Source: Candidatus Zhuqueibacterota bacterium (GTDB lineage Bacteria > Zhuqueibacterota > Zhuqueibacteria > Thermofontimicrobiales > Thermofontimicrobiaceae). From it: a stretch of 64,000 bases of DNA. The notes under the pieces were generated by a model. It was not told the origin of the DNA and did no database searches. It worked only from the letters and a program-made list of their open reading frames with translations. The stretch spans positions 64,001 through 128,000 of the forward strand of contig JBMOPW010000007.1 in assembly GCA_049322915.1 (NCBI GenBank), written 5' to 3'. Positions 1-64,000 of the stretch are shown here, one piece after another. Numbering within the stretch: position 1 is the first letter of the stretch; the number at the start of each line of letters is the position of its first letter. Made by a program: the position numbers and the translations under genes.

Positions 1-649
1 TAAGGCAGCCCCGCGACAGTGCAAGGCCTTCCACGGCGCCGGCGATTTCGCGTTCGACCATGCCTGGCTGCGACTGCTTCATGGCCAGGGCGTACATATC
101 GTAACTCACATCCAAAGCCATTTCGATCTGTTCAATTTCAGCCTCCGATTTGATAGAGCGCTGAGCCACGACTGCGGCGATCAATTCTTTGGATGCGTAG
201 TCATTCACCAGCGATGTGTGAATTCCGGAGAGTCGCTCCATCCTGATGATGTTGTCGAAGCGATACTGCGGCAGGTAATGGATTCTTCGGCCCGTCCGGA
301 GGCCATCTTTGATGGCGGTCTCCAACTGATTCAACGCGCTGGTTTTGGCGACGCCGATTCGTTTCGCCTTGTCCGCCAATTTTTCCTGAGGCCCCATCCA
401 GATGATGTCGTCTATTTCGAAATCATAGCCGAACACTGTTTCCTCACCGCTATCGGCGTCGATGAGAGCGGCAAAGCCGGGCGAGTCGATTCCCCAATAA
501 TAAAGGAAGGTGCTATCCTGGCGGTAGGCAAAGGTGTTGGCCGGATAGTTCATCGGGCTTTCTTCATTGCCTAAAAATAATATCAGCCCGGATGATATTT
601 TTTTCTTCAATTGTTTTCTGCGTTCAACGTACACTTTGGTTTCGAACAT
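1..649 (-). CDS. Xaa-Pro aminopeptidase (aminopeptidase P family); 3' end lies outside the window
   Basis: Not in the ORF track. Manual translation from ATG at 649 (AGGAGG RBS): MFETKVYVERRKQLKKKISSGLILFLGNEESPMNYPANTFAYRQDSTFLYYWGIDSPG...IWMGP...QRSIKSEAEIEQIE, typical of the AMP_N domain and the start of the M24 domain. Confidence 0.85.
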   Translation of the reverse strand, partial: MFETKVYVERRKQLKKKISSGLILFLGNEESPMNYPANTFAYRQDSTFLYYWGIDSPGFAALIDADSGEETVFGYDFEIDDIIWMGPQEKLADKAKRIGVAKTSALNQLETAIKDGLRTGRRIHYLPQYRFDNIIRMERLSGIHTSLVNDYASKELIAAVVAQRSIKSEAEIEQIEMALDVSYDMYALAMKQSQPGMVEREIAGAVEGLALSRGCL

Positions 650-728
650 GTTTTCCTCCTCGTTGATGACGGATAATTCATTCTGAAATTATTTCAAAGA
701 ATGTAACGGTTCAGCCTTCAAATCTTAA

Positions 729-876
729 GTAATCGTTCACAGGTTCATCGTTCCGGGCTCAAGGTTAATGATAACGTACAGTTGATGACGAACTATTTGC
801 GCATAAAAAATGTTATGCGCAACCATATCCAAAACCCCATCCGGGAACGCTGAACCCGGAACCTGTGAACGGCTAC
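729..876. mobile_element. 148-bp MITE, GTAA-ended (IS66-like), copy 1
   Basis: TIRs GTAATCGTTCACAGGTTC / GAACCTGTGAACGGCTAC (16/18). Perfect 8-bp direct repeat AATCTTAA at 721-728 and 877-884. About 90% identical to 8175-8315. Confidence 0.9.
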
Positions 877-979
877 AATCTTAAAGGCGCAATGCGATAG
901 AACACCTGAACTTCTGAAATGAAATGCCAAATGAGCGTTATTATTTTACTGCTGCTGATTTATCCCGGATGACAGCCTT

Positions 980-3064
980 TCATTCCACAATGATTTCATC
1001 CACAAAAAGCCAGGCTTTGCCTCCGCCGCCTTTGTGCCATTGGGGGCAGACGCCGATGTTCGTCGCGCGGACGCGAACGAACTGCGCCGGGACGCGATCA
1101 AATTCGCGGCTGATATTTTGAATGATCATGCCGTCTTTGTTCTGCGCTACATTGTGCGCGACGGTCGCTGTCTCCGTGAACTCCTGCCCATCAAGGGACA
1201 GGCTATATTCCACGGACGTGGGCAGCCAGATCCAGGAGTCGATATTCTGCAAAAAGCCGCTGGTTATTTTTTGAACCGGAACCGGTTTGCCCAGGTCCAC
1301 CACTGCCTCGAAATTTTCCTGCTCAAACCCTAACCACTTTCCATCACGAAAATCGCCGGAGCCGCGCTCCCAATCGCCCAGCGTCAATTCGCCCTGGCCG
1401 GGATAGCGCTCACTTGCCGGCTGTTTCAACTGGATGCGTTTGTATTTATTGGCCAGAATGAACTGCGCGGCGGCGGTCTCGCTTTTCACATATCCCTGCC
1501 TGAACGCGGCCGCCCGGACGGTGGTAGTCGTCGAGAGCTGAATCGCCTCGTGATACAGGAGGGAGTTCATGTCCGGCTCGGACCCGTCCAGCGTATACCG
1601 GATCTGCGCGCCCTCGGTCGCCGAGTTCAGTGTCATGGCGACGTTTTCGGAAAAAAGGAGTGAGGAAAGATTCTGCTTCTGCGGGCTGCTCACAACCGGC
1701 TTTTCAGCGACACTCGGCTGGGCGCCTTTGATTTTGAAACAAAAGGCGTGTTTCATCGGACGCCCGGCTTCTTCCATCAGCGATTCAGGCAGGTGAATGG
1801 TCAGTCCCTGGGTTGCGTCGTAGTCCCAGTCCAGAGCGTGGGGGTGACCCAGCAGGAAAATTTCCGAACTCTCCTCCGGGATGACGTACTTGAACGTGAT
1901 GTGCGGGCCCGGCCACTGAAGAGCACAGGCGTAAATGTGTTTTTTATCATGGCTTTGAATGTAGCGGATCGATTCGCCTTCGCGATAAAATGGCAGGCGG
2001 TGAGTCCCGTAAATCACCTCACTGTGGATTTTCATCCATTCGCCGATTTCCCGAAGCCGGTCGGTGCTGGGCTGCGGAATGAGTCCTTCTGAGGTCGGCC
2101 CGACATTCAGCAGGAAATTTCCACCTTTGGCGGCAATGTCCACCAGATGATGCACGAGCATCTCCGGCGATTTCCAATGATCGTCCTGAGCATTGAATCC
2201 CCAGTGATCGTTCATCGTCATGCACGATTCCCAATCTATGGTGGAAGCGGATTGCAGCACCTCCTGCTCCGGCGTTCCGAAATCGCCGGCCGCGCCCTCG
2301 TAGGTATTCATGCCCTGCATGCCGGAGCGGCCCTTGCCCACCCGATTGTTGATGATGATGTCCGGCTGAAGATTTCGCACATAATTGTAAAGCTCCCGGC
2401 CCTGATCCTCGGTCCACTCGTCGATCCACTCGCCATCAAACCACAGCACGCCAGGTTTGCCGTACCCGTTCACGAGTTCCCTGAGTTGCGGTTTGAGATA
2501 GTTCTCCCTGTATTGGGGAAAATTTTCGCCCCGGGCATCCGGGTGATGCCAATCCATAATGGAGTGATAAAAACATAATTTGATGCCCTGGTCGCGGCAG
2601 GCAACGGCCAGTTCATGAAGCACATCGCGCTTGAACGGCGTGCGGTCGATGATGTCGTAATCCGAGACCCGGGAATTCCAGAGACAGAATCCATCGTGAT
2701 GCTTGGACGTGATGACGATGTATTTCATGCCCGCATTTTTTGCAATCTGCACCCACTCGTCCGCGTTAAATTTTACCGGATTAAATTGCGTCGCGTACTG
2801 CTCGTACTCCTGAACCGGGATATGGGCGGTTTCCATGATCCATTCGGCGTGACCGCCTTCGCCTTTGTAAACGCCGGCCGGCACGGAATAAATGCCCCAG
2901 TGAATGAACATGCCAAACCGCGCCTCGCGCCACCAGGCCATTCGTTCGTCAAACTGCTGCCGCGGTTCATTCAGATAATTTTTCTGCTGCGGATGGGAAC
3001 AACTCAGGAGACCAGTCAGGAAAATTCCAAATCCAATCATGAGGAGGAACAGATTACCTTTCAT
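980..3064 (-). CDS. GH29 alpha-L-fucosidase, probable lipoprotein, with C-terminal Fn3-associated/chitobiase and F5/8-type domains
   Basis: Motifs RFGMFIHWG, TSKHHDGF, LWFDGEW, NFLLNVGP; IRYTLDGSEP. Likely start MKGNLF at 3064, lipobox LLSC. Confidence 0.92.
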   Translation of the reverse strand: MKGNLFLLMIGFGIFLTGLLSCSHPQQKNYLNEPRQQFDERMAWWREARFGMFIHWGIYSVPAGVYKGEGGHAEWIMETAHIPVQEYEQYATQFNPVKFNADEWVQIAKNAGMKYIVITSKHHDGFCLWNSRVSDYDIIDRTPFKRDVLHELAVACRDQGIKLCFYHSIMDWHHPDARGENFPQYRENYLKPQLRELVNGYGKPGVLWFDGEWIDEWTEDQGRELYNYVRNLQPDIIINNRVGKGRSGMQGMNTYEGAAGDFGTPEQEVLQSASTIDWESCMTMNDHWGFNAQDDHWKSPEMLVHHLVDIAAKGGNFLLNVGPTSEGLIPQPSTDRLREIGEWMKIHSEVIYGTHRLPFYREGESIRYIQSHDKKHIYACALQWPGPHITFKYVIPEESSEIFLLGHPHALDWDYDATQGLTIHLPESLMEEAGRPMKHAFCFKIKGAQPSVAEKPVVSSPQKQNLSSLLFSENVAMTLNSATEGAQIRYTLDGSEPDMNSLLYHEAIQLSTTTTVRAAAFRQGYVKSETAAAQFILANKYKRIQLKQPASERYPGQGELTLGDWERGSGDFRDGKWLGFEQENFEAVVDLGKPVPVQKITSGFLQNIDSWIWLPTSVEYSLSLDGQEFTETATVAHNVAQNKDGMIIQNISREFDRVPAQFVRVRATNIGVCPQWHKGGGGKAWLFVDEIIVE

Positions 3065-4874
3065 TGCTTCGCCCTTCGTTAAGTTGATGGATGTTGCCGC
3101 TGATTCGAAATACCCACGCGTGTTCGCACGGCAATTCGTTGCAACTGATCTGCGATGTATCAATCCGCAGACGGTTGTTTTTATACTGCCATGATAAATC
3201 GCGATGCAAGCCCACAAGGGCCACTCGCGCGTCCCGTTGCGGACGGCCCACCGGCAGAACCAGTTCCTTGCCCGGCCACTCCAGACAAATTGCGTACAGA
3301 TTGCCGTGATGGGTCGTGTAGCACAGATAATGCCCCTCGGATTCGTATCGGCCGTTCAGGCCATCGCCGCTGCCGGCGCTCTGGTTCGAGGTGAATAAAT
3401 GCGCCCCGGGGACGATCTCTCCGGGCTGGCGCGGACTCTCCCAGTAAAGCTGTATCGATGCGTTCTGCTTCCTCTCAATGAACCGGATTTTAATGGGGTA
3501 TTTTTTGAATGCAGTCACGTGCATGCGGCCGCTTCGCTCCTGGCTGGTCCCGGCGAATTCGGCGTCGGGAATGGCGCGGCCATCGATCCAGACTTCGGCG
3601 CTGTCATCGGCGTGGATCGTGAATCGATATTCCTCAGAAAATTCAGGTTGAATGAAGCCGGTCCAGGTGACGGAAAAATCATCTTCCGCAATGGGCGTGC
3701 CCGGCGAATTTCGCACCCAGTCAAAATCGATCGCCGAATCGATGCGCTCCAGAAAATAGGATTTGGTCTCGCCGGTCTTGGCCCAGGGCTTTGATCCATA
3801 AATCGCTTCGCCATTGACTTGCAACCATCGTCCCAGTTGAACGAGCCGTTCCTGTTGCAGCAGTGGAATCTGGCCGTCGGCGCCGGGCCCGACATTCAGC
3901 GTCATGCCGCCGCCGTGAGCGACTGCCTTCACGAAAAAGTGAATCAATTCCGACGCCGATAGGTAGGCGTCCAGTTTTTCGTTGCGGTTCAGTCCAAAGG
4001 AGCGACCCAGACCTCGGCATTCAGCCCAGGGGCGATCGGTGATATGAATGCCGGCGCTGTACTCCGGCGTCAAAAATCCGATGTCGCTGCCCGCGCCCCA
4101 GCGATTATTCACAATGGCGTCCGGGCCGACAAGATTGTAGTACCAGGCAATCAACTCCGGCGCGTGCCAGGTTTCAGCGGAATGAAACCACTCGCCGTCG
4201 GTGAAAAGGACTTCGGGCCGGTACGCCGAGATCAATTCCCTGAACTGCGGAATCATGTGCTGTTCCACGTAAGGGCCAATCTGATCGTTGGGATCGGTGT
4301 ACCATCGGAAAAGTCGGTTATTCCACTCCGGCAGGGAGTAGTAGAGACCCATTTTCAGCCCGGCGTTTCGCACCGCCGCGCTCAGCTCGCCGACAATATC
4401 ACGGCGCGGCCCCACGTCGCTGCTGTTCCAGCCGGGCGCGTATCGGCTGGGCCAGAGACAATAGCCGTCGTGATGTTTGGAGACGAGGATCACGTATCGG
4501 GCGCCGCTTCGGGCAAATAGCTGCGCCCATTCATTCGCCTCGAACAATTCAGCTTTGAACAGCGGGGCGTAATCGCGATAGGTGAAATTTTCGCCAAAAG
4601 CGCGCTTCTGAAATTGGATGCGAGCCGAATCGCCGCTCTCCAGCCCTCGCAGAAACCACTCCGCGTACTGCTCCCGGCCGCTCCAGGCCGGGACCGAATA
4701 GACGCCCCAATGGATGAAAATGCCCAATTTGGCGTCGCTGAACCACTGTGGGTAGGGTCGCGATTTCAATGATTCCCACGTGGCCTGGTAGATGGTGTTT
4801 TCCTGAGCTGCAACGCGCAGAGGCAGAATAAGAATTCCAATGAAAACAAACCAGGTCATGAGTTTCGATTTCAT
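3054..4874 (-). CDS. GH29 alpha-L-fucosidase with inserted PA14 domain
   Basis: Motifs KLGIFIHWG, VSKHHDGY, LFTDGEW, MTLNVGP. PA14-like segment IDFDW...DDFSVTWTGFIQP...HADDSAEVWIDG...LYWESP. Signal peptide present. Confidence 0.92.
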   Translation of the reverse strand: MKSKLMTWFVFIGILILPLRVAAQENTIYQATWESLKSRPYPQWFSDAKLGIFIHWGVYSVPAWSGREQYAEWFLRGLESGDSARIQFQKRAFGENFTYRDYAPLFKAELFEANEWAQLFARSGARYVILVSKHHDGYCLWPSRYAPGWNSSDVGPRRDIVGELSAAVRNAGLKMGLYYSLPEWNNRLFRWYTDPNDQIGPYVEQHMIPQFRELISAYRPEVLFTDGEWFHSAETWHAPELIAWYYNLVGPDAIVNNRWGAGSDIGFLTPEYSAGIHITDRPWAECRGLGRSFGLNRNEKLDAYLSASELIHFFVKAVAHGGGMTLNVGPGADGQIPLLQQERLVQLGRWLQVNGEAIYGSKPWAKTGETKSYFLERIDSAIDFDWVRNSPGTPIAEDDFSVTWTGFIQPEFSEEYRFTIHADDSAEVWIDGRAIPDAEFAGTSQERSGRMHVTAFKKYPIKIRFIERKQNASIQLYWESPRQPGEIVPGAHLFTSNQSAGSGDGLNGRYESEGHYLCYTTHHGNLYAICLEWPGKELVLPVGRPQRDARVALVGLHRDLSWQYKNNRLRIDTSQISCNELPCEHAWVFRISGNIHQLNEGRSNER

Positions 4875-5200
4875 AGGCGACCCCCTGACTCGTGAGTCAG
4901 CGTTGCCTGTGTGAGCGAAGCCAGTGGCCGGCTTTCCACTTCGGGCAATCTGTGGAAATTTGTCTGCCGGGGTGCGTTGGATGGATTAGCAAAGGGATGG
5001 TGTCGGTGCTGCGGCGCGCGGATGGGAAAGGCGTCAGGCCGGGAAACAGATCGGCTGCGTGAAAGGCCGCGGAGTGCGTTGGTTGTACAGATGAAGATAC
5101 CTGGAAAAAATCCGTTGGATTTGTTCATTCAAAAACCTCTTGTTCAGCTATGTTATGCCGCCGTTTGTTTTTAAAAACACGGTGCATTTATGTTAGCTAA

Positions 5201-5361
5201 CCTGCATTATTCATCGTACTTTTAAAGGAGGCTGGCTAACCTGAATGGTGCTCTTTTTAGAATAAACATATAAAAACTGAGTTTCAAAATAGCTTAGTCT
5301 TTAGCTAATTGAAAATCTGAATGTTGACTCAAATTATGAGCAAGTTCATGAATAATTCAGG
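5201..5361. mobile_element. 161-bp MITE family 2 (CC-ended, 4-bp CTAA duplication; IS1380-like ends), copy 1
   Basis: TIRs CCTGCATTATTCAT / ATGAATAATTCAGG (13/14). CTAA on both sides (5197-5200, 5362-5365). 12 mismatches in 161 nt against the inverted copy at 61078-61238. Confidence 0.88.
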
Positions 5362-6360
5362 CTAAATATTCAACACCGACTCAAGACTTGCTCTGAATTG
5401 GTTTTCATCTTCGTTGTTGTAAAACTGTACGCCAACCAAGCGGTACTTTTTGTCTTCAAGCGTCAGCAATTTGGTTTCAAACTCTGATTTGATTGTATTG
5501 AGAAAATTCAGTTTCCACGGCTCGGCTTTTTGCAGTATCTTTGCTTTTGGCTCGATGAAAAGCTGGTAAGTGAGTAGCCTGCCGCTTTTCTCTCGCAGGA
5601 ACAAAACAAAGTCTGGCTGGAAGGCTTGACCATTGGCATAGTTGTAGATTGCAAAATGCCCTTCGTTGCGCAGAAGATAGATATGCTCGTATTGCGCTTG
5701 TAGTTTTTGCATGTGTCTGTCCAGCATACGCACAAAGGCTTTTTCTTCGCTCGTTCCGTAGATGGTGTTGAAGGCAAACCAATCTTTGTCGGAGACGAAA
5801 TGCTCAAACTGCGTGTCGTCTGCGGCGCGAGGGTTTTTGGCGTCGAATTTTAGCGCCTTGTCTTTGAAGATTTCATGCACCCAATTGCGTCTGAAGTCTC
5901 GCGTGCCTTCGTAGTCGGTGATTTGCTGGCGGATTTCGGCTTCGATTTGACTCATCAGGCCCGACACGGCGGCGAGTTTTTCAGAGCGGTTGTCGTCCAG
6001 CCAGTACATATTGCCCTGAAAGGTGATTTCCAGCCCGCCGAGAAAATCGTCCGATGCGATAAAGTCGCGAATGGAGGCCAGATGGGGAAAATAGCGTTTG
6101 AGTGAGGCAAAGGTAAAGAACGGGTTGCGCGCGATGGCAGATTGAACGATGTTGCGCTCGATGTCTCGCACCTTTACGTCCTGACGGGTTTCGTCTTCCA
6201 CCACCCAGCCTTTTTTCCCGCGCGAAGCGTCCAGCACGACGGTCGCGCCGCCGTGACCCGTGGCGATGACGTGGAGTTTTTGAATCGTGGTGAAGCAGAT
6301 ATTGATGTCGCTGGGGTTGACCGCTTCAAAGTTCTCGACAGGCGTCACGCGCACGCGGCG

Positions 6361-6384
6361 GCCTGCCCTGAGCGGAGCCGAAGG
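6361..6384. repeat. 24-bp REP-like repeat inserted in frame in res (copy A)
   Basis: GCCTGCCCTGAGCGGAGCCGAAGG, corresponding to the inserted peptide PSAPLRAG. Confidence 0.8.
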
Positions 6385-6404
6385 GTTGGCAATGTAAATA
6401 TCCT

Positions 6405-6428
6405 GCCTGTCCTGAGCGTAGCCGAAGG
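6405..6428. repeat. 24-bp REP-like repeat inserted in frame in res (copy B)
   Basis: GCCTGTCCTGAGCGTAGCCGAAGG, 22/24 identical to copy A and read in another phase (SFGYAQDR). Confidence 0.8.
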
Positions 6429-6799
6429 AATTGAACAGGTATTTGATGCTGCCGGGATTGAGGAAGTTGTCTTTGGTCTTTTCGATGATATTGGTGGAAT
6501 TAACAAAGAACAGGAAATTGCAATAGCCCTGCTCGTAAAGATAAAGAATCAAGCCCGCCATGATGAGCGTCTTGCCGCTGCCCGTCGCCATGTTGAACAG
6601 AAAATGCAGGGGATAGGTTTTGTCGGGAAAATGGTTTTTGTAACAATGGAAAAAGCGCGCAAAGGCATCCACCTGATAGGGACGCAGTTCGTATTTGGAG
6701 TTGAGATTTTGTGCGACACTGTCGGAGACTTCCGTTTTGAGAAAGCCCATGCTGGACGCCGCGTCAAGACGTTCGTAGAGAAACTGTTCGATCATGGCG

Positions 6800-7375
6800 T
6801 TACTCTGCCTCCCGCAAGGCGCGTTCCAGCAGGTCGTTCACTCGGAGTTCGCCCGCCCACTTCCGCAGGTAGTCCAGTTCGAGTTCGCCGGCGCGGGTTT
6901 TCAATACACCAAGGATATCGCGCCATTGACGCTCGGAGACTTCGCCGCCCAGGCGATAACATTCCAGTTTTGCCAGAACAATATCTTCGGGACTGACCAC
7001 ATACACACTTTGTTCGGGATCAGCAGCAATGACCAACGTTCTGCGCCGTTCGAATTGCAATGCGTCGAAGGCGCGCAGTTTGCTGATGAAAATATCCACC
7101 TTGAAGGCGGTTTCATAATGGATCAGGTTGAAACTGCTGTGATGAGCGATGGCGTCGCGCATCATTTCATCGTCGGCGTAAAATTCTTTTGAGAGCGCGG
7201 CGACCAATGGCTGGACGTGTTTCACTTTCATATCCGCCACAATATCCACATCCAGCGTGGACCGCATAACGCCATGCAGGGAACTTGCCAGCGAACCACC
7301 CACTGCGTAGGGGATGCCGATCTGTTCAAGCGTTTGCGTGACGAGCAATGTAATCCGTGTGACTTCACCTTGCAT
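6800..7375 (-). CDS. Nucleotidyltransferase-fold putative toxin (MenT1/AbiEii-like)
   Basis: Likely start MQGEV at 7375. Motifs YAVGGSLA, RSTLDVDIV, KVDIF, SPEDIVLAKL, QWRDILGVL. Confidence 0.7.
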   Translation of the reverse strand: MQGEVTRITLLVTQTLEQIGIPYAVGGSLASSLHGVMRSTLDVDIVADMKVKHVQPLVAALSKEFYADDEMMRDAIAHHSSFNLIHYETAFKVDIFISKLRAFDALQFERRRTLVIAADPEQSVYVVSPEDIVLAKLECYRLGGEVSERQWRDILGVLKTRAGELELDYLRKWAGELRVNDLLERALREAE

Positions 7376-7610
7376 GTTTGTACACCTTTTCAGCCAATTC
7401 CGCGCCGAGTAACATTTCTGCCAGCATGCTGCGGAGTTGTTCGGGCCTCGCTTTGGGATGGCGCTGTCGAATATCGCCAAGCGCCAGCGCCTTGATGGTC
7501 TCGTTCAGGCTGTCCACCATAGCCATCTTTTTCCACGATGGCATGCGTCGAATCAATTCGATTTGCAGGGCTTCCATTTTGGGGTGGGTATCGGAATAGA
7601 GCGCAGTCAT
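7365..7610 (-). CDS. Small helical putative antitoxin (MenA1-like)
   Basis: 81 aa (SDTHP...IRQRHPKARPEQLR). Overlaps the NTase start by 11 nt and the mod stop by ATGA. Confidence 0.65.
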   Translation of the reverse strand: MTALYSDTHPKMEALQIELIRRMPSWKKMAMVDSLNETIKALALGDIRQRHPKARPEQLRSMLAEMLLGAELAEKVYKHAR

Positions 7611-8160
7611 AGATGTTCTCCGTAAAATGCCTTATTCAATGCTTTATCTTTCTCACTGACCTTGAACTGCACATCGTCAATCTCCGAAAGATTCACATAC
7701 AACTGATTCTTGTCCAGCAGTTCCGCCAGCAGATGTTTTTGCTTTTCCAGTCCGTTGGGTTCACTGCCCAATGCGATAAAGTCGTTCATTGCTTCTTCAG
7801 GCATTTCGGGGTTGACGTACCAGTTCAGGAACGAGCCCTCCGCCATCTCGCGCCAGATTTGCAGGAGTTCTTCGCTGGACTTGGCGGCCTGAATGCGCTC
7901 CATGAAGGCTTCGTTGTATTTCATCAGTTCGCCGTAGATGAAATCGCCGCCGCCCTGCCAATTGACGGATTTGGAGATGCCGCCCTGTTCGCCCGCGATG
8001 ACTTTCTTCAAGCGTTCAACAGGAATGGTTTCAATGTAGTCCATCTGCTCAATGCCGATATATTGCCTGCCCATTTTGTGGGCAACTGCAGTTGTAGACC
8101 CAGACCCCGTGCAAAAATCCAAAACCAAATCATTCTCGATTGTAGAAATGCGGACGCGTT
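7607..8160 (-). pseudogene. mod: C-terminal fragment of a type III RM Mod (adenine methyltransferase) subunit
   Basis: ISTIENDLVLDFCTGSGSTTAVAHKMGRQYIGIEQMDY...GEQGGISKSVNWQGGGDF (SAM-binding motif I). The catalytic DPPY half is absent, and the ORF-track start lies inside a MITE. Confidence 0.85.
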
Positions 8161-8174
8161 GCTGCTGCCACAAA

Positions 8175-8315
8175 GTAACCGCTCGCAGGTTCATCGTTCA
8201 AGGTTAATGATAACGTACAGTTGATAACGGACTCGTTGAGCATACAAAATGTTTCGCGCAACCAAATCCAAAACCCCAACCGGGAACGCTGAACCCGGAA
8301 CCTGTGAACGGTTAC
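8175..8315. mobile_element. 141-bp MITE, GTAA-ended (IS66-like), copy 2
   Basis: TIRs GTAACCGCTCGCAGGTTC / GAACCTGTGAACGGTTAC. Perfect 8-bp direct repeat GCCACAAA at 8167-8174 and 8316-8323. Confidence 0.9.
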
Positions 8316-8431
8316 GCCACAAATATAGTAAATGAGAATAAAAGAATCAATTAATTACTTGAAATATTTTAAAAATTTTCTTAAGTTGGGCGAGTTGGAG
8401 AATCATCGAAACGTACCGGGAAAGGGAAGTA

Positions 8432-9646
8432 ATGTCCGAACGAGTTCATATCACTATCATCGGCGCCGGGGTGGTCGGTTGCGCCATTGCCTACCAGCTA
8501 TCCAAAATTTACAACGACGTCATCGTGGTGGAGAAAAATCCGAAAGTGACGGCGGAGAATCAGTCCTCGCGGAATTCCGGCGTGGTTCACGCCGGGGTCT
8601 ATTATCCCAGAGACCTGGGTCGGCTGAAAGGCGAACTGTGCGTGAAAGGAAATGGCATGCTCTACGATTTCTGCCGCGAATTCGATGTGCCCATTCACCA
8701 GACCGGCAAGCTGATCGTTGCCACAAAGGAACAGGAGATCGATTTTTTGGAGGATACGCTTCGCATTGCCAGGGAAAACATGGTGCCCGGAGCGCGGCGC
8801 ATTTCAGCGGACGAGGCGAAGAAAATGGAGCCCAATATCCGCTGCCTCAGCGCGGCCTTTTTCCCAACGTCGGGAATCGTGGAGGTCACGCAATTGGTCT
8901 ATCGGCTGTTCACGCTGGCGACCAACCAGGAAGCGTTCTTCCTCACCAACACCCGGGTCGTGGCCATCAAGCCCCGGGACAGTTATTTCGAAATACAGAC
9001 AGAAGCGGGCCAGGCGACAGAGATTTTTGAGACGGATATTTTGATCAATTCTGCAGGACTGTACTCCGATGAGATCGCGAAAAAAGTGAATCCTGACTGT
9101 CGTTTCGAAATCAATCCCATTCGCGGCGAGGCGGTGAAATTTCTCAAAACGAGGCGAGCGGATATTTTTCATCATGGCCTCAATATTTATCCGGTGCCGC
9201 ATCCCATTTACCCGGACGGAACAAAAGCTGAGGTGTCGTTTCAGGAATTTCAACGGCTCTTTCACAGCAAACAAGTGCTGAAAACAGTCGGGGTGCATGT
9301 GACGCCGACCTTCGACATCAGCGACGGTCGCTATGAAATTGGCAACACCGTGACTATCGGCCCGGCCACGAAAGGCGTCCTCGACAGAGAGGACAATGCG
9401 TCGGATCTGCTGCCGCCGGAATTGTACCTGAATCGGGTGCAGTCTTTTTTCCCCAACCTTCGGCTGGATGATATTTCCCTGCATCAGGCCGGGGTGCAGG
9501 CGAAATTGAAGAACTATTTCGACTGGGTCATTGAACCGGATGAAAAACATCCCCGGTGCATTCAACTCATTGGAATCGATTCGCCCGGTCTGACAAGCTG
9601 CCTGGCCATTGCCAACTATGTGGCGGATTTGGTCGCTGCCATGTGA
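8432..9646 (+). CDS. FAD-dependent oxidoreductase, L-2-hydroxyglutarate oxidase (LhgO/DAO)-like
   Basis: IIGAGVVG Rossmann motif, SSRNSGVVHAG, INSAGLYSD, GIDSPGLTSCLAIA. Confidence 0.85.
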   Translation: MSERVHITIIGAGVVGCAIAYQLSKIYNDVIVVEKNPKVTAENQSSRNSGVVHAGVYYPRDLGRLKGELCVKGNGMLYDFCREFDVPIHQTGKLIVATKEQEIDFLEDTLRIARENMVPGARRISADEAKKMEPNIRCLSAAFFPTSGIVEVTQLVYRLFTLATNQEAFFLTNTRVVAIKPRDSYFEIQTEAGQATEIFETDILINSAGLYSDEIAKKVNPDCRFEINPIRGEAVKFLKTRRADIFHHGLNIYPVPHPIYPDGTKAEVSFQEFQRLFHSKQVLKTVGVHVTPTFDISDGRYEIGNTVTIGPATKGVLDREDNASDLLPPELYLNRVQSFFPNLRLDDISLHQAGVQAKLKNYFDWVIEPDEKHPRCIQLIGIDSPGLTSCLAIANYVADLVAAM

Positions 9647-9697
9647 GCCGCGCCTTCGCCGCCGGGAGCCATGACGCGAATTTCACCGGCGCCGGCA

Positions 9698-10858
9698 TCA
9701 GAACGGCAATGTCGCCTTTTGGTGGTAATACGATTCGAGGAGCTTCTTCGACAGAGCGTCGTCATTCTTCCGAAGTCCTTCATAAAAGAAAAATACCTCT
9801 CCGCAATAGCCCTTCTCCCTGTTGTAGGCCAATTTCTGCATGAGCAATTCTTCGCTGATGGTGTAATCGCCGACATTCATCAAAATGCCGGGGAAGATAA
9901 TTTTGTCGCCGGGCTGAGTCGCCAACTCCGCTGGTATCAGTGTATTCACAGTCGATTTGTAGTCAGCGAGATTGTAGCGGTAGCACTGGGGAATCACGAT
10001 GTCGGCGTCGCCATTCTGCAGCCAGGCTGGCCAGTCCTGCAGATATTCATCATAACACCACGGGTAAATGGAGGGCGCCCAGGAGATGATGAGATTCGAT
10101 TTGAGCGCGTTCACTTCAGCGTACAGGCGATGGGCGAATTGACTCAGTCTGTCCGCGCGCCAGCGCTGCCAGGCCGGATCTCTGAAATCATCCGGCGGAG
10201 CTGCGCCATTGTGCTCCGCGCGGAACAGGCTGTCGGTATGGGCTGAGTAGCCGCCTTCAATGGGCTGGGCCGGCAGCCGGTCGTCGCCCTGCACGCCATC
10301 CACGTCGTAATGGCTGGCCACCTCCTTCACCAGAGATAACAGGAATTGCTGCACCTCGGCGTGATAGCCATTCATCCACTCGAATCCATTTTTGGTGAGC
10401 AATCCACCGCGGCTATCCGCTGCTGCCCAATGTGGCTTCGCCTTCAGAATGTCCCCGCCGTTTTTTTGATAGGATGCGGCGAAACCGTATTCGAACCAGG
10501 GAATGACGGCGATGCCCCGCTGATGCGCTTCTTCGATCACCTCCTGCAACGGATCGCGGCCGGCATAACGGGGATCGATGGGCAGGCCGAAGAGGCTGTC
10601 CATCACCTGACTGGGAAAGAGAGTTACAGCGTCGTTCCACACCACAGGGAACACGGCGTTAAAATGGTGATCAGCCAAAAATTGCATGGCCGCGCGAATC
10701 GATTCCCGCGAGTCCAGCACGCGACTGTCGACGTTGGTGAGCCAGATGCCGCGCAGTTCTTCGGGGGCCGGCTCGTCGGTTGCGGGGGCGTCGGCGTTCG
10801 GGCATGACGTGAACAGCCACAGCATCGGGAGAAGAGCAAGCATTATCGTCTTTTTCAA
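9698..10858 (-). CDS. GHL10 (family 10-like, YddW/DigH/YngK type) glycoside hydrolase lipoprotein
   Basis: ELRGIWLTNVDS, RDPLQEVIEEAHQRGIAVIPWFEYG, YDVDGVQGDD, LQDWPAW, PQCY. Probable TTG start at 10858 gives MKKTIMLALL...FTSC lipobox (alternative GTG at 10915). Confidence 0.85.
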   Translation of the reverse strand: MKKTIMLALLPMLWLFTSCPNADAPATDEPAPEELRGIWLTNVDSRVLDSRESIRAAMQFLADHHFNAVFPVVWNDAVTLFPSQVMDSLFGLPIDPRYAGRDPLQEVIEEAHQRGIAVIPWFEYGFAASYQKNGGDILKAKPHWAAADSRGGLLTKNGFEWMNGYHAEVQQFLLSLVKEVASHYDVDGVQGDDRLPAQPIEGGYSAHTDSLFRAEHNGAAPPDDFRDPAWQRWRADRLSQFAHRLYAEVNALKSNLIISWAPSIYPWCYDEYLQDWPAWLQNGDADIVIPQCYRYNLADYKSTVNTLIPAELATQPGDKIIFPGILMNVGDYTISEELLMQKLAYNREKGYCGEVFFFYEGLRKNDDALSKKLLESYYHQKATLPF

Positions 10859-10904
10859 ATCGAAAATCCTTTCTGTTTGAGTCACACTGGCTTGATTCGT
10901 TGCC

Positions 10905-12728
10905 TCACAGCCCAACCGGCAGCCGGTGAAATGGGTCGAAAATCCAATCGATCAGCAGGGCAACATCCTTCCGCCGGATGCTGTCCTCCGGCCGGAATGC
11001 CCGGCGATGGCGGTATTCCCGGAACCAGGACAGTCCTTCGAAACAGGTCTGCCATCGGGCGCTATCCTCGCTGTCGGACAATTTTTCGGGATGGAGATGA
11101 AGGAAGATCAGCGCAAATGCGCCGTCGAACGTCAATTCCGCAGGCAGCGATGGGAACTCATGGGGAAACGGCAGGTTTTGCTGCGAAGCCAGGTTCAACG
11201 CTGACCACACCTCCTGGCCGGTCATCGGCGTTTCCGGATGGAATCGCATTTCATTGGCCCAGTCTTTGGAAATGAGTTGCCCCTGCAGAATACCGCACAG
11301 CCCGATGCGCTGCACCGATTGGAACTCCGGCGCATCCGGCGGGACGTCGCAAAACGGCATGAGCCAGCAACCGGCGTCCAGCAGCGTCTGCTGCAATTGC
11401 CGGACATTCAGCGCCCGCGGCTGAACCCGTTCCCGGATGCACAGCGCGGCGCACGCGCCGGCGGCCTGACCGATTTGCATCACCACCGGCTGCAATCGCG
11501 TGCAGCCATTCACGAGATGGGTGACGGAGATGCTTTTCTCGGCGATGACAAGCCCATCCACCGAGGCCGGGATCAGGCAGCCAAACGGCACGTTGAATGC
11601 CGGGATGTCGGGAAAATTTTCGGTGACCCTGCGGGGCGCTTTTTTATGATGATGATCCAGCGGATAGTCTCCCACTGCAATTCCAGTCTTGTAGGCTTCG
11701 AACTGATACGGGGCAACGAGCTCGCGCGTGGTCAGCCGGCGAATCCCTTTCACCCGCCTGCTCTCGCGATGATACGGGATGAGCGGCAGACGATCGGGCG
11801 TGGGGAATTCATCGTCGGCCAGGCCAAGCCGGGTCCTTCCCAGTTCTGTCTGGAGAAAATAGACGCAGCCCAGCGTGAATTGCTTGGCTTTTTCCAGTTC
11901 GGCGATTCGCTCCGGCCGACTCATTTCGATGATGTTCAAATAAAAGTCATTGCCGGAATTGGGCCAGTTGAGCATGTATTTGTCCCCGGGCAAACGGCCG
12001 TAGTTGAGCATGGTCTGGCAATCGACGCCGGCCTGCTGCGAATCGCTCGCCTCGCGGCAGATGCCCGTGTAATGCTTCGGATCGTAGCGGGCAGGCCGGG
12101 GAAGAGTCAAATCCGCGCCAGGGCCGAAGTCCTTCAAAATGGCCACATAGGTCAGATCCTGAATGAAATCGTCCGCCTGTTCCGGCGCTTCCGGCTCGCC
12201 AGTGTCTTTTTGGGCGTCGCGTCCCAGATCGTAGTCGCAGCCGGCCAGCGCCAGAATATCACCGCATTCCGTGGCGTCGATGGTGATCGTCGCATTGACA
12301 ATGATTCGGTCGCCGGTCTGATTTTCAAAAATCGCGCCGCGGACTGTCTCGTCCTCTTTCAAAATAGCCTTCGGAAAAAAACCGAAATGGAGCGAGATGG
12401 CCGGATGAGCGCGGGCCATGTCTTCCAAAATGGCGCGGCCCACATGCGGTTCAAAAAGCGTGTGACTCACCCAGCCGGTGGCCAGGGCCTCCGGCCCCCC
12501 ATAATGGGCGTACAGCGCCTCCCTGAATTCGCCCCACAGTCCGGAAGGCAGCTTATGGTTGCCGTCGATGGCGCTCACCCCGGCTGAGGTGAGCATGCCT
12601 CCCAACCACGGCGTTTCTTCCATCAAAACGACGGTGACGCCGGATCGCGCCGCCTGAATGGCCGCGCAGACACCGCTGGCGCCGCCGCCGGCGACCAGCA
12701 CATCTGTTTTCAAGTCCATCGGTTTCAT
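10905..12728 (-). CDS. FAD-dependent oxidoreductase (FAD_oxidored / PF12831-type)
   Basis: DVLVAGGGASGVCAAIQAAR, WLGGMLTSAGV, IDATECGD, YHRESRR, RLQPVVMQIGQAAG. Start trimmed to MKPMDLKT. Confidence 0.85.
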   Translation of the reverse strand: MKPMDLKTDVLVAGGGASGVCAAIQAARSGVTVVLMEETPWLGGMLTSAGVSAIDGNHKLPSGLWGEFREALYAHYGGPEALATGWVSHTLFEPHVGRAILEDMARAHPAISLHFGFFPKAILKEDETVRGAIFENQTGDRIIVNATITIDATECGDILALAGCDYDLGRDAQKDTGEPEAPEQADDFIQDLTYVAILKDFGPGADLTLPRPARYDPKHYTGICREASDSQQAGVDCQTMLNYGRLPGDKYMLNWPNSGNDFYLNIIEMSRPERIAELEKAKQFTLGCVYFLQTELGRTRLGLADDEFPTPDRLPLIPYHRESRRVKGIRRLTTRELVAPYQFEAYKTGIAVGDYPLDHHHKKAPRRVTENFPDIPAFNVPFGCLIPASVDGLVIAEKSISVTHLVNGCTRLQPVVMQIGQAAGACAALCIRERVQPRALNVRQLQQTLLDAGCWLMPFCDVPPDAPEFQSVQRIGLCGILQGQLISKDWANEMRFHPETPMTGQEVWSALNLASQQNLPFPHEFPSLPAELTFDGAFALIFLHLHPEKLSDSEDSARWQTCFEGLSWFREYRHRRAFRPEDSIRRKDVALLIDWIFDPFHRLPVGL

Positions 12729-12900
12729 CTCAAAAGAATTATACTTGAATTTTTTGATTAAACAACTTATATTTGGAAGTGAATTTTTCAATGCCAATCC
12801 ATCGCGCGGATGCGCCGGGATTCCCGGACCCGACGCCGAAAGTGCACCGCGTAAATTAAGGATTTCCGGCATAAAAATCAAAAGAAAAATCAAGGTGTGG

Positions 12901-14214
12901 ATGAGACATTCAGATTTACTTCGAATCCCATGGCTTGTCTGGACGCTGCTGATGTTCGCGTGCAGTCCGCCGGTCAGACATTTCTCTCTCAATGATTTCT
13001 GCTCTCCTCAATGCATCAAAGACAATCGTGAAAAATTCGAGCGTGATTTAATCAGCGACACGATTCACCCGAATCTGTCCCTGCCACTGAATGCGGAGAA
13101 CGAGCCGCAGTGGGAGTCGGCGTTCTGGGCGATGGAGCTCATGCTGTACCGATCCGACAGCCTCAAAGAGCGGCTGCGGATGGGATTGGCTGATTTTGAA
13201 AACCGCTCCGATTCGTTCCGGCGCGCCATTTTGGAAGCAGCGTATTGCCTGTATCCTGCTGATTTTTCCGCTGAAATGGAAGCGATCGCCCGGCAGACCC
13301 GGCATCCCAAACTGTTTGCCATGGCCGCGCTGTACGTCACGCGGAATGCCCCGGCTCGTACATCCGAGTTCGAACGTCTGCTGAAAACGCAATTCCCTGA
13401 TCAACTCGACCATCCCATTATTTCGCGATTGCAGCGCTCGCTCGCAGCGACGGCGCCGGACAACGTCGCGGAGCGACCACCGCTGTCGGAACTGCTGCGC
13501 CATTCGTTCGTCGTCGGAAAGCCGGTCATTTTCAGCATGCAGCGACAGAACCGGGATTATCCGGGCTTGGTCATCATAAAGAAAGCGGACGGGGCATTTG
13601 TGCGAAATGCGGATGGCGCTATTTTTCACGTGTCCCAGCTTGCCCGCTCCATCTCCAACCTGCCGGGCTACATCACCAATGGCAGCACGCCGCAGGGCGT
13701 CTTTTCAATTCAGGGGATCGGCCAGTCCGACAATGATTTCATCGGCCCTTCGCCCAACATCCAATTAGTCATGCCGTGGGAAGCGCCGGTGAGCCAGTAC
13801 TTCCACGGCAACGCTGGCTTGGGTTCTGCCTGGTCCCGGGATATTTACCAGGGTCTGCTACCTGATTCCTGGAAGGAATACGCGCCCATTTACGAGGCGT
13901 TCGACGCCGGTGCGGCAGGTCGGACCGAAATCATCGCCCATGGTACGACGATCAATCCGGAATTTTACAGAGGCCTGCCCTGGTTTCCCAATACTCCCTC
14001 CCTGGGCTGTCTGACAGCCCTGGAATTCTGGTCGGCTGAGACCGGGCGCACTATTTACAGCGATCAGATTGCGCTCGTGAGCGCATTCCTCTCCGCCGGC
14101 AGCGAGACTGGCTTTCTGGTCGTCGTGGAAATTGACGCGCAAAATCGTCCTGTGGCCATCGAAGATGTCATCGTGGACGTCTTGCAGCCTGAACATGCAC
14201 ATCCCGTGTACTGA
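12901..14214 (+). CDS. Lipoprotein with C-terminal L,D-transpeptidase (YkuD)-like motif
   Basis: Start MRHSD at 12901, lipobox MFAC. TPQGVFSI and AHGTT-x-PSLGCL resemble the YkuD His/Cys catalytic motif. Confidence 0.6.
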   Translation: MRHSDLLRIPWLVWTLLMFACSPPVRHFSLNDFCSPQCIKDNREKFERDLISDTIHPNLSLPLNAENEPQWESAFWAMELMLYRSDSLKERLRMGLADFENRSDSFRRAILEAAYCLYPADFSAEMEAIARQTRHPKLFAMAALYVTRNAPARTSEFERLLKTQFPDQLDHPIISRLQRSLAATAPDNVAERPPLSELLRHSFVVGKPVIFSMQRQNRDYPGLVIIKKADGAFVRNADGAIFHVSQLARSISNLPGYITNGSTPQGVFSIQGIGQSDNDFIGPSPNIQLVMPWEAPVSQYFHGNAGLGSAWSRDIYQGLLPDSWKEYAPIYEAFDAGAAGRTEIIAHGTTINPEFYRGLPWFPNTPSLGCLTALEFWSAETGRTIYSDQIALVSAFLSAGSETGFLVVVEIDAQNRPVAIEDVIVDVLQPEHAHPVY

Positions 14215-14224
14215 GGTGAACCCA

Positions 14225-15706
14225 ATGATCGAGACGATTCAGATAATTCTGCTCCTCATCCTGTTTCTTGTCATGGCGCTGTCCATGTTCTTCCGAAAAA
14301 TTCCCGCCCTCATTGCGCTGCCACTGATGGCGTTCTTCATCCCGATCATCAGCGGCGTTTCGCTGAACGATACCATTCAGCTCGTCGTTGGTCAGGGTTC
14401 GCTGAAACTGCACAACGCCTACACCGTGGCGCTGTTCGGGAGTATGTTGAGCATCTTGCTGCAGAAGACGAAAGTCGCGGATAACTTCATCAAAAAAGGC
14501 GCGGAGCTGGCCGGGGACAATCCCTGGATCATCGCGGTGATTTTGCTTTCACTCATCATGCTGCTGTTCACCACTCTGGGCGGGCTCGGCGCGATCATCA
14601 TGGTGGCCACGGTGGTGCTGCCCATCATGTCATCCGTGGGCATGAGTCCCAAAACCGTGGTCGGGATTTTTTTGATCGGATTGAGCATGGGCGGAATTTT
14701 GAACGCCGGCAACTGGGCGGTGTACGTCGATGTGATGGGCCTGTCGCTGAGCCAGGTGCGGCCGTTTGCGCTCATCATGTTTGGCATCACCTATGTGATG
14801 GCGCTGATTTACATCACTGTCCAGCTTTATCGCGACGGCCAGGATTTGAAGCTGAAGAAAATTTTGGGGTACAGTCTGAGCGGCATCGCCGGGATCGTCA
14901 TGCTGGCTCTGGCCTATTCGCATCTCAGTCCCGAGATTCGGTTGGTTCTGCAACAGGCGCTTCGGGTGATGGGACGCGCGCTCAAAATCGGCATCGGGGC
15001 CGGTATGGCATTCCTCTTCGTTTACAGTGGCCTCAAAACTGTGGCGCTCAAATCCGTGCCGGAGAAGGACATCCTTTGGACGGCCTATTTCTCGCCGGTC
15101 ATCCCTCTGTTTTTAATTTTAATTTTCAATATGAATTTCATCGCCGCATTCATCTGCGGCTTGCTGTTTGGCTTTGTGGCCACCTTTCGCTCCGGACGGT
15201 TGAACGTGCTCGTCCAGTCCATTCTGGAGGGCGGCGCAGTCGTCATGCCGGCTGTGGCGTTGATGCTGGGAATCGGGATGCTGCTGAATGCCATCATGGG
15301 CCCGGGCGGCGACTGGAACCAATCCCACCCGGCCGGCTGGCCGGTGCTCAATTTGCTTCAGCCGCTGCTGGCGCATATCATCCCGTCGAATGGGTTGATG
15401 TACATTGTGATATTCGGACTCGCTTCGCCGTTGGCCCTGTACCGCGGGCCATTGAATGTCTGGGGAATGGGCTATGGCCTGGCCGCGGTGTTTTTGGCCA
15501 GCGGCATGGTTCCCGGCGCGGTGATGGGATTGCTGATGGCCGTGGGTCAGGTGCAGGGAATCTGCGATCCCACCAATACGCACAATGTCTGGCTCGCCAA
15601 TGAAATGCAGGTGGATGTTCAAAAAGTGCTGTGGAATGCCATCCCCTATGCCTGGGCTGTGGCCGTGACCGGGCTGATATTTTCAGCATTGCTTTTTTAC
15701 TCGTGA
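14225..15706 (+). CDS. Integral membrane transporter (IT superfamily; citrate/GntP-like)
   Basis: Many hydrophobic helices, IKKGAELAGD, CDPTNTHNVW. Start MIETIQ follows a GAGGTG RBS. Confidence 0.75.
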   Translation: MIETIQIILLLILFLVMALSMFFRKIPALIALPLMAFFIPIISGVSLNDTIQLVVGQGSLKLHNAYTVALFGSMLSILLQKTKVADNFIKKGAELAGDNPWIIAVILLSLIMLLFTTLGGLGAIIMVATVVLPIMSSVGMSPKTVVGIFLIGLSMGGILNAGNWAVYVDVMGLSLSQVRPFALIMFGITYVMALIYITVQLYRDGQDLKLKKILGYSLSGIAGIVMLALAYSHLSPEIRLVLQQALRVMGRALKIGIGAGMAFLFVYSGLKTVALKSVPEKDILWTAYFSPVIPLFLILIFNMNFIAAFICGLLFGFVATFRSGRLNVLVQSILEGGAVVMPAVALMLGIGMLLNAIMGPGGDWNQSHPAGWPVLNLLQPLLAHIIPSNGLMYIVIFGLASPLALYRGPLNVWGMGYGLAAVFLASGMVPGAVMGLLMAVGQVQGICDPTNTHNVWLANEMQVDVQKVLWNAIPYAWAVAVTGLIFSALLFYS

Positions 15707-15811
15707 GCCCTGTCCGGCGAAACGGATGCGGGCGATTTTCCCGGCACGATTGGCAGTTTTTGCGCACCAAGATTCATCGAGTATCAACGAACCTAATTTA
15801 ATATGAGAAAC

Positions 15812-16127
15812 GTCATTGCTCAGGTTTCAGGTTTAAAGGTTTCAGGTTCCGGGTTAAAAAATTTTCGTCGCTATTCAGGCATATAGTCTTGCCACGAAGT
15901 CGCCAAACCACCAAGTGACACGAAGATGTCATATTATTCATTCGTATTTGGTGAGATTCAATTTTTCTTAAACTAAGTTCAGCTTTTCAGAATCGATAAT
16001 TTTGATGTATCTTTTTTTTCGTGCCTTTGAGACTTGGTGGCTGAACAGATACGAATAGTCATTTACAAAATATACATAATGAAATGATTCTAACCTTGAA
16101 CCCTGAACCAGCCAACCTGAGAGTTAC
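15812..16127. mobile_element. Degenerate GTAA-type MITE with heptamer arms and a probable nested element (15867-16052)
   Basis: Ends GTCATTGCTCAGGTT / AACCTGAGAGTTAC. Flanks TGAGAAAC (15804-15811) and CGAGAAAC (16128-16135). Inner ends GTCGCTATTCAG / CTGAACAGATAC. Confidence 0.7.
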
Positions 16128-16257
16128 CGAGAAACATAAAATCAAGGTGAATCGTCTTTGTTTTTGAAACCGAAAGCCAGTCGCCAATAGCCAATCGCGA
16201 ATTCACGTTTCTTGAAAGTTACGTTCTTTCTGGATAAAAGACAAGCGCAGCGATCTC

Positions 16258-18402
16258 ATGAGAAAAATCAAAATAGGAATCGATGTCGGCGGGACATTCA
16301 CGCACGCTGTGGCCGTGGATATTTCGGATTACAGCATTGTCGGTAAGGCCTGCGTCCCGACAACCCACACGGCCGGCGAGGGTGTGGCTCGCGGCGTCAT
16401 TTTATCTCTCGAAAAATTATTGTCAGAAGCCCATATCGCGCCGGCGGAAGTGATTCTGATCGCCCATTCCACGACTCAGGCGACCAATGCGCTGCTGGAA
16501 GGCGACGTCGCTGCGGTGGGCGTCATTGGAATGGGTCGGGGTTTTGAAGGCGCACTCGCGCGAAAACAGACCAATCCGCAGCACATCCCATTGGCGCCGG
16601 GTAAATTTCTCAGGACATGCTTCGCTTACGTGGATGTGAGCCAGCGGCCATCGGTCGCGACGATTCAATCGGCGATCAACGGCCTCGTGGAGCAGGGCGC
16701 AGAGGTGATTGTGGCGTCCGAGGCGTTTGGCGTGGACGATCCGACCCATGAAGATCTGGTCGTGACGATTGCGTCGGACATGGGATTGCTGGCCACGGCA
16801 GCGAGCCGCATTTCCAAATTGTACGGTCTGCGCATTCGGACGCGGACGGCGGTGTTCAACGCCAGCATGATGCCCAAAATGCTGGAGACGGCGAACATGA
16901 CCGAAGCTTCGGTGCGAAAGAGCGGCATCAATGCGCCGTTGATGATCATGCGATCCGATGGCGGCATCATGGACATCAATGAAATGCGGAAGCGGCCTAT
17001 TTTGACCATGCTGTCCGGCCCGGCGGCCGGCGTGGCGGCTGCGCTGATGTACGTGAAAGTTTCCGACGGAATTTTCATCGAGGTCGGAGGCACATCGACC
17101 GATATTTCGGTGATCAAGAACGGCAAGCCGCAGATCAAAAGCGCCCAGATCGGCGGCAATCGGCTCTACCTTCGCACGCTGGATGTGCGCACGCTGGGCA
17201 TTGCCGGCGGTTCGATTCCTCGCGTTCAGAACAATGAAATTGTCGATGTGGGTCCCCGCAGCGCGCACATCGCCAATTTGCACTACATCGCCTATAGCGG
17301 GCAGACCGATTGGGACGATGTCGAATTGCTGAAAATCCAGCCGCGTCCCGGCGACCCGGACGACTATCTGGCTATCACTATCCCCGGCCGGAGCGACGAC
17401 CGATATGCGTTGACTCCGACGGAAGCCGCTCATTTCCTGGGCGCTGCTGAATTCGCCGGCAATTCCGCCGCGGTGCAGCGCATTGTCGCGCTGGTGGCTC
17501 AGAAATTGAATAGCACCGGCGAAGCGTTAGCCAGGCGGATTCTGGCGCTAGCCGCTGAGAAAATCAAGCCGGTCATCAGGCAGCTCAGTCGCGAGTACAA
17601 GCTGGATTCGGACCTGATTCAATTCGTCGGCGGCGGGGGAGGCGCGCCGGTGCTGGTACCGCACACCGCGCAGCACATGGGAGTTGATTTTAGAATTGCC
17701 GAAAACACCGAGGTCATTTCCGCCATTGGCGTTGCCCTGGGCATCATCCGCGACTCTGTGGAGCGAAGCATCGTCAATCCCACGGATGCGGAGATCATGG
17801 CCATTCGGCAGGAGGCTGCTGCGTCGGTGCAGGCCATGGGCGCTGCGCCGGAGAGCATTGAAGTGACCATTGAAGTGGACAACCGGAACAAACGGCTGAT
17901 TGCCGTGGCCACTGGCTCCAGCGAACTGCGCACGCGCGATGTGCACGTCAAAGCGCTGACTGAGGATGACGCGCTGCGATTGGCGGCGGCCTCTTTGAAG
18001 ACAGACGTGAGCCGGGTGAAGATCGCGGCGCGGACATCGTTCCTGCTCGCCGTCTCGACGGTGTTCACCCAAAAACGCCTGTGGGGCCTGGTGAAAACCA
18101 CGACCGAGAAAATTCGCGCCGTCGATCGCGAGGGCGTTATCAAGCTGCAAATCCAGGATGGCGTCGTGGTTCAGACGGATGCGGCCGCTGTGAAATCCGC
18201 CATTCAGCATGTCATCGAAAATCTCACCATATACGGCGACGCCGGCGCGCTGGTGCCGGATGTGTATGTGTTAGTGGCCGGGAAAATAAACGATTTGACC
18301 GGGCTGGTGAAAGAATCTCAGATTATGATCCTGGTGGATATGGAAATGAAGTCCGTTCCATCGGATGAGCCGGTGATTGTTATCGCAGCTAAAAAGAAAT
18401 GA
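16258..18402 (+). CDS. Hydantoinase/oxoprolinase A-family (ASKHA ATPase fold) protein
   Basis: [46 protein letters not shown]. Confidence 0.88.
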
Positions 18403-18462
18403 CGATCCGGCAGCATTCGATTTCCGCCGGCGCAATTCACCGATGAAAAACAAAGGGCTATC

Positions 18463-19878
18463 ATGAACAGTCACAATCAGTCGATGCGGTCCCATTCGCT
18501 GGATGCCCTGCGCGGTTTTGCAATTCTGACAATGGTCTTGTCCGGGGTGATCCCGTACGGCGTCTTGCCGCCGTGGATGTACCACGCCCAGATCCCGCCG
18601 CCTGACCATCGTTTCAATCCGCAACTCCCGGGATTGACGTGGGTGGATCTGGTCTTTCCCATGTTCCTGTTCGCTCTGGGCGCAGCGATTCCGTTTGCCC
18701 TGTCCCGGCGGAGGGAACAGGGCGATTCTGCCGGGAAAATAATGGGGAGCATTGTGCAGCGGGGATTCCTGTTGGGATTCTTTGCCATTTTCCTGCGCCA
18801 TGTCCGGCCCCATGTGCTGCAAGCCAATCCGCAGCCCCGGCACTGGCTCATCGCCCTGGCCGGATTTGCCCTGATGTTTCCAATTTTCGCCCGGCTCCCC
18901 GGCGGCTGGCCGCGCTGGAAACGCGGGGCGATACGGTCGTTGGGTTGGCTCGTCGCCGTGCTGATGATAGCCCTGCTCCGCTATCCGGATGGCAGCGGCT
19001 TTTCGCTGAACCGCAGCGATATCATCATCGTTGTGCTGGCGAATATGGCTGTCTTCGGTTCGCTGGTCTGGCTTGTCACGCGGAACAATATCCTGCTGCG
19101 GCTGGGCGTTCTCGCGGCGCTGTTGGCCTTGCGGCTATCCAGCGCGGAACCCGGCTGGGTCCAGACGCTGTGGAATTTTTCGCCGGCGCCGTGGATTTTC
19201 AAACTGTATTATCTGCAATATTTATTCATTGTCATCCCCGGCACACTGGTGGGCGACGTACTCAGCCAGCCGAGGCAGATTGAGCCGCTACCGTCTGAAC
19301 TGGACAGCGGTCTCAGCGCATGGTGGCTGTTCCTGAGTATGCTGGTCGCGACGACGCTCGTCCTGTTGATCGGCTTGCAGTCGCGCTGGCTCTGGCAGAC
19401 AGCGATCCTCACGCTGGCGCTCACCCTGGGGGCTGGCTGGCTGATCCGGCGCATCCGCGGCGATTTCGGAAAGGTCATCCGTCTCCTGTTCAACTGGGGT
19501 GCATGCTGGCTCTGGCTGGGATTGCTGTTCGAGCCGTACGAAGGGGGCATCAAAAAAGATCACTCGACACTGAGCTACTATTTTGTGACGGCCGGGATTT
19601 CGACCTACGCATTGATCGCGTTCTCCGTCGTCATTGATTTGTTCAAAAAACAGCGCTGGGTGCAACTGCTCATTGATAACGGCAAAAATCCCATGATCGC
19701 TTATGTGGCGTTTGCCAATTTCATCTGGCCCATTCTGGCCCTCAGCGGCGCTGAGAAAATCATGCTCTCCCTGACGCCGACGCCCTGGCTCGGGTTCTTT
19801 CGCGGACTTTTTTACACGGCGCTCCTGGCGCTGCTGGTGAGCCTGATCACCCGGAAGAAAATTTATTGGAGAACCTGA
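18463..19878 (+). CDS. DUF5009 / NagX-HGSNAT-like membrane protein
   Basis: SLDALRGFAIL, GLTWVDLVFPMFLF, GGIKKDHST, GKNPMIAY; polytopic. Confidence 0.8.
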   Translation: MNSHNQSMRSHSLDALRGFAILTMVLSGVIPYGVLPPWMYHAQIPPPDHRFNPQLPGLTWVDLVFPMFLFALGAAIPFALSRRREQGDSAGKIMGSIVQRGFLLGFFAIFLRHVRPHVLQANPQPRHWLIALAGFALMFPIFARLPGGWPRWKRGAIRSLGWLVAVLMIALLRYPDGSGFSLNRSDIIIVVLANMAVFGSLVWLVTRNNILLRLGVLAALLALRLSSAEPGWVQTLWNFSPAPWIFKLYYLQYLFIVIPGTLVGDVLSQPRQIEPLPSELDSGLSAWWLFLSMLVATTLVLLIGLQSRWLWQTAILTLALTLGAGWLIRRIRGDFGKVIRLLFNWGACWLWLGLLFEPYEGGIKKDHSTLSYYFVTAGISTYALIAFSVVIDLFKKQRWVQLLIDNGKNPMIAYVAFANFIWPILALSGAEKIMLSLTPTPWLGFFRGLFYTALLALLVSLITRKKIYWRT

Positions 19879-20175
19879 TCAGGCGTGACTTTGTTGAAAT
19901 GCAGAAAGCTGCCTGGCATTTTCGAAGCAGTAGTTTGCGCAGTGGTCAGCCGACGCCGATCGCTTCGGTGAAACAGCATGATTTTGAATCGTAAAATCAG
20001 GAGGGTTCGGATATTTATCCCGAACGGCGGCTATTCGGGAGATTACGATCCAAACCATTCCCTGCGCTGGAAACATCTCCAGCGCGATCTGTTTTGAAAA
20101 AATCAGGGCAATCGCCGGACATTCGCTCCAACAACGAAAACGGCGCGCCCAATCTGTCATCAAAGAAGGGAACCC

Positions 20176-22068
20176 ATGAAATTCCGCACTCTGCTCACGC
20201 TGCTTTTTCTGGCAACCGCCGGCCTGTCGCAAACGGTCAGCGAATTCCGCGCGGTTAAAATCACCAATGTGGACAGCGACGTGCTGTTCAGCGACGCCGC
20301 TATCGCCGAGGCTATGGATTATCTGTCGTCCATTGGCATCAATGTCATTTTGCCGGTTGTCTGGAATGGGCATCAGGCGGATGGCGTGTACACGCTCTAT
20401 CCCAGCGCAGTCATGGACAGCATGTTTGGCCGGCCACTGTACCCCTATTTCCCGGCAGCGCGCGATCCATTGAAACGTGTCATCATCGAGGCCCACCGCA
20501 ACGGCATGGAGGTGTTGCCCTGGTTCGAGATGGGATTCTCCCCGTCGTACTCTCAGAATGGCGGTTACATCCTGGAGCAATTTCCGGCGTGGGGACTTCG
20601 AAACAACGCCGGCCATCTGGTAGTCAAGAATGGCTTCGATTGGATGTCGGCAGCCAATCCGGAGGTGCAGGAGTTCATTTTGGACCTGGTGAAAGAGGTG
20701 GTGGATTGTTACGATGTGGATGGCATTGAGTTCTCCGATCGCATCCCGGCCATGCCGGTCGAGGGCGGCTACGATGCGGCCACAGTGGCGCGGTACAGCA
20801 CAGAGCACAATGGCGCGACGCCGCCGACCAATGACCTCGATCCGGCCTGGATGCGCTGGCGCGCGGACGTGTTGAATGCGTTCAACCAACGGGCGCGCGA
20901 TGCGGTCAAAGCGCGGGGAGAACACCTCATCTTTTCTTCCAGCCCCAGCGTTTATCCCTGGTCGTACGACGAATATCTTCAGGATTCGAAAACCTGGGTG
21001 GATCGCGGCATTGTGGACAACATCATTCCCCAGCTTTACCGCTATTCGATTTCAGACTATACTGCTGAGTTGAACCGCTCGTTGAGCGCTATTCCTTCTG
21101 GCAAACGGCCGATCTTTTTTGCCGGCGTGCTCATCAAACTTGGCGATTATACCATCTCGCCGGAATTTCTGTTCGCTTCCATCCAGGCCAATCGAAACCG
21201 CAATGTGTCCGGAGAGGCGCTGTTCTTTTATGAAGGTCTGCGCGCCAATGATGATCTCCTGGGCGATACGCTGAAAGCCACATATTATTCGGCGCCGGCG
21301 CTGAATCCGCATCGCAACGGGATGGTTTGGCGGCCCAAAGCGCTCATCGTGAATGAAGATGATCCCGGCGCCCGCATCGCTGGCCAGTGGGATTTTTCGA
21401 CCATCGCCGGATTTCGTCCCAATATTCTCATTAAAAAAGATACCAGCTATGCTGCGATCCGATACGATTTTCATGTGCCGGTCAGCGCCTGGTACGACGT
21501 GTTCGCCTACATCGTCACTGGCCCACTGGCAGCGAACGCCGCGCCATTCACTGTATTTTCGGACAGTGACTCCGAAACCGTGACCATCAACCAGCAGAGT
21601 CTGTACAATCGCGGCTGGCAGTTTTTGCAGACTGTCTTTCTCCCGCAGGGCGAGCGGACTGTCCTGAAGCTGGACAATGCCAACGTGGCGCAAGGCCAGT
21701 TCGTGTCCGCAGATGCCGCCATGCTCATGCTCAACCGCAAGCGCTCCACGGACGTGTTGATTCCATCGAATATCGACAGCGAGCCCGAGACAGCGGAGCT
21801 TCCCGAAACAGTCGCGCTGATCGGGACCTATCCCAATCCATTCAACATGTCGACCAAAATCCGCTTTCGAATCGATGCGCCGGCGTTTGTCGAGCTCACT
21901 GTTTTCGACCTGTTGGGCAGACAGGTGGCCACGTTGATGAGCGAACCGAGGTCGCGCGGTACGCACGAAGTCATTTTCTCCGGAACTGGCCTGGCCAGCG
22001 GACTATACGTCTGCCGGCTCGCCGCGAATGGTGTGAACGAGACGATTAAAATAGTGTTAATTAAATAA
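20176..22068 (+). CDS. Secreted GHL10 glycoside hydrolase with an accessory beta-sandwich and a C-terminal secretion/FlgD-like domain
   Basis: Paralog of 9698-10858 (ITNVDS, RDPL..IIEAH, PWFEMG, KNGFDWM). C-terminal YPNPFN...TKIRF...FDLLGRQV...LASGLY. Confidence 0.85.
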   Translation: MKFRTLLTLLFLATAGLSQTVSEFRAVKITNVDSDVLFSDAAIAEAMDYLSSIGINVILPVVWNGHQADGVYTLYPSAVMDSMFGRPLYPYFPAARDPLKRVIIEAHRNGMEVLPWFEMGFSPSYSQNGGYILEQFPAWGLRNNAGHLVVKNGFDWMSAANPEVQEFILDLVKEVVDCYDVDGIEFSDRIPAMPVEGGYDAATVARYSTEHNGATPPTNDLDPAWMRWRADVLNAFNQRARDAVKARGEHLIFSSSPSVYPWSYDEYLQDSKTWVDRGIVDNIIPQLYRYSISDYTAELNRSLSAIPSGKRPIFFAGVLIKLGDYTISPEFLFASIQANRNRNVSGEALFFYEGLRANDDLLGDTLKATYYSAPALNPHRNGMVWRPKALIVNEDDPGARIAGQWDFSTIAGFRPNILIKKDTSYAAIRYDFHVPVSAWYDVFAYIVTGPLAANAAPFTVFSDSDSETVTINQQSLYNRGWQFLQTVFLPQGERTVLKLDNANVAQGQFVSADAAMLMLNRKRSTDVLIPSNIDSEPETAELPETVALIGTYPNPFNMSTKIRFRIDAPAFVELTVFDLLGRQVATLMSEPRSRGTHEVIFSGTGLASGLYVCRLAANGVNETIKIVLIK

Positions 22069-22149
22069 CGGAGGAACTCGCTTACAGCCCGATGATTCGG
22101 CTGGATGCTGTTTCCTCCACGACAGTGAATTTGAGGACAGGTAACGATA

Positions 22150-23763
22150 ATGAAAAATTCAACCATGGATCGCCGGCAATTTTTGAGGATTGCCGGGCAA
22201 GGGATCGCCGCTTCATCCCTGTCGCCGCTGATGTTTCAGGCGTGCGATTCAATGAAACGGCGACCGAATATCCTGTTCATCATGACCGACGACCATGCCT
22301 ATCAATCTATCAGTTGCTACGGCAGTCACATGAACCAAACGCCCCAGATTGATCGCCTGGCGCGGGATGGCGTCCGATTCGAGCAGAGTTACGTCACCAA
22401 TTCCATCTGCGCGCCGAGTCGGGCCGTGCTGCTGACGGGCAAATATAGCCACATCAACGGCCACGTTGATAACCGCAACACCTTCGACGGTTCTCAGCCC
22501 ACGTTTCCAAAGCTGTTGCAGCAGGCGGGATTTCAGACGGCCATGGTCGGCAAATGGCATTTGAAAAGTGATCCGACCGGATTTGATTACTGGAATATTC
22601 TGCCGGATCAGGGCCAGTACTACAATCCCGATTTCATTGAAATGGGCGTGCGCCAACAAATTCATGGATACGCGACGGATGTGGTCACTGATATCGCCTT
22701 GGATTGGCTGGAGAAGCGGGATCGGAACCGGCCGTTCTGTCTGCTGCTGCATCATAAAGCGCCGCATCGGAACTGGATGCCGGCGCTGAAGTACCTGAAC
22801 AAATACGAAGACGTGGAAATTCCCATGCCTGAGACGTTTTTCGATGATTACGTCACCAGAAGCGACGCAGCCAGACAGCAGGAGATGGAAGTCGTCAACC
22901 ATACGTTTCCCATCTACGATTTGAAAGGCCCTCTCGATGAATCGACTCCGCCGCGAAATGACGACGAGAAAGCGGACCGGGACATGTGGAAGGCCGGCTA
23001 CAATCGCATGACCGAGGAGCAGAAAAACGCCTGGGATGCGGCGTATGGTCCGCGAAACAAGGCGTATCAGGAATCCCTGCCGGAGGGACGCGACCTGGCC
23101 CGCTGGAAATACCAGCGGTACATCAAGGACTACTTGCGATGCGTCGATTCGGTCGACGAGAATATTGGCCGCGTGCTTGATTATCTGGATAATAACGATC
23201 TGGCTGAAAATACGATTGTGGTCTATACCTCGGATCAGGGATTTTATCTGGGCGAGCACGGTTGGTTTGACAAGCGGTTCATGTATGAGCAATCCCTGCG
23301 CATGCCGCTGATCATCCGATATCCGGCGAGAGTGAAACCGGCCGTCAACAGTAGCGATATGGTGATGAATCTGGACTTTGCTCCGACGTTTCTGGACTTT
23401 GCCGGGGTGGCAGCGCCGGCGGACATGCAGGGCCGGTCGCTGCGCCGGGTGCTGACTGGAAAAACGCCGTCGGACTGGCGGCAGTCCATCTATTATCATT
23501 ATTACGAATATCCGGCCTGGCACATGGTCAAGCGGCATTACGGCGTCCGGACCCACGAGTTCAAATTGATCCATTTTTATTACGACATCGACGCCTGGGA
23601 ATTGTACGATTTGAAGAAAGACCCCCATGAATTGAACAACGTGTACGACGATCCGGCTTACGCGGATAAAGTGGTCGAGTTGAAAGCTGAATTGGAACGG
23701 CTGCGCAAGTTTTACGGCGATTCGGACGATAATAAATTCATGCCAAAAGCGACTGCCTCATGA
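22150..23763 (+). CDS. Formylglycine-dependent (S1, Cys-type) sulfatase, Tat-exported
   Basis: MDRRQFL Tat motif, PNILFIMTDD, CAPSRAVLLTG, GKWHL, YTSDQG. Confidence 0.93.
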   Translation: MKNSTMDRRQFLRIAGQGIAASSLSPLMFQACDSMKRRPNILFIMTDDHAYQSISCYGSHMNQTPQIDRLARDGVRFEQSYVTNSICAPSRAVLLTGKYSHINGHVDNRNTFDGSQPTFPKLLQQAGFQTAMVGKWHLKSDPTGFDYWNILPDQGQYYNPDFIEMGVRQQIHGYATDVVTDIALDWLEKRDRNRPFCLLLHHKAPHRNWMPALKYLNKYEDVEIPMPETFFDDYVTRSDAARQQEMEVVNHTFPIYDLKGPLDESTPPRNDDEKADRDMWKAGYNRMTEEQKNAWDAAYGPRNKAYQESLPEGRDLARWKYQRYIKDYLRCVDSVDENIGRVLDYLDNNDLAENTIVVYTSDQGFYLGEHGWFDKRFMYEQSLRMPLIIRYPARVKPAVNSSDMVMNLDFAPTFLDFAGVAAPADMQGRSLRRVLTGKTPSDWRQSIYYHYYEYPAWHMVKRHYGVRTHEFKLIHFYYDIDAWELYDLKKDPHELNNVYDDPAYADKVVELKAELERLRKFYGDSDDNKFMPKATAS

Positions 23764-23855
23764 GACGGGATGAATAACTACAATTCCTGCCCGGCCAGCG
23801 GTCCCTGTGACGACAAAACTGCCGCCTGATTATTTCACTGTTCGGAGAGACTCCC

Positions 23856-25301
23856 ATGGATATTTTAAAAGACCCGCTGGCTGTATTGCAGCGATATCTT
23901 CAAATCGATACCACAAACAGCCAGAACGACCGCGATGTCTGCCGCTTCTGGGAGTTGATTTTTTCGCGCTATGATGTGAATTGCCGGCATGTCCGCAGCG
24001 GTGATTTCTGCAATTTCGAAACCTACCTCGATGAGGGCCGGCGCGAGCGAATTCTGCTGCAGAACCACATGGATGTGGTGCCGGCATTGCGGGGCGAGTG
24101 GAATTTCGATCCGTTCGGAGGACGGATTGACGCCGGCTATCTCTACGGCCGCGGCGCTCTGGACATGAAATCCATAGCCGTCTTTCAGGCCTACGCCTTC
24201 CTCCGTCTGGTTTACGAAAACCATCCCCGCAAGCACTTGCTGAAGTTCTGTTCGATGGTGCAGGAGGAGACGTCCTCTGAACACGGCGCCCGATTTTACG
24301 CGGACTATCTGAAACGCCAGGGCTACAGTGATCTCGTTGTATTGGGCGAGGGCGGATTCCTGCTTCGTATTCCGGAAATCTACGCCGGAAATTTGTTCCT
24401 CTACGAGACGGAGCAAAAAGGGCTGCTGTGGCTGGCCATCACCGTTCATTCGAGAGGTGGACACGGTTCCCTGGGCGGAAAAACCAAAAAGGCCAATCCT
24501 GTGTTGCGGGCGGCCAAAGTGGCGGACCGCCTGAGCCGAATTAAATTTCCGGTCAAAATCGAGACGTCGGTGGAGGTGTTCATCAGTTCGCTGCTGGATG
24601 TGTCTCATAACTTTTTAATCCGGCACATCGTCGCCAGCACGCTGTTCAAGCGATTCCTTTTCCGCACAAAAATGGGGAGCGGCATGCTCTGCCGGCTCAT
24701 CACCCGGGCGACGGCCATCCCTGACCTGTTCCAGACTTCGCTGAATGTCACCAATATTTCAACGGACAAAATCGAGGGAATCGCCGAGCGAACACAGCGC
24801 CTGCCCCTGTGGCGGAGATTGTTGCGCCGTGGGCCAACGCGAAAATTGAACCCCATCACCCGAACCGGCGTCAATGTCATTCCCAGCTACGCCACAGTCA
24901 CGTGCGATATTCGCTTCAATTCCGTTTACACCGCCGACGAATTGATTGAAATCATCCGGAAGGTCATCCCCAAAGACGCAGAACTGACCGTGATGAATTC
25001 ACAGAAATTTTCCACGTCGCCTCATCATCTCATCGTCGACCCGATCCGCCGCGCGCTGGATAGCGCCGGGCAAGTGGAGACGATTGTCTCCCCGTTCCTT
25101 TTCATCGCGGCCTCGGACAATTACTTCTTCCGCAACCAGGGCTTTGCCTCGTTCGGATTGGTGCCGAATTTAATTTCACTGGATGAACTGGATCGCATTC
25201 ACGGCTGCAATGAACGGATCCACATCCAGCATTTCAGAGAAGGCTGCCAGTTGTATTACCGCATTTTGAAGCAACTCATCGAATCCCTGCCCGATGAGTG
25301 A
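23856..25301 (+). CDS. M20/M25/M40 family metallo-hydrolase
   Basis: NHMDVVP, GRGALDMK, QEE, GEGG, GGHGS, NVIP, IHGCNE. Confidence 0.85.
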   Translation: MDILKDPLAVLQRYLQIDTTNSQNDRDVCRFWELIFSRYDVNCRHVRSGDFCNFETYLDEGRRERILLQNHMDVVPALRGEWNFDPFGGRIDAGYLYGRGALDMKSIAVFQAYAFLRLVYENHPRKHLLKFCSMVQEETSSEHGARFYADYLKRQGYSDLVVLGEGGFLLRIPEIYAGNLFLYETEQKGLLWLAITVHSRGGHGSLGGKTKKANPVLRAAKVADRLSRIKFPVKIETSVEVFISSLLDVSHNFLIRHIVASTLFKRFLFRTKMGSGMLCRLITRATAIPDLFQTSLNVTNISTDKIEGIAERTQRLPLWRRLLRRGPTRKLNPITRTGVNVIPSYATVTCDIRFNSVYTADELIEIIRKVIPKDAELTVMNSQKFSTSPHHLIVDPIRRALDSAGQVETIVSPFLFIAASDNYFFRNQGFASFGLVPNLISLDELDRIHGCNERIHIQHFREGCQLYYRILKQLIESLPDE

Positions 25302-26101
25302 TCGTCGTGCTGTTTCCTATCGCATTGACTATATTCCGGCGCGACGCCATTCGCACTGCGCTGGTTGTAGCAGAACCGGCAGTGCGCGGCGTGATATCTT
25401 TTTGTCCGTAGCAGTGCAGACTGCTTTTTCACCCGTCTAAGTGGTTGAAAGACATTGCAGCTTTCATCTTCAATCAGCGAAACGCTCTGCGCACGATCCT
25501 TCATGCTGCCGTGTCCCTCGGAAAGAAGTCGGTTTTGCAATTGGAACTTCCGATTGAAATTTTCCGGAAAAATTTTTATTCCGGTTGAATCTTTCTACCG
25601 GGCATCACATCTAAACAAATGTATTCCATGAAAAATTCACAGCATGCAGATCGCGCGCGACAGCTTCATGCTGGTGCGAGAGATCGATGCGATTCAGAAA
25701 AGCCACTTATCAAATTAACCCGACCATTGTTGCATGAGACAAAGAGCGAAAAAAAGAACCTGCCTGGTTTGCAAAAAATTGCATCATTGTGGCTCTGGTG
25801 GACTCACCGCTAAAAATGAGTGACAGCTTCCCACAATTCACATACTGATACCTTACCTGTACCTGCAACGTGCAGCGAAACGTCGTTGTCAGGAATTCAT
25901 TTTGATTCAATACAATTACCGGTCGAAAACGACATCGCAGTGAAACGTTGATTTTCAGGCGCTGGCATGTTATCGTGCTTTAATGACAGGCATGCGTTTT
26001 TTAAATCTGAATTCCGCCGCCCGGTTATCATCGGACGTGTTCGGGAATTTGCAGTGTAAGTTTTAGTCGATCATTGAATAAAGTATGAAGGAGTCCTACG
26101 T

Positions 26102-26353
26102 ATGGAGAAACAAGCAACCCAGCCACGGGTGATTATTTTTACAACGCCCACTTGCACCTGGTGCAATCGGGTGAAGAGCTATCTGCGACAGCATCGCATT
26201 CGGTTTCGCGACATCGATGTCACGAAGGATGCCAGCGCGGCGCGGGATTTAGAGCGTCGTGGGCATCGTGGAGTCCCGGTGTTGTTTATTGGCAGCGCAA
26301 CCGTGGTCGGATTTGATCAACCGAAAATTAATAGTTTGTTGGGAATAAAATGA
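26102..26353 (+). CDS. Glutaredoxin-like protein (NrdH/YruB type)
   Basis: CTWC active site, GVP cis-Pro motif, VGFD. Confidence 0.88.
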   Translation: MEKQATQPRVIIFTTPTCTWCNRVKSYLRQHRIRFRDIDVTKDASAARDLERRGHRGVPVLFIGSATVVGFDQPKINSLLGIK

Positions 26354-26377
26354 TGAAAATCTAAGGAGATTCACGCT

Positions 26378-26647
26378 ATGGAATTAATACCAATGGACGA
26401 TCGGATTATTGTCGAACGCTTTGAAGAAGAAAAGAAGCATGGCACAATTATCATTCCGGAGACCGCAAAAGAAAAGCCGCGAATGGGCAAAGTCATCGCG
26501 GTGGGCACGGATGAAGATTTGCAGGACAAAGTGAAAGTCGGCGATAAAGTTTTGTACGGGAAATATACCGGCGACGAGATAGAATTCGACGGAAAAGAAT
26601 TGCTGATCATTCAACGAAACGATATTTTAGCGATCATAAAAGACTAA
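26378..26647 (+). CDS. groES: Co-chaperonin GroES
   Basis: PMDDRIIV, IIIPETAKEKP, GKVIAVG, VKVGDKVLYGKYTG, DILAII. Confidence 0.93.
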   Translation: MELIPMDDRIIVERFEEEKKHGTIIIPETAKEKPRMGKVIAVGTDEDLQDKVKVGDKVLYGKYTGDEIEFDGKELLIIQRNDILAIIKD

Positions 26648-26977
26648 CAGACTGAAGAGGCAGATGCGCGACGTGTCTGCCTCTGATTTTTTGCGGAAGG
26701 AAGAACGTCGGCAGCCTGGCGAGGCGTTTGGTATAATTTAGAATTCAGCATTGACGCGATGGTGGGCTCTTCAAGCCAGTTGCTTCCCGATGAAAAATGT
26801 TGGATCACAGAGGTTTCCGAAACCGTATTTTCAGAAGCATTTGATTTCAGCGGGGCAACTTGCTGCACCGATAACCAAAAAGAGATGCAGTTTGCTCCCA
26901 ATTCTCTCCGGCGCACTGGGCTATGAATCGCTTCAACTGTCTATTATTTCAAGAAGATGAAAGAGCAGCGACCAAAC

Positions 26978-26993
26978 TGGTATTAGAATTGCT
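26978..26993 (+). promoter_or_regulatory. Putative sigma54 -24/-12 promoter
   Basis: TGGTATTAGAATTGCT (GG-N10-GC), about 55 nt before the NifB/X-family gene. Confidence 0.5.
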
Positions 26994-27046
26994 TTTGATG
27001 TGACGAGTGAAAGTCATGTCAATAAAAAAAGAGGAGGTGACCCAGA

Positions 27047-27433
27047 ATGAAGTTAGCAATTGGAACAGATGATGGGATGACAATCAGGCAGGGACATTTC
27101 GGAGAGAGCAAGTATTATTCAATATGTGAAATTCTCAATGGCATTTTTTTTACACAGGAGTTGAGACAGAATCCTTTCCGGGATGAAAAACATGCGGTAC
27201 ATGGTCAAACTGAAAATATCATGGACCTGCTGAACGATTGCCAGATTTTCATCGCCAAAAGCTACGGCATGAAATCTCTGAAGAAAATTGTCCAAAACAA
27301 GATCGATGCCATCATTACAGATCTGGACGACATTGAACGGACAGTTCAATTTTACCTGCATTCGGAAGATATCCATTTTAAATATTATGATGATGAAAAT
27401 GGTCAGTTCAATGCGTGCAGCGATCGCAATTAG
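27047..27433 (+). CDS. NifB/NifX family (FeMo-cofactor-binding-like) protein
   Basis: MKLAIGTDDG...GHFGES...ELRQNP...DCQIFIAKSYG; GGAGGT RBS. Confidence 0.8.
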   Translation: MKLAIGTDDGMTIRQGHFGESKYYSICEILNGIFFTQELRQNPFRDEKHAVHGQTENIMDLLNDCQIFIAKSYGMKSLKKIVQNKIDAIITDLDDIERTVQFYLHSEDIHFKYYDDENGQFNACSDRN

Positions 27434-27591
27434 CGCGAACCGCGAATAAAAATTCGCACGGTGTCCGATGTAATATCCCGCGTCCGGAGCGTGCGGTGCG
27501 GGCTGGCATCAATGCCGGAGAAACGATTGAAACACGATTCATCGCCACGTAACGACGCACATTACTTACTACTTTGGGAAAGGAAACAGAT

Positions 27592-28020
27592 ATGCCATTC
27601 GGATTTGGAGGCGGCGGCGGTCGCGGCCACGGACATGGGATGGGACGAGGGCGTGGAAGGAATTTTGGAATGATGGAGAGCGACGCAAATTGCGTGTGCC
27701 CTCAATGCAATACAATCGCGCCGCATCAGCGGGGGGTACCCTGCTTTCAGACGATTTGTCCCAGATGCGGGGCGGCGATGACGCGGCAATTCAATGCGGT
27801 CGCTTCGACACAACAGCCGCAATCGTTCTCTTCAAAACCACAACCGCAATCCTTCGTTCCGGTCGTCGATCAGGCTCTGTGTACAGGCTGCCAGCGATGC
27901 GTTGCCGTGTGTCCGTTTGGCGCTATTGAAATAGTGGACAAGAAAGCGGTGATTCAGGCCGACTCGTGCAACAATTGCCGCGTCTGTGTTTCGTCGTGTC
28001 CTGAATCTGCGATTCATTGA
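27592..28020 (+). CDS. 2x[4Fe-4S] ferredoxin with Gly/Arg-rich N-terminus and a Cys-rich zinc-ribbon-like domain
   Basis: CVCPQC...HQRGVPC...CPRCG; CTGCQRCVAVCP; CNNCRVCVSSCP. Confidence 0.85.
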   Translation: MPFGFGGGGGRGHGHGMGRGRGRNFGMMESDANCVCPQCNTIAPHQRGVPCFQTICPRCGAAMTRQFNAVASTQQPQSFSSKPQPQSFVPVVDQALCTGCQRCVAVCPFGAIEIVDKKAVIQADSCNNCRVCVSSCPESAIH

Positions 28021-29297
28021 TTGGGCAGGTCATGGAGCATGTTATTGAACAATTGCGGCGAGGGCAGCGCGTCGCTTTCTGGGCGACCGTGGCGACATTG
28101 CTGCTGGCGGTGCTCAAAGCAGCGATTGGATTGATTTTCAATTCTCAACTCCTTGTGGCGGACGCCTTTCACAGCGGCGCCGACACCATTGCTATTTTTG
28201 CATCGGCGTTTGGTCTGTGGCTTGCCTCGCATGGGAAAAGCGAACGCTTCCCCTATGGATTGTACCGGGCTGAGACCCTGGGAACGCTGGCCGTGGGCGG
28301 ACTCATTGCGTGGGCTGGCATCGAATTGCTCTTTGATGGGTATTTCAAGCTGGTCACCGTGGCGTCGGTCGGAAAATTTCCCACATTGCCGGTGGCTGCG
28401 AGCATCCTCTCCATGATTGTTGCGATTGTTATTGCCACGAAGGAAAGAGAAGTGGGGCAGGCCATTCATTCCCGGTCATTGATCGCCAATGCGCGGGAAT
28501 CGTTTCTCGATATCGGAACGTCATTCGTCGTATTGGCGGGAATTGTATTCGCCTACTTCAGAATTCCCTACATCGAAGGCGCGACGATAATCCTCATCTC
28601 GCTGCTCATTCTGAAATTGGGTTGGGAAAACCTCTGGCGCTCCCTGCTCATTTTGATGGATGCCAATCTGGAAAAAAATCTACAGCGTCACATTGAAGCC
28701 ACTGCTCGGGACGTCTATGGCGTTCGCGATGTGTACGATGTGAAAATTCGGGAAGCCGGGCCATTTCGCATGGTGGAATTGAAATTTGCAGCCAATCCCT
28801 CGTTGACTCTGTACAAAGCCCATGAGCTGTCCGAAGAAATTGTAAAGGCGATCAAACATTCGTTCGATTTCATCGAATCGGTGTTTGTCCATATCGAACC
28901 ATCGGTGAAAAACGAATTGAATGCCATTTTCCCGGTTGAAGAGATTAAAGGGTTGGATTCACGGGTTCACGGCCATTTTGGTCGCGCTCCGTATTATGCA
29001 ATTCTTCGTGTGGAGGGAGAACGGTTCGAAATCGAGGAATTCTATTTGAACGAATTCCTCGATCGAACCAAACATGTCGGTTTGAATGTCGTGAAGGTCA
29101 TTGTGAACTACAACCTGGATATGCTATTCACAACCCAGATCGGCGAAATTTCTTTCTACATGCTCAAAGAAAATTTCATCGATATTTACCGAATTGAAGA
29201 GGATAGCCTGACAATTCGCGAGGTCATTTCGCGCTACCTCAAAAATCAGATACCGCGCATCACATCGCCGACGCACACGGTGGATGAAGCTGTGTAA
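28017..29297 (+). CDS. Cation diffusion facilitator fused to a C-terminal NifB/NifX domain
   Basis: ADAFHSGAD, FPYGLYRAE, SRSLIANA, VFVHIEP, then HGHFGRAPYY...QIGEISF. Confidence 0.88.
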   Translation: MIGQVMEHVIEQLRRGQRVAFWATVATLLLAVLKAAIGLIFNSQLLVADAFHSGADTIAIFASAFGLWLASHGKSERFPYGLYRAETLGTLAVGGLIAWAGIELLFDGYFKLVTVASVGKFPTLPVAASILSMIVAIVIATKEREVGQAIHSRSLIANARESFLDIGTSFVVLAGIVFAYFRIPYIEGATIILISLLILKLGWENLWRSLLILMDANLEKNLQRHIEATARDVYGVRDVYDVKIREAGPFRMVELKFAANPSLTLYKAHELSEEIVKAIKHSFDFIESVFVHIEPSVKNELNAIFPVEEIKGLDSRVHGHFGRAPYYAILRVEGERFEIEEFYLNEFLDRTKHVGLNVVKVIVNYNLDMLFTTQIGEISFYMLKENFIDIYRIEEDSLTIREVISRYLKNQIPRITSPTHTVDEAV

Positions 29298-29342
29298 CGC
29301 GCATCCGCACATCGCGCCGGCGTATCTTCCGCGCCCTGCGAC

Positions 29343-31439
29343 CTATCGTCTGTCTTTCTCTTTCCGGCGTTTCTCCACAATCTCTTCTGCAATTGAAAAT
29401 GGGACGACTTCATAATGATCGAAATGCATCGATGCGCTGCCCCGGCCAGAGGTGATATTTCGTAACTCTGTGGTGTAACCGAACATTTCCGCCAATGGCA
29501 CCTGAGCCTTCACAACTCGCGTCCCGTTTTTGGCATCCATGCTGAGAATCTTGCCGCGCTTGCTCACGATGCTCCCGGTGATCCCGCCCAAGAATTCTTC
29601 CGAGGCGGTTATCTCAACGGACATCACAGGCTCCAGCAGTTTGGGGCCGGCCTTCTGAAATGCGGCTTTGAAACACATGGACCCGGCAATCCGGAATGCC
29701 ATTTCTGAAGAGTCGACGTCATGGAACGACCCATCGATGAGCGTACACCGCACGTTCACCACTGGAAAGCCGGCGTACGGGCCAAATTCCATGGCATCGA
29801 TAATTCCTTTTTCGATGGCTGGAATATATTCCTTGGGTATGACGCCGCCGATCGTCTTATTGATGAATTCGAACCCTTTTCCCGGTGGCAGTGGCTCCAC
29901 TTCCAAAACCACGTGCGCGAATTGTCCGTGACCGCCGGATTGCTTCGCGTATTTGGTATTTTCCGTGACCGAATTGTAGATGGTCTCGCGATAGGAAACC
30001 TGGGGCACACCGATATCTGTCTCCACCTTGAACTCGCGCTTGAGCCGATCCAGTAAAATTTCCAGATGCAATTCGCCCATCCCGGAGATGACGGTTTCGC
30101 TGGTTTCAGCATCGCTTTTCACGATAAAGGTGGGATCTTCCTCAGCCAGTTTAAGAAGGCTGAGCGAGAGCTTCTCCCGATCCTGCTTGCTTTTCGGCTT
30201 GACAGCGATGGAAACGACCGGCGTCGGGAATTCAATCGCTTCCAGGACAATCGGATGGTCATCGATACAGATTGTATCCCCGGTGGATGATTCGCTCAAA
30301 CCGACAATTGCGCCGATTTCGCCGCAGTATATGGCCTCTTTGCTTTCTATTTTATTGGCATGCACCTGAAAAATTCGTCCGATGCGCTGCCGTTTTTTCT
30401 GGGTTGAATTGTACACATAGGAGCCTGCTTCAATGGAGCCGGAATAGACCCGAATATAAGCAAGCTTGCCGCGATGTTTATCCGTCATGATTTTGAATAC
30501 CAGCGCGGAAAAGTGCTCATCATCCGCCGGCTTTCGTTCCAGCGTGGCCTCATCATCCGATCTCGAAATGCCAATCACCGGCGGCCGGTCAGCCGGAGAA
30601 GGCAGGTAATAGACAATCGCATCCAATAATTTTCGGATGCCTTTGTTTTTGTAGGCGGAACCGCACATGGCCGGGACAATGGAGAGGCTCAGCGTTGCTG
30701 CCCGCAAGGCATCCCGTATCTGCTGTTTGCCAGGCGCTTTGCCTTCAATATACATATTGAACAACTCTTCATCCTGTTCCGCAATTTTCTCGATCATGTT
30801 CTTCCGATATATGTCCACCAACTCCTTCATGTCGTCGGGGATGTCGGTTTCCATGTACGACTGGTTCAATGAGGAGTCATCGTAAAAAATGGCCTTCATT
30901 TCGACGAGGTCGATGATACCCCGAAACTGATCTTCAGCGCCAATGGGGATGACGATGGGCACCACATTCGCGCCGAGCATCTCCTCAATCTCTTTGATCA
31001 CGGTGTAAAAGTCCGCGCCGATGCGGTCCATTTTATTGACGAACGCAATCTTGGGAATCGCGTATTTTTCAGATTGCCGCCACACAGTCTCCGACTGCGG
31101 CTGAACGCCTCCCACTGCGCAAAACAGGGCGATGGTTCCGTCCAGCACGCGCAGGCTGCGCTCGACTTCTGCTGTGAAATCGACGTGTCCCGGCGTGTCG
31201 ATGATATTAATCTCGTGATTTTTCCATGTCGTGGTTGTCGCCGCCGAAGTGATAGTAATACCACGCTCTTTCTCCTGTTCCATCCAGTCCATTGTCGCCT
31301 GTCCATCATGCACTTCTCCCACTTTATGAATTCTACCGGAATAGAATAGAATCCGTTCGGTGGTCGTTGTTTTACCTGCATCGATATGGGCCATTATGCC
31401 AATGTTACGAACTTTTTCTAATGGTAAAATTGTAGACAC
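29343..31439 (-). CDS. fusA: Elongation factor G (stand-alone paralog)
   Basis: [50 protein letters not shown]. Confidence 0.95.
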
Positions 31440-31479
31440 AACTAACTCCTTTAACTGATCAATAGCTCAATTGCTTAAA

Positions 31480-31515
31480 AACAGAAAACAAAGAGGAAGG
31501 CCTTCGCCTTCCTCT
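31480..31515 (-). terminator. Terminator-like hairpin in the fusA 5' leader
   Basis: Minus strand AGAGGAAGGC-GAAG-GCCTTCCTCT followed by TTGTTTTCTGTTTTT. Confidence 0.55.
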
Positions 31516-31533
31516 ATAATTTTAAAGGCGGAA

Positions 31534-31562
31534 AATATACTGGTATTTATATTAAAAGTCAA
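31534..31562 (-). promoter_or_regulatory. sigma70-type promoter for fusA
   Basis: TTGACT-N17-TATATT on the minus strand. Confidence 0.6.
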
Positions 31563-31907
31563 TAGTTATTTTCAGAATTATTGAATTTGAGGATGCGATC
31601 TGGCGCTCTCACGGAATTGCCAGGCGGAACATGTTCGGCCTGATTCAATCGAAACGTTGCAGCCGTTGAGTTTTTAAAATGGTTGAACAGCGACAGTCAA
31701 TGTCTGACGCCCAATGCACCGCAGGTTTTTTAGCTTGATTATTCCATAATTTTTTTGTATATAATACCGCGCAGCGAGCCTAACCCATCGGAAGATAAAG
31801 CCGATTGCGAAGAATTTCAAGTCGCCGAGGTGTTGGCGGAGCATGAAAAAACCTGTCTGGTTTGATAACAAAATGAACTTATCCCTATATTTTCACGGAG
31901 GCGAAGT

Positions 31908-32828
31908 ATGAAACCCATCGATAGACGACAATTTTTGAAAACAGCCGGTGCGGCCGGATTGGCGCTGAGCGGATTCGGCAGTTTGCCGTTCGGCTTTGGC
32001 AGAGAAAAAGCGGTCGGCGGCATTGATTTATCCGTTGTTCAAAATGGTGAACCGGCGGCTATGGTCCGCATGGCCATCGAGGTGCTCGGCGGAATTGGCA
32101 AATTTGTGAACAAGGGCGATGTGGTCGTGGTGAAGCCGAATATTGGTTGGGACCGCGTGCCGGAACAAGCTGCCACAACGAATCCCGACGTCGTTGCGGA
32201 GATTGTCAATCTATGCGTCAAAGCCGGAGCCTCTCGCGTCAAGGTTTTTGATAACACCTGCAATGAAGCGCGGCGCTGCTATATGCGCAGTGAAATTGAA
32301 TCGGCTGCTGAAAAAGCCGGCGCCGATGTCAGTTTCATGTATGATCAAAAATACAAAAAAGTGACGATTGAAAAAGGGATTGCCGTTCAATCCTGGGAAT
32401 TTTATCAGGATGCGTTGGAGGCGGATGTGTTCATCAATGTGCCCATTGCAAAGCATCATTCATTGTCCAGAGTGACGCTGGGGATGAAAAATATGATGGG
32501 CATCATCGGCGGGAATCGTGGAAAAATTCACAACCAGTTCGAAAAGAAAATCGTGGATATGAATCTCGTGGTCAGGCCACAGTTGACCATCATCGATGCG
32601 GTGCGCATGCTGATGGCCAATGGGCCGGTCGGCGGCAATTTGAACGATGTCAAAAAGATGGATACCATCATCGCCGGCGTGGATATTGTGGCGGTGGATG
32701 CCTATGGCGCTACTCTTTTTGGCCATGCGCCGGAAGACCTGGGCTTCATCCGCGAGGCGCATCAGCGGGGGCTGGGCACGATGAATCTGAAGGAATTGAA
32801 GATCGAAAAGGTCAATTTAGCGGCGTAG
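31908..32828 (+). CDS. DUF362 domain protein with Tat-like signal
   Basis: IDRRQFLK, VVVKPNIGWD, TTNPDVV, INVPIAKHH, TLGMKNMMG, DIVAVDAY. Confidence 0.85.
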   Translation: MKPIDRRQFLKTAGAAGLALSGFGSLPFGFGREKAVGGIDLSVVQNGEPAAMVRMAIEVLGGIGKFVNKGDVVVVKPNIGWDRVPEQAATTNPDVVAEIVNLCVKAGASRVKVFDNTCNEARRCYMRSEIESAAEKAGADVSFMYDQKYKKVTIEKGIAVQSWEFYQDALEADVFINVPIAKHHSLSRVTLGMKNMMGIIGGNRGKIHNQFEKKIVDMNLVVRPQLTIIDAVRMLMANGPVGGNLNDVKKMDTIIAGVDIVAVDAYGATLFGHAPEDLGFIREAHQRGLGTMNLKELKIEKVNLAA

Positions 32829-33015
32829 CGACAGAGAGCGATGCAGCCATTCCATGCCCTGATGACGCGCCCGGTGAATTCAAGTTTTTCCCCGATGGGC
32901 AACTGGCACTCGTGGCGACCTGTGGCATGGCGCTACCCTGAGCCAGTTCCCGGGAATGGGCTGACTGAGATTTCATGCAATTTTATCACGGATATAAACG
33001 TTGCCACAGGTGAAT

Positions 33016-34539
33016 ATGCTCACTGCACGTAGAATTTCACAAGTCGTTTTTTTTCTGTTATTCATCTATCTGTTCATTCGGGCTGCATTCCCGTACGAGA
33101 GTATGATCCCATCGGATCTGTTCCTGAAATTCAGTCCGCTCATTGCCATCACCACATTTCTGGCGACTAAGAAATTTCTGGCGACCATGCTCATTGGTCT
33201 CGCGGTGCTGGCTCTTTCCGTTGCGCTGGGGCGTTATTTTTGCGGATGGGTGTGTCCGCTGGGCGCATCTATCGACCTGGCCGACCGGCTGATTCGCCTC
33301 AAGAAACGGGCCGCCCAACCTGACCGGCGGCTGAGGGCATGGAAGTATTCGATCCTCATTGTGGCGCTTGTGACGGCTCTGTTTTCAACCCAGTTCATCT
33401 GGTTCTTCGACCCGATAGTCATTATGACGCGAACAGTCACCTCGTCGCTGTATCCGGCGTTTGCTTATCTCACCACAGGAATGTTCAACCTTGTGTTGGG
33501 ACTCGGCCTTTTTCAGGATACGTTTTACAGTTGGTTCGATTTTTTGCGGGAAACCGTGCTGCCGTTGGAGCCATTATTCTTTCAGCAGAGCATGGTGTTT
33601 GTGGTTATTTTCACCGCGATTCTGCTGCTGGGGCTCATCGCCCGAAGGTACTGGTGCCGCTATCTGTGTCCGCTGGGAGCGCTGTTCGGACTTGTGGCGA
33701 CCTTGCGCCGGACAAAAGGAATTGTCACGTCCGATCAATGCACTGATTGCGGCTTGTGCAAGCGGGAATGTAAGATGGACGCCATTAACGATGATTTCCG
33801 CAGCCACTCCAGCGCGGAATGTATTGAATGCATGAGTTGTCTGGCAGTATGCCCGGTTCATGCCATCAGCTATCAGTTGAAGCCGGCGCGGGCCGCGCAG
33901 AAGCTGGATATTTCGAAGCGGCGATTTGTGCTTTCATCATTGAGCGGCATTGCTGTGTTGAGCGCGATGAATACTGGTTTCCGAAACATAGTGACTGCTC
34001 AACAATCGCTGCGGCCCCCAGGCGCGCTGCCGGAACCAGAATTCCTGGATCGCTGCGTCCGCTGCCAGGAGTGCGTGAAGATTTGTTCTTCCACCGGCGG
34101 ATGTCTGCAGCCAGCCTTCCTGGAAAGCGGCTGGGAGGGGATTTGGTCGCCAGTGGTCAATGCCCGGCATGGTTATTGTGAGTACAATTGCAATTTATGC
34201 GGCCAGGTCTGTCCCACCGGCGCCATTCACCCGCTGGATTTGGAGACCAAGAAAAAGATGCGGATGGGCACTGCCTACTTCGATAAGAGTCGCTGCATTC
34301 CCTGGTATCGCGGCGAAGATTGCCTTGTCTGCGAAGAGCACTGTCCGCTGCCGGATAAAGCGATAAAATTTGACATCCGCGAAGCGCGCCGACCGGATGG
34401 CGTCTCGCAGATCGTGAAATTCCCTTATGTGGACGAATCGCTCTGCATTGGCTGCGGCATCTGCGTCACCAAATGTCCAGTCGAAGGGCCTGGCGGCATT
34501 TTTCTGACCACTGCTCTGGAACAACGTTGGGAAGGATGA
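33016..34539 (+). CDS. Membrane polyferredoxin (NapH/MauN-like fused to NapG/MauM-like)
   Basis: GRYFCGWVCPLG, YWCRYLCPLG, several CxxCxxCxxxCP motifs, LRPPGALPEPEF. Alternative TTG start at 33001. Confidence 0.85.
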   Translation: MLTARRISQVVFFLLFIYLFIRAAFPYESMIPSDLFLKFSPLIAITTFLATKKFLATMLIGLAVLALSVALGRYFCGWVCPLGASIDLADRLIRLKKRAAQPDRRLRAWKYSILIVALVTALFSTQFIWFFDPIVIMTRTVTSSLYPAFAYLTTGMFNLVLGLGLFQDTFYSWFDFLRETVLPLEPLFFQQSMVFVVIFTAILLLGLIARRYWCRYLCPLGALFGLVATLRRTKGIVTSDQCTDCGLCKRECKMDAINDDFRSHSSAECIECMSCLAVCPVHAISYQLKPARAAQKLDISKRRFVLSSLSGIAVLSAMNTGFRNIVTAQQSLRPPGALPEPEFLDRCVRCQECVKICSSTGGCLQPAFLESGWEGIWSPVVNARHGYCEYNCNLCGQVCPTGAIHPLDLETKKKMRMGTAYFDKSRCIPWYRGEDCLVCEEHCPLPDKAIKFDIREARRPDGVSQIVKFPYVDESLCIGCGICVTKCPVEGPGGIFLTTALEQRWEG

Positions 34540-34605
34540 CGGTTTTACAATCAATGCATCGACTTTTTCAGGTGAATCTCAGGAATCCGAATCACTCCGT
34601 TATTC

Positions 34606-34771
34606 GTAACTATACAAGTTGTTAGGTTCATCGTTCAAAGTTGAAAGTGAATGACCTTTCCTGGTCGATTCCCGCGCTGGTTGCCGGTGTTGAATTGCTT
34701 CAGTTAGTTTAATTTTAATCTCTTGTAAACCTTGACCTGGCATCTTTGGAACTTTGAACTGGAATGGTTGC
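34606..34771. mobile_element. Degenerate GTAA-ended MITE with heptamer arms (left member of a tandem pair)
   Basis: Ends GTAACTATACAAGTT / AACTGGAATGGTTGC (11/15). Shares AGGTTCATCGTTC with copies 1 and 2. Flanked by CGTTATTC (34598-34605) and CGATATTA (34772-34779). Confidence 0.65.
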
Positions 34772-34906
34772 CGATATTAGTAACCGATCACAGGGTGGTT
34801 AAGAATGACAGGATAACAGGATGTTTGGGATAGACAGGATTAATAAACTTTAGCTCTTTATCATGTTAATCAAAACATAATCGTGTAAATCACAAAAGGC
34901 TGCGTA

Positions 34907-35352
34907 ATGGAACTTGCAAGCTTGACTGAAAAAATTATTGGCTGTGCTTACAAAGTATATAACATGTTAGGATTTGGTTTTTTGGAGTCTGTTTACCCCG
35001 TGTAATAAAACAAATAGAAATTAATAGCAAGAGAAACAATAGCATATTACACGGGGTGAATGAAAATGCCCTGACAATTGAATTAAAAACAATGGGATTT
35101 GCTGTAGAAAGACAAAAACCCATAAAGGTTAATTATGAAGGAGTAGTCGTCGGCAATTTTAAAGCGGATATCATTGTCGACGAGCTGATCATCATTGAAT
35201 TGAAATCCGTAGAAAAAATAGTAAAGGAGTTTGAAGTCCAGTTGGTGAATTATCTAACGGCCACTATCAAACCAGTAGGCTTATTGCTGAATTTCTCTCC
35301 ACATAAGGTAGAAGTAAAAAGAAAGGTGAGGATATTACCGGATAGAGAATAA
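34907..35352 (+). pseudogene. GxxExxY family protein (PD-(D/E)xK-like) interrupted by a 65-bp insertion
   Basis: MELASLTEKIIGCAYKVYNMLGFGFLESVY | ENALTIELK...FKADIIVDELIIIELKSV...QLVNYLTAT...GLLLNF. Removing 34996-35060 restores a 126-aa ORF. Confidence 0.9.
34996..35060. repeat. 65-bp hairpin insertion element
   Basis: Perfect 12-bp inverted repeat CCCCGTGTAATA (34996-35007) / TATTACACGGGG (35045-35056) around an A-rich loop. Confidence 0.85.
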
Positions 35353-35571
35353 TCCGGTAAATCATTATCATCCTGTTATCCTGTCCAAAGTAAACAAATA
35401 CAACTTTTGATCCCCTGGGATCAATTACCGATATTCAAATTTAACCTAATTAAAATTCAGGAATAAGCGATAATATAGATAACCCGAATTCCCCGGCGAC
35501 GAAGACCGGAATGATATGTAAATGGATATGTTGAAGTGTCAAGTTTTCATTTAAAAAGAGGATCTGCGACA

Positions 35572-36516
35572 GTGAACACGGAAGAATCAGTATCTCAAAA
35601 TACCAATCAAGCGCCAAAGGAATTTTACCAGATCAGCCTGGATCCTGGTGCGGAACTGCCAGTGCGATTGCATGAGTTGGTGGATAAATTCAATATCTGT
35701 TTTCGGGATAATATGTTCAATCTGGTCGTGGACATGGGCAAGGTAAAATTGCCTCCGACAAAATTTATCGTCGCATTGATTGAAGCCACCTCCGAAGCGA
35801 GGCGCATGGGCGGCGATATTAAAATTATCAATATCAGCCCCTCGGTCATGAATAACCTCGTCACGTTTTCGCCCAAGACGTATTTGAATATCGAACCGTC
35901 GGAAAGGCATGCGTTGCGCGAGTTCGGTGAAACTTTTGATAATGAAATTGAGTTTGATATAAACGACAAAATAAAAATTGCTCTTCCGCAGCAGCGAGGT
36001 AGTGCCTCTCCAAAACGTGTGGAATCGAAACCACAGCCAGCGGCAGCGGTCCAGGACCCACCGTATGAGCTGGATCTGGAAGCGATGGATAAAATTCGCG
36101 TCTATAGCAAAGCCGAAAATCTCTACAAGATTTGTGATTTTGTCCTGGAACGCGCGGAGTGCGCCGGCTTCGATGAGCGGGAGCTCGGGAAGATCAAAGT
36201 GACTGTATACGAAGCGTGCCTGAATGTCGTGGAGCATGCTTATTTCTCCAATCCGGACTACATTATCGATGTCTATGTGGATTATAACGAGGAGCGATTC
36301 ACCATTGTCATTCAGGACTGGGGTGAAAGTTTCGAGTTCAATCCTTCGATTTCATACGATGTGGAACAGGCTGTAAAAGATAGGCGGACAGGCGGATTTG
36401 GTCTGCATATCATCAAGCGAACCGTCGATGATATCTATTACATGAGCGATGAGAAGCTGGGAAATCGGTTGGTCTTAATAAAAAAAATTACGGATAATAA
36501 TCAAATCATTCGGTGA
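35572..36516 (+). CDS. Degenerate STAS domain fused to an RsbW-like anti-sigma factor Ser/Thr kinase (HATPase)
   Basis: N-terminal LVVDMGKV...ARRMGGDIKIINISPSV. C-terminal EACLNVVEHAY, IQDWGESF, GGFGLHIIKRTVD. Start uncertain (35536 or 35572). Confidence 0.8.
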   Translation: MNTEESVSQNTNQAPKEFYQISLDPGAELPVRLHELVDKFNICFRDNMFNLVVDMGKVKLPPTKFIVALIEATSEARRMGGDIKIINISPSVMNNLVTFSPKTYLNIEPSERHALREFGETFDNEIEFDINDKIKIALPQQRGSASPKRVESKPQPAAAVQDPPYELDLEAMDKIRVYSKAENLYKICDFVLERAECAGFDERELGKIKVTVYEACLNVVEHAYFSNPDYIIDVYVDYNEERFTIVIQDWGESFEFNPSISYDVEQAVKDRRTGGFGLHIIKRTVDDIYYMSDEKLGNRLVLIKKITDNNQIIR

Positions 36517-36520
36517 GGAT

Positions 36521-36745
36521 ATGAAACAACAAAATTCGCTCTATGAAGAAATGAAAAAATTTAGGAGTGAAAAAAAATTGTACAGTATTGTGTTGCTGGT
36601 ATTAGGTGTGATAGGCTTGGTGCTCCCAATTATTCCCGGCTTTCTGTTTATTGGTCTCGGTCTTGCGCTGCTTTATCCGAAGCAGGGGACAGAATTGCTT
36701 GAAAGGATCAAAAGGTGGTTCAGATCAATATTTTCCATATTTTAA
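36521..36745 (+). CDS. Small membrane protein (DUF454/PGPGW-like)
   Basis: LGVIGLVLPIIPGFLFIGLGLALL hairpin; GAGG RBS. Confidence 0.7.
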   Translation: MKQQNSLYEEMKKFRSEKKLYSIVLLVLGVIGLVLPIIPGFLFIGLGLALLYPKQGTELLERIKRWFRSIFSIF

Positions 36746-36809
36746 GATGATGTATTCAATTGGGAATACTTATTATTTGTTTGTATAAACATAGGAGGAG
36801 GAAGTTCAA

Positions 36810-37505
36810 ATGTTTGGATTCTTTTCGATGACAGATTTAATGCTGCTGGTACCGGCATTTCTGCTGGCACTGTACGCACAAATGAAGGTGAAAAGAACAT
36901 ATTCGCACTATAATAAAGTTCCTTCCCGCAGCGGTTTGACCGGAGCTCAGGTCGCCCGTAATATTTTACGCCAGAACAATGTATCGGATGTGGAAGTCGA
37001 GGAGATAGGCGGAACCCTGTCCGATCATTACGACCCGCGGGCGAAGAAACTGCGGTTATCCAGCGACATCTATCATTCATCGTCCGTTGCAGCGTTGGGA
37101 ATTGCTGCGCACGAAGTGGGACACGCCATTCAGCATCGCGTGCAATACGCGCCGCTCCATTTCCGGAACGGACTTTTCCCTGTGGCCAATATTGGTTCGC
37201 AATTAGCCATGCCGTTATTCATCGCTGGTATGTTTTTTCAACGGAGCATGGGATTTTTAATGGACGTCGGGATTTTGCTCTTTGTCGGTGCAGTGCTGTT
37301 TCAGGTCATCACGCTCCCGGTGGAGTTCAATGCCAGCAGCCGCGCTTTGGTGCAGTTGGAGAACGGCGGCTATCTGACGCGCGATGAAATTCAACCGGCG
37401 CGAAAAGTACTCTCCGCTGCAGCGCTCACCTATGTCGCTGCGACCGCAGTAGCGATTATGCATCTTGTCCGACTCCTTTTAATTCGCGGGTCCGGAGACG
37501 AATAA
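36810..37505 (+). CDS. Membrane zinc metallopeptidase (YugP / Zn_peptidase_2)
   Basis: LSDHYDP, AAHEVGHAIQH, TLPVEFNASSRA, AAALTYVAA. Confidence 0.92.
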   Translation: MFGFFSMTDLMLLVPAFLLALYAQMKVKRTYSHYNKVPSRSGLTGAQVARNILRQNNVSDVEVEEIGGTLSDHYDPRAKKLRLSSDIYHSSSVAALGIAAHEVGHAIQHRVQYAPLHFRNGLFPVANIGSQLAMPLFIAGMFFQRSMGFLMDVGILLFVGAVLFQVITLPVEFNASSRALVQLENGGYLTRDEIQPARKVLSAAALTYVAATAVAIMHLVRLLLIRGSGDE

Positions 37506-37526
37506 TAACTGGCAAAGAAGTGAAGT

Positions 37527-39059
37527 ATGTGGATGGGCAAACGAAAGACGTTTATCATTGGTTTCATCATTGTGGTTTCGCTGGGATTGGTTTCCTTGTT
37601 GCTGTTCGATGATGCGAACCTGCCGCAGACTCTGACTGCCAATCGTGACTGGCAACATGAGGTTGCGAGCGCCGGGTTTTATCAGCCTGGTCAGCACATA
37701 CAGGACGACATTTTCGACTCCGGCATGTCTTTTTCAAAGGTGGCCAAATCAGTCGTCCCGACTGTGGTTTCCATAAGCAGCACCATGATGATTCGCAGCT
37801 CTGAATTGTGGAATAACAAATTCGATGACCAGGAGCTACGGGAATTTTTTGGGGAGAAGTATTTAAATTTTCCAGTGCCGAGGGAATTTCGGCAGAAAGG
37901 CTCCGGCTCGGGGGTCATTATTTCGACGAAAGGACATATTCTGACCAATGTCCACGTCGTCGAAAATGCTGAATCGATCACAGTGACCCTGTCGGATAAT
38001 CGTTCTTTCAAAGCAACCCTGACCGGCGCTGATCCGATGACAGAATTGGCGGTCATCAAGATTGATGGCGAAGATTTGCCGGTGGCTCAACTCGGCAATT
38101 CCGACTCTCTGGAAATCGGGCAATGGGTACTCGCGGTTGGAAATCCTTTGGAGTTGAGTTCCACAGTTACGGCAGGAATCATCAGCGCGATTGGCCGCGA
38201 TATAAACATCATTGCTGACACTTATGGCGTGGAAAATTTTATTCAAACTGACGCGACCATCAATCCCGGCAATAGCGGCGGTGCGCTGGTCGATTTAAAT
38301 GGCAAAGTCATTGGAATCAATACGGCCATTGCTACCCAATCCGGGTACAGCCAGGGCTATGGTTTTGCCATCCCCATCAATCTCGCCAAGGAGATCATGA
38401 AAGACCTCATGCAGCGGGGCTTCGTCATCCGCAGCTATCTCGGGCTATCGATGCAGGATGTGAACGAGAAAATTGCCAAAGCGTTGGGATTAAAGCGGCC
38501 GACGGGCGTGTTCGTCGATTTTGTGGAGGAGGAGGGCCCTGCGCGGCAGGCCGGTTTGCGGGAAAAAGACGTCATTGTCAAGATCGATAATATGATCGTC
38601 AATAAAGGCAATTATATTCAAAGTGTCATCGCGCAGAAGAAACCTGGCGATGAGCTTTTGTTGACGGTGATTCGAAAGAACCGCTTGCTCAAAATTGAAG
38701 CGACGCTTGGCAAACGACCCACCAAAGAAGTCCGGCTGAGCGGATTGATCCGCGATCGGGATTTTCAAAATCTGGGGCTGGAAGTCGAAAATGTAAGTCG
38801 GCGTTTGGCCGAAGAAATTAATCTGAAACAGAATGAAGGCGTCCTTGTCATTGAGGTCGCCCGCTTCAGCCCGGCGTACGATTCGGGCATTCAGATCAAT
38901 GATGTCATTCTCGAAATCGATGATAGGGCTATCACATCAACGACTGGTTTTGAGTCCATGCTGTCGACATTGGAAAAAGGACACGTTTACATAATTAAAA
39001 TGAAACGCGGCGATTCGATTTTTCATACCTTTGTCGAGTCTCCCGAACGAGAGGAGTAA
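37527..39059 (+). CDS. Do/DegP-family serine endopeptidase with two PDZ domains
   Basis: GSGVII, LTNVHVV, IQTDATINPGNSGG. Confidence 0.92.
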   Translation: MWMGKRKTFIIGFIIVVSLGLVSLLLFDDANLPQTLTANRDWQHEVASAGFYQPGQHIQDDIFDSGMSFSKVAKSVVPTVVSISSTMMIRSSELWNNKFDDQELREFFGEKYLNFPVPREFRQKGSGSGVIISTKGHILTNVHVVENAESITVTLSDNRSFKATLTGADPMTELAVIKIDGEDLPVAQLGNSDSLEIGQWVLAVGNPLELSSTVTAGIISAIGRDINIIADTYGVENFIQTDATINPGNSGGALVDLNGKVIGINTAIATQSGYSQGYGFAIPINLAKEIMKDLMQRGFVIRSYLGLSMQDVNEKIAKALGLKRPTGVFVDFVEEEGPARQAGLREKDVIVKIDNMIVNKGNYIQSVIAQKKPGDELLLTVIRKNRLLKIEATLGKRPTKEVRLSGLIRDRDFQNLGLEVENVSRRLAEEINLKQNEGVLVIEVARFSPAYDSGIQINDVILEIDDRAITSTTGFESMLSTLEKGHVYIIKMKRGDSIFHTFVESPEREE

Positions 39060-39113
39060 CAGTCTGAGTTCGATCCGAGTTATCATAAATATTCCTGTCA
39101 AAGAATTTTTTTC

Positions 39114-39146
39114 AAAAGCATCCGGTGGCTAACCGGATGCTTTTTT
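39114..39146. terminator. Rho-independent terminator
   Basis: AAAAGCATCCGGT-GGCTA-ACCGGATGCTTTTTT. Confidence 0.85.
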
Positions 39147-39158
39147 GTTGGGTGGTTG

Positions 39159-39256
39159 TGTCATATTGACAGAAACATGAACTTACTTGTAAGATGGCTT
39201 AACATGAATAAATATATGAAATAAAAACTGCTGCAGAAAGTGGCACAATGTTTGTA
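39159..39256 (+). promoter_or_regulatory. Palindrome TGTCA-N3-TGACA plus sigma54-like box upstream of grpE
   Basis: TGTCATATTGACA at 39159-39171. TGGCACAATGTTTGTA at 39241-39256 (-12 element is GT rather than GC). Confidence 0.5.
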
Positions 39257-39373
39257 TATCGGTTAAAGGCGAAGTTTAAACATAGAGTAAGCCCTGAAAA
39301 TATACGCACTCAATGGCAGGCTTCAGTCAGCAACTAAACAAAGGGGACAATTCACGTGTATGTGGAGAAAGGT

Positions 39374-39955
39374 ATGGAGCAGAAAAAGCCAAAAGAATCA
39401 TACGAAATCAAAGAGACCGAAGAGCATGATGAAAGCACTGCCGGCGCAGAGAAGACAGTGAACGACGAGAATGCCGGAAATGGCGCTGTGAAACAGGCTC
39501 TGGTTGATCAGAAATCATCCGAAGAAAAATACATTGAGCAGCTACAACGGCTACAGGCGGAATTTGCCAATTATAAAAAACGCACGGATAGAGAGAGGTT
39601 GGAACTTTCCAATATCTATAAAAGTGAATTAGTCATTTCATTGCTTCCGGCAATCGATGATTTCGAGCGGTTTTTTAATCACGCGCATGGCTGGGAAGAA
39701 GATCTGATCGCCGGGGTGAAGCTCATTTACCAGAAATTAATGGAAAGTTTGAAAGTTCAGGGATTAACATCTGTCAGCACTGTCGGCGAAAAGTTTGACC
39801 CTGAGATTCATGAAGCTATTTCTGTGCAAGAGGTCGAGGACGGTGAAGATGATGTCGTAGCCGAGGAATGGCGCAAAGGGTATAAATTCAATGAAAAAAT
39901 AATTCGTCCAGCACAGGTGAAGGTTGTTAAAACCGGTAAAGGGGAAAAGAATTAA
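39374..39955 (+). CDS. grpE: Nucleotide exchange factor GrpE
   Basis: RLQAEFANYKKR, LLPAIDDFER, FDPEIHEAI, KGYKFNEKIIRPAQVKV. Alternative GTG start at 39356. Confidence 0.95.
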   Translation: MEQKKPKESYEIKETEEHDESTAGAEKTVNDENAGNGAVKQALVDQKSSEEKYIEQLQRLQAEFANYKKRTDRERLELSNIYKSELVISLLPAIDDFERFFNHAHGWEEDLIAGVKLIYQKLMESLKVQGLTSVSTVGEKFDPEIHEAISVQEVEDGEDDVVAEEWRKGYKFNEKIIRPAQVKVVKTGKGEKN

Positions 39956-39957
39956 GC

Positions 39958-41088
39958 ATGCCGAAGCGAGATTATTACGACATATTAGGCGTGAGCGACA
40001 CTGCGACGGACTCTGAGATAAAAAAAGTCTATCGTGATTTGGCGAAGAAATATCATCCGGACGTCAATAAGGGTGATAAAAATGCCGAAACGCGATTCAA
40101 AGAAATTTCCGAAGCATACAATGTTCTGAAGGATAAGGAGAAGCGGCACAAGTACGATCAAATGCGAAAATATGGCGCATTTGATGGCGTCGGTGGAGGT
40201 GGCTTTGATTTCGGACAATTCTGGCAGCAGGGTTCGCCTCGGCCACAACATGGCGGTGGTGGCAGCTTCTCGTTTGAGGACCTTTTTGGTTTCGGCGGGC
40301 TGGGTGATATTTTTGGTGGACTGTTCGATCGGGGTGAACGGACGCGAAAGGAACGATCCGGTAAAAAATACAAAGGAGATTCGCTTCAATCGGAAATCAC
40401 GATCCCGTTTGAGCTGGCGGTCCAGGGCGGTAAGCAGGTCATTCAATTGACGCTGGAAGAGCCCTGTCACAGTTGCGGTGGAAGCGGCGCCGAACGCGGC
40501 ACCCATCCAAAAACATGCCCGGACTGTCAGGGCAGGGGAACCATCTCCATCGCTCAGGGATTTTTTGCCGTGAACCGACCCTGTCCGCGCTGCATGGGAC
40601 GCGGCACTATCATCGAAAAGCCATGCTCGGTCTGTCACGGGGCAGGAGAAGTGAGAACTGAGAAAAAATTGTCCATTACCATCCCGGCCGGCGTCTTGGA
40701 TGGCGCCCGTCTTCGACTGAAAGGACAGGGAGCGAGCGGAATAAAAGGCGGCGCGCGCGGCGATATCATTGTGACGTTGCATATTTCTCCCCATCGGTTT
40801 TTCACGCGCAGCGGCAATGACATTTATTGTGAAGTCCCGATCGATATTCGTAAAGCGATTCAGGGGACGAAAATTCGGGTCAAAACGATTTTCGATAAAA
40901 AAGTTGATATTAAAATTCCCCCCAGGACGCGGGATGGCAAAGTCTTCCGATTGCGCGGATTGGGAATAAAGGCTAAGAGCGGCATTGGTGATCACTATGT
41001 CCTGGTCCGTCTGAATCGTCCTTCTCATTTGACAGAGGATGAATTGAAGATCATCGAAGAGTTCGAAAATAATGGGGAGGCGTCCTGA
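39958..41088 (+). CDS. dnaJ: Chaperone DnaJ
   Basis: J domain with HPD, G/F-rich region, four CxxCxGxG repeats. Confidence 0.95.
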   Translation: MPKRDYYDILGVSDTATDSEIKKVYRDLAKKYHPDVNKGDKNAETRFKEISEAYNVLKDKEKRHKYDQMRKYGAFDGVGGGGFDFGQFWQQGSPRPQHGGGGSFSFEDLFGFGGLGDIFGGLFDRGERTRKERSGKKYKGDSLQSEITIPFELAVQGGKQVIQLTLEEPCHSCGGSGAERGTHPKTCPDCQGRGTISIAQGFFAVNRPCPRCMGRGTIIEKPCSVCHGAGEVRTEKKLSITIPAGVLDGARLRLKGQGASGIKGGARGDIIVTLHISPHRFFTRSGNDIYCEVPIDIRKAIQGTKIRVKTIFDKKVDIKIPPRTRDGKVFRLRGLGIKAKSGIGDHYVLVRLNRPSHLTEDELKIIEEFENNGEAS

Positions 41089-41337
41089 AAAACGCACCTG
41101 GCCGGAGAATATTGGTAGGGGAAGAATGTTGAAATATTTTTAATCATTAAAGGAAAAAAATCTCGGTCGTTCCGTCTAATAGTTGACACTTGTAACAAAG
41201 GGTGAATCATTGTGCGAATACGTTATGAGTGTAATGACCGTCACAATCCACTGGGACAATGAACGAATGACTGCACTCTGATTATCGGATAGACAGGAAT
41301 GACCAGAGAATGTGGTTGCAATCAGGAGGATAAAACA

Positions 41338-42930
41338 ATGTATATAACAAAGAAGAACGCATTTATGTTGGTGATGGCGATCTTTGTTGGCGTCATTGCC
41401 GGATTGGCGATATCGACGAACTTCGATTGGATGTTCCGGGGTATCGCGTCGGATGGGACAGAGACTGTGGCGACAGTTGCAAGCAAGGAGAGCCCATCCG
41501 CAGAGGGGAAAATTTCATCTTCTTCGGCTTCGGCAGAAAGTCAGGACGAAGGAATGGATAACCTTCTGCTGCTCGAAAAAGCCTATATCAACGTGGCAAA
41601 AGAGGTGAAACCCTGGGTGGTGACAATTACCAGCGAGAAAATCATCCGGTATAATTACAGAAATCCATTTGATATGTTCGGCAATGACTTCCTGGATTTC
41701 TTTGGTAATCGCGACCGCAGGAATCAGGATAGAGAGGAAAATCAGAAAAACAATGAGCGCGAATTTGTCCAGCAGGGACTGGGATCCGGAGTCATTGTGT
41801 CGAAAGACGGCTATGTGCTCACCAATAATCATGTCGTGAAAGAAGCGGATGAAATTCGAGTCATGACCATGGATAAAAAAGAGTTCCAGGCAGAACTGGT
41901 CGGCCGCGATGAAAAAACCGATGTCGCGGTGATAAAAATAAAAGGCAATGATTTTCCATTTGCCCGGCTTGGTGATTCCGATAATATTCAGGTGGGACAA
42001 ATTGTCCTGGCCATTGGAAATCCATTCAGCGAGTTGTTGCAGCATACGGTGACGGAGGGAATAATCAGTGCACGGGGCCGTTCCAATATCGGCCTGTCGA
42101 CGTACGAGGATTTCATTCAAACGACGGCGGCCATCAATCCCGGCAACAGCGGCGGTGCACTGGTGGATTTGAAAGGAAATCTGATCGGAATCAATACAGC
42201 GATTTTATCGCGATCCGGTGGTTTCAACGGGATCGGTCTGGCGATACCGATTAATATGGCCCGGCGGGTTATGGAAATGATCATCGATCGCGGCTATGTG
42301 TTACGCGGCTATCTGGGAGTGACACCGCAACCGATTGATGAAGACATGGCCCAGGCTTTAGGTCTGGAAAGCACGGAAGGTGCGTTGATCACGCGCGTTG
42401 AAAAAGGAACACCGGCAGATAAAGCCGGGATATTGGAAGAGGACGTGGTGGTGGAGATGGATGGCAAAAAAGTGGTCAATGATACCGACTTCAGACTGCG
42501 CGTGGCTGAACATAATCCCGGCGACCGTGTGGATCTGAAAATTTTCCGTGATGGGAAATATCGGAATATCAGTGTAAAGCTGGATGAGCGTCCCGATGAT
42601 AGACCGCCAGAAACGGTCACAGAGCGCGAAGTAACGAAGCTTGGTATTTCAGTGGCTAACCTGACGACAGAAAAAGCGCGACGGTATGGGTATGAAAATG
42701 AAGAAGGAGTGCTCATTGTTGATGTGAAACAATCGAGCGTCGCGTATCGGAAAGGATTACGTCAAGGCGATCTTATCGTATCAATTGATAAAACAGCGGT
42801 GACCAATGTACGCGAGTACGAGAAAGCATTGAACAGCGCCAAGCCCGGTGATATTCTGCTCATCCGGGTGAAGCGCCATTCCGGAGACGAAATCTTCCCG
42901 CTGTCGATTGCTATTCGATTGCCGGAATAA
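41338..42930 (+). CDS. Do/DegP-family serine endopeptidase with two PDZ domains (second paralog)
   Basis: GLGSGVIV, LTNNHVV, TDVAVIKI, INPGNSGG; GGAGG RBS before ATG 41338. Confidence 0.92.
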   Translation: MYITKKNAFMLVMAIFVGVIAGLAISTNFDWMFRGIASDGTETVATVASKESPSAEGKISSSSASAESQDEGMDNLLLLEKAYINVAKEVKPWVVTITSEKIIRYNYRNPFDMFGNDFLDFFGNRDRRNQDREENQKNNEREFVQQGLGSGVIVSKDGYVLTNNHVVKEADEIRVMTMDKKEFQAELVGRDEKTDVAVIKIKGNDFPFARLGDSDNIQVGQIVLAIGNPFSELLQHTVTEGIISARGRSNIGLSTYEDFIQTTAAINPGNSGGALVDLKGNLIGINTAILSRSGGFNGIGLAIPINMARRVMEMIIDRGYVLRGYLGVTPQPIDEDMAQALGLESTEGALITRVEKGTPADKAGILEEDVVVEMDGKKVVNDTDFRLRVAEHNPGDRVDLKIFRDGKYRNISVKLDERPDDRPPETVTEREVTKLGISVANLTTEKARRYGYENEEGVLIVDVKQSSVAYRKGLRQGDLIVSIDKTAVTNVREYEKALNSAKPGDILLIRVKRHSGDEIFPLSIAIRLPE

Positions 42931-42946
42931 TTAAGTCATTCGAGTT

Positions 42947-42984
42947 GAGGCAGGCAATGAATCATTGCGCCTGCCTCCGCTTTT
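42947..42984 (+). terminator. Probable terminator hairpin
   Basis: GAGGCAGGC...GCCTGCCTC followed by a T-rich tract. Confidence 0.6.
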
Positions 42985-43114
42985 ATTATTAAACAACAAT
43001 AGTTATTGGATTCATTTTTACATATTTGTACGGAGTCATCGAACATTGATGAGAATGCGAAATAGCCGGGTTCGAAACCTGGAATCAATGACTGGTCAGG
43101 AGAAGGAGTGAAAC

Positions 43115-43408
43115 ATGCCGACATACGATTATGTGTGCGATAATTGTGGTTATAGTTTTGAAGAATTTCAATCGATCAATGCAGCGCCGTTGACAGTTTG
43201 CCCCAAGTGTCACGGTCATATCCATCGCCGGATCGGGATTGGCAATGGGTTTTTGTTCAAAGGGAGTGGATTTTACACCACTGATTACCGCAGCGATGGG
43301 TACAAAAAGGACAGGCAGAAGGCTGAGAGCGGTGCATCCTCAACGGATGGCAAAGAAAGCACGCCGGCATCTCCGAAAGAGACGAAAAAAGAGAAACCTT
43401 TGGCGTAG
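43115..43408 (+). CDS. FmdB family zinc-ribbon protein
   Basis: MPTYDYVCDNCG...CPKC...FKGSGFYTTDY. Confidence 0.92.
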   Translation: MPTYDYVCDNCGYSFEEFQSINAAPLTVCPKCHGHIHRRIGIGNGFLFKGSGFYTTDYRSDGYKKDRQKAESGASSTDGKESTPASPKETKKEKPLA

Positions 43409-43531
43409 AATTGTGTCAAAACGGCATGTACGGCGCTTTTTAAATAACATGGAACAGAATGGTTAAAATGAGCAAGGTTGTAACGTATATAAATATACGT
43501 GCTTATACCCTTGCTTTTTTTATGGTTTCAA

Positions 43532-43547
43532 TGGCATGGTATTTGCA
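43532..43547 (+). promoter_or_regulatory. sigma54 -24/-12 promoter upstream of dnaK
   Basis: TGGCATGGTATTTGCA (GG-N10-GC). A related half-palindrome TGTCAAAACGGCA lies at 43414-43426. Confidence 0.65.
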
Positions 43548-43661
43548 AAATGTGATTAGAATTTTTAACTGGAAGAAAACCATGCAATTGATTGGATGGA
43601 ACTTTGGAAAATAATTTGGAAAGTTTGATCATAATCATAAAAACGTTATAGGAGGAACCTC

Positions 43662-45575
43662 ATGGGTAAGATTATTGGCATTGATCTGGGGACGACGAAT
43701 TCTTGTGTAGCTGTTATGGAAGGTGGTGAACCAACCGTCATTCAAAACTCCGAAGGCGGACGAACAACGCCGTCGGTGGTTGCCTTCACGAAAGATGGCG
43801 AGCGTTTGGTGGGACAAATTGCCAAGCGTCAGGCAGTTACCAATCCGAAGAATACCATTTATTCGATAAAGCGGTTCATGGGACGTCGTTTTGATGAAGT
43901 CACCAAAGAGATCGAGGAAGTGCCGTACAAAGTAGTCCGCGGCAAGAATGACGTCGCGCGGGTGAAGATTGACGATAAAGAATATTCGCCCCAGGAAATT
44001 TCTGCAATGGTGCTGCAGAAAATGAAACAAACGGCGGAAGATTATCTGGGCCAGAAAGTCACAGAAGCTGTCATCACGGTTCCGGCATATTTTAATGACA
44101 GTCAAAGACAGGCTACGAAAGAGGCTGGTGAAATCGCCGGACTCACTGTGAAACGCATTATCAATGAACCGACTGCCGCGTCGCTGGCCTATGGCTTGGA
44201 TAAGAAGAAGGACGAAAAAATTGCTGTATTCGATTTGGGCGGTGGTACCTTTGATATTTCCATCCTTGAGATCGGCGATGGCGTATTTGAAGTCAAATCC
44301 ACCAATGGCGATACCCATCTCGGCGGCGATGATTTTGATCAACGCATCATCGACTGGCTGGTGGATGAATTCCTGAAGCAGGAAGGTGTCGATCTGTCAA
44401 AAGACCCGATGGGATTGCAGCGATTGAAAGAAGCCGCCGAAAAGGCAAAATGCGAATTATCGACTGTGGCACAAACCGATATCAATTTGCCATTCATCAC
44501 CGCGACCAATGCCGGGCCCAAGCATCTCAGTATGACGTTGACACGGGCAAAGTTTGAACAGCTTTGCGACGACCTGTTCCAACGGCTGGTCAAACCATGC
44601 GAAACTGCATTGAAAGATGCCGGAATGAAGGTATCCGAAATCGACGAAGTGGTGATGGTCGGTGGCTCCACACGCATGCCCAAAGTTCAGGATATTGCCA
44701 AACAGATTTTTGGCAGAGAGCCGCACAGAGGTGTGAACCCTGATGAAGTTGTTGCCGTCGGAGCTGCAATTCAAGCTGGCGTTCTTGCTGGCGATGTGAC
44801 GGACGTTCTCCTGTTGGATGTCACTCCGTTATCGCTGGGAATCGAAACACTGGGCGGGGTGTTCACAAAATTGATCGACAAAAACACAACCATACCAACC
44901 CGCAAGTCCGAGATATTCTCGACCGCTTCGGACAATCAGCCGTCAGTGGAGATTCACGTACTGCAGGGCGAGCGCGAGATGGCCACTGGAAACAGAACTT
45001 TGGGGAGATTCCATCTGGACGGTATTCCGCCAGCGCCGCGCGGTATTCCGCAAATCGAGGTGACTTTTGATATTGACGCGAACGGTATTTTGAACGTATC
45101 TGCCAAGGATAAAGCAACGACTAAAGAACAATCCATTCGCATCGAAGCCTCGACCGGATTGTCGAAAAACGAAGTGGAGAAAATGGTCAACGACGCTAAA
45201 ACTCATGCCTCTGAGGATAAAAAGAAACGTGAGCTTGTTGATTTGAAGAATCAGGCGGACCAGATCGTCTATCAGACTGAGAAAAATCTGAAGGAACTGG
45301 GCGATAAAATTGACTCGGACGCCAGGGGCAAAATCGAGGCTGCGGTCGGCAGAGTGAAAGAGGCGTTGAAGTCCGAAAAAGCCGATGAAATCAAATCGGC
45401 GATTGAAGGCGTCAATCAGGTGTGGAATGAAGTGTCGGCTAAACTCTACCAGCAGCAACAGCCCACCGGAGGCGCAAGCCAGCCGGAAAGCGGCAGTACA
45501 GCTTCAGGAACCAAAGATGAAAAAGATGTGGAAGAAGCTGATTACGAAGTTGTGGATGATGACGGAAAGAAATAA
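43662..45575 (+). CDS. dnaK: Chaperone DnaK
   Basis: [36 protein letters not shown]. Confidence 0.98.
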
Positions 45576-45638
45576 TCGGATTCACAGGGTGATTTCCACC
45601 TGGTTTTTCAGGTGATGATCGTTTCAATGAATCGATAC

Positions 45639-45673
45639 AGCGGGGCAATGCTACTTTTGCCTCGCTTTTTTTT
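45639..45673 (+). terminator. Rho-independent terminator after dnaK
   Basis: AGCGGGGCAA...TTGCCTCGCT followed by a T tract. Confidence 0.75.
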
Positions 45674-45772
45674 ATTCAAAATTCCGACTGCCCCGGCAGG
45701 CGCGAATCCTTCGCCGGCACAGGGCCGAGTCATGACATGATGCGCGTGAACAAGCTGAAAATAATGACATTC

Positions 45773-45806
45773 AAAAAAGCGAGGTGAAAATGACCTCGCT
45801 TTTTTT
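45773..45806. terminator. Bidirectional terminator
   Basis: AAAAAAGCGAGGT-GAAAATG-ACCTCGCTTTTTT between convergent genes. Confidence 0.8.
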
Positions 45807-45871
45807 AGAAGTCGTCGTGTTGTATGAAATCATTTGCGCGTGAAAGGACGTCAGGTGGAATACGCCGGGAG

Positions 45872-48151
45872 TTACCATTCCCACATTACACTGGTGGACA
45901 CATTTCTGATTTCGCCGAGATTGCGCTCCAGCGTGGTATAGGAATAATTAAATGCATTGTTCAACGCGAAAATGACATTCAGTCTGTGCCAGAAAAATTT
46001 GACCCGGAAATTCCAGATTTGCTGTTCCACCCGCGGATCAAGCGTGTACAGTTTCACCTGATCAATACGGCTGGCGTAGCGATATTCGGCCTGGAACTCC
46101 ACCGGCTTGGAACGGAGGGAAATGGCGGCAAATCCCAATACCCGCGGTCGATAGGATAATATCTCGCCTGAATCGAATTCATCGGTGATACGGTCCCATT
46201 TGCCGGCAAAAAAATCGCGCAGTACAACCCAGCTATTATCCAGCGATTCCATCTGGCTGGTGCCGGCGGGCAGAACCTTGGGGTCCATCAGCGTCATGTT
46301 AAAATCCAGCCCGACACGGTTGCGCCAAAGCTGGCCCTTTGTGGAGAACTCAAAGCCGCGAATCCGGGCGCGGGTGACATTGCGGAATTGAACCTGCACA
46401 TCGAAATTGTCGAGCATTTCTGCCACTGGTTCAATAAAATCATAATAGTCATTATGAAAAAACGCCGCATCGATCCACCAGTTCGAGGTGATCTGCTGGC
46501 GCAATCCTAAATCGTAGGAGTGCGAGGACTCGGCTTTCAAATCCTCATTGGGGATGATGTCGAAATAGGACACGCTGGCGTTGATGAACCGCTCGGTGAC
46601 TGACGCTGCGCGGAACGCGGTGCCGCCGGAGAATCGGAAAACGGTGTATTCGAACGGGCGATAATTGATGCCCAATTTCGGATTGACGTATGATTCGCGG
46701 AAGTGAGAATTCACTACAGTGTACGAGTCGTAGCGGATGCCCGGCGTTAAAGTCAGGTTTGGCAACACGTGCCATTCGTTCTGAAGATAGGGCGCGATGG
46801 AATACCCGCTGCGGTTCCCGATAAATTTTGTATGGCCGCCGTCGTATTTATATTCGACGCCGAACGTGAGACTGTGATCTTTGAAGGGCATCCAGTCTCC
46901 CTGTACCTCCGCGCCAATACCCTGGGCCGGATAGTAATCAGTTGAGCGCTCGTATTGGTCGCCGAACATGGAGCTAATGAAAGAGGCTCTGAATTTCATC
47001 ACCAGGGTTGCTGAAATGGGACGCTGATACAATAAATACCCATCAAACATATTGATTCGAACGCGCCGGTCAGAAAACCAGTAGGATGATTCCAGAGGCT
47101 GGTTGGGATTCTCCCACTCCACAAATTCACCCCGATCTTCGTAACTCCAACCGCTGTATAAAGTCAAATTGGTCGCATTCTTAAATTGGTAGGTCAGTTT
47201 GGTGCTGGCATTGTACCGTTCGAAAAAACCATCGGCGGCATACCCGGTGGATTTCTGTTGTCCATAATACGTATGAATTCCCAGCCGTCCAAATTTTTTG
47301 CTGAAGCTGACATCGAAGCGGTCGAATCGAAGCGGTCGGTCGGTCCATTTCCATTGAGGGTAGGGAGGATCATCGTACAGGCCGCCTGACCAGCGGATTC
47401 GGAATCGAACTTTATCAGACGGCGCTTTGGTGAGCACGTTGACAATGCCGCCCAGGGCGTTGCTGCCATACAGCGCTGACCCCGCGCCTTTGATGACCTC
47501 CACCTGCTCAACGTCCATGATGGGAATGATGTTCCAGTTGATTTCGTTTGTATCGCTGATCATCATGGGGACGCCATCGACCAGCAGCAGCACGCGCGAA
47601 CCAACACCGCGCGTGTATCCCGATGACCCGCGAATGTTGATGTGTCGCTCCACAAAATGGACGCCGGCAACGCTCTCCAGAGCATTGTCCAGCCGCATGG
47701 GGGTTCGTTCAATCATCTCGCGAACCGGCATCACCACCACGCTGTGGGGAGTGACGGTGATATCCTGATGTCGCTTGCTGGCAGTGACAATGACCGGATT
47801 CAGCCCGATGACTGTTTCTTCCATTGTTGCATCGAGTTGTGTGGTCTGGTCATCCAAAATTCGTATTTGGTCTTTCACTTCGGTGCGGTAGCCAATCATC
47901 GAAAAACGCACGGAGTGGGCGCCAACCGGAATCCGGGAGATACTGAACCGGCCGCTTTCATCGGTGCTGGCGCCTAAAAATGTGTTTGAGATTTGAACAT
48001 TCACTCCCACCAGCGGTTCACCGGTCGCCCGATCCGTAACCATGCCCTCGAGTGTGCCTTTGTGGATTTCGGCAACAACCTCAGTGCGCAAACTGGTTGA
48101 GATGAGGATGAGTAAAAAGATCACTGTTTGATTTTGAAGTCGCTTCATCAT
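45872..48151 (-). CDS. TonB-dependent receptor with N-terminal CarboxypepD_reg-like domain
   Basis: GMVTDRATGEPLVGVNV; plug NIRGS...RVLLLVDGVP, VEVIKGAGSALYGSNALGGIVN; NEDLKAE; terminal Trp. Confidence 0.92.
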   Translation of the reverse strand: MMKRLQNQTVIFLLILISTSLRTEVVAEIHKGTLEGMVTDRATGEPLVGVNVQISNTFLGASTDESGRFSISRIPVGAHSVRFSMIGYRTEVKDQIRILDDQTTQLDATMEETVIGLNPVIVTASKRHQDITVTPHSVVVMPVREMIERTPMRLDNALESVAGVHFVERHINIRGSSGYTRGVGSRVLLLVDGVPMMISDTNEINWNIIPIMDVEQVEVIKGAGSALYGSNALGGIVNVLTKAPSDKVRFRIRWSGGLYDDPPYPQWKWTDRPLRFDRFDVSFSKKFGRLGIHTYYGQQKSTGYAADGFFERYNASTKLTYQFKNATNLTLYSGWSYEDRGEFVEWENPNQPLESSYWFSDRRVRINMFDGYLLYQRPISATLVMKFRASFISSMFGDQYERSTDYYPAQGIGAEVQGDWMPFKDHSLTFGVEYKYDGGHTKFIGNRSGYSIAPYLQNEWHVLPNLTLTPGIRYDSYTVVNSHFRESYVNPKLGINYRPFEYTVFRFSGGTAFRAASVTERFINASVSYFDIIPNEDLKAESSHSYDLGLRQQITSNWWIDAAFFHNDYYDFIEPVAEMLDNFDVQVQFRNVTRARIRGFEFSTKGQLWRNRVGLDFNMTLMDPKVLPAGTSQMESLDNSWVVLRDFFAGKWDRITDEFDSGEILSYRPRVLGFAAISLRSKPVEFQAEYRYASRIDQVKLYTLDPRVEQQIWNFRVKFFWHRLNVIFALNNAFNYSYTTLERNLGEIRNVSTSVMWEW

Positions 48152-48288
48152 GAATTTAGCTTCGATTTCATATTTAGTTTTCTTTGTGATTATACCAATC
48201 CGGCTCTGTCACTCGCCGAACTGATCCCTGCTCCGGAACGATGATCCTTGATTCGCCCGAAGGAGACATTTCTTCTGTAAGAGCATTG

Positions 48289-49152
48289 CTATGGATTGAT
48301 GCGCGAGAAATCTGCAACCAGGTCTGCCGTCAATGTATCGCCTTCCCAGAGAATGGTGCCCTCGCGACCGAACATATTTGGGGTGTCCGGAAATTCGAAT
48401 TCAGCAATTCGTTTGAAATCGTAGGGAGAACCGCTCTCGCGCTTCCAGAACAACGCGACGTATTTGTGAAAGCTATTTCCGGTGACGTTCAATAAATACC
48501 GATATGGATGAAAACTTTTCTCGGTGATGGGAATCGTCAGGTCCCAGCCAAGCGCGAAAAGATAATCGATCGTTCGCTCCGGCTTCATGGGGAATGACGC
48601 CAGGATCATCATATCGGTATCATCAGGGAAATCCCCTTCATAGGTGATCTTGCCTTTGATGAAAGAACCGTAGCGAATCAGTCCAAAATCAGCTTCGATG
48701 TCGATTCCTGAAACGAACGTGTCGGTCTCTTTCAGCGTCACTTCGAGCGGGCGAAAAATATTCGGCTTGGTATAAACGCCCAGAATGTTCGAAATTGTCT
48801 CAAACGACCATTCTTCACCTTTTGGTTTCCAGAGAATGGCGATCACATCGTACGTCCCATAATTCAACGGTAATTGATATCGAACCGTATCCTCTGTGAA
48901 CGGCAGGGGCGAAGATTTGATAATATCAGTCCATTCATCCGGCGGAAAATCCGGCGCAACGACCACAATCACTTCCCCTGTCTTGTCGGTGGGCTGCCCC
49001 TCAAAATAGATATTGCCCTCAATCCAGGGCGATGGCTTCAGCCCGCCATCGCCTGCCATAGAAGTGAGGTCCACGCCAAGATCGCTGTCGCAGTTCAGAA
49101 CGACAACGATGAGCGCGATGAAAATGCCGAAGATGGAAAATCGTCTCTGCAT
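48289..49152 (-). CDS. Hypothetical lipoprotein with an internally duplicated beta domain
   Basis: Lipobox VLNC; two similar units starting IEGNIYFEG and IKGKITYEG. Confidence 0.7.
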   Translation of the reverse strand: MQRRFSIFGIFIALIVVVLNCDSDLGVDLTSMAGDGGLKPSPWIEGNIYFEGQPTDKTGEVIVVVAPDFPPDEWTDIIKSSPLPFTEDTVRYQLPLNYGTYDVIAILWKPKGEEWSFETISNILGVYTKPNIFRPLEVTLKETDTFVSGIDIEADFGLIRYGSFIKGKITYEGDFPDDTDMMILASFPMKPERTIDYLFALGWDLTIPITEKSFHPYRYLLNVTGNSFHKYVALFWKRESGSPYDFKRIAEFEFPDTPNMFGREGTILWEGDTLTADLVADFSRINP

Positions 49153-49165
49153 ACTGGGATTCCCG

Positions 49166-50875
49166 TCATTTCAACAGAATTGTTTTTACAGTGGCAAAAT
49201 GAGTTTCGGTTTGCAATTTGATAAAATAGACGCCTGATCCGGCCGATACACCAGAAGCGTTACGACCATCCCATTGAATCTGATGAGAACCGGCGTCGAA
49301 GTGTCGATCCACCAACGTGGTCACATAATTTCCGTTGATATTGAAAATGTCCACGACAACCCGTTCTCTGACTGGCAAATCAAACGAGATGGTAGTCAGC
49401 GCATTGAACGGATTGGGATAGGCTGGTAACAACCTGAATTGTTTCACAGACGGGCCATCTGATCCGTCCGCCACATCGGTACGAATTTGGTAATTGATGG
49501 ATAAAGCAACCGGCGTATTGAAATTATCGAACAGGGTCCAGGCGGAATCTGCCGGGAAATTGGCTTTCAACAGGAAAATATCGCTGACCGCTTCAATTTT
49601 GCTGGTTAATTTATCGCCCGTGAACATCACGCCATTATCCCCGATGGAAACATCGTCCCCTGTGCTCAACCCTGTGTGGGCCTGGTCTTTGGCGTCATTG
49701 TCAGAACTGTCCCAGTAATAGAGGCGCCACGAGTAATTTTCGCCGCCAAAATATCTAATGTCATTGAGTGAAAGAACCGAGCCGGGCGCCCCGGATACCA
49801 TCGTCCAGAAACTTTTCTTTCGACTCAGTGAGTCAACGACGCCATCGGTTTTGCCCTGACCGTCCATGACAATATTCTGATTGACATTCACCCGGCCGCT
49901 ATCGCCGCTGAAAAATTTCATTCCCCTGGCATTGTCACTGTAGTCATAAGAGAAACGCACATGTTCGGTTTTGGCCAGCGCATCATAGTCGATCAGGTCG
50001 ATTTTTTTTGAGACGCGGAAAATGTGTGAATAGAATCGGCTCGTAAAGGGAACTTTGAACGTGTTGAGCCCTTCCAGATTCAACGTGGTATGGAGCAATC
50101 GGATGACGCGAATGGGCCCCTTCTTTATTTCAATCGGCGGATAGGCATTTGCAGGATTGACATCTTTATACAAACTCGTATCGCTCCAGTCGTATGGTGC
50201 GAATAAAATTTTGCCGGAGTAGCGGAATTTGTTTCGATCGAGAATGTCCAAATAATAGCCGGGCGCGCTGGTTTTGATTTTCACGAGATCCAGATTCCCC
50301 TGGGCATCATGACCGATCTCATAATTTGAAGAACTCGCGCGGTCCAGATTCGCGTCGTAGTCGACGTAGACCTTTGTACTCTTCGGCAGATTGTTGGATG
50401 AGCGAAATAAATAGGCCCAGCCACGTTTATTGGCTCCGTTGTATGGGTCGGTGACGATAATTTGATAGCGTGGATTTTCTGAAGCGGAAATATCGTCGAT
50501 CCATTTTTTTGTGTCGGCCTGATCTCCCAGATCGCGGACCATGAAAACCAATTCATCGCGGTTATCAAAGAGCTGGTTTTGCTCGATACCAATGGGGAAA
50601 TAAGAGAGAGTGGAATCGACACCAATCTCGCGAAAATCCATTTCATCAACCTGGAACGGGATTGGTTCCCACTGGCCTGTCGCAGCCCGATAGGCATATA
50701 AATAAAGTTGATCGATGGGTACTTGTTCGGCCGTATACTGCGGGAAGTTTTCACCCTTCAATTGCACGTACTCGTAGTTACGATTTATGGTCTTCATATC
50801 GTTTGCCTGGAGCATGGCATTCATCGCGATGATGCTGATAAAGACCGTCAGGAAAATAGTCGTTCTTTTTTTCAT
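49166..50875 (-). CDS. Secreted protein with C-terminal FlgD-Ig/secretion-type domain
   Basis: Signal peptide; WEPIPFQVDE...DELVFM; C-terminal YPNPFN...WDGRNASG...SGVYFIKL. Confidence 0.8.
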   Translation of the reverse strand: MKKRTTIFLTVFISIIAMNAMLQANDMKTINRNYEYVQLKGENFPQYTAEQVPIDQLYLYAYRAATGQWEPIPFQVDEMDFREIGVDSTLSYFPIGIEQNQLFDNRDELVFMVRDLGDQADTKKWIDDISASENPRYQIIVTDPYNGANKRGWAYLFRSSNNLPKSTKVYVDYDANLDRASSSNYEIGHDAQGNLDLVKIKTSAPGYYLDILDRNKFRYSGKILFAPYDWSDTSLYKDVNPANAYPPIEIKKGPIRVIRLLHTTLNLEGLNTFKVPFTSRFYSHIFRVSKKIDLIDYDALAKTEHVRFSYDYSDNARGMKFFSGDSGRVNVNQNIVMDGQGKTDGVVDSLSRKKSFWTMVSGAPGSVLSLNDIRYFGGENYSWRLYYWDSSDNDAKDQAHTGLSTGDDVSIGDNGVMFTGDKLTSKIEAVSDIFLLKANFPADSAWTLFDNFNTPVALSINYQIRTDVADGSDGPSVKQFRLLPAYPNPFNALTTISFDLPVRERVVVDIFNINGNYVTTLVDRHFDAGSHQIQWDGRNASGVSAGSGVYFIKLQTETHFATVKTILLK

Positions 50876-51639
50876 GGTTCAATTCCTCGGAGTTAATGAA
50901 TAATTTTTGAGTTGTAATATATATTTTTTCCAATATAAAATCAATAACATTTTAAAAATTATCAATAAATGCCCATGTGTTGGGTGACGACTAACACACA
51001 ATGAAGAAATTGTAATCTAAAATGGATATGCTAATTTTCAATTCATGCAAGTTCTGTGAGAAGCGCAAAAGAACGATTGAGGTGTTGGTCAGATGAAATA
51101 AGGACTATTTTTGAATAGGGCAGAGGCGTCAGGGGTGATAGATGCTTTGGTAGTATTAATGATATCTCTCAGGCAAGAAGGAGGGAAAAATTATCTTACT
51201 TTTTTTTGAGTAGGACCCGGATGATCAGCCAAACTAAGGAGGATGCGTCGCACGGATGACGAGGATGTTCACAGTTTAAAAAATCGTTTCTGCTTTTTCC
51301 GCGAGGATCAGCGCGGAACGGCCGCCGATCTTTTAGGAGGATCATCTGTGACATCAGCGTTCTATTTCTTTTTTGGTTCTGGCTTATTCGGGTTAGGTTA
51401 TTTGTAGTGAAAAAACTGTCTGACTCGGCCATCCTTGATGGAACCAGGGAACGTTCTGCCATCTTTGTATCATTCAGAGCTTTTGAAAGGGCGTTTATTA
51501 TTTTATAACAGCCACCCGGTTCAAATGATCGCCTGGCAGGAACCTCATTTCCAATGAAGTAACCGCTTTTGAAAAACAGTCAGAGCATCTTTCTATTCAA
51601 CAAAAAAAACCGACTTGAAAATGCGGTCGGTTTTAATTG

Positions 51640-51700
51640 CTCCTGCGGTAGGACTTGAACCTACATCCCGAAGTTTCGGGATAACAGCCACCCGCTCTGC
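51640..51700 (-). pseudogene. tRNA-Asn pseudo-copy (3' part) with a palindrome in the anticodon arm
   Basis: Matches the tRNA except that GCCTAGTGGT is replaced by TCCCGAAGTTTCGGGA and the 5' end is missing. The terminator is duplicated with it (51602-51634). Confidence 0.85.
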
Positions 51701-51710
51701 ATTTTCCTCC

Positions 51711-51744
51711 AAAAAAAAACCGACTTGAAAATGCAGTCGGTTTT
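51711..51744 (-). terminator. Terminator downstream of tRNA-Asn
   Basis: Minus-strand AAAACCGACT...AGTCGGTTTTTTTTT hairpin. Confidence 0.75.
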
Positions 51745-51750
51745 CAATTG

Positions 51751-51823
51751 CTCCTGCGGTAGGACTTGAACCTACAGCCTAGTGGTTAACAGCCACCCGC
51801 TCTGCCGATTGAGCTACGCAGGA
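51751..51823 (-). tRNA. tRNA-Asn (GTT)
   Basis: TCCTGCGTAGCTCAATCGGCAGAGCGGGTGGCTGTTAACCACTAGGCTGTAGGTTCAAGTCCTACCGCAGGAG: 7-bp acceptor stem, D arm, GTT anticodon and TTCAA T-loop. CCA is not encoded. Confidence 0.95.
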
Positions 51824-51846
51824 ATAAAAATATAAAGCGATTTTGT

Positions 51847-51912
51847 ACTTGAACCTACATCCCGAAGTTACGGAATAATAACCATCCGCTCTGCCGATTG
51901 AGCTACGCAGGA
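51847..51912 (-). pseudogene. tRNA-Asn pseudo-copy (5' part) with the same palindrome insertion, more decayed
   Basis: Top strand ACTTGAACCTACA-TCCCGAAGTTACGGAA-TAATAACCATCCGCTCTGCCGATTGAGCTACGCAGGA; the 3' acceptor strand is missing. Confidence 0.85.
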
Positions 51913-51929
51913 ATCAAAAATCGAGCGCC

Positions 51930-51958
51930 AATATACAAATTATTTTTTTTATTGTCAA
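51930..51958 (-). promoter_or_regulatory. sigma70-type promoter of the tRNA locus
   Basis: TTGACA-N17-TATATT on the minus strand. Confidence 0.75.
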
Positions 51959-52017
51959 GGATTTTTTCCTGATTTTGCGTCGCCTGAATCCCGCGTCCCG
52001 ATGAGGGGAATTCACAT

Positions 52018-52191
52018 TTAACTGATGTCTTCCCTGGCGTTTTCAAGATAGCTGATCACCAGATCAATGTCGGCTTTTGGTATTTGCACTTTCTCGGTGA
52101 TGCGTTTCTGGCCCGTGGGATGGATCTGCTCGATGATTATTTCACCATCCGGTCCAACCTTGAGGAGTAGATTGTTTATCACTTTTATCAC
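52018..52191 (-). CDS. Small hypothetical protein (57 aa)
   Basis: GTG start preceded by AAGGAGGT; plausible globular composition. Confidence 0.55.
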   Translation of the reverse strand: MIKVINNLLLKVGPDGEIIIEQIHPTGQKRITEKVQIPKADIDLVISYLENAREDIS

Positions 52192-52211
52192 ACTGCACCT
52201 CCTTGTGCCAA

Positions 52212-52472
52212 TCACGTTTGTGACGGAGTGGATTCATTGGATCTTTGGTTCAAAAACAAACACATCGGACAATTGCAGTAGTTACGATTCCCATAGTGGA
52301 TAATGAAATCACAACCGATTGAATGCAATTGTTCGCACTCAAATAAATCCGTGTAACCGACTCTCTTGCTCGTGCCGTACAGACGATCGTGTAATGCCAA
52401 ACACTTGAAATGATGGGGACACTTAATCTGACTTTTTAGTTCTTCTAACTTTTGCTGATATAGTTCATCCAT
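52212..52472 (-). CDS. Small Cys-rich hypothetical protein
   Basis: GGAGGT RBS; MDELYQQK...CPHHFKC...FEC...CDF...YCNCPMC. Confidence 0.65.
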   Translation of the reverse strand: MDELYQQKLEELKSQIKCPHHFKCLALHDRLYGTSKRVGYTDLFECEQLHSIGCDFIIHYGNRNYCNCPMCLFLNQRSNESTPSQT

Positions 52473-53152
52473 GGGTTTACCTCCGAATACAAGATTTAAA
52501 CCCACTCTTCGTAAGATATACTGTCAATGATGCGAGGTTTGAGTTTTGAGTTGTCCCCCGATGTCTATCGAAATTCCCGTTTTACTGTTTAGCTGTAGAC
52601 AACTCCCAGGATTCGATTTGTCTGGATCCCTTCAATATAATATTTTCTTCAAATATGCCCATCTCAGTATAATGAATGAAATGGGTTGTGTCAAGGGAAA
52701 AATTAGTAATTTTAATAAATTTTCCATCGAGGCAAAAATTCGGACTGACATCTGCCACAGAATAAGTAATTAATTGATGCTATCGTATTTCTGAGAATTT
52801 GTATTTTTGAGAAAAGGTGGAGAGTAATCCGATGAAAACAGCTTTGTCAACTGATTGCTTCGCTTTTATCGACATTAATAAAATGCGCGAAAGATTTCTC
52901 CTTCACACCTTAACTCCGAACAGCAGCGCTGCTTCAAACAGAACGACTAGTGGATAATCTTCCATTGGTGCATATTGTGAAGGTTGGTTCACTTACGTGT
53001 CCCTATGAAATACCGGTAGCGAGCGGAGAATGGCTACGCACTGGATAGCCTTTGCCGATGATTATTGGTTGGATGAAAAAAATCGCTTGCTCACTTCACT
53101 CGTAGCCATTGGAATGTGGGTCGGAGTGAAGCTGATTCAGAACAGGTCGATG

Positions 53153-53377
53153 TTAAAAAATACTGCGCACCAGCAGTAAAACGCCCAGTAGCACTAACGG
53201 AATTCCTACGGGCGCAGCGATTACGGTGAAAATCAGAATAGCTCCGATTATTGTCAGTACCAGCCCGATGATACAGGCGACGAGTCGGCCTGTCATGGTG
53301 AAAATTGCAGTCAATAAATCTGCGAAGATTTTGAATGGCCAGAGAATCCACGGCGTCCTGGCTTGATTGGGCTCCAT
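53153..53377 (-). CDS. Small membrane protein
   Basis: GAGGT RBS; two hydrophobic helices (FTVIAAPVGIPLVLLG). Confidence 0.65.
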   Translation of the reverse strand: MEPNQARTPWILWPFKIFADLLTAIFTMTGRLVACIIGLVLTIIGAILIFTVIAAPVGIPLVLLGVLLLVRSIF

Positions 53378-53644
53378 TTTTTTACCTCTGATTTAGATTT
53401 CGCTGGATGAAGATTGGCTGATGAATAGTCATTGAATTCAGATGAAAATACGGGAATCACTTTTAAAAGTTGCCTTGATCTTTTCACACGAAAAACATAA
53501 AAAAAAACTATGAATTTTCTTCTCAAGTTATTATATTGGGACGCTCATTTTTTCAAAAAAACAAGAGTCACATGTCCGGTGTTCGCGGATTCAATCATGG
53601 GAGAGAATGAAGAGTGCGTACTCAGAATTCATGGAGTTGATATT

Positions 53645-54673
53645 ATGAATGAAATGAATGGGCCAGCAGGTCCGATAAAGTCGACGGAGGAACTGGTTGC
53701 ACAGATGACGACTCCGTCCCAATCTGTCCGGGATGCCGTTTCAGCGATTGGTCGGAAGGTGATGATTTTGGGCGTCGGCGGAAAGATGGGACCCAGCCTG
53801 GCCGAGTTAATTGTCAAAGCCGGCGGCGCTGTCATCGGCGTGGATGTTTTTCCCGATGCCGGAGTGAAGTCCTATCTGGATAAAGTGGGGGTGACGACGA
53901 TTCAGATGGACCTGTTCGATTCCGCAGAATTGGCGCGCCTGCCGGAGATGGAACATGTCATCATCATGGCCGGGACGAAATTTGGCTCGTCAGAAAATAC
54001 ACAATTCACCTGGGCCATGAATTCCTACCTGCCCGGCAAAATAATGGAGAATTTCACCCGCTCAAAAGTCATTTACATTTCATCCGGCAATGTGTATAAA
54101 TTTACATCCGTTGAATCGAACGGGGCGACTGAAATTTCCGATGTCGAACCGATAGGGGAATATGCCATGTCGCGTCTGGGCGGCGAGCGCATTGTGGAAT
54201 ACCAGGCGCGCCGGCATGCCATCCCGTCCTGCATCATCCGATTGTTTTACGCAACGGAATTGCGCTACGGAGTCATTCACGACATCGCCGTGAAGGTTAA
54301 AAACGGTGAGACTCTGGATGTGAGCATGGGGCATTTCAATCAGATCTGGCAGGGAGACGCCAATGCCTATATCGTGAAAGCATTTTCGCTGTGCCAGACG
54401 CCGGCAAAAGTGATCAACCTGACCGGGCCGGATGTGCTTTCGGTTCGCGATATCGCCACTCGGTTGGGACAACTCATGGGGATGACGCCGAAATTCCGGG
54501 GAACGGAGAGTCCCACCGCCTTGTTGGGCGATGCTTCAGAGATGGCGGCGACGTTCGGCAAACCCGCCATTTCTCCGGATCAGATCATGGAATGGGTCGC
54601 CTGGTGGGTACAACATGACGGCGAAAGCCTGGGCAAACCTACCAAATTCGAGAAACGAAACGGAAAGTTTTGA
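53645..54673 (+). CDS. NAD-dependent epimerase/dehydratase family protein
   Basis: ILGVGGKMG, MAGTKFG, SSGNVY, GEYAMSRLGGE. Confidence 0.85.
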   Translation: MNEMNGPAGPIKSTEELVAQMTTPSQSVRDAVSAIGRKVMILGVGGKMGPSLAELIVKAGGAVIGVDVFPDAGVKSYLDKVGVTTIQMDLFDSAELARLPEMEHVIIMAGTKFGSSENTQFTWAMNSYLPGKIMENFTRSKVIYISSGNVYKFTSVESNGATEISDVEPIGEYAMSRLGGERIVEYQARRHAIPSCIIRLFYATELRYGVIHDIAVKVKNGETLDVSMGHFNQIWQGDANAYIVKAFSLCQTPAKVINLTGPDVLSVRDIATRLGQLMGMTPKFRGTESPTALLGDASEMAATFGKPAISPDQIMEWVAWWVQHDGESLGKPTKFEKRNGKF

Positions 54674-54699
54674 ACCGGATTTCAGCATAGGAATGTAGC

Positions 54700-55758
54700 A
54701 TGAAGAGAATCAAAGTTGCAATTGTCGGACTGCGCCATCTGCACCCGCGGTCGTACATGGCTCATTTTGCTGTGATGCCCGAGATTGAAGTCGTTGCCGT
54801 CGCTGAGGGCGATAAATCGCTGCGCGCGCAATTCGCCGGGGAGTTCAATCTGCGCGACTATCCGAACTGGCGGGAACTGTTCGAAAACGAGTCGCTGGAT
54901 CTGGCTGCGATTTTCCTGCCGCATGTTGACTGCCCGGATGCGGCAAAGGCCGCGATTGAGAAGAATATTCATGTGCTCATTGAAAAACCGATGACAGCGG
55001 ATTCCGGGAGCGCGCGGCAGGTGGTCGATCTGGCCGATGAAAAGCAGATTAAAGTCACAACGCCTTACGTGTGGCGATATCATCCGGTGGTGAGGGAGAT
55101 AAAAGGACTGCTGGATTCAGGCGCGCTGGGCGAGATCATCGGTTGCACCGGCCGATGCGCCGCCGGCCGACTCCACCGCTACATCGATGGCCACGCTGAA
55201 TGGATGCTCGATGCGAAGAAAAGCGGGGGCGGCCCGATGTACAATCTGGGCGTGCACTGGATCGACCTGTTCCTCTGGCTGCTACAGGACAAAGTGATCG
55301 CCGTGTCCGGCAAGAATATGAAAATCAATGAGCATTACAATATCGAAGACAATTCGTTCTCCATTCTGACCTTCCGAAGCGGCGCGGTCCTGATGCTGGA
55401 TGTCTGCTACACCGTGCCGGCGTCGTTTCCTCATGGCCGGGATTTGTTCATCAGCATTCGCGGGACAAAGGGCGTTTTGAGCTGGGCCCCGGCGTATGAA
55501 GGCGAGAAGGACGAACTTTTCATTTGCAGCGATGCGGATGAATTCAGGGGAGCGCCGGTTCAGAGGCGCAGTTACGAAATGACGCCCGCCCCGGGCTACT
55601 CGGGAATCATGGGCTTGCTGTACCTCAAGGATGTGGCGCACTCCATTTTGAACAATACGCCTGCGCCGATTCCCGGCAGGGATGGGGTACTGGTTCTCGA
55701 AATTGTCGAGGCCATTTATCAATCATCGCTCGATGGCATTGTGGTCGAATTGTGGTAA
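54700..55758 (+). CDS. Gfo/Idh/MocA family oxidoreductase
   Basis: KVAIVG, HVLIEKPM, SGGGPMYNLGVHWID. Confidence 0.9.
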   Translation: MKRIKVAIVGLRHLHPRSYMAHFAVMPEIEVVAVAEGDKSLRAQFAGEFNLRDYPNWRELFENESLDLAAIFLPHVDCPDAAKAAIEKNIHVLIEKPMTADSGSARQVVDLADEKQIKVTTPYVWRYHPVVREIKGLLDSGALGEIIGCTGRCAAGRLHRYIDGHAEWMLDAKKSGGGPMYNLGVHWIDLFLWLLQDKVIAVSGKNMKINEHYNIEDNSFSILTFRSGAVLMLDVCYTVPASFPHGRDLFISIRGTKGVLSWAPAYEGEKDELFICSDADEFRGAPVQRRSYEMTPAPGYSGIMGLLYLKDVAHSILNNTPAPIPGRDGVLVLEIVEAIYQSSLDGIVVELW

Positions 55759-55881
55759 CGGATTCCCGACCCATCGCTCCAGCCGATGCGGTTCAGATTC
55801 AATTTTGACTGAGTGAAAATTCAAACTGACAGGAACGGTGCAGCAGAACAGGTAGTTACCGGTATCAAAAGGAGTGGAACC

Positions 55882-57486
55882 ATGAATGAAATAAAATACA
55901 TCGACTGCCACGCTTCTCTGGGCAAATGGGCGAACATGGATGCTGCTGCGCCGTTCACCGCGGAACGCATGCTGGCGGACATGGAGCGCTGCGGGATTCA
56001 CGGCGCGTTGGTCTATCACAATTTTGCCAAAGAGCTGCAACCCTCGGTGGGCAATGAAAAAATTTTGGAAATATGTCGACAGCATCCGCGGCTGATTCCC
56101 TGCTGGGTCACCCTGCCGGACGTGAGCGGTCAGGCGCCGGAGGGCTTACAATTTGTCCGCGATATGGAGGACAATGGCGTCAGGGCGGTGAAGCTGTTCC
56201 CCCGTCTGCATCGTTATGCGCTGGACAAGCGCACCATCGGTTCGCTGCTCAATCCATTGCAGGAAGCGGGAATTCCCGTGCTCATCGATTGTGGCATGTT
56301 TTTGCCTGAACTGGAGCAAATTCGCTGGGAAGAAATAGCGCCCCTGAGCACGGATTTCCCCTACCTGAACGTCATCCTTCACAATGTGCGCTGGGAGGCG
56401 ATTCGGTATTTTGTGCCGCTGCTGCGCGACTTCCCCCACTTGCATCTGGAGTTTTCCTCGTGTCAGGGTAACCGCTATTTCGAATTCCTGATTGAGAAAG
56501 TCGGATCCGATCAACTATTATTCGGAACGGCGATGATGCAAAAAAGTCCCGGGGCTGCAAAGGCTTTCGTCGACTATTCAGAAATGAGCGAGGACGACCG
56601 CAGGAAAATCGCCGGCGGAAATCTGATGCGACTGCTGAAACTGGACGCGGCGCCGGCGGATTATCCCGCCGTTGAAATTTCGGACAAAATTTTATGGAAG
56701 GCCAGAAACGCCGCGCCGATTGACGACATGGTTGTGATCGACTCCCACGCGCATTTCACTGAAAAGGGTCGCTACGACATCGTCGATGGGCTGATGGGCA
56801 AATCCGACGCCGCCGGTATGATCGAGCGGAACCAGCGCATCGGCGTGGCCATCACCTGCGCCAGCCCGTGGAATGGGATCGCTGGCCAATTCGAGTCCGG
56901 CAACGAGAGCACGAAACAGGCCATCCGGGATTTCCCGCAGCGATTCATCGGCTACGCCACATTCGATCCGCGATTTGTGACCGATTGGCCAGGGGAATTG
57001 AAACGCTGCTACGAGGACTACGGGATGAAAGGCATGAAACCCTATTATCCGCGCAACGGCGTTCCGTACAATGATCCCTTGTATGAACCCTGGTTTCGAT
57101 ACGGGAACGACCATCATCTGTTCGCGCTGATGCACATGTCCGACAGGTTCATTCGGGAAATGGAAGATTTGGCGCCGAAGTACCCGGAAATATCGTTCAT
57201 TTTAGCCCATTCCGGTTGGACCTGGAAAGTCGCCCGCGAACATAGCACGCTGGCGAAGAAGTATAAAAATGTGTTCTGCGAAATTACATTCACTGCGGTC
57301 ACGAACGGCATCATCGAATATCTGGTTCAGGAAGTCGGTTCCGCGAAGGTGCTTTACGGTTCCGACACCGTCATGCGCGATCCCATCCCGCAGTTCGGTT
57401 GGGTTGTCTACGCTGATATGCCCGAGGAAGATAAGCGCAATATCCTGGGCCGGAACATGCAGAAGATCATCGACCGCTGTTTGTAA
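55882..57486 (+). CDS. Tandem two-domain amidohydrolase (Amidohydro_2 x2)
   Basis: Domain 1 IDCHAS...LLFGTA...GGNLMRLL; domain 2 IDSHAH...ILAHSG...VLYGSD...LGRNMQKI. Confidence 0.85.
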   Translation: MNEIKYIDCHASLGKWANMDAAAPFTAERMLADMERCGIHGALVYHNFAKELQPSVGNEKILEICRQHPRLIPCWVTLPDVSGQAPEGLQFVRDMEDNGVRAVKLFPRLHRYALDKRTIGSLLNPLQEAGIPVLIDCGMFLPELEQIRWEEIAPLSTDFPYLNVILHNVRWEAIRYFVPLLRDFPHLHLEFSSCQGNRYFEFLIEKVGSDQLLFGTAMMQKSPGAAKAFVDYSEMSEDDRRKIAGGNLMRLLKLDAAPADYPAVEISDKILWKARNAAPIDDMVVIDSHAHFTEKGRYDIVDGLMGKSDAAGMIERNQRIGVAITCASPWNGIAGQFESGNESTKQAIRDFPQRFIGYATFDPRFVTDWPGELKRCYEDYGMKGMKPYYPRNGVPYNDPLYEPWFRYGNDHHLFALMHMSDRFIREMEDLAPKYPEISFILAHSGWTWKVAREHSTLAKKYKNVFCEITFTAVTNGIIEYLVQEVGSAKVLYGSDTVMRDPIPQFGWVVYADMPEEDKRNILGRNMQKIIDRCL

Positions 57487-57572
57487 CCGAGCGCGAAGCA
57501 CGAGGCAGCACCACTCGACTAATGGTATGAAGTGTGTCCTGAACTTATTCAGCTTGAAAAGGAGTGAGAATC

Positions 57573-59594
57573 ATGGTATCACGTCGTGATTTTTTTAGAC
57601 TGTCCGGTTTCATCTCAGGGCTACTGCTTATCAGTCCTGAAACCTTTGCCCGCATTCTCATGAAGGAGGAGCGAGAGAACCTGAATGTGCTGTTTGATCC
57701 ATCCCAGATACCCGAGCTGAAACAGCGCCTGCAATTACCGCTGTTCAAGCCTTTCTGGGACAGCCTGATCAACGCCGATTTGAAGGGCGATGAGAAATTT
57801 CTGAAGGAGGAAATTCAGTTCAATAACCAACTCAGGCATTTGCCCCGCGCCGATGATATTCTTCAACGCGAAGCCTTTGTCTATGCCATGACCGGCAAGA
57901 AGAAGCGCGGCAAATTGGCCCGATTGGCGCTGGAGAAAGTGTTGCAATTCGAGAAATGGGATTATTTTTTAGAAGCCCGGAAGGACGTCATCGGATTGCA
58001 GCGGGCGCCGTACACCACCCAGTCCATCGTCATCGCTTACCCAATGATCGAAAATTTATTATCCAAAGATGTGAAACGGGAGGTCTTCGCGCAATTGCCG
58101 GAAAAAGGATGCATGCCGTGCTATCGCAGTTTGTGGGGCATGCTGAACAAGGAAAAGGTCGTCGGCTGGGGATTTGACCCGGCAAGCACTTTCTTCGAGG
58201 AGCGCGATTTCCGGCGTTGGCCCTGGATTCTCTCCCGCACCAATCTCCGCGCCGTCCCCATGAGCGCGCTGACGCTGGGCGCCCAGTTTCTGGAAGGGAA
58301 AGACGAACGCACTGCGGAATGGATGCAGGTGGTCAAACAGAGCTATGATGAATTTTTCAATATGTTCGAGAAAGATGGCAGTTACAATGAAGGCACCGGC
58401 TATTGCAATTACACGAGCAGCGAGTTGATCCTGATGCTGGAAGTGCTGAGGCGTCGCAAGGATGAAAATTGGTCCAAAGTCATCAACTGGAACGGGGTGA
58501 TGGATTTCTTTTTGATGACGCGAATGCCCTCGGAACAGCACCCGGAAGGTCACGTGAATTTCGGCGATGGCGGCAGCGGCTTTTTCTCGGATGTCGGTTA
58601 CTGGGTCGCCGGCACGTACCGCAATCATGCTGCCCAGTACGCGGCCGAACACCACGCCCAGAAGGATCGTATCTTCTCAGTCATCTGGTACAACCCGGCC
58701 GTCGCTGCAAAACTGCCGAAGAACGACTGGTACTATCGTGAATTCGATATCGGCTGGGTGGTCGCCAGCACCGGTTTTGAAAAAGATGATTTCGTCGCGG
58801 CGCTCCGCAGCGGCGGGCCGGCGAATCACGAACACGCCGATCGCAATACCTTCATCCTGAAATGCTACGCGGAGAATCTGCTGGTGGATCAGTGGCATCC
58901 GCCGTATGATAACAAAAATCCCGGCTGGCCGCTGCGAACGTCGCCGGCGCACAATACCGTGCTGATCGACGGCAAAGGGCATCAGTATCATGACGGCGCG
59001 GAGGGGACGAACTCTTCCCTGGCGGCGGCCAAAATTGTGAAGTCGAAGAAGGAGAATAGTTTTGCCTACGTCATCAGCGACGCCACTCAGGCGTACCATC
59101 TGGTCGATGACAATGTGAAAAATGTCAATCGCACCTGTGTGGTCATTCCCCGCATGAAATTTGCCGTGATTGTGGACTGCCTGGAGACCAATGCCCGGCC
59201 AGCAGAGTTTTCCGCGCGCTGGTTCGTGGAGAACTCCGACGGGAAGGGCACGATCACTATCAGCGGCAACACCTTCGAGTTTCAGAGGCCCGGGGCAAAA
59301 CTGTTCGGCGTCTGCGCCGGCACCCTCGGCGCTGCCATGAGCCAGTCGACATTCCCTGTCCCGGTGGAATCCGGCGTGTATCCCTATCTGGATGTGCGCT
59401 CGGAAAAGCCGGGGAACAGCGTCATGCTCATCACGGCAGTGGCGGCGCTGCAGCTCGATCAGGAGAGGCCGGATATGGAGATTCGCTTCAATGGCAAAAA
59501 TTGGGTGGTGACCACAGATCTCGCCGGCCGCGAGGCAAAAGTGATCATTCTGCCGCAAGAAGCGCATCCTGAAATTTTGGTGCGAATTCTGTGA
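57573..59594 (+). CDS. Heparinase II/III-family polysaccharide lyase-like protein, Tat-exported
   Basis: SRRDFFR, DGSYNEGTGY, NFGDG, NHEHADRNTF, SPAHNTVLIDG. Confidence 0.85.
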   Translation: MVSRRDFFRLSGFISGLLLISPETFARILMKEERENLNVLFDPSQIPELKQRLQLPLFKPFWDSLINADLKGDEKFLKEEIQFNNQLRHLPRADDILQREAFVYAMTGKKKRGKLARLALEKVLQFEKWDYFLEARKDVIGLQRAPYTTQSIVIAYPMIENLLSKDVKREVFAQLPEKGCMPCYRSLWGMLNKEKVVGWGFDPASTFFEERDFRRWPWILSRTNLRAVPMSALTLGAQFLEGKDERTAEWMQVVKQSYDEFFNMFEKDGSYNEGTGYCNYTSSELILMLEVLRRRKDENWSKVINWNGVMDFFLMTRMPSEQHPEGHVNFGDGGSGFFSDVGYWVAGTYRNHAAQYAAEHHAQKDRIFSVIWYNPAVAAKLPKNDWYYREFDIGWVVASTGFEKDDFVAALRSGGPANHEHADRNTFILKCYAENLLVDQWHPPYDNKNPGWPLRTSPAHNTVLIDGKGHQYHDGAEGTNSSLAAAKIVKSKKENSFAYVISDATQAYHLVDDNVKNVNRTCVVIPRMKFAVIVDCLETNARPAEFSARWFVENSDGKGTITISGNTFEFQRPGAKLFGVCAGTLGAAMSQSTFPVPVESGVYPYLDVRSEKPGNSVMLITAVAALQLDQERPDMEIRFNGKNWVVTTDLAGREAKVIILPQEAHPEILVRIL

Positions 59595-59753
59595 TGTGAA
59601 GCGCGACGCGGCTCGTCTGACTGCGGTTCAGCCAGTGACAACCAATCCTGTCAGAATAGCCGCCGGCGCATTTCGCAGAAAACCGATTGAACAACGATGG
59701 CTCGACATAGATTTACTGAGCCCGCGACGAACACCAAGTGCAAAGGAATACCA

Positions 59754-60989
59754 ATGCTGAATCTGGAAAAATCAAAGAAGTTGCACGCGCGCGCGTTGGA
59801 GATAATTCCCGGTGGAACCAACACCAACGCCAAGCGGATCGACAATCTCCTCAATGCGGATTTTTTTCCGGCTTATCTGGAACGGGGCGAGGGCGCTTAC
59901 GTCTGGGATCTGGATGGCAACCGCTACATCGATTATATCGCGTCCCTGGCGCCCATCGTCATAGGCCATCAGGAGCCGCGAATCATCGCCCGGCTGAAAA
60001 AGCAGTTGGACAAGGGCTCTCTTTTTTCGCTGCCGAGTTCCAATGAAGTGAAGCTGAGCGAATTATTGATCGAAAAAATTCCCTGCGCCGAGATGGTGAA
60101 AATTATGAAGACCGGCGCGGAAGTTACCTCGGCCGCAGTGCGCGCAGCGCGGTTCGCCACGGGCAGGGATAAAATTCTGAGCTGCGAATATCACGGTTGG
60201 CACGACTGGTGGTCGGCCAAACTCGGCTACCCAGGCATTCCGCAAAGCTATCGGGATCTGATTCGGGATTTTAGATTCAATGATTTCGAACAGTTGAAAA
60301 AGCAGGTCAGCGAACTGGATGGCGAGGTGGCCTGCATTGTTCTCACCGCCGCATCCTACGGGGTTGAACCTGAAAATGACTTTCTGCCGCGCATCAGAAA
60401 ATTGTGCGATGATGAAGGCATTGTCCTCATCTTCGATGAAATCATCACCGGTTTCCGCTGGGCCACCGGCGGCGCACAGGAAAAATATGGCGTGACCCCG
60501 GATCTGGCGGCGTTCGGCAAGGCCATGGCCAATGGAATGCCCATTGCCGCGCTCGTCGGCAGGAAAGAAATTATGTCAGGTCTCAAGGACACGCTGGTTA
60601 CGTCCACATTTGCCAGTGAGGCGCTGTCCATCGAAGCCGCGCTGGAGACAATTCACATCATCGAGGAAGATCACATCATCGACAAGCTCTACGCCCATTC
60701 GAAAAGACTCCGCAGCGGCATCGGCGAGATCGCGGCCAAGCATCAGCTTGAAATCGATACCATGGCCCCCACGCCGGCGATCAAGTTCGAGTTCGCCGGA
60801 CTGACCGATGCACTGAAGCGCACGGCCCAGTTTGAGCTCATCAAAGAAGCGGCGTCCAAAGGGATACTGCTGCGCAAGGACGGCAGCGGAGTTTCCCTGT
60901 GCGTGATAGCCGCGCTGAGCGCGGACGATATCGACTATACCCTGGATGTGCTGGACGACGCGTTGGCCCTTGTGAGCAAGATGGTGTAA
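59754..60989 (+). CDS. Class III PLP aminotransferase (GSA-aminomutase-like)
   Basis: IPGG, WDLDGNRYIDY, YHGWHD, LIFDEIITGFR, PDLAAFGKAMANGMP. Confidence 0.88.
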   Translation: MLNLEKSKKLHARALEIIPGGTNTNAKRIDNLLNADFFPAYLERGEGAYVWDLDGNRYIDYIASLAPIVIGHQEPRIIARLKKQLDKGSLFSLPSSNEVKLSELLIEKIPCAEMVKIMKTGAEVTSAAVRAARFATGRDKILSCEYHGWHDWWSAKLGYPGIPQSYRDLIRDFRFNDFEQLKKQVSELDGEVACIVLTAASYGVEPENDFLPRIRKLCDDEGIVLIFDEIITGFRWATGGAQEKYGVTPDLAAFGKAMANGMPIAALVGRKEIMSGLKDTLVTSTFASEALSIEAALETIHIIEEDHIIDKLYAHSKRLRSGIGEIAAKHQLEIDTMAPTPAIKFEFAGLTDALKRTAQFELIKEAASKGILLRKDGSGVSLCVIAALSADDIDYTLDVLDDALALVSKMV

Positions 60990-61077
60990 ATTATATCCGT
61001 CTCCGCGCGACGCAGACATTGATACAGGCGATGACGTGAAAAAAATCTCAGTAACTTTATCGCCTCGAAGTCGCTAA

Positions 61078-61238
61078 CCTAAAATATTCATGAACTTGCT
61101 CAGAATTTGAGTCAACATTCAGATTTTCAACTAGCTAAATACTAAGCTATTTTGAAGCTCAGTTTTTGTACGTTTATTCTAAAAAGAGCACCATTCAGGT
61201 TAGCCAGCCTCCTTTAAAAATGCTATGAAAAATGCAGG
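61078..61238. mobile_element. 161-bp MITE family 2, copy 2 (inverted relative to 5201-5361)
   Basis: CTAA on both sides (61074-61077, 61239-61242); 149/161 identical to the reverse complement of copy 1. Confidence 0.88.
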
Positions 61239-61399
61239 CTAAGATATAAAGAATAAGTAGGTTCAAAAAATATAATTGTACTTAAATTTCTAAAATGGAT
61301 TTTTATAATCGAAACAATTCAGGCAAGAATACATACCTGAATAGTATGTCCGCGTGAAAACTCAGTGGAGCAAATTATAAACATAGAAGGAGAAACAAA

Positions 61400-62317
61400 T
61401 TGATCTTGAAAAATCAAAAAATCGTGCCGCATCTCTGGTACGATGAAGAGGCTAAAGAGGCAGCGCAGTTCTATTGCGCGGCTTTCCCTGATTCGGAAAT
61501 CACGAGCGTCACGACCATGCGCGGAACGCCGGTTGGCGACAGTGATATTGTCTCGTTCTCGCTGGCCGGCCAGTTGTTCATGGCCATGAGCGCCGGCCCG
61601 TACTTCACCTTTAATCCGTCGGTGTCGTTCATGCTCAATTTTGATCCGTCGAAGGACAGCCGGGCGCGGGAAAACCTCGACGCGCTCTGGGACAAGCTTT
61701 CGCAGGGCGGCGTGGCGCTCATGCCGCTTGAGGAATACCCATTCAGCAAGCGTTATGGCTGGATTCAGGACAAATACGGTCTCTCGTGGCAGCTTATTCT
61801 GACAAATCCGGAGGGCGATGAGCGACCGTTCATCACGCCGTCGCTCCTGTTTGTCGGCGCAAACTGCGGTAAGACCGAAGAGGCGAGCGATCTCTACCTC
61901 TCAGTATTCGGGAATTCGAAGCGAGGGCTCATCGCACGCTATCCCGGCGGCATGGAGCCGGACAAAGAAGGGACGGTCATGTTCACCGACTTCATGCTCC
62001 ACGGCCAGTGGTTCTCGGCCATGGACAGCGCGCATCCGCATCAGTTCAATTTCAACGAAGCTGTGTCATTCATCGTCAACTGCGACACCCAGGATGAAAT
62101 CGATTATTACTGGAGCCGACTCTCAGCCGCGCCTGAAGCCGAGCAGTGCGGCTGGATCAAGGACAGGTACGGGTTGTCGTGGCAGATCGTGCCCGCTGCC
62201 CTGGATGAAATGATGCGGGATAACGATCCGGAGCGAGTGGATCGCGTGACGCAGGCTGTACTGAAAATGAAGAAGCTTGATCTCGCGGCGCTGCGACGGG
62301 TGTTCGACGCGAAGTGA
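61400..62317 (+). CDS. Two-domain VOC family protein (PhnB / 3-dmu-9_3-mt-like)
   Basis: KIVPHLWY, FTFNPSVSF, GWIQDKYGLSWQ repeated as GWIKDRYGLSWQ. Confidence 0.9.
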   Translation: MILKNQKIVPHLWYDEEAKEAAQFYCAAFPDSEITSVTTMRGTPVGDSDIVSFSLAGQLFMAMSAGPYFTFNPSVSFMLNFDPSKDSRARENLDALWDKLSQGGVALMPLEEYPFSKRYGWIQDKYGLSWQLILTNPEGDERPFITPSLLFVGANCGKTEEASDLYLSVFGNSKRGLIARYPGGMEPDKEGTVMFTDFMLHGQWFSAMDSAHPHQFNFNEAVSFIVNCDTQDEIDYYWSRLSAAPEAEQCGWIKDRYGLSWQIVPAALDEMMRDNDPERVDRVTQAVLKMKKLDLAALRRVFDAK

Positions 62318-62403
62318 CAGCCATCGCCGGATCGCCGCTGACAGCGCATAGCGGGCGCATTGCCGTGATTAAAAACTGAATTTTTCAAAGGAGAATGGAA
62401 TCG

Positions 62404-63225
62404 ATGAAATTGGCATTTTCGACATTGGGCTGCCCGGCGTGGGATCTGGATATGATCCTTCGCAACGCCGCGCACATGGGATTCGATGGCGTCGAGCTGC
62501 GCGGGCTGGGCCAGACGCTGGACATCACGAGCCTGCCCGAATTCACGCGGGACAGGGAAATGACGCGCCGGAAATTCGCGGACGCCGGGATTGACGTCGT
62601 CTGTCTTTCCAGTTCGGTGCGCATGTCCGAGCCTGACGGAAAAAAGCGGGCGGAGCATCTGGATGAACTGAAGCGGTACGCCGAGCTGTGCGCGGTATTC
62701 GGGACGCCCAATATTCGCGTATTCGGCGGCGAGGTGGGGGAGCAACCATGGGAACAGGCCATCGACGAGGCGGCCGGGACGCTGGAAAAGATGATAGTCG
62801 CTATCAGCGATTTCCCGGCGCGGATCATTGTGGAGACTCACGATGACTGGCAGAAAGGCGCGCATTTCCATCAATTGATGAAGCTGGTCAATTCCGACAA
62901 AGCAGGGATTTTATGGGATGTGAATCATCCGTTCATGTTCATCGGCGAAGATCCCTTCGAAACCTGGGCGCAGGCTGGTCCATGGATTCATCACACGCAC
63001 TGGAAAGACTCGAAAATCGTCGTCGACACGGTGATGGGATTCGAGCCCTGTTTAATGGGCGAGGGCGATTTGCCTCATGATATGATTTACGAAGTGCTCC
63101 GGCGCGGCGGGTACGCCGGGTATCTCTCTCTCGAATGGGAGAAACGCTGGCATCCTGATCTGCCCGACCCGGAAATCGCTTTTCCCCAGTTCATACAATA
63201 CATGAAAAAACTAATGGCTGTGTAA
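62404..63225 (+). CDS. Sugar phosphate isomerase/epimerase (xylose isomerase-like TIM barrel)
   Basis: KLAFSTLGCP, GFDGVELR, VETHD, LWDVNH, HTHWKD, LSLEWE. Confidence 0.88.
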   Translation: MKLAFSTLGCPAWDLDMILRNAAHMGFDGVELRGLGQTLDITSLPEFTRDREMTRRKFADAGIDVVCLSSSVRMSEPDGKKRAEHLDELKRYAELCAVFGTPNIRVFGGEVGEQPWEQAIDEAAGTLEKMIVAISDFPARIIVETHDDWQKGAHFHQLMKLVNSDKAGILWDVNHPFMFIGEDPFETWAQAGPWIHHTHWKDSKIVVDTVMGFEPCLMGEGDLPHDMIYEVLRRGGYAGYLSLEWEKRWHPDLPDPEIAFPQFIQYMKKLMAV

Positions 63226-63278
63226 TTCGAGGGAAGGTATGAAACGCCAGTCAGTACATCTGATTTTCAGGAATGACG

Positions 63279-64000
63279 ATGAACTCTAAACAACGCGTGT
63301 CGGCTGCGTTGAATCGGCAGCCAGTCGATCGACCGCCGATTTTCATGTGGTTCCACCCGGACACGGCCGTGCGATTGGCCGCGGCGTTGGAAATTCCAGC
63401 GGCGTCTGTCTCGGAGGTCATGGGCGATGACGTGAAACAGGCCTGGGTGGCCAACAATTTCGCCATGGAAGGCATCGTGCATCAGCGCGATGGGGACGGT
63501 CATGTCGACGACTGGGGAATTCATTGGGTCAAAGAGGGTCCGTTCAACCAGATCAAGCATTATCCATTGCTGGACGCCAGTGACCATGAGTTGCAGCAGT
63601 ATCAATTTCCCCATTCGAAAATCGAAACGCTGTTGTCGAACATGAATCCGCTGGTAGAACGGGCGGAAGAATTTTTCATCGGCTGCGACGTTTCGCCCTG
63701 TCTGTTCGAAATGATCTGTCGGCTGCGCGGAATGGAAAACGCCATCATGGACCTGGCTGCCAATCCCGCTCTCTCGCACATGCTGCTGGAGAAATGCTGC
63801 CAATTTGCCGTGGAAATCAGTCAGAAGGCCTGCTCCCGATTCCCGCTGGACTGGCTCTGGACCGGGGATGACGTTGGCGGACAGCGGGCAATGATCATGA
63901 GCCCCCAGTCCTGGCGTGAAATGATTCGGCCGTATTTGCAGAAGATAGTCGATGTGGGAAAAAATCACGGGCTGCCGGTCGCCTATCATTCCTGCGGCGC
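63279..64000 (+). CDS. Uroporphyrinogen decarboxylase-like (URO-D/MtaA-type TIM barrel) protein; 3' end lies outside the window
   Basis: Not in the ORF track. Manual translation MNSKQRVSAALNRQPVDRPP...DDWGIHW...LRGMENAIMDL...GDDVGGQRAMIMSP..WREMIRPY...YHSCG. Confidence 0.85.
   Translation, partial: MNSKQRVSAALNRQPVDRPPIFMWFHPDTAVRLAAALEIPAASVSEVMGDDVKQAWVANNFAMEGIVHQRDGDGHVDDWGIHWVKEGPFNQIKHYPLLDASDHELQQYQFPHSKIETLLSNMNPLVERAEEFFIGCDVSPCLFEMICRLRGMENAIMDLAANPALSHMLLEKCCQFAVEISQKACSRFPLDWLWTGDDVGGQRAMIMSPQSWREMIRPYLQKIVDVGKNHGLPVAYHSCG

Follow-up and report, generated by a model that had tools for sequence, protein, structure and literature searches.

A GxxExxY gene between inverted repeat arms in a transposase-less cassette with IS66-type ends from a Candidatus Zhuqueibacterota genome

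Introduction

What moves a GxxExxY gene that lies within two nested pairs of inverted repeats and has no transposase gene beside it, and do the inner repeats bound a unit of their own? Genes of this family are numerous—108 of the 125 class genomes searched have them, often several per genome, and 7982 of 8000 candidates in a single search fell at E ≤ 1e-5—and their role is listed as unknown (PMC3424549). The locus considered here lies in a 64,000-nucleotide stretch of contig sequence from a Candidatus Zhuqueibacterota bacterium (hereafter the window), for which an initial annotation, made from the letters alone, had proposed a two-tier mobile cassette: outer ends moved in trans and, inside them, repeats that define an exchangeable cargo unit. 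When positions were re-read in the sequence, all features that it listed were found where it had placed them (Table 1). A published description of repeat-armed GxxExxY cassettes was not found in the literature.

Table 1. Features of the locus and related elements in the window (positions are those of the window; aa, amino acids).
Feature	Position	Strand	Remarks
148-bp MITE	729..876	.	ends GTAATCGTTCACAGGTTC, GAACCTGTGAACGGCTAC; duplication AATCTTAA (8/8); GTAA-type, no inner arms
141-bp MITE	8175..8315	.	same family as the MITE at 729; duplication GCCACAAA (8/8)
316-bp element	15812..16127	.	more diverged ends of GTAA type; duplication TGAGAAAC/CGAGAAAC (7/8)
Polyferredoxin-like gene, 512 aa	33001..34539	+	upstream neighbour; Fer4 families, e.g., PF00037 (3.8e-19), PF12801 (4.8e-18)
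8-bp target copy 1, CGTTATTC	34598..34605	.	left duplication of element 1; 7/8 vs. copy 3
Element 1	34606..34771	.	old, decayed 166-bp MITE of the GTAA-ended superfamily; 74–83% matches elsewhere in genome
8-bp target copy 2, CGATATTA	34772..34779	.	right duplication of element 1 and left duplication of element 2
Element 2, 649-bp cassette	34780..35428	+	15 left and 15 right ends in genome
Left terminal inverted repeat, GTAACCGATCACAGGG	34780..34795	+	same 16-mer ends IS66-family L232, L234, L227
Left arm	34807..34842	+	four phased units, GGAT at arm positions 5, 13, 22, 31; perfect 17-mer at 34807–34823
GxxExxY gene, first part	34907..34994	+	codons 1–29 and first base of codon 30; PF13366 E 6.4e-07
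65-bp insert	34995..35059	+	breaks gene between codons for Y30 and E31
GxxExxY gene, second part with stop codon	35060..35352	+	PF13366 E 4.1e-26
Right arm	35350..35385	-	inverted partner of left arm; perfect 17-mer at 35369–35385
Right terminal inverted repeat, CCCTGGGATCAATTAC	35413..35428	-	reverse complement GTAATTGATCCCAGGG in window copy
8-bp target copy 3, CGATATTC	35429..35436	.	right duplication of element 2
HATPase_c_2 kinase-like gene, 326 aa	35536..36516	+	downstream neighbour; PF13581 9.2e-23

Insertion Site and Neighbouring Elements

The cassette (element 2) and an older MITE (element 1) stand in tandem between two genes, separated and flanked by three 8-mers. These had been described as one target repeated thrice; three copies are indeed in place, but they are alike rather than identical, neighbours matching at 6/8 and 7/8 positions. 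An empty site was to be expected in relatives if both elements are insertions, and a genome of the same genus (G001), in which the orthologue of the polyferredoxin-like gene adjoins the site, lacks both elements with a spacing of 68 bp (63 bp in the window minus both), but a single 8-mer is unrecognisable there.

Element 1, whose right end has decayed to GGTTGC, has five longer matches and additional shorter fragments elsewhere in the genome, and it has AGGTTCATCGTTC in common with the MITEs at 729 and 8175. Element 2 inserted exactly at the 8-bp duplication of an older MITE sharing its end type, which in this single case may reflect end-targeting by the transposase. The suggestion that reuse of a target builds arrays is weakly supported: it fits this one case, element 2 beside element 1, but that is one among 15 insertions. 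A crude genome scan for a second tandem with an 8-bp spacer returned none, and it missed the window's own tandem too, because the end of element 1 is too decayed.

Three further elements of the window, at 729, 8175 and 15812, had been called empty relatives of the cassette. They do have ends of the GTAA type, but none has inner arms (0 of the 38 genome matches to the inner repeat fall in them), so their kinship to the 649-bp element is by ends only.

Copies, Ends and Duplications of Element 2

Judged from sequence, element 2 is a recently multiplied mobile insertion cassette with ~15 copies in the genome. Fourteen of the left ends and 14 of the right ends are ~96–100% identical to the window copy, and the boundaries, GTAA…TTAC, are exact in 15/15 left and 15/15 right ends. 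The 16-bp terminal inverted repeats reported for the element are present, 13/16 complementary in the window copy; in most other copies, where the sequence is CCCTGTGATC, the figure is 14/16. When flanks were paired (15 pairings), the 8-bp duplications agreed at 8/8 positions in nine, 7/8 in four, 5/8 in one and 1/8 in one, the last being the leftover pair. An identical 8-mer was shared in 7 of 10 contig-end pairings, where chance would give ~0.0015 matches (10 × 10 random 8-mers). Five copies lie wholly within contigs and have unique flanks, and in run X1 read depth over single element pieces was ~560–790 vs. 65–77 over the flanks. Contigs drop rare variants, and in X1, the likely source run, no contig bridged an empty site of element 2.

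The element measures 649 bp in the window and 584 bp without the 65-bp hairpin insert that breaks its gene. It is transposase-less, as had been noted, with the GxxExxY gene as the only ORF that has a family match, and Rfam returned no match at E ≤ 1 in intact element 2 or in its 267-bp sister element (see below). A ~90-copy, 170-bp MITE that abuts some of the insertions was considered and set outside the element 2 system, its ends (TTAGCCTGCATTATTCAT) being unrelated.

IS66-Family Elements with the Same Ends

The assignment of GTAA ends with 8-bp duplications to the IS66 type is borne out by the presence of the same ends on elements that encode DDE_Tnp_IS66. Specifically, a 2438-bp element of the same class (L044 in G024) has ends GTATCCGATCACAGGGTA, agrees with the window element at 17/18 of its first 18 bases (34780–34797) and encodes PF03050 (1.2e-32), DUF6444, zf-IS66 and a DruA-like ORF. 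The same two ORFs occur in L182, from a genome of the same family as the window's (G004), with an end, GTAACCAATCACAGGG, that matches the window 16-mer at 15/16 positions; an armed derivative in the same genome has two exact ends and an 8/8 duplication (AAAACATC). Among the 30 IS66 loci of the class scanned for ends (20 from the search and 10 fetched), matching ends were seen in L044 only; those of G004:C562 (L042) differ, reading GTAAAACCTCAC.

Metagenomes add to this picture. Among 22 loci encoding relatives of the IS66-family transposase, the end motif lies beside the gene in 21, and the exact window 16-mer in 13. Three of the elements are whole (2437–2443 bp), none with a clean 8-bp duplication; a 1553-bp form among these loci has one of 8/8, CTTTAAAG. 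MITEs of 139–474 bp with the same end and 8-bp duplications were found in MAGs labelled KSB1, Caldithrix, Desulfobulbia and others.

The window's own assembly, which is 96% complete, yielded 0 matches to PF03050 as evidence of an IS66 transposase, nothing better than E 0.6 by tblastn with the L044 proteins, and, by self-megablast, no multi-copy repeat >1 kb resembling an IS; the case for an enzyme acting in trans hence comes from other genomes. Loose pairs of the end motif lying >700 bp apart number four in this genome. Given the IS66-family elements with the same ends in relatives and metagenomes, movement in trans, as the initial annotation had it, is the best reading.

The GxxExxY Gene and Its Product

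The gene belongs to the GxxExxY/PDDEXK_3 family: residues 1–30 of the window copy align to positions 2–27 of the PF13366 profile and the 98-residue rest to positions 28–116, the two halves scoring 30.2 and 92.1 bits vs. a cut-off of 22. The protein also matches, weakly, the Cas_Cas4 profile. The intact 126-aa form (P0001) matches TIGR04256 at 1.2e-40 (138.5 bits vs. a cut-off of 35). Across 36 sequences, D66 and K78 are invariant and E76 nearly so (at least 90%). A structure predicted with pLDDT 91.4 has as its nearest solved folds Cas4 SSO0001, lambda exonuclease and Hjc (Foldseek against 4ic1: E 1.1e-04, TMq 0.61); searched by sequence, PDB gave 0 matches at E ≤ 1. The homodimer prediction (score 0.00 vs. 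a mark of 0.42) is evidence neither way.

Intact copies of the gene lie at C34:463781, C26:199461 and C14:373929. In the window the reading frame is broken by the hairpin insert, which puts TAA TAA in frame. The insert is missing in four internal copies, and the joint that skips 34995–35059 occurs in runs X1, X2 and X4. The broken form is the commoner one by depth (557 vs. 193), and the gene is broken in at least 6 of 10 scorable copies. As copies with a broken gene have also spread, the GxxExxY gene is not needed in cis.

The Arms and the Inner Cassette

Inside the terminal repeats lies the second inverted pair. The 17-bp inner repeat that had been reported, GACAGGATAACAGGATG, is present and perfect on both sides, and at ≤3 mismatches the window holds these 2 matches vs. 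a shuffle mean of 0.13. The 17-mer proved to be the core of longer arms, 36 nt each and 81% complementary, in which four 7-base units follow one another in phase, one every ~9 bp.

The 16-bp arm core has 38 matches in the genome, of which 36 fall either in element 2 or in a gene-less, 267-bp sister family (C20:17494-17760, C14:543635-543910 and the contig ends of C33 and C42). In the sister family the 16-bp left end and the 16-bp arm cores are letter-perfect relative to element 2 and the right end agrees at 14/16, the flanking parts are only ~74–77% and the spacers only ~75% alike, and the core is different and non-coding. One of its copies has a duplication, CTTCTGGA, of 8/8. Gene-less arms also occur in G023 (L020) and as arms-only contigs in runs X2–X4.

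That the inner repeats delimit a separate, exchangeable unit is supported in part. In its favour are the sister with another core, the observation that homology stops at the arms, and the distribution of arm unit types on the protein tree (see below). It ends there in L016 and L021; in three other metagenomes, contigs match the arms only and the DNA past 34807 and 35385 is unrelated, with homology starting at 34807 and 34801 in runs X2 and X3 and ending at 35385–35386 in X2, X3 and X4. No insertion vs. empty-site pair was caught for the arms-bounded unit, because 25 relatives yielded no orthologues, at the DNA level, of the flanks of the G019 cassette (L016).

Other GxxExxY loci were predicted to show the same organization, and here too the outcome is mixed. 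Inverted upstream and downstream arms reached z ≥ 4 in 16 of the 29 scorable loci of the class, but 7 of the 29 show no arms (z < 2) and the remaining 6 show weak ones; L197 was left out of this test because its flank is too short. Outer GTAA ends recur on the armed derivative of G004 but not in G019 and G025, where the same arms surround a GxxExxY gene with no IS66 ends. Depending on the lineage, three arm classes were seen inside these IS66-type ends: ACAGGAT in the window and a KSB1 MAG, CACAGAA in a second KSB1 MAG, and TAAGGT in a MAG of Caldithrix. From one protein clade to another, the units of the two arms change jointly, without exception. Mapped on the protein tree, arm unit types require 15 changes vs. 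23.5 on average after shuffling (a count as low came up in 0 of 200 shuffles; the mis-extracted L016 row, with a branch length of 10, is to be disregarded), a clustering that gene–arm linkage alone would likewise be expected to produce.

Explanations for the Cassette

We consider it likely that the locus is a two-tier element, in which an IS66-type shell moved in trans surrounds an armed GxxExxY nuclease module. The outer tier, i.e., the pair of 16-bp terminal inverted repeats and the short spacers, derives from an IS66-family IS of ~2.44 kb with a DruA-like ORF and a DDE_Tnp_IS66 transposase. Acting in trans, that transposase would recognize GTAACCGATCACAGGG ends, mobilize the whole 584/649-bp unit and yield the 8-bp target duplications; its gene may be unassembled or unbinned here, or may have been lost after the burst. 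The cargo would be a self-contained module that is widespread in the class, with the 126-aa PD-(D/E)xK gene between inverted arms that are putative recognition sites of the nuclease, and it may once have entered an IS66-derived MITE or been captured by one. Movement in the window's genome is seen for the outer unit only. A bolder reading of the inner unit, which we hold tentatively and judge somewhat short of an even chance, is that it is an independent, undescribed selfish module whose nuclease recognizes its own arms and which repeatedly colonizes, or is captured by, hairpin-like DNA (e.g., IS66-derived MITE shells), so gaining a second, borrowed route of spread.

The mover might instead be the cargo itself. 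As an autonomous minimal IS, the unit would be cut at its ends or arms and moved by the GxxExxY nuclease, with no part for an IS66 transposase—a very unlikely scenario in our view, even though GxxExxY is the sole gene between the inverted repeats, ~15 near-identical copies lie in an assembly without an IS66 transposase, and intact 126-aa copies could serve broken ones in trans. The same 16-bp ends occur on IS66-family elements that have their own DDE transposase, 8-bp duplications are an IS66 hallmark, and same-ended MITEs with neither arms nor gene also have clean duplications. The prevalence of the broken form among scorable copies and in read depth weighs against it as well, and we know of no PD-(D/E)xK enzyme for strand transfer with staggered joining. 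That collapsed or chimeric contig ends merely mimic many copies is scarcely credible: the copies inside contigs have unique flanks, contig-end flanks pair by identical 8-mers, and in an independent metagenome from another study a 622-bp contig shows the element in place at the C34 site. These outweigh the location of most copies at contig ends with 127-base overlaps and the mosaic variant patterns among copies, both of which such an artefact would produce.

A different objection concerns the inner tier alone. The arms could be only expression signals (promoter, operator, terminator or mRNA-stabilising stem) around a gene that is ordinary cargo of some benefit to host or element, e.g., in defence, with no second tier of mobility or recognition. 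Arms lie directly outside the gene, the left arm of L016 (TTGACA, 16 bases, TAGATT) looks promoter-like by eye, and the outer unit alone has been seen to move in this genome. Nonetheless we regard this as unlikely, given that the gene-less 267-bp family retains letter-perfect arm cores around an unrelated core, that relatives and other metagenomes contain gene-less arms, and that the units of both arms switch together between protein clades. The scans of 34540–35540 tell little but count, if anything, against it, being in our reading no richer in signals than shuffles (3 promoter-like sites vs. a shuffle mean of 3.8; 2 terminator-like sites vs. 0.7, of which one falls in the right terminal repeat itself) and finding none in the left arm.

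Relation to Known Systems

On the two-tier reading, the closest counterparts of the shell are MICs and MITEs, non-autonomous IS derivatives (PMC3129680, PMC5444012). Like element 2, they combine IS-type terminal inverted repeats with target duplications, contain a passenger gene but no transposase, and are activated by the cognate transposase of a related IS. Element 2 differs in that its passenger is in turn a module bounded by repeats, with inverted arms of its own, in having a sister element with the same arms and another core, and in that the cognate IS was not seen in the same assembly. For IS66 itself, the section cited from PMC11946415 gives inverted repeats of 20–30 bp starting GTAAGCG and direct repeats of 8 bp. 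Element 2 shares with that description the GTAA start and the 8-bp duplications, and its 16-bp end occurs beside DDE_Tnp_IS66; its ends, however, read GTAACCG rather than GTAAGCG and it has no transposase. Its cognate IS, unlike IS66, has a DruA-like ORF upstream of the transposase.

The inner cassette invites comparison with a different class of elements. Its likeness to REP/RAYT systems lies in a small gene between inverted repeats and in dispersed gene-less copies. In REP/REPIN systems a small gene, the RAYT, lies between inverted copies of a repeat on which it supposedly acts, gene-less repeat doublets are dispersed in the genome, and the RAYT is an HUH Y1 (IS200/IS605-like) transposase. 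By contrast, the predicted fold of GxxExxY is that of a PD-(D/E)xK nuclease rather than an HUH Y1 transposase, the arms are arrays of phased 7-base units, and the mobility seen in the window's genome is solely IS66-type. With Cas4, lambda exonuclease and Hjc (PDB 4ic1, 1avq, 2wcw) the protein shares its predicted fold and the conserved D…E-x-K residues; unlike them, it has only 126 residues and an N-terminal GxxExxY helix motif, and it lacks both a CRISPR or recombination context and a sequence-level match to solved chains.

The locus is a clean case of a GxxExxY gene travelling as a repeat-bounded module, and one in which the vehicle can be named: it is an element of the IS66 family that shares its 16-bp ends. 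Two questions that tend to be confused come apart here, namely which enzyme moves the DNA (probably, in this case, an IS66 transposase) and what function the nuclease has together with its arms. Versions with an intact gene, a hairpin-broken gene or no gene, all sharing ends and arms, provide natural controls for experiments. If the nuclease does recognize the arms, an explanation would be at hand for unannotated intergenic repeats that form a very large family in uncultured bacteria.

The Hairpin Insert

The insert that breaks the gene has a structure of its own: together with 4 flanking bases it forms a 17–18-bp stem, with an RNA fold of -24.6 kcal/mol (z -3.0). It was not found elsewhere in the genome or in the 125 class genomes, where the only matches were short and AT-rich, at E 2e-4 or weaker. 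An origin as a mobile mini-element was rejected for now, its arms having no other occurrence in the genome. Nor could the hairpin copies be placed in one clade, as their variant patterns are mosaic, and in these patterns recombination and chimeric contig ends are indistinguishable. In the broken gene GTG TAA TAA is followed, 53 nt on, by GTG AAT GAA in frame, which along with the 17–18-bp stem resembles a programmed translational bypass of the T4 gene 60 type; this match, read from the letters, could be chance.

Locus Layout

A 996-bp AT-rich spacer (GC 0.31–0.44 vs. 0.5–0.6 in the genes) separates a polyferredoxin-like gene from an HATPase_c_2 kinase-like gene, and the layout that the initial annotation had described there, two elements alternating with three 8-mers and a perfect 17-bp repeat inside the second, is present at those positions (see table). 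Element 2 (hereafter, the cassette) starts with GTAACCGATCACAGGG and ends with CCCTGGGATCAATTAC. Within it, the 17-mer GACAGGATAACAGGATG forms an inverted pair (34807–34823 and 35369–35385; two matches in the window vs. a shuffle mean of 0.13) that is the core of 36-nt, 81% complementary arms; these enclose a GxxExxY/PDDEXK_3 gene split into two parts (PF13366, E 6.4e-07 and 4.1e-26).

Features of the locus and related copies elsewhere (positions without prefix are in the window; C numbers are contigs of the same genome)
Feature	Coordinates	Remarks
Polyferredoxin-like gene	33001–34539	Left neighbour of spacer
First 8-mer CGTTATTC	34598–34605	Read directly
Element 1, 166 bp	34606–34771	Read directly
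Second 8-mer CGATATTA	34772–34779	Read directly
Element 2, 649 bp	34780–35428	Read directly
Third 8-mer CGATATTC	35429–35436	Read directly
HATPase_c_2 kinase-like gene	35536–36516	Right neighbour of spacer
MITE	729–876	Loose GTAA-type ends; duplication 8/8
MITE	8175–8315	Loose GTAA-type ends; duplication 8/8
MITE	15812–16127	Loose GTAA-type ends; duplication 7/8
65-bp insert, further copy	C7:20–88	
65-bp insert, further copy	C37:50–118	
65-bp insert, further copy	C15:16744–16812	
65-bp insert, further copy	C14:1092114–1092182	
65-bp insert, further copy	C16:323543–323609	
Sister copy	C20:17494–17760	Duplication CTTCTGGA 8/8
Sister copy	C14:543635–543910	
Sister copies	C33/C42 contig ends	

Copies and Mobility of the Cassette

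The cassette is genuinely mobile and has been active recently. A BLAST search of the genome that contains the window (45 contigs, 6.25 Mb, 96% complete) recovered 15 left and 15 right ends, 14 of each ~96–100% identical to the window copy and one older copy at 86–93%, and in 30/30 the match breaks off precisely at GTAA or TTAC. Five copies lie wholly within contigs and the remainder at contig ends, since assembly did not extend through the repeat (the ends there overlap by 127 bases). When flanks were paired into 15 sites—ten contig-end pairs being assigned via their 8-mers—the flanking 8-mers were identical at nine (e.g., AACTGTCG, CTTAAGCC, TTTTGGAA); four sites match at 7/8, one at 5/8 and the leftover pair at 1/8. 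Identical 8-mers join seven of the contig-end pairs vs. ~0.0015 expected for 10 × 10 random 8-mers, and the duplicated 8-mers are AT-rich (GC 0.30 vs. 0.49 genome-wide). Depth in X1, the sequencing run best holding the stretch and probably the source of the window DNA, is ~560–790 for single cassette pieces vs. 65–77 for flanks, and X2, a run of another study, holds a 622-bp cassette contig that includes the flank of the C34 site. Open reading frames (221 and 204 aa) extend across two rebuilt empty sites (C7:302/C1:169733 and C34:216/C29:127), where the insertions may have broken genes.

The window's gene copy is interrupted, within the GxxExxY motif that names the family, by 65 extra bases (34995–35059) that separate the Y30 and E31 codons; with four flanking bases this insert folds into a 17–18-bp stem (−24.6 kcal/mol, z −3.0). 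Six cassette loci carry it, four lack it and five are unscorable; it was found neither in the window's genome outside the cassettes nor in the 125 class genomes searched. With X1 depth at 557 for the insert-bearing piece vs. 193 for the insert-free joint, the form with the broken gene has spread no less well than the intact form, which fits movement in trans. In frame, the insert reads GTG TAA TAA, then 53 nt, then GTG AAT GAA, followed by the remaining gene; this resembles translational bypass sites, a reading to which we give very little credence, and chance may well explain the likeness.

Tandem Arrangement and an Empty Site

Element 1 belongs to the GTAA-ended superfamily and is old (five longer matches, 74–83% identity); its flanking 8-mers agree with each other at 6/8, the first and third 8-mers agreeing at 7/8. 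Element 2 is a young insertion located exactly at the 8-mer on the right of element 1. With ~65 GTAA-ended MITEs in 6.25 Mb, we estimate the chance that any of 15 insertions would land exactly on a MITE-flanking 8-mer at order 3e-4, or ~3e-3 if insertion is possible in just one tenth of the genome; we read this single case as end-targeting by the transposase. The proposal that reuse of one target builds arrays is weakly supported, by this one exact landing; a crude genome scan, which also missed the window's own case, found no second tandem at a reused 8-mer. The expected empty site could be matched in part: in G001, a genome of the same genus, both neighbour genes are present and their matched parts are 68 bp apart, vs. 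894 bp in the window, where 63 bp are left after removing both elements and two 8-mers. By this comparison the G001 site is an empty site, but at 76–80% identity the single 8-mer target is not recognisable in it.

The Outer Tier: IS66-Type Ends and a Cognate Transposase

No transposase was found inside element 2, and the window's assembly (96% complete) yielded no match to DDE_Tnp_IS66, nothing better than E 0.6 in tblastn for an IS66-family transposase or partner ORF, and no multi-copy IS-like repeat >1 kb. A scan of IS66 loci in the class identified in L044 (a locus of genome G024) an element of 2438 bp whose ends, GTATCCGATCACAGGGTA, are 17/18 identical to those of the cassette; it encodes a DruA-like ORF and a transposase bearing DUF6444, zf-IS66 and DDE_Tnp_IS66 (1.2e-32) domains. 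G004, from the family of the window's genome, has the same ORF pair, with a transposase 53% identical to that of L044 but cut by the contig end, an element end GTAACCAATCACAGGG, and a deletion derivative of the cassette that carries arms, has an exact end on either side and is flanked by the duplication AAAACATC (8/8). Metagenome contigs added 22 loci coding for relatives of this transposase: the end motif lies ~46 bp past the gene in 21, the cassette's exact 16-mer occurs in 13, and three are whole elements of 2437–2443 bp, two of them bounded on both sides by this 16-mer without mismatch; a form of 1553 bp is flanked by the duplication CTTTAAAG (8/8).

IS66 elements have IRs beginning GTAAGCG and 8-bp direct repeats (PMC11946415), and MITEs and MICs are described as transposase-less derivatives activatable by a cognate IS (PMC3129680). 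The cassette ends belong to an IS66-family element, as had been suggested from their GTAA termini, and the outer tier is an IS66-family MIC, a known kind of element. We conclude that an IS66-family transposase, absent from this assembly, moves the TIR-bounded unit in trans; movement in trans had been supposed in the initial annotation.

Upstream of the transposase in L044 (2218–3096) and in L182, the G004 locus (835–1716), lies a DruA-like ORF (PF14236, Druantia DruA family, 3.2e-39), an unusual companion for a transposase in this IS66-family element.

The Inner Tier: Arms and the GxxExxY Family

Each arm comprises four phased units, with GGAT at positions 5, 13, 22 and 31. Its 16-bp core (≤2 mismatches) has 38 matches in the genome, 36 of them in the cassette or in a 267-bp, gene-less sister family whose ~110-bp core is unrelated to the cassette's. 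The sister family's flanking parts are ~74–77% identical to the cassette, yet the 16-bp left end and the arm cores (16 bp each) show no mismatch (right end, 14/16), which argues that ends and arms are both under constraint. Two further genomes (G019, G025) have the gene (66–71% DNA identity) between the same arms, GAC(A/G)GGAT(A/T)AAC(A/T)GGAT, with no IS66 ends seen around it; in G023 ends and arms are present and the gene is absent. Contigs from three other metagenomes match only 34801/34807–34841 and 35350/35353–35385/35386, with unrelated DNA beyond. The idea that the inner repeats bound an exchangeable unit is in part upheld by the different core of the sister family and by homology stopping at the arms elsewhere.

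PF13366 is present in 108/125 genomes of the class (this tally and that of IS66 loci include the unpublished G116 and G120, on neither of which any specific claim depends). Inverted arms between up- and downstream flanks score z ≥4 in 16 of 29 scorable loci, z 2–4 in six and z <2 in seven. Unit types (CACGAA, CACAGAG, CGCAGAG, CxCAAAG, xxxxGAT) vary from locus to locus and are clustered on the protein tree, in which the L016 row is faulty, requiring 15 changes vs. a shuffled mean of 23.5 (0/200 shuffles as low). Such clustering is also expected from linkage alone; more telling is the joint change of all units in both arms from clade to clade. The intact protein (126 aa; TIGR04256 at 1.2e-40) has D66 and K78 invariant and E76 nearly so, and its confidently predicted fold (pLDDT 91.4) most closely resembles those of Cas4 SSO0001, lambda exonuclease and Hjc. 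We infer a putative recognition of its own arms by the GxxExxY nuclease, a family whose function a NAR 2012 survey listed as unknown.

In the literature searched, we found no description of the inner tier, nor of mobility or flanking repeats of GxxExxY genes. New here are a repeat-armed cassette that is nested, with clean duplications, in an IS66 shell, the identification of the cognate IS, and a natural set of forms in which the gene is intact, broken or missing.

The arm core at 34809–34823 contains GGATAACAGG, a 10-mer that we take to be conserved in 23S rRNA and to lie within the I-SceI site; the likeness is probably coincidence. Two GxxExxY paralogues adjoin other repeats: one (G000:C13:110558–111057, L055) is followed by ~five tandem 102-bp repeats, each with a small hairpin of ACAGGAT-type units (GGATAGACAGGATAAACAGGAT ... 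ATCCTGCGCATCCTGTTCATCC), and another (G000:C34:451290–452625, L053) is flanked by a dispersed ~136-bp family with units ATCCGCG, ATCTGCG and ATCCGTG and dozens of partial copies across the genome.

Other GTAA-Ended MITEs

The relatedness proposed for three further window elements holds at the level of their ends, with a loose end motif and duplications in each; 133 ends fit the loose form in the window's genome. Beyond it, MITEs of 139–474 bp with the cassette-type end were found in MAGs bearing, among other labels, those of KSB1, Caldithrix and Desulfobulbia. Some, with IS66-type ends as in the cassette and 8-bp duplications, enclose phased inverted arms, TAAGGT-type in a Caldithrix MAG (L076 3201–3572 and 5763–6236; L123/L124 3201–3674) and CACAGAA-type in a KSB1 MAG (L108 3068–3216); one type of shell therefore holds different arm classes in different lineages.

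A separate 170-bp MITE family (93–99% identity) lies at window 5198–5364 and 61074–61242 and in ~90 other places (e.g., C26:198707–198876), with ends TTAGCCTGCATTATTCAT ... ATGAATAATTCAGGTTAG unrelated to those of the cassette; one GxxExxY cassette adjoins a member (C26:198878) and another sits within one (C26:133306).
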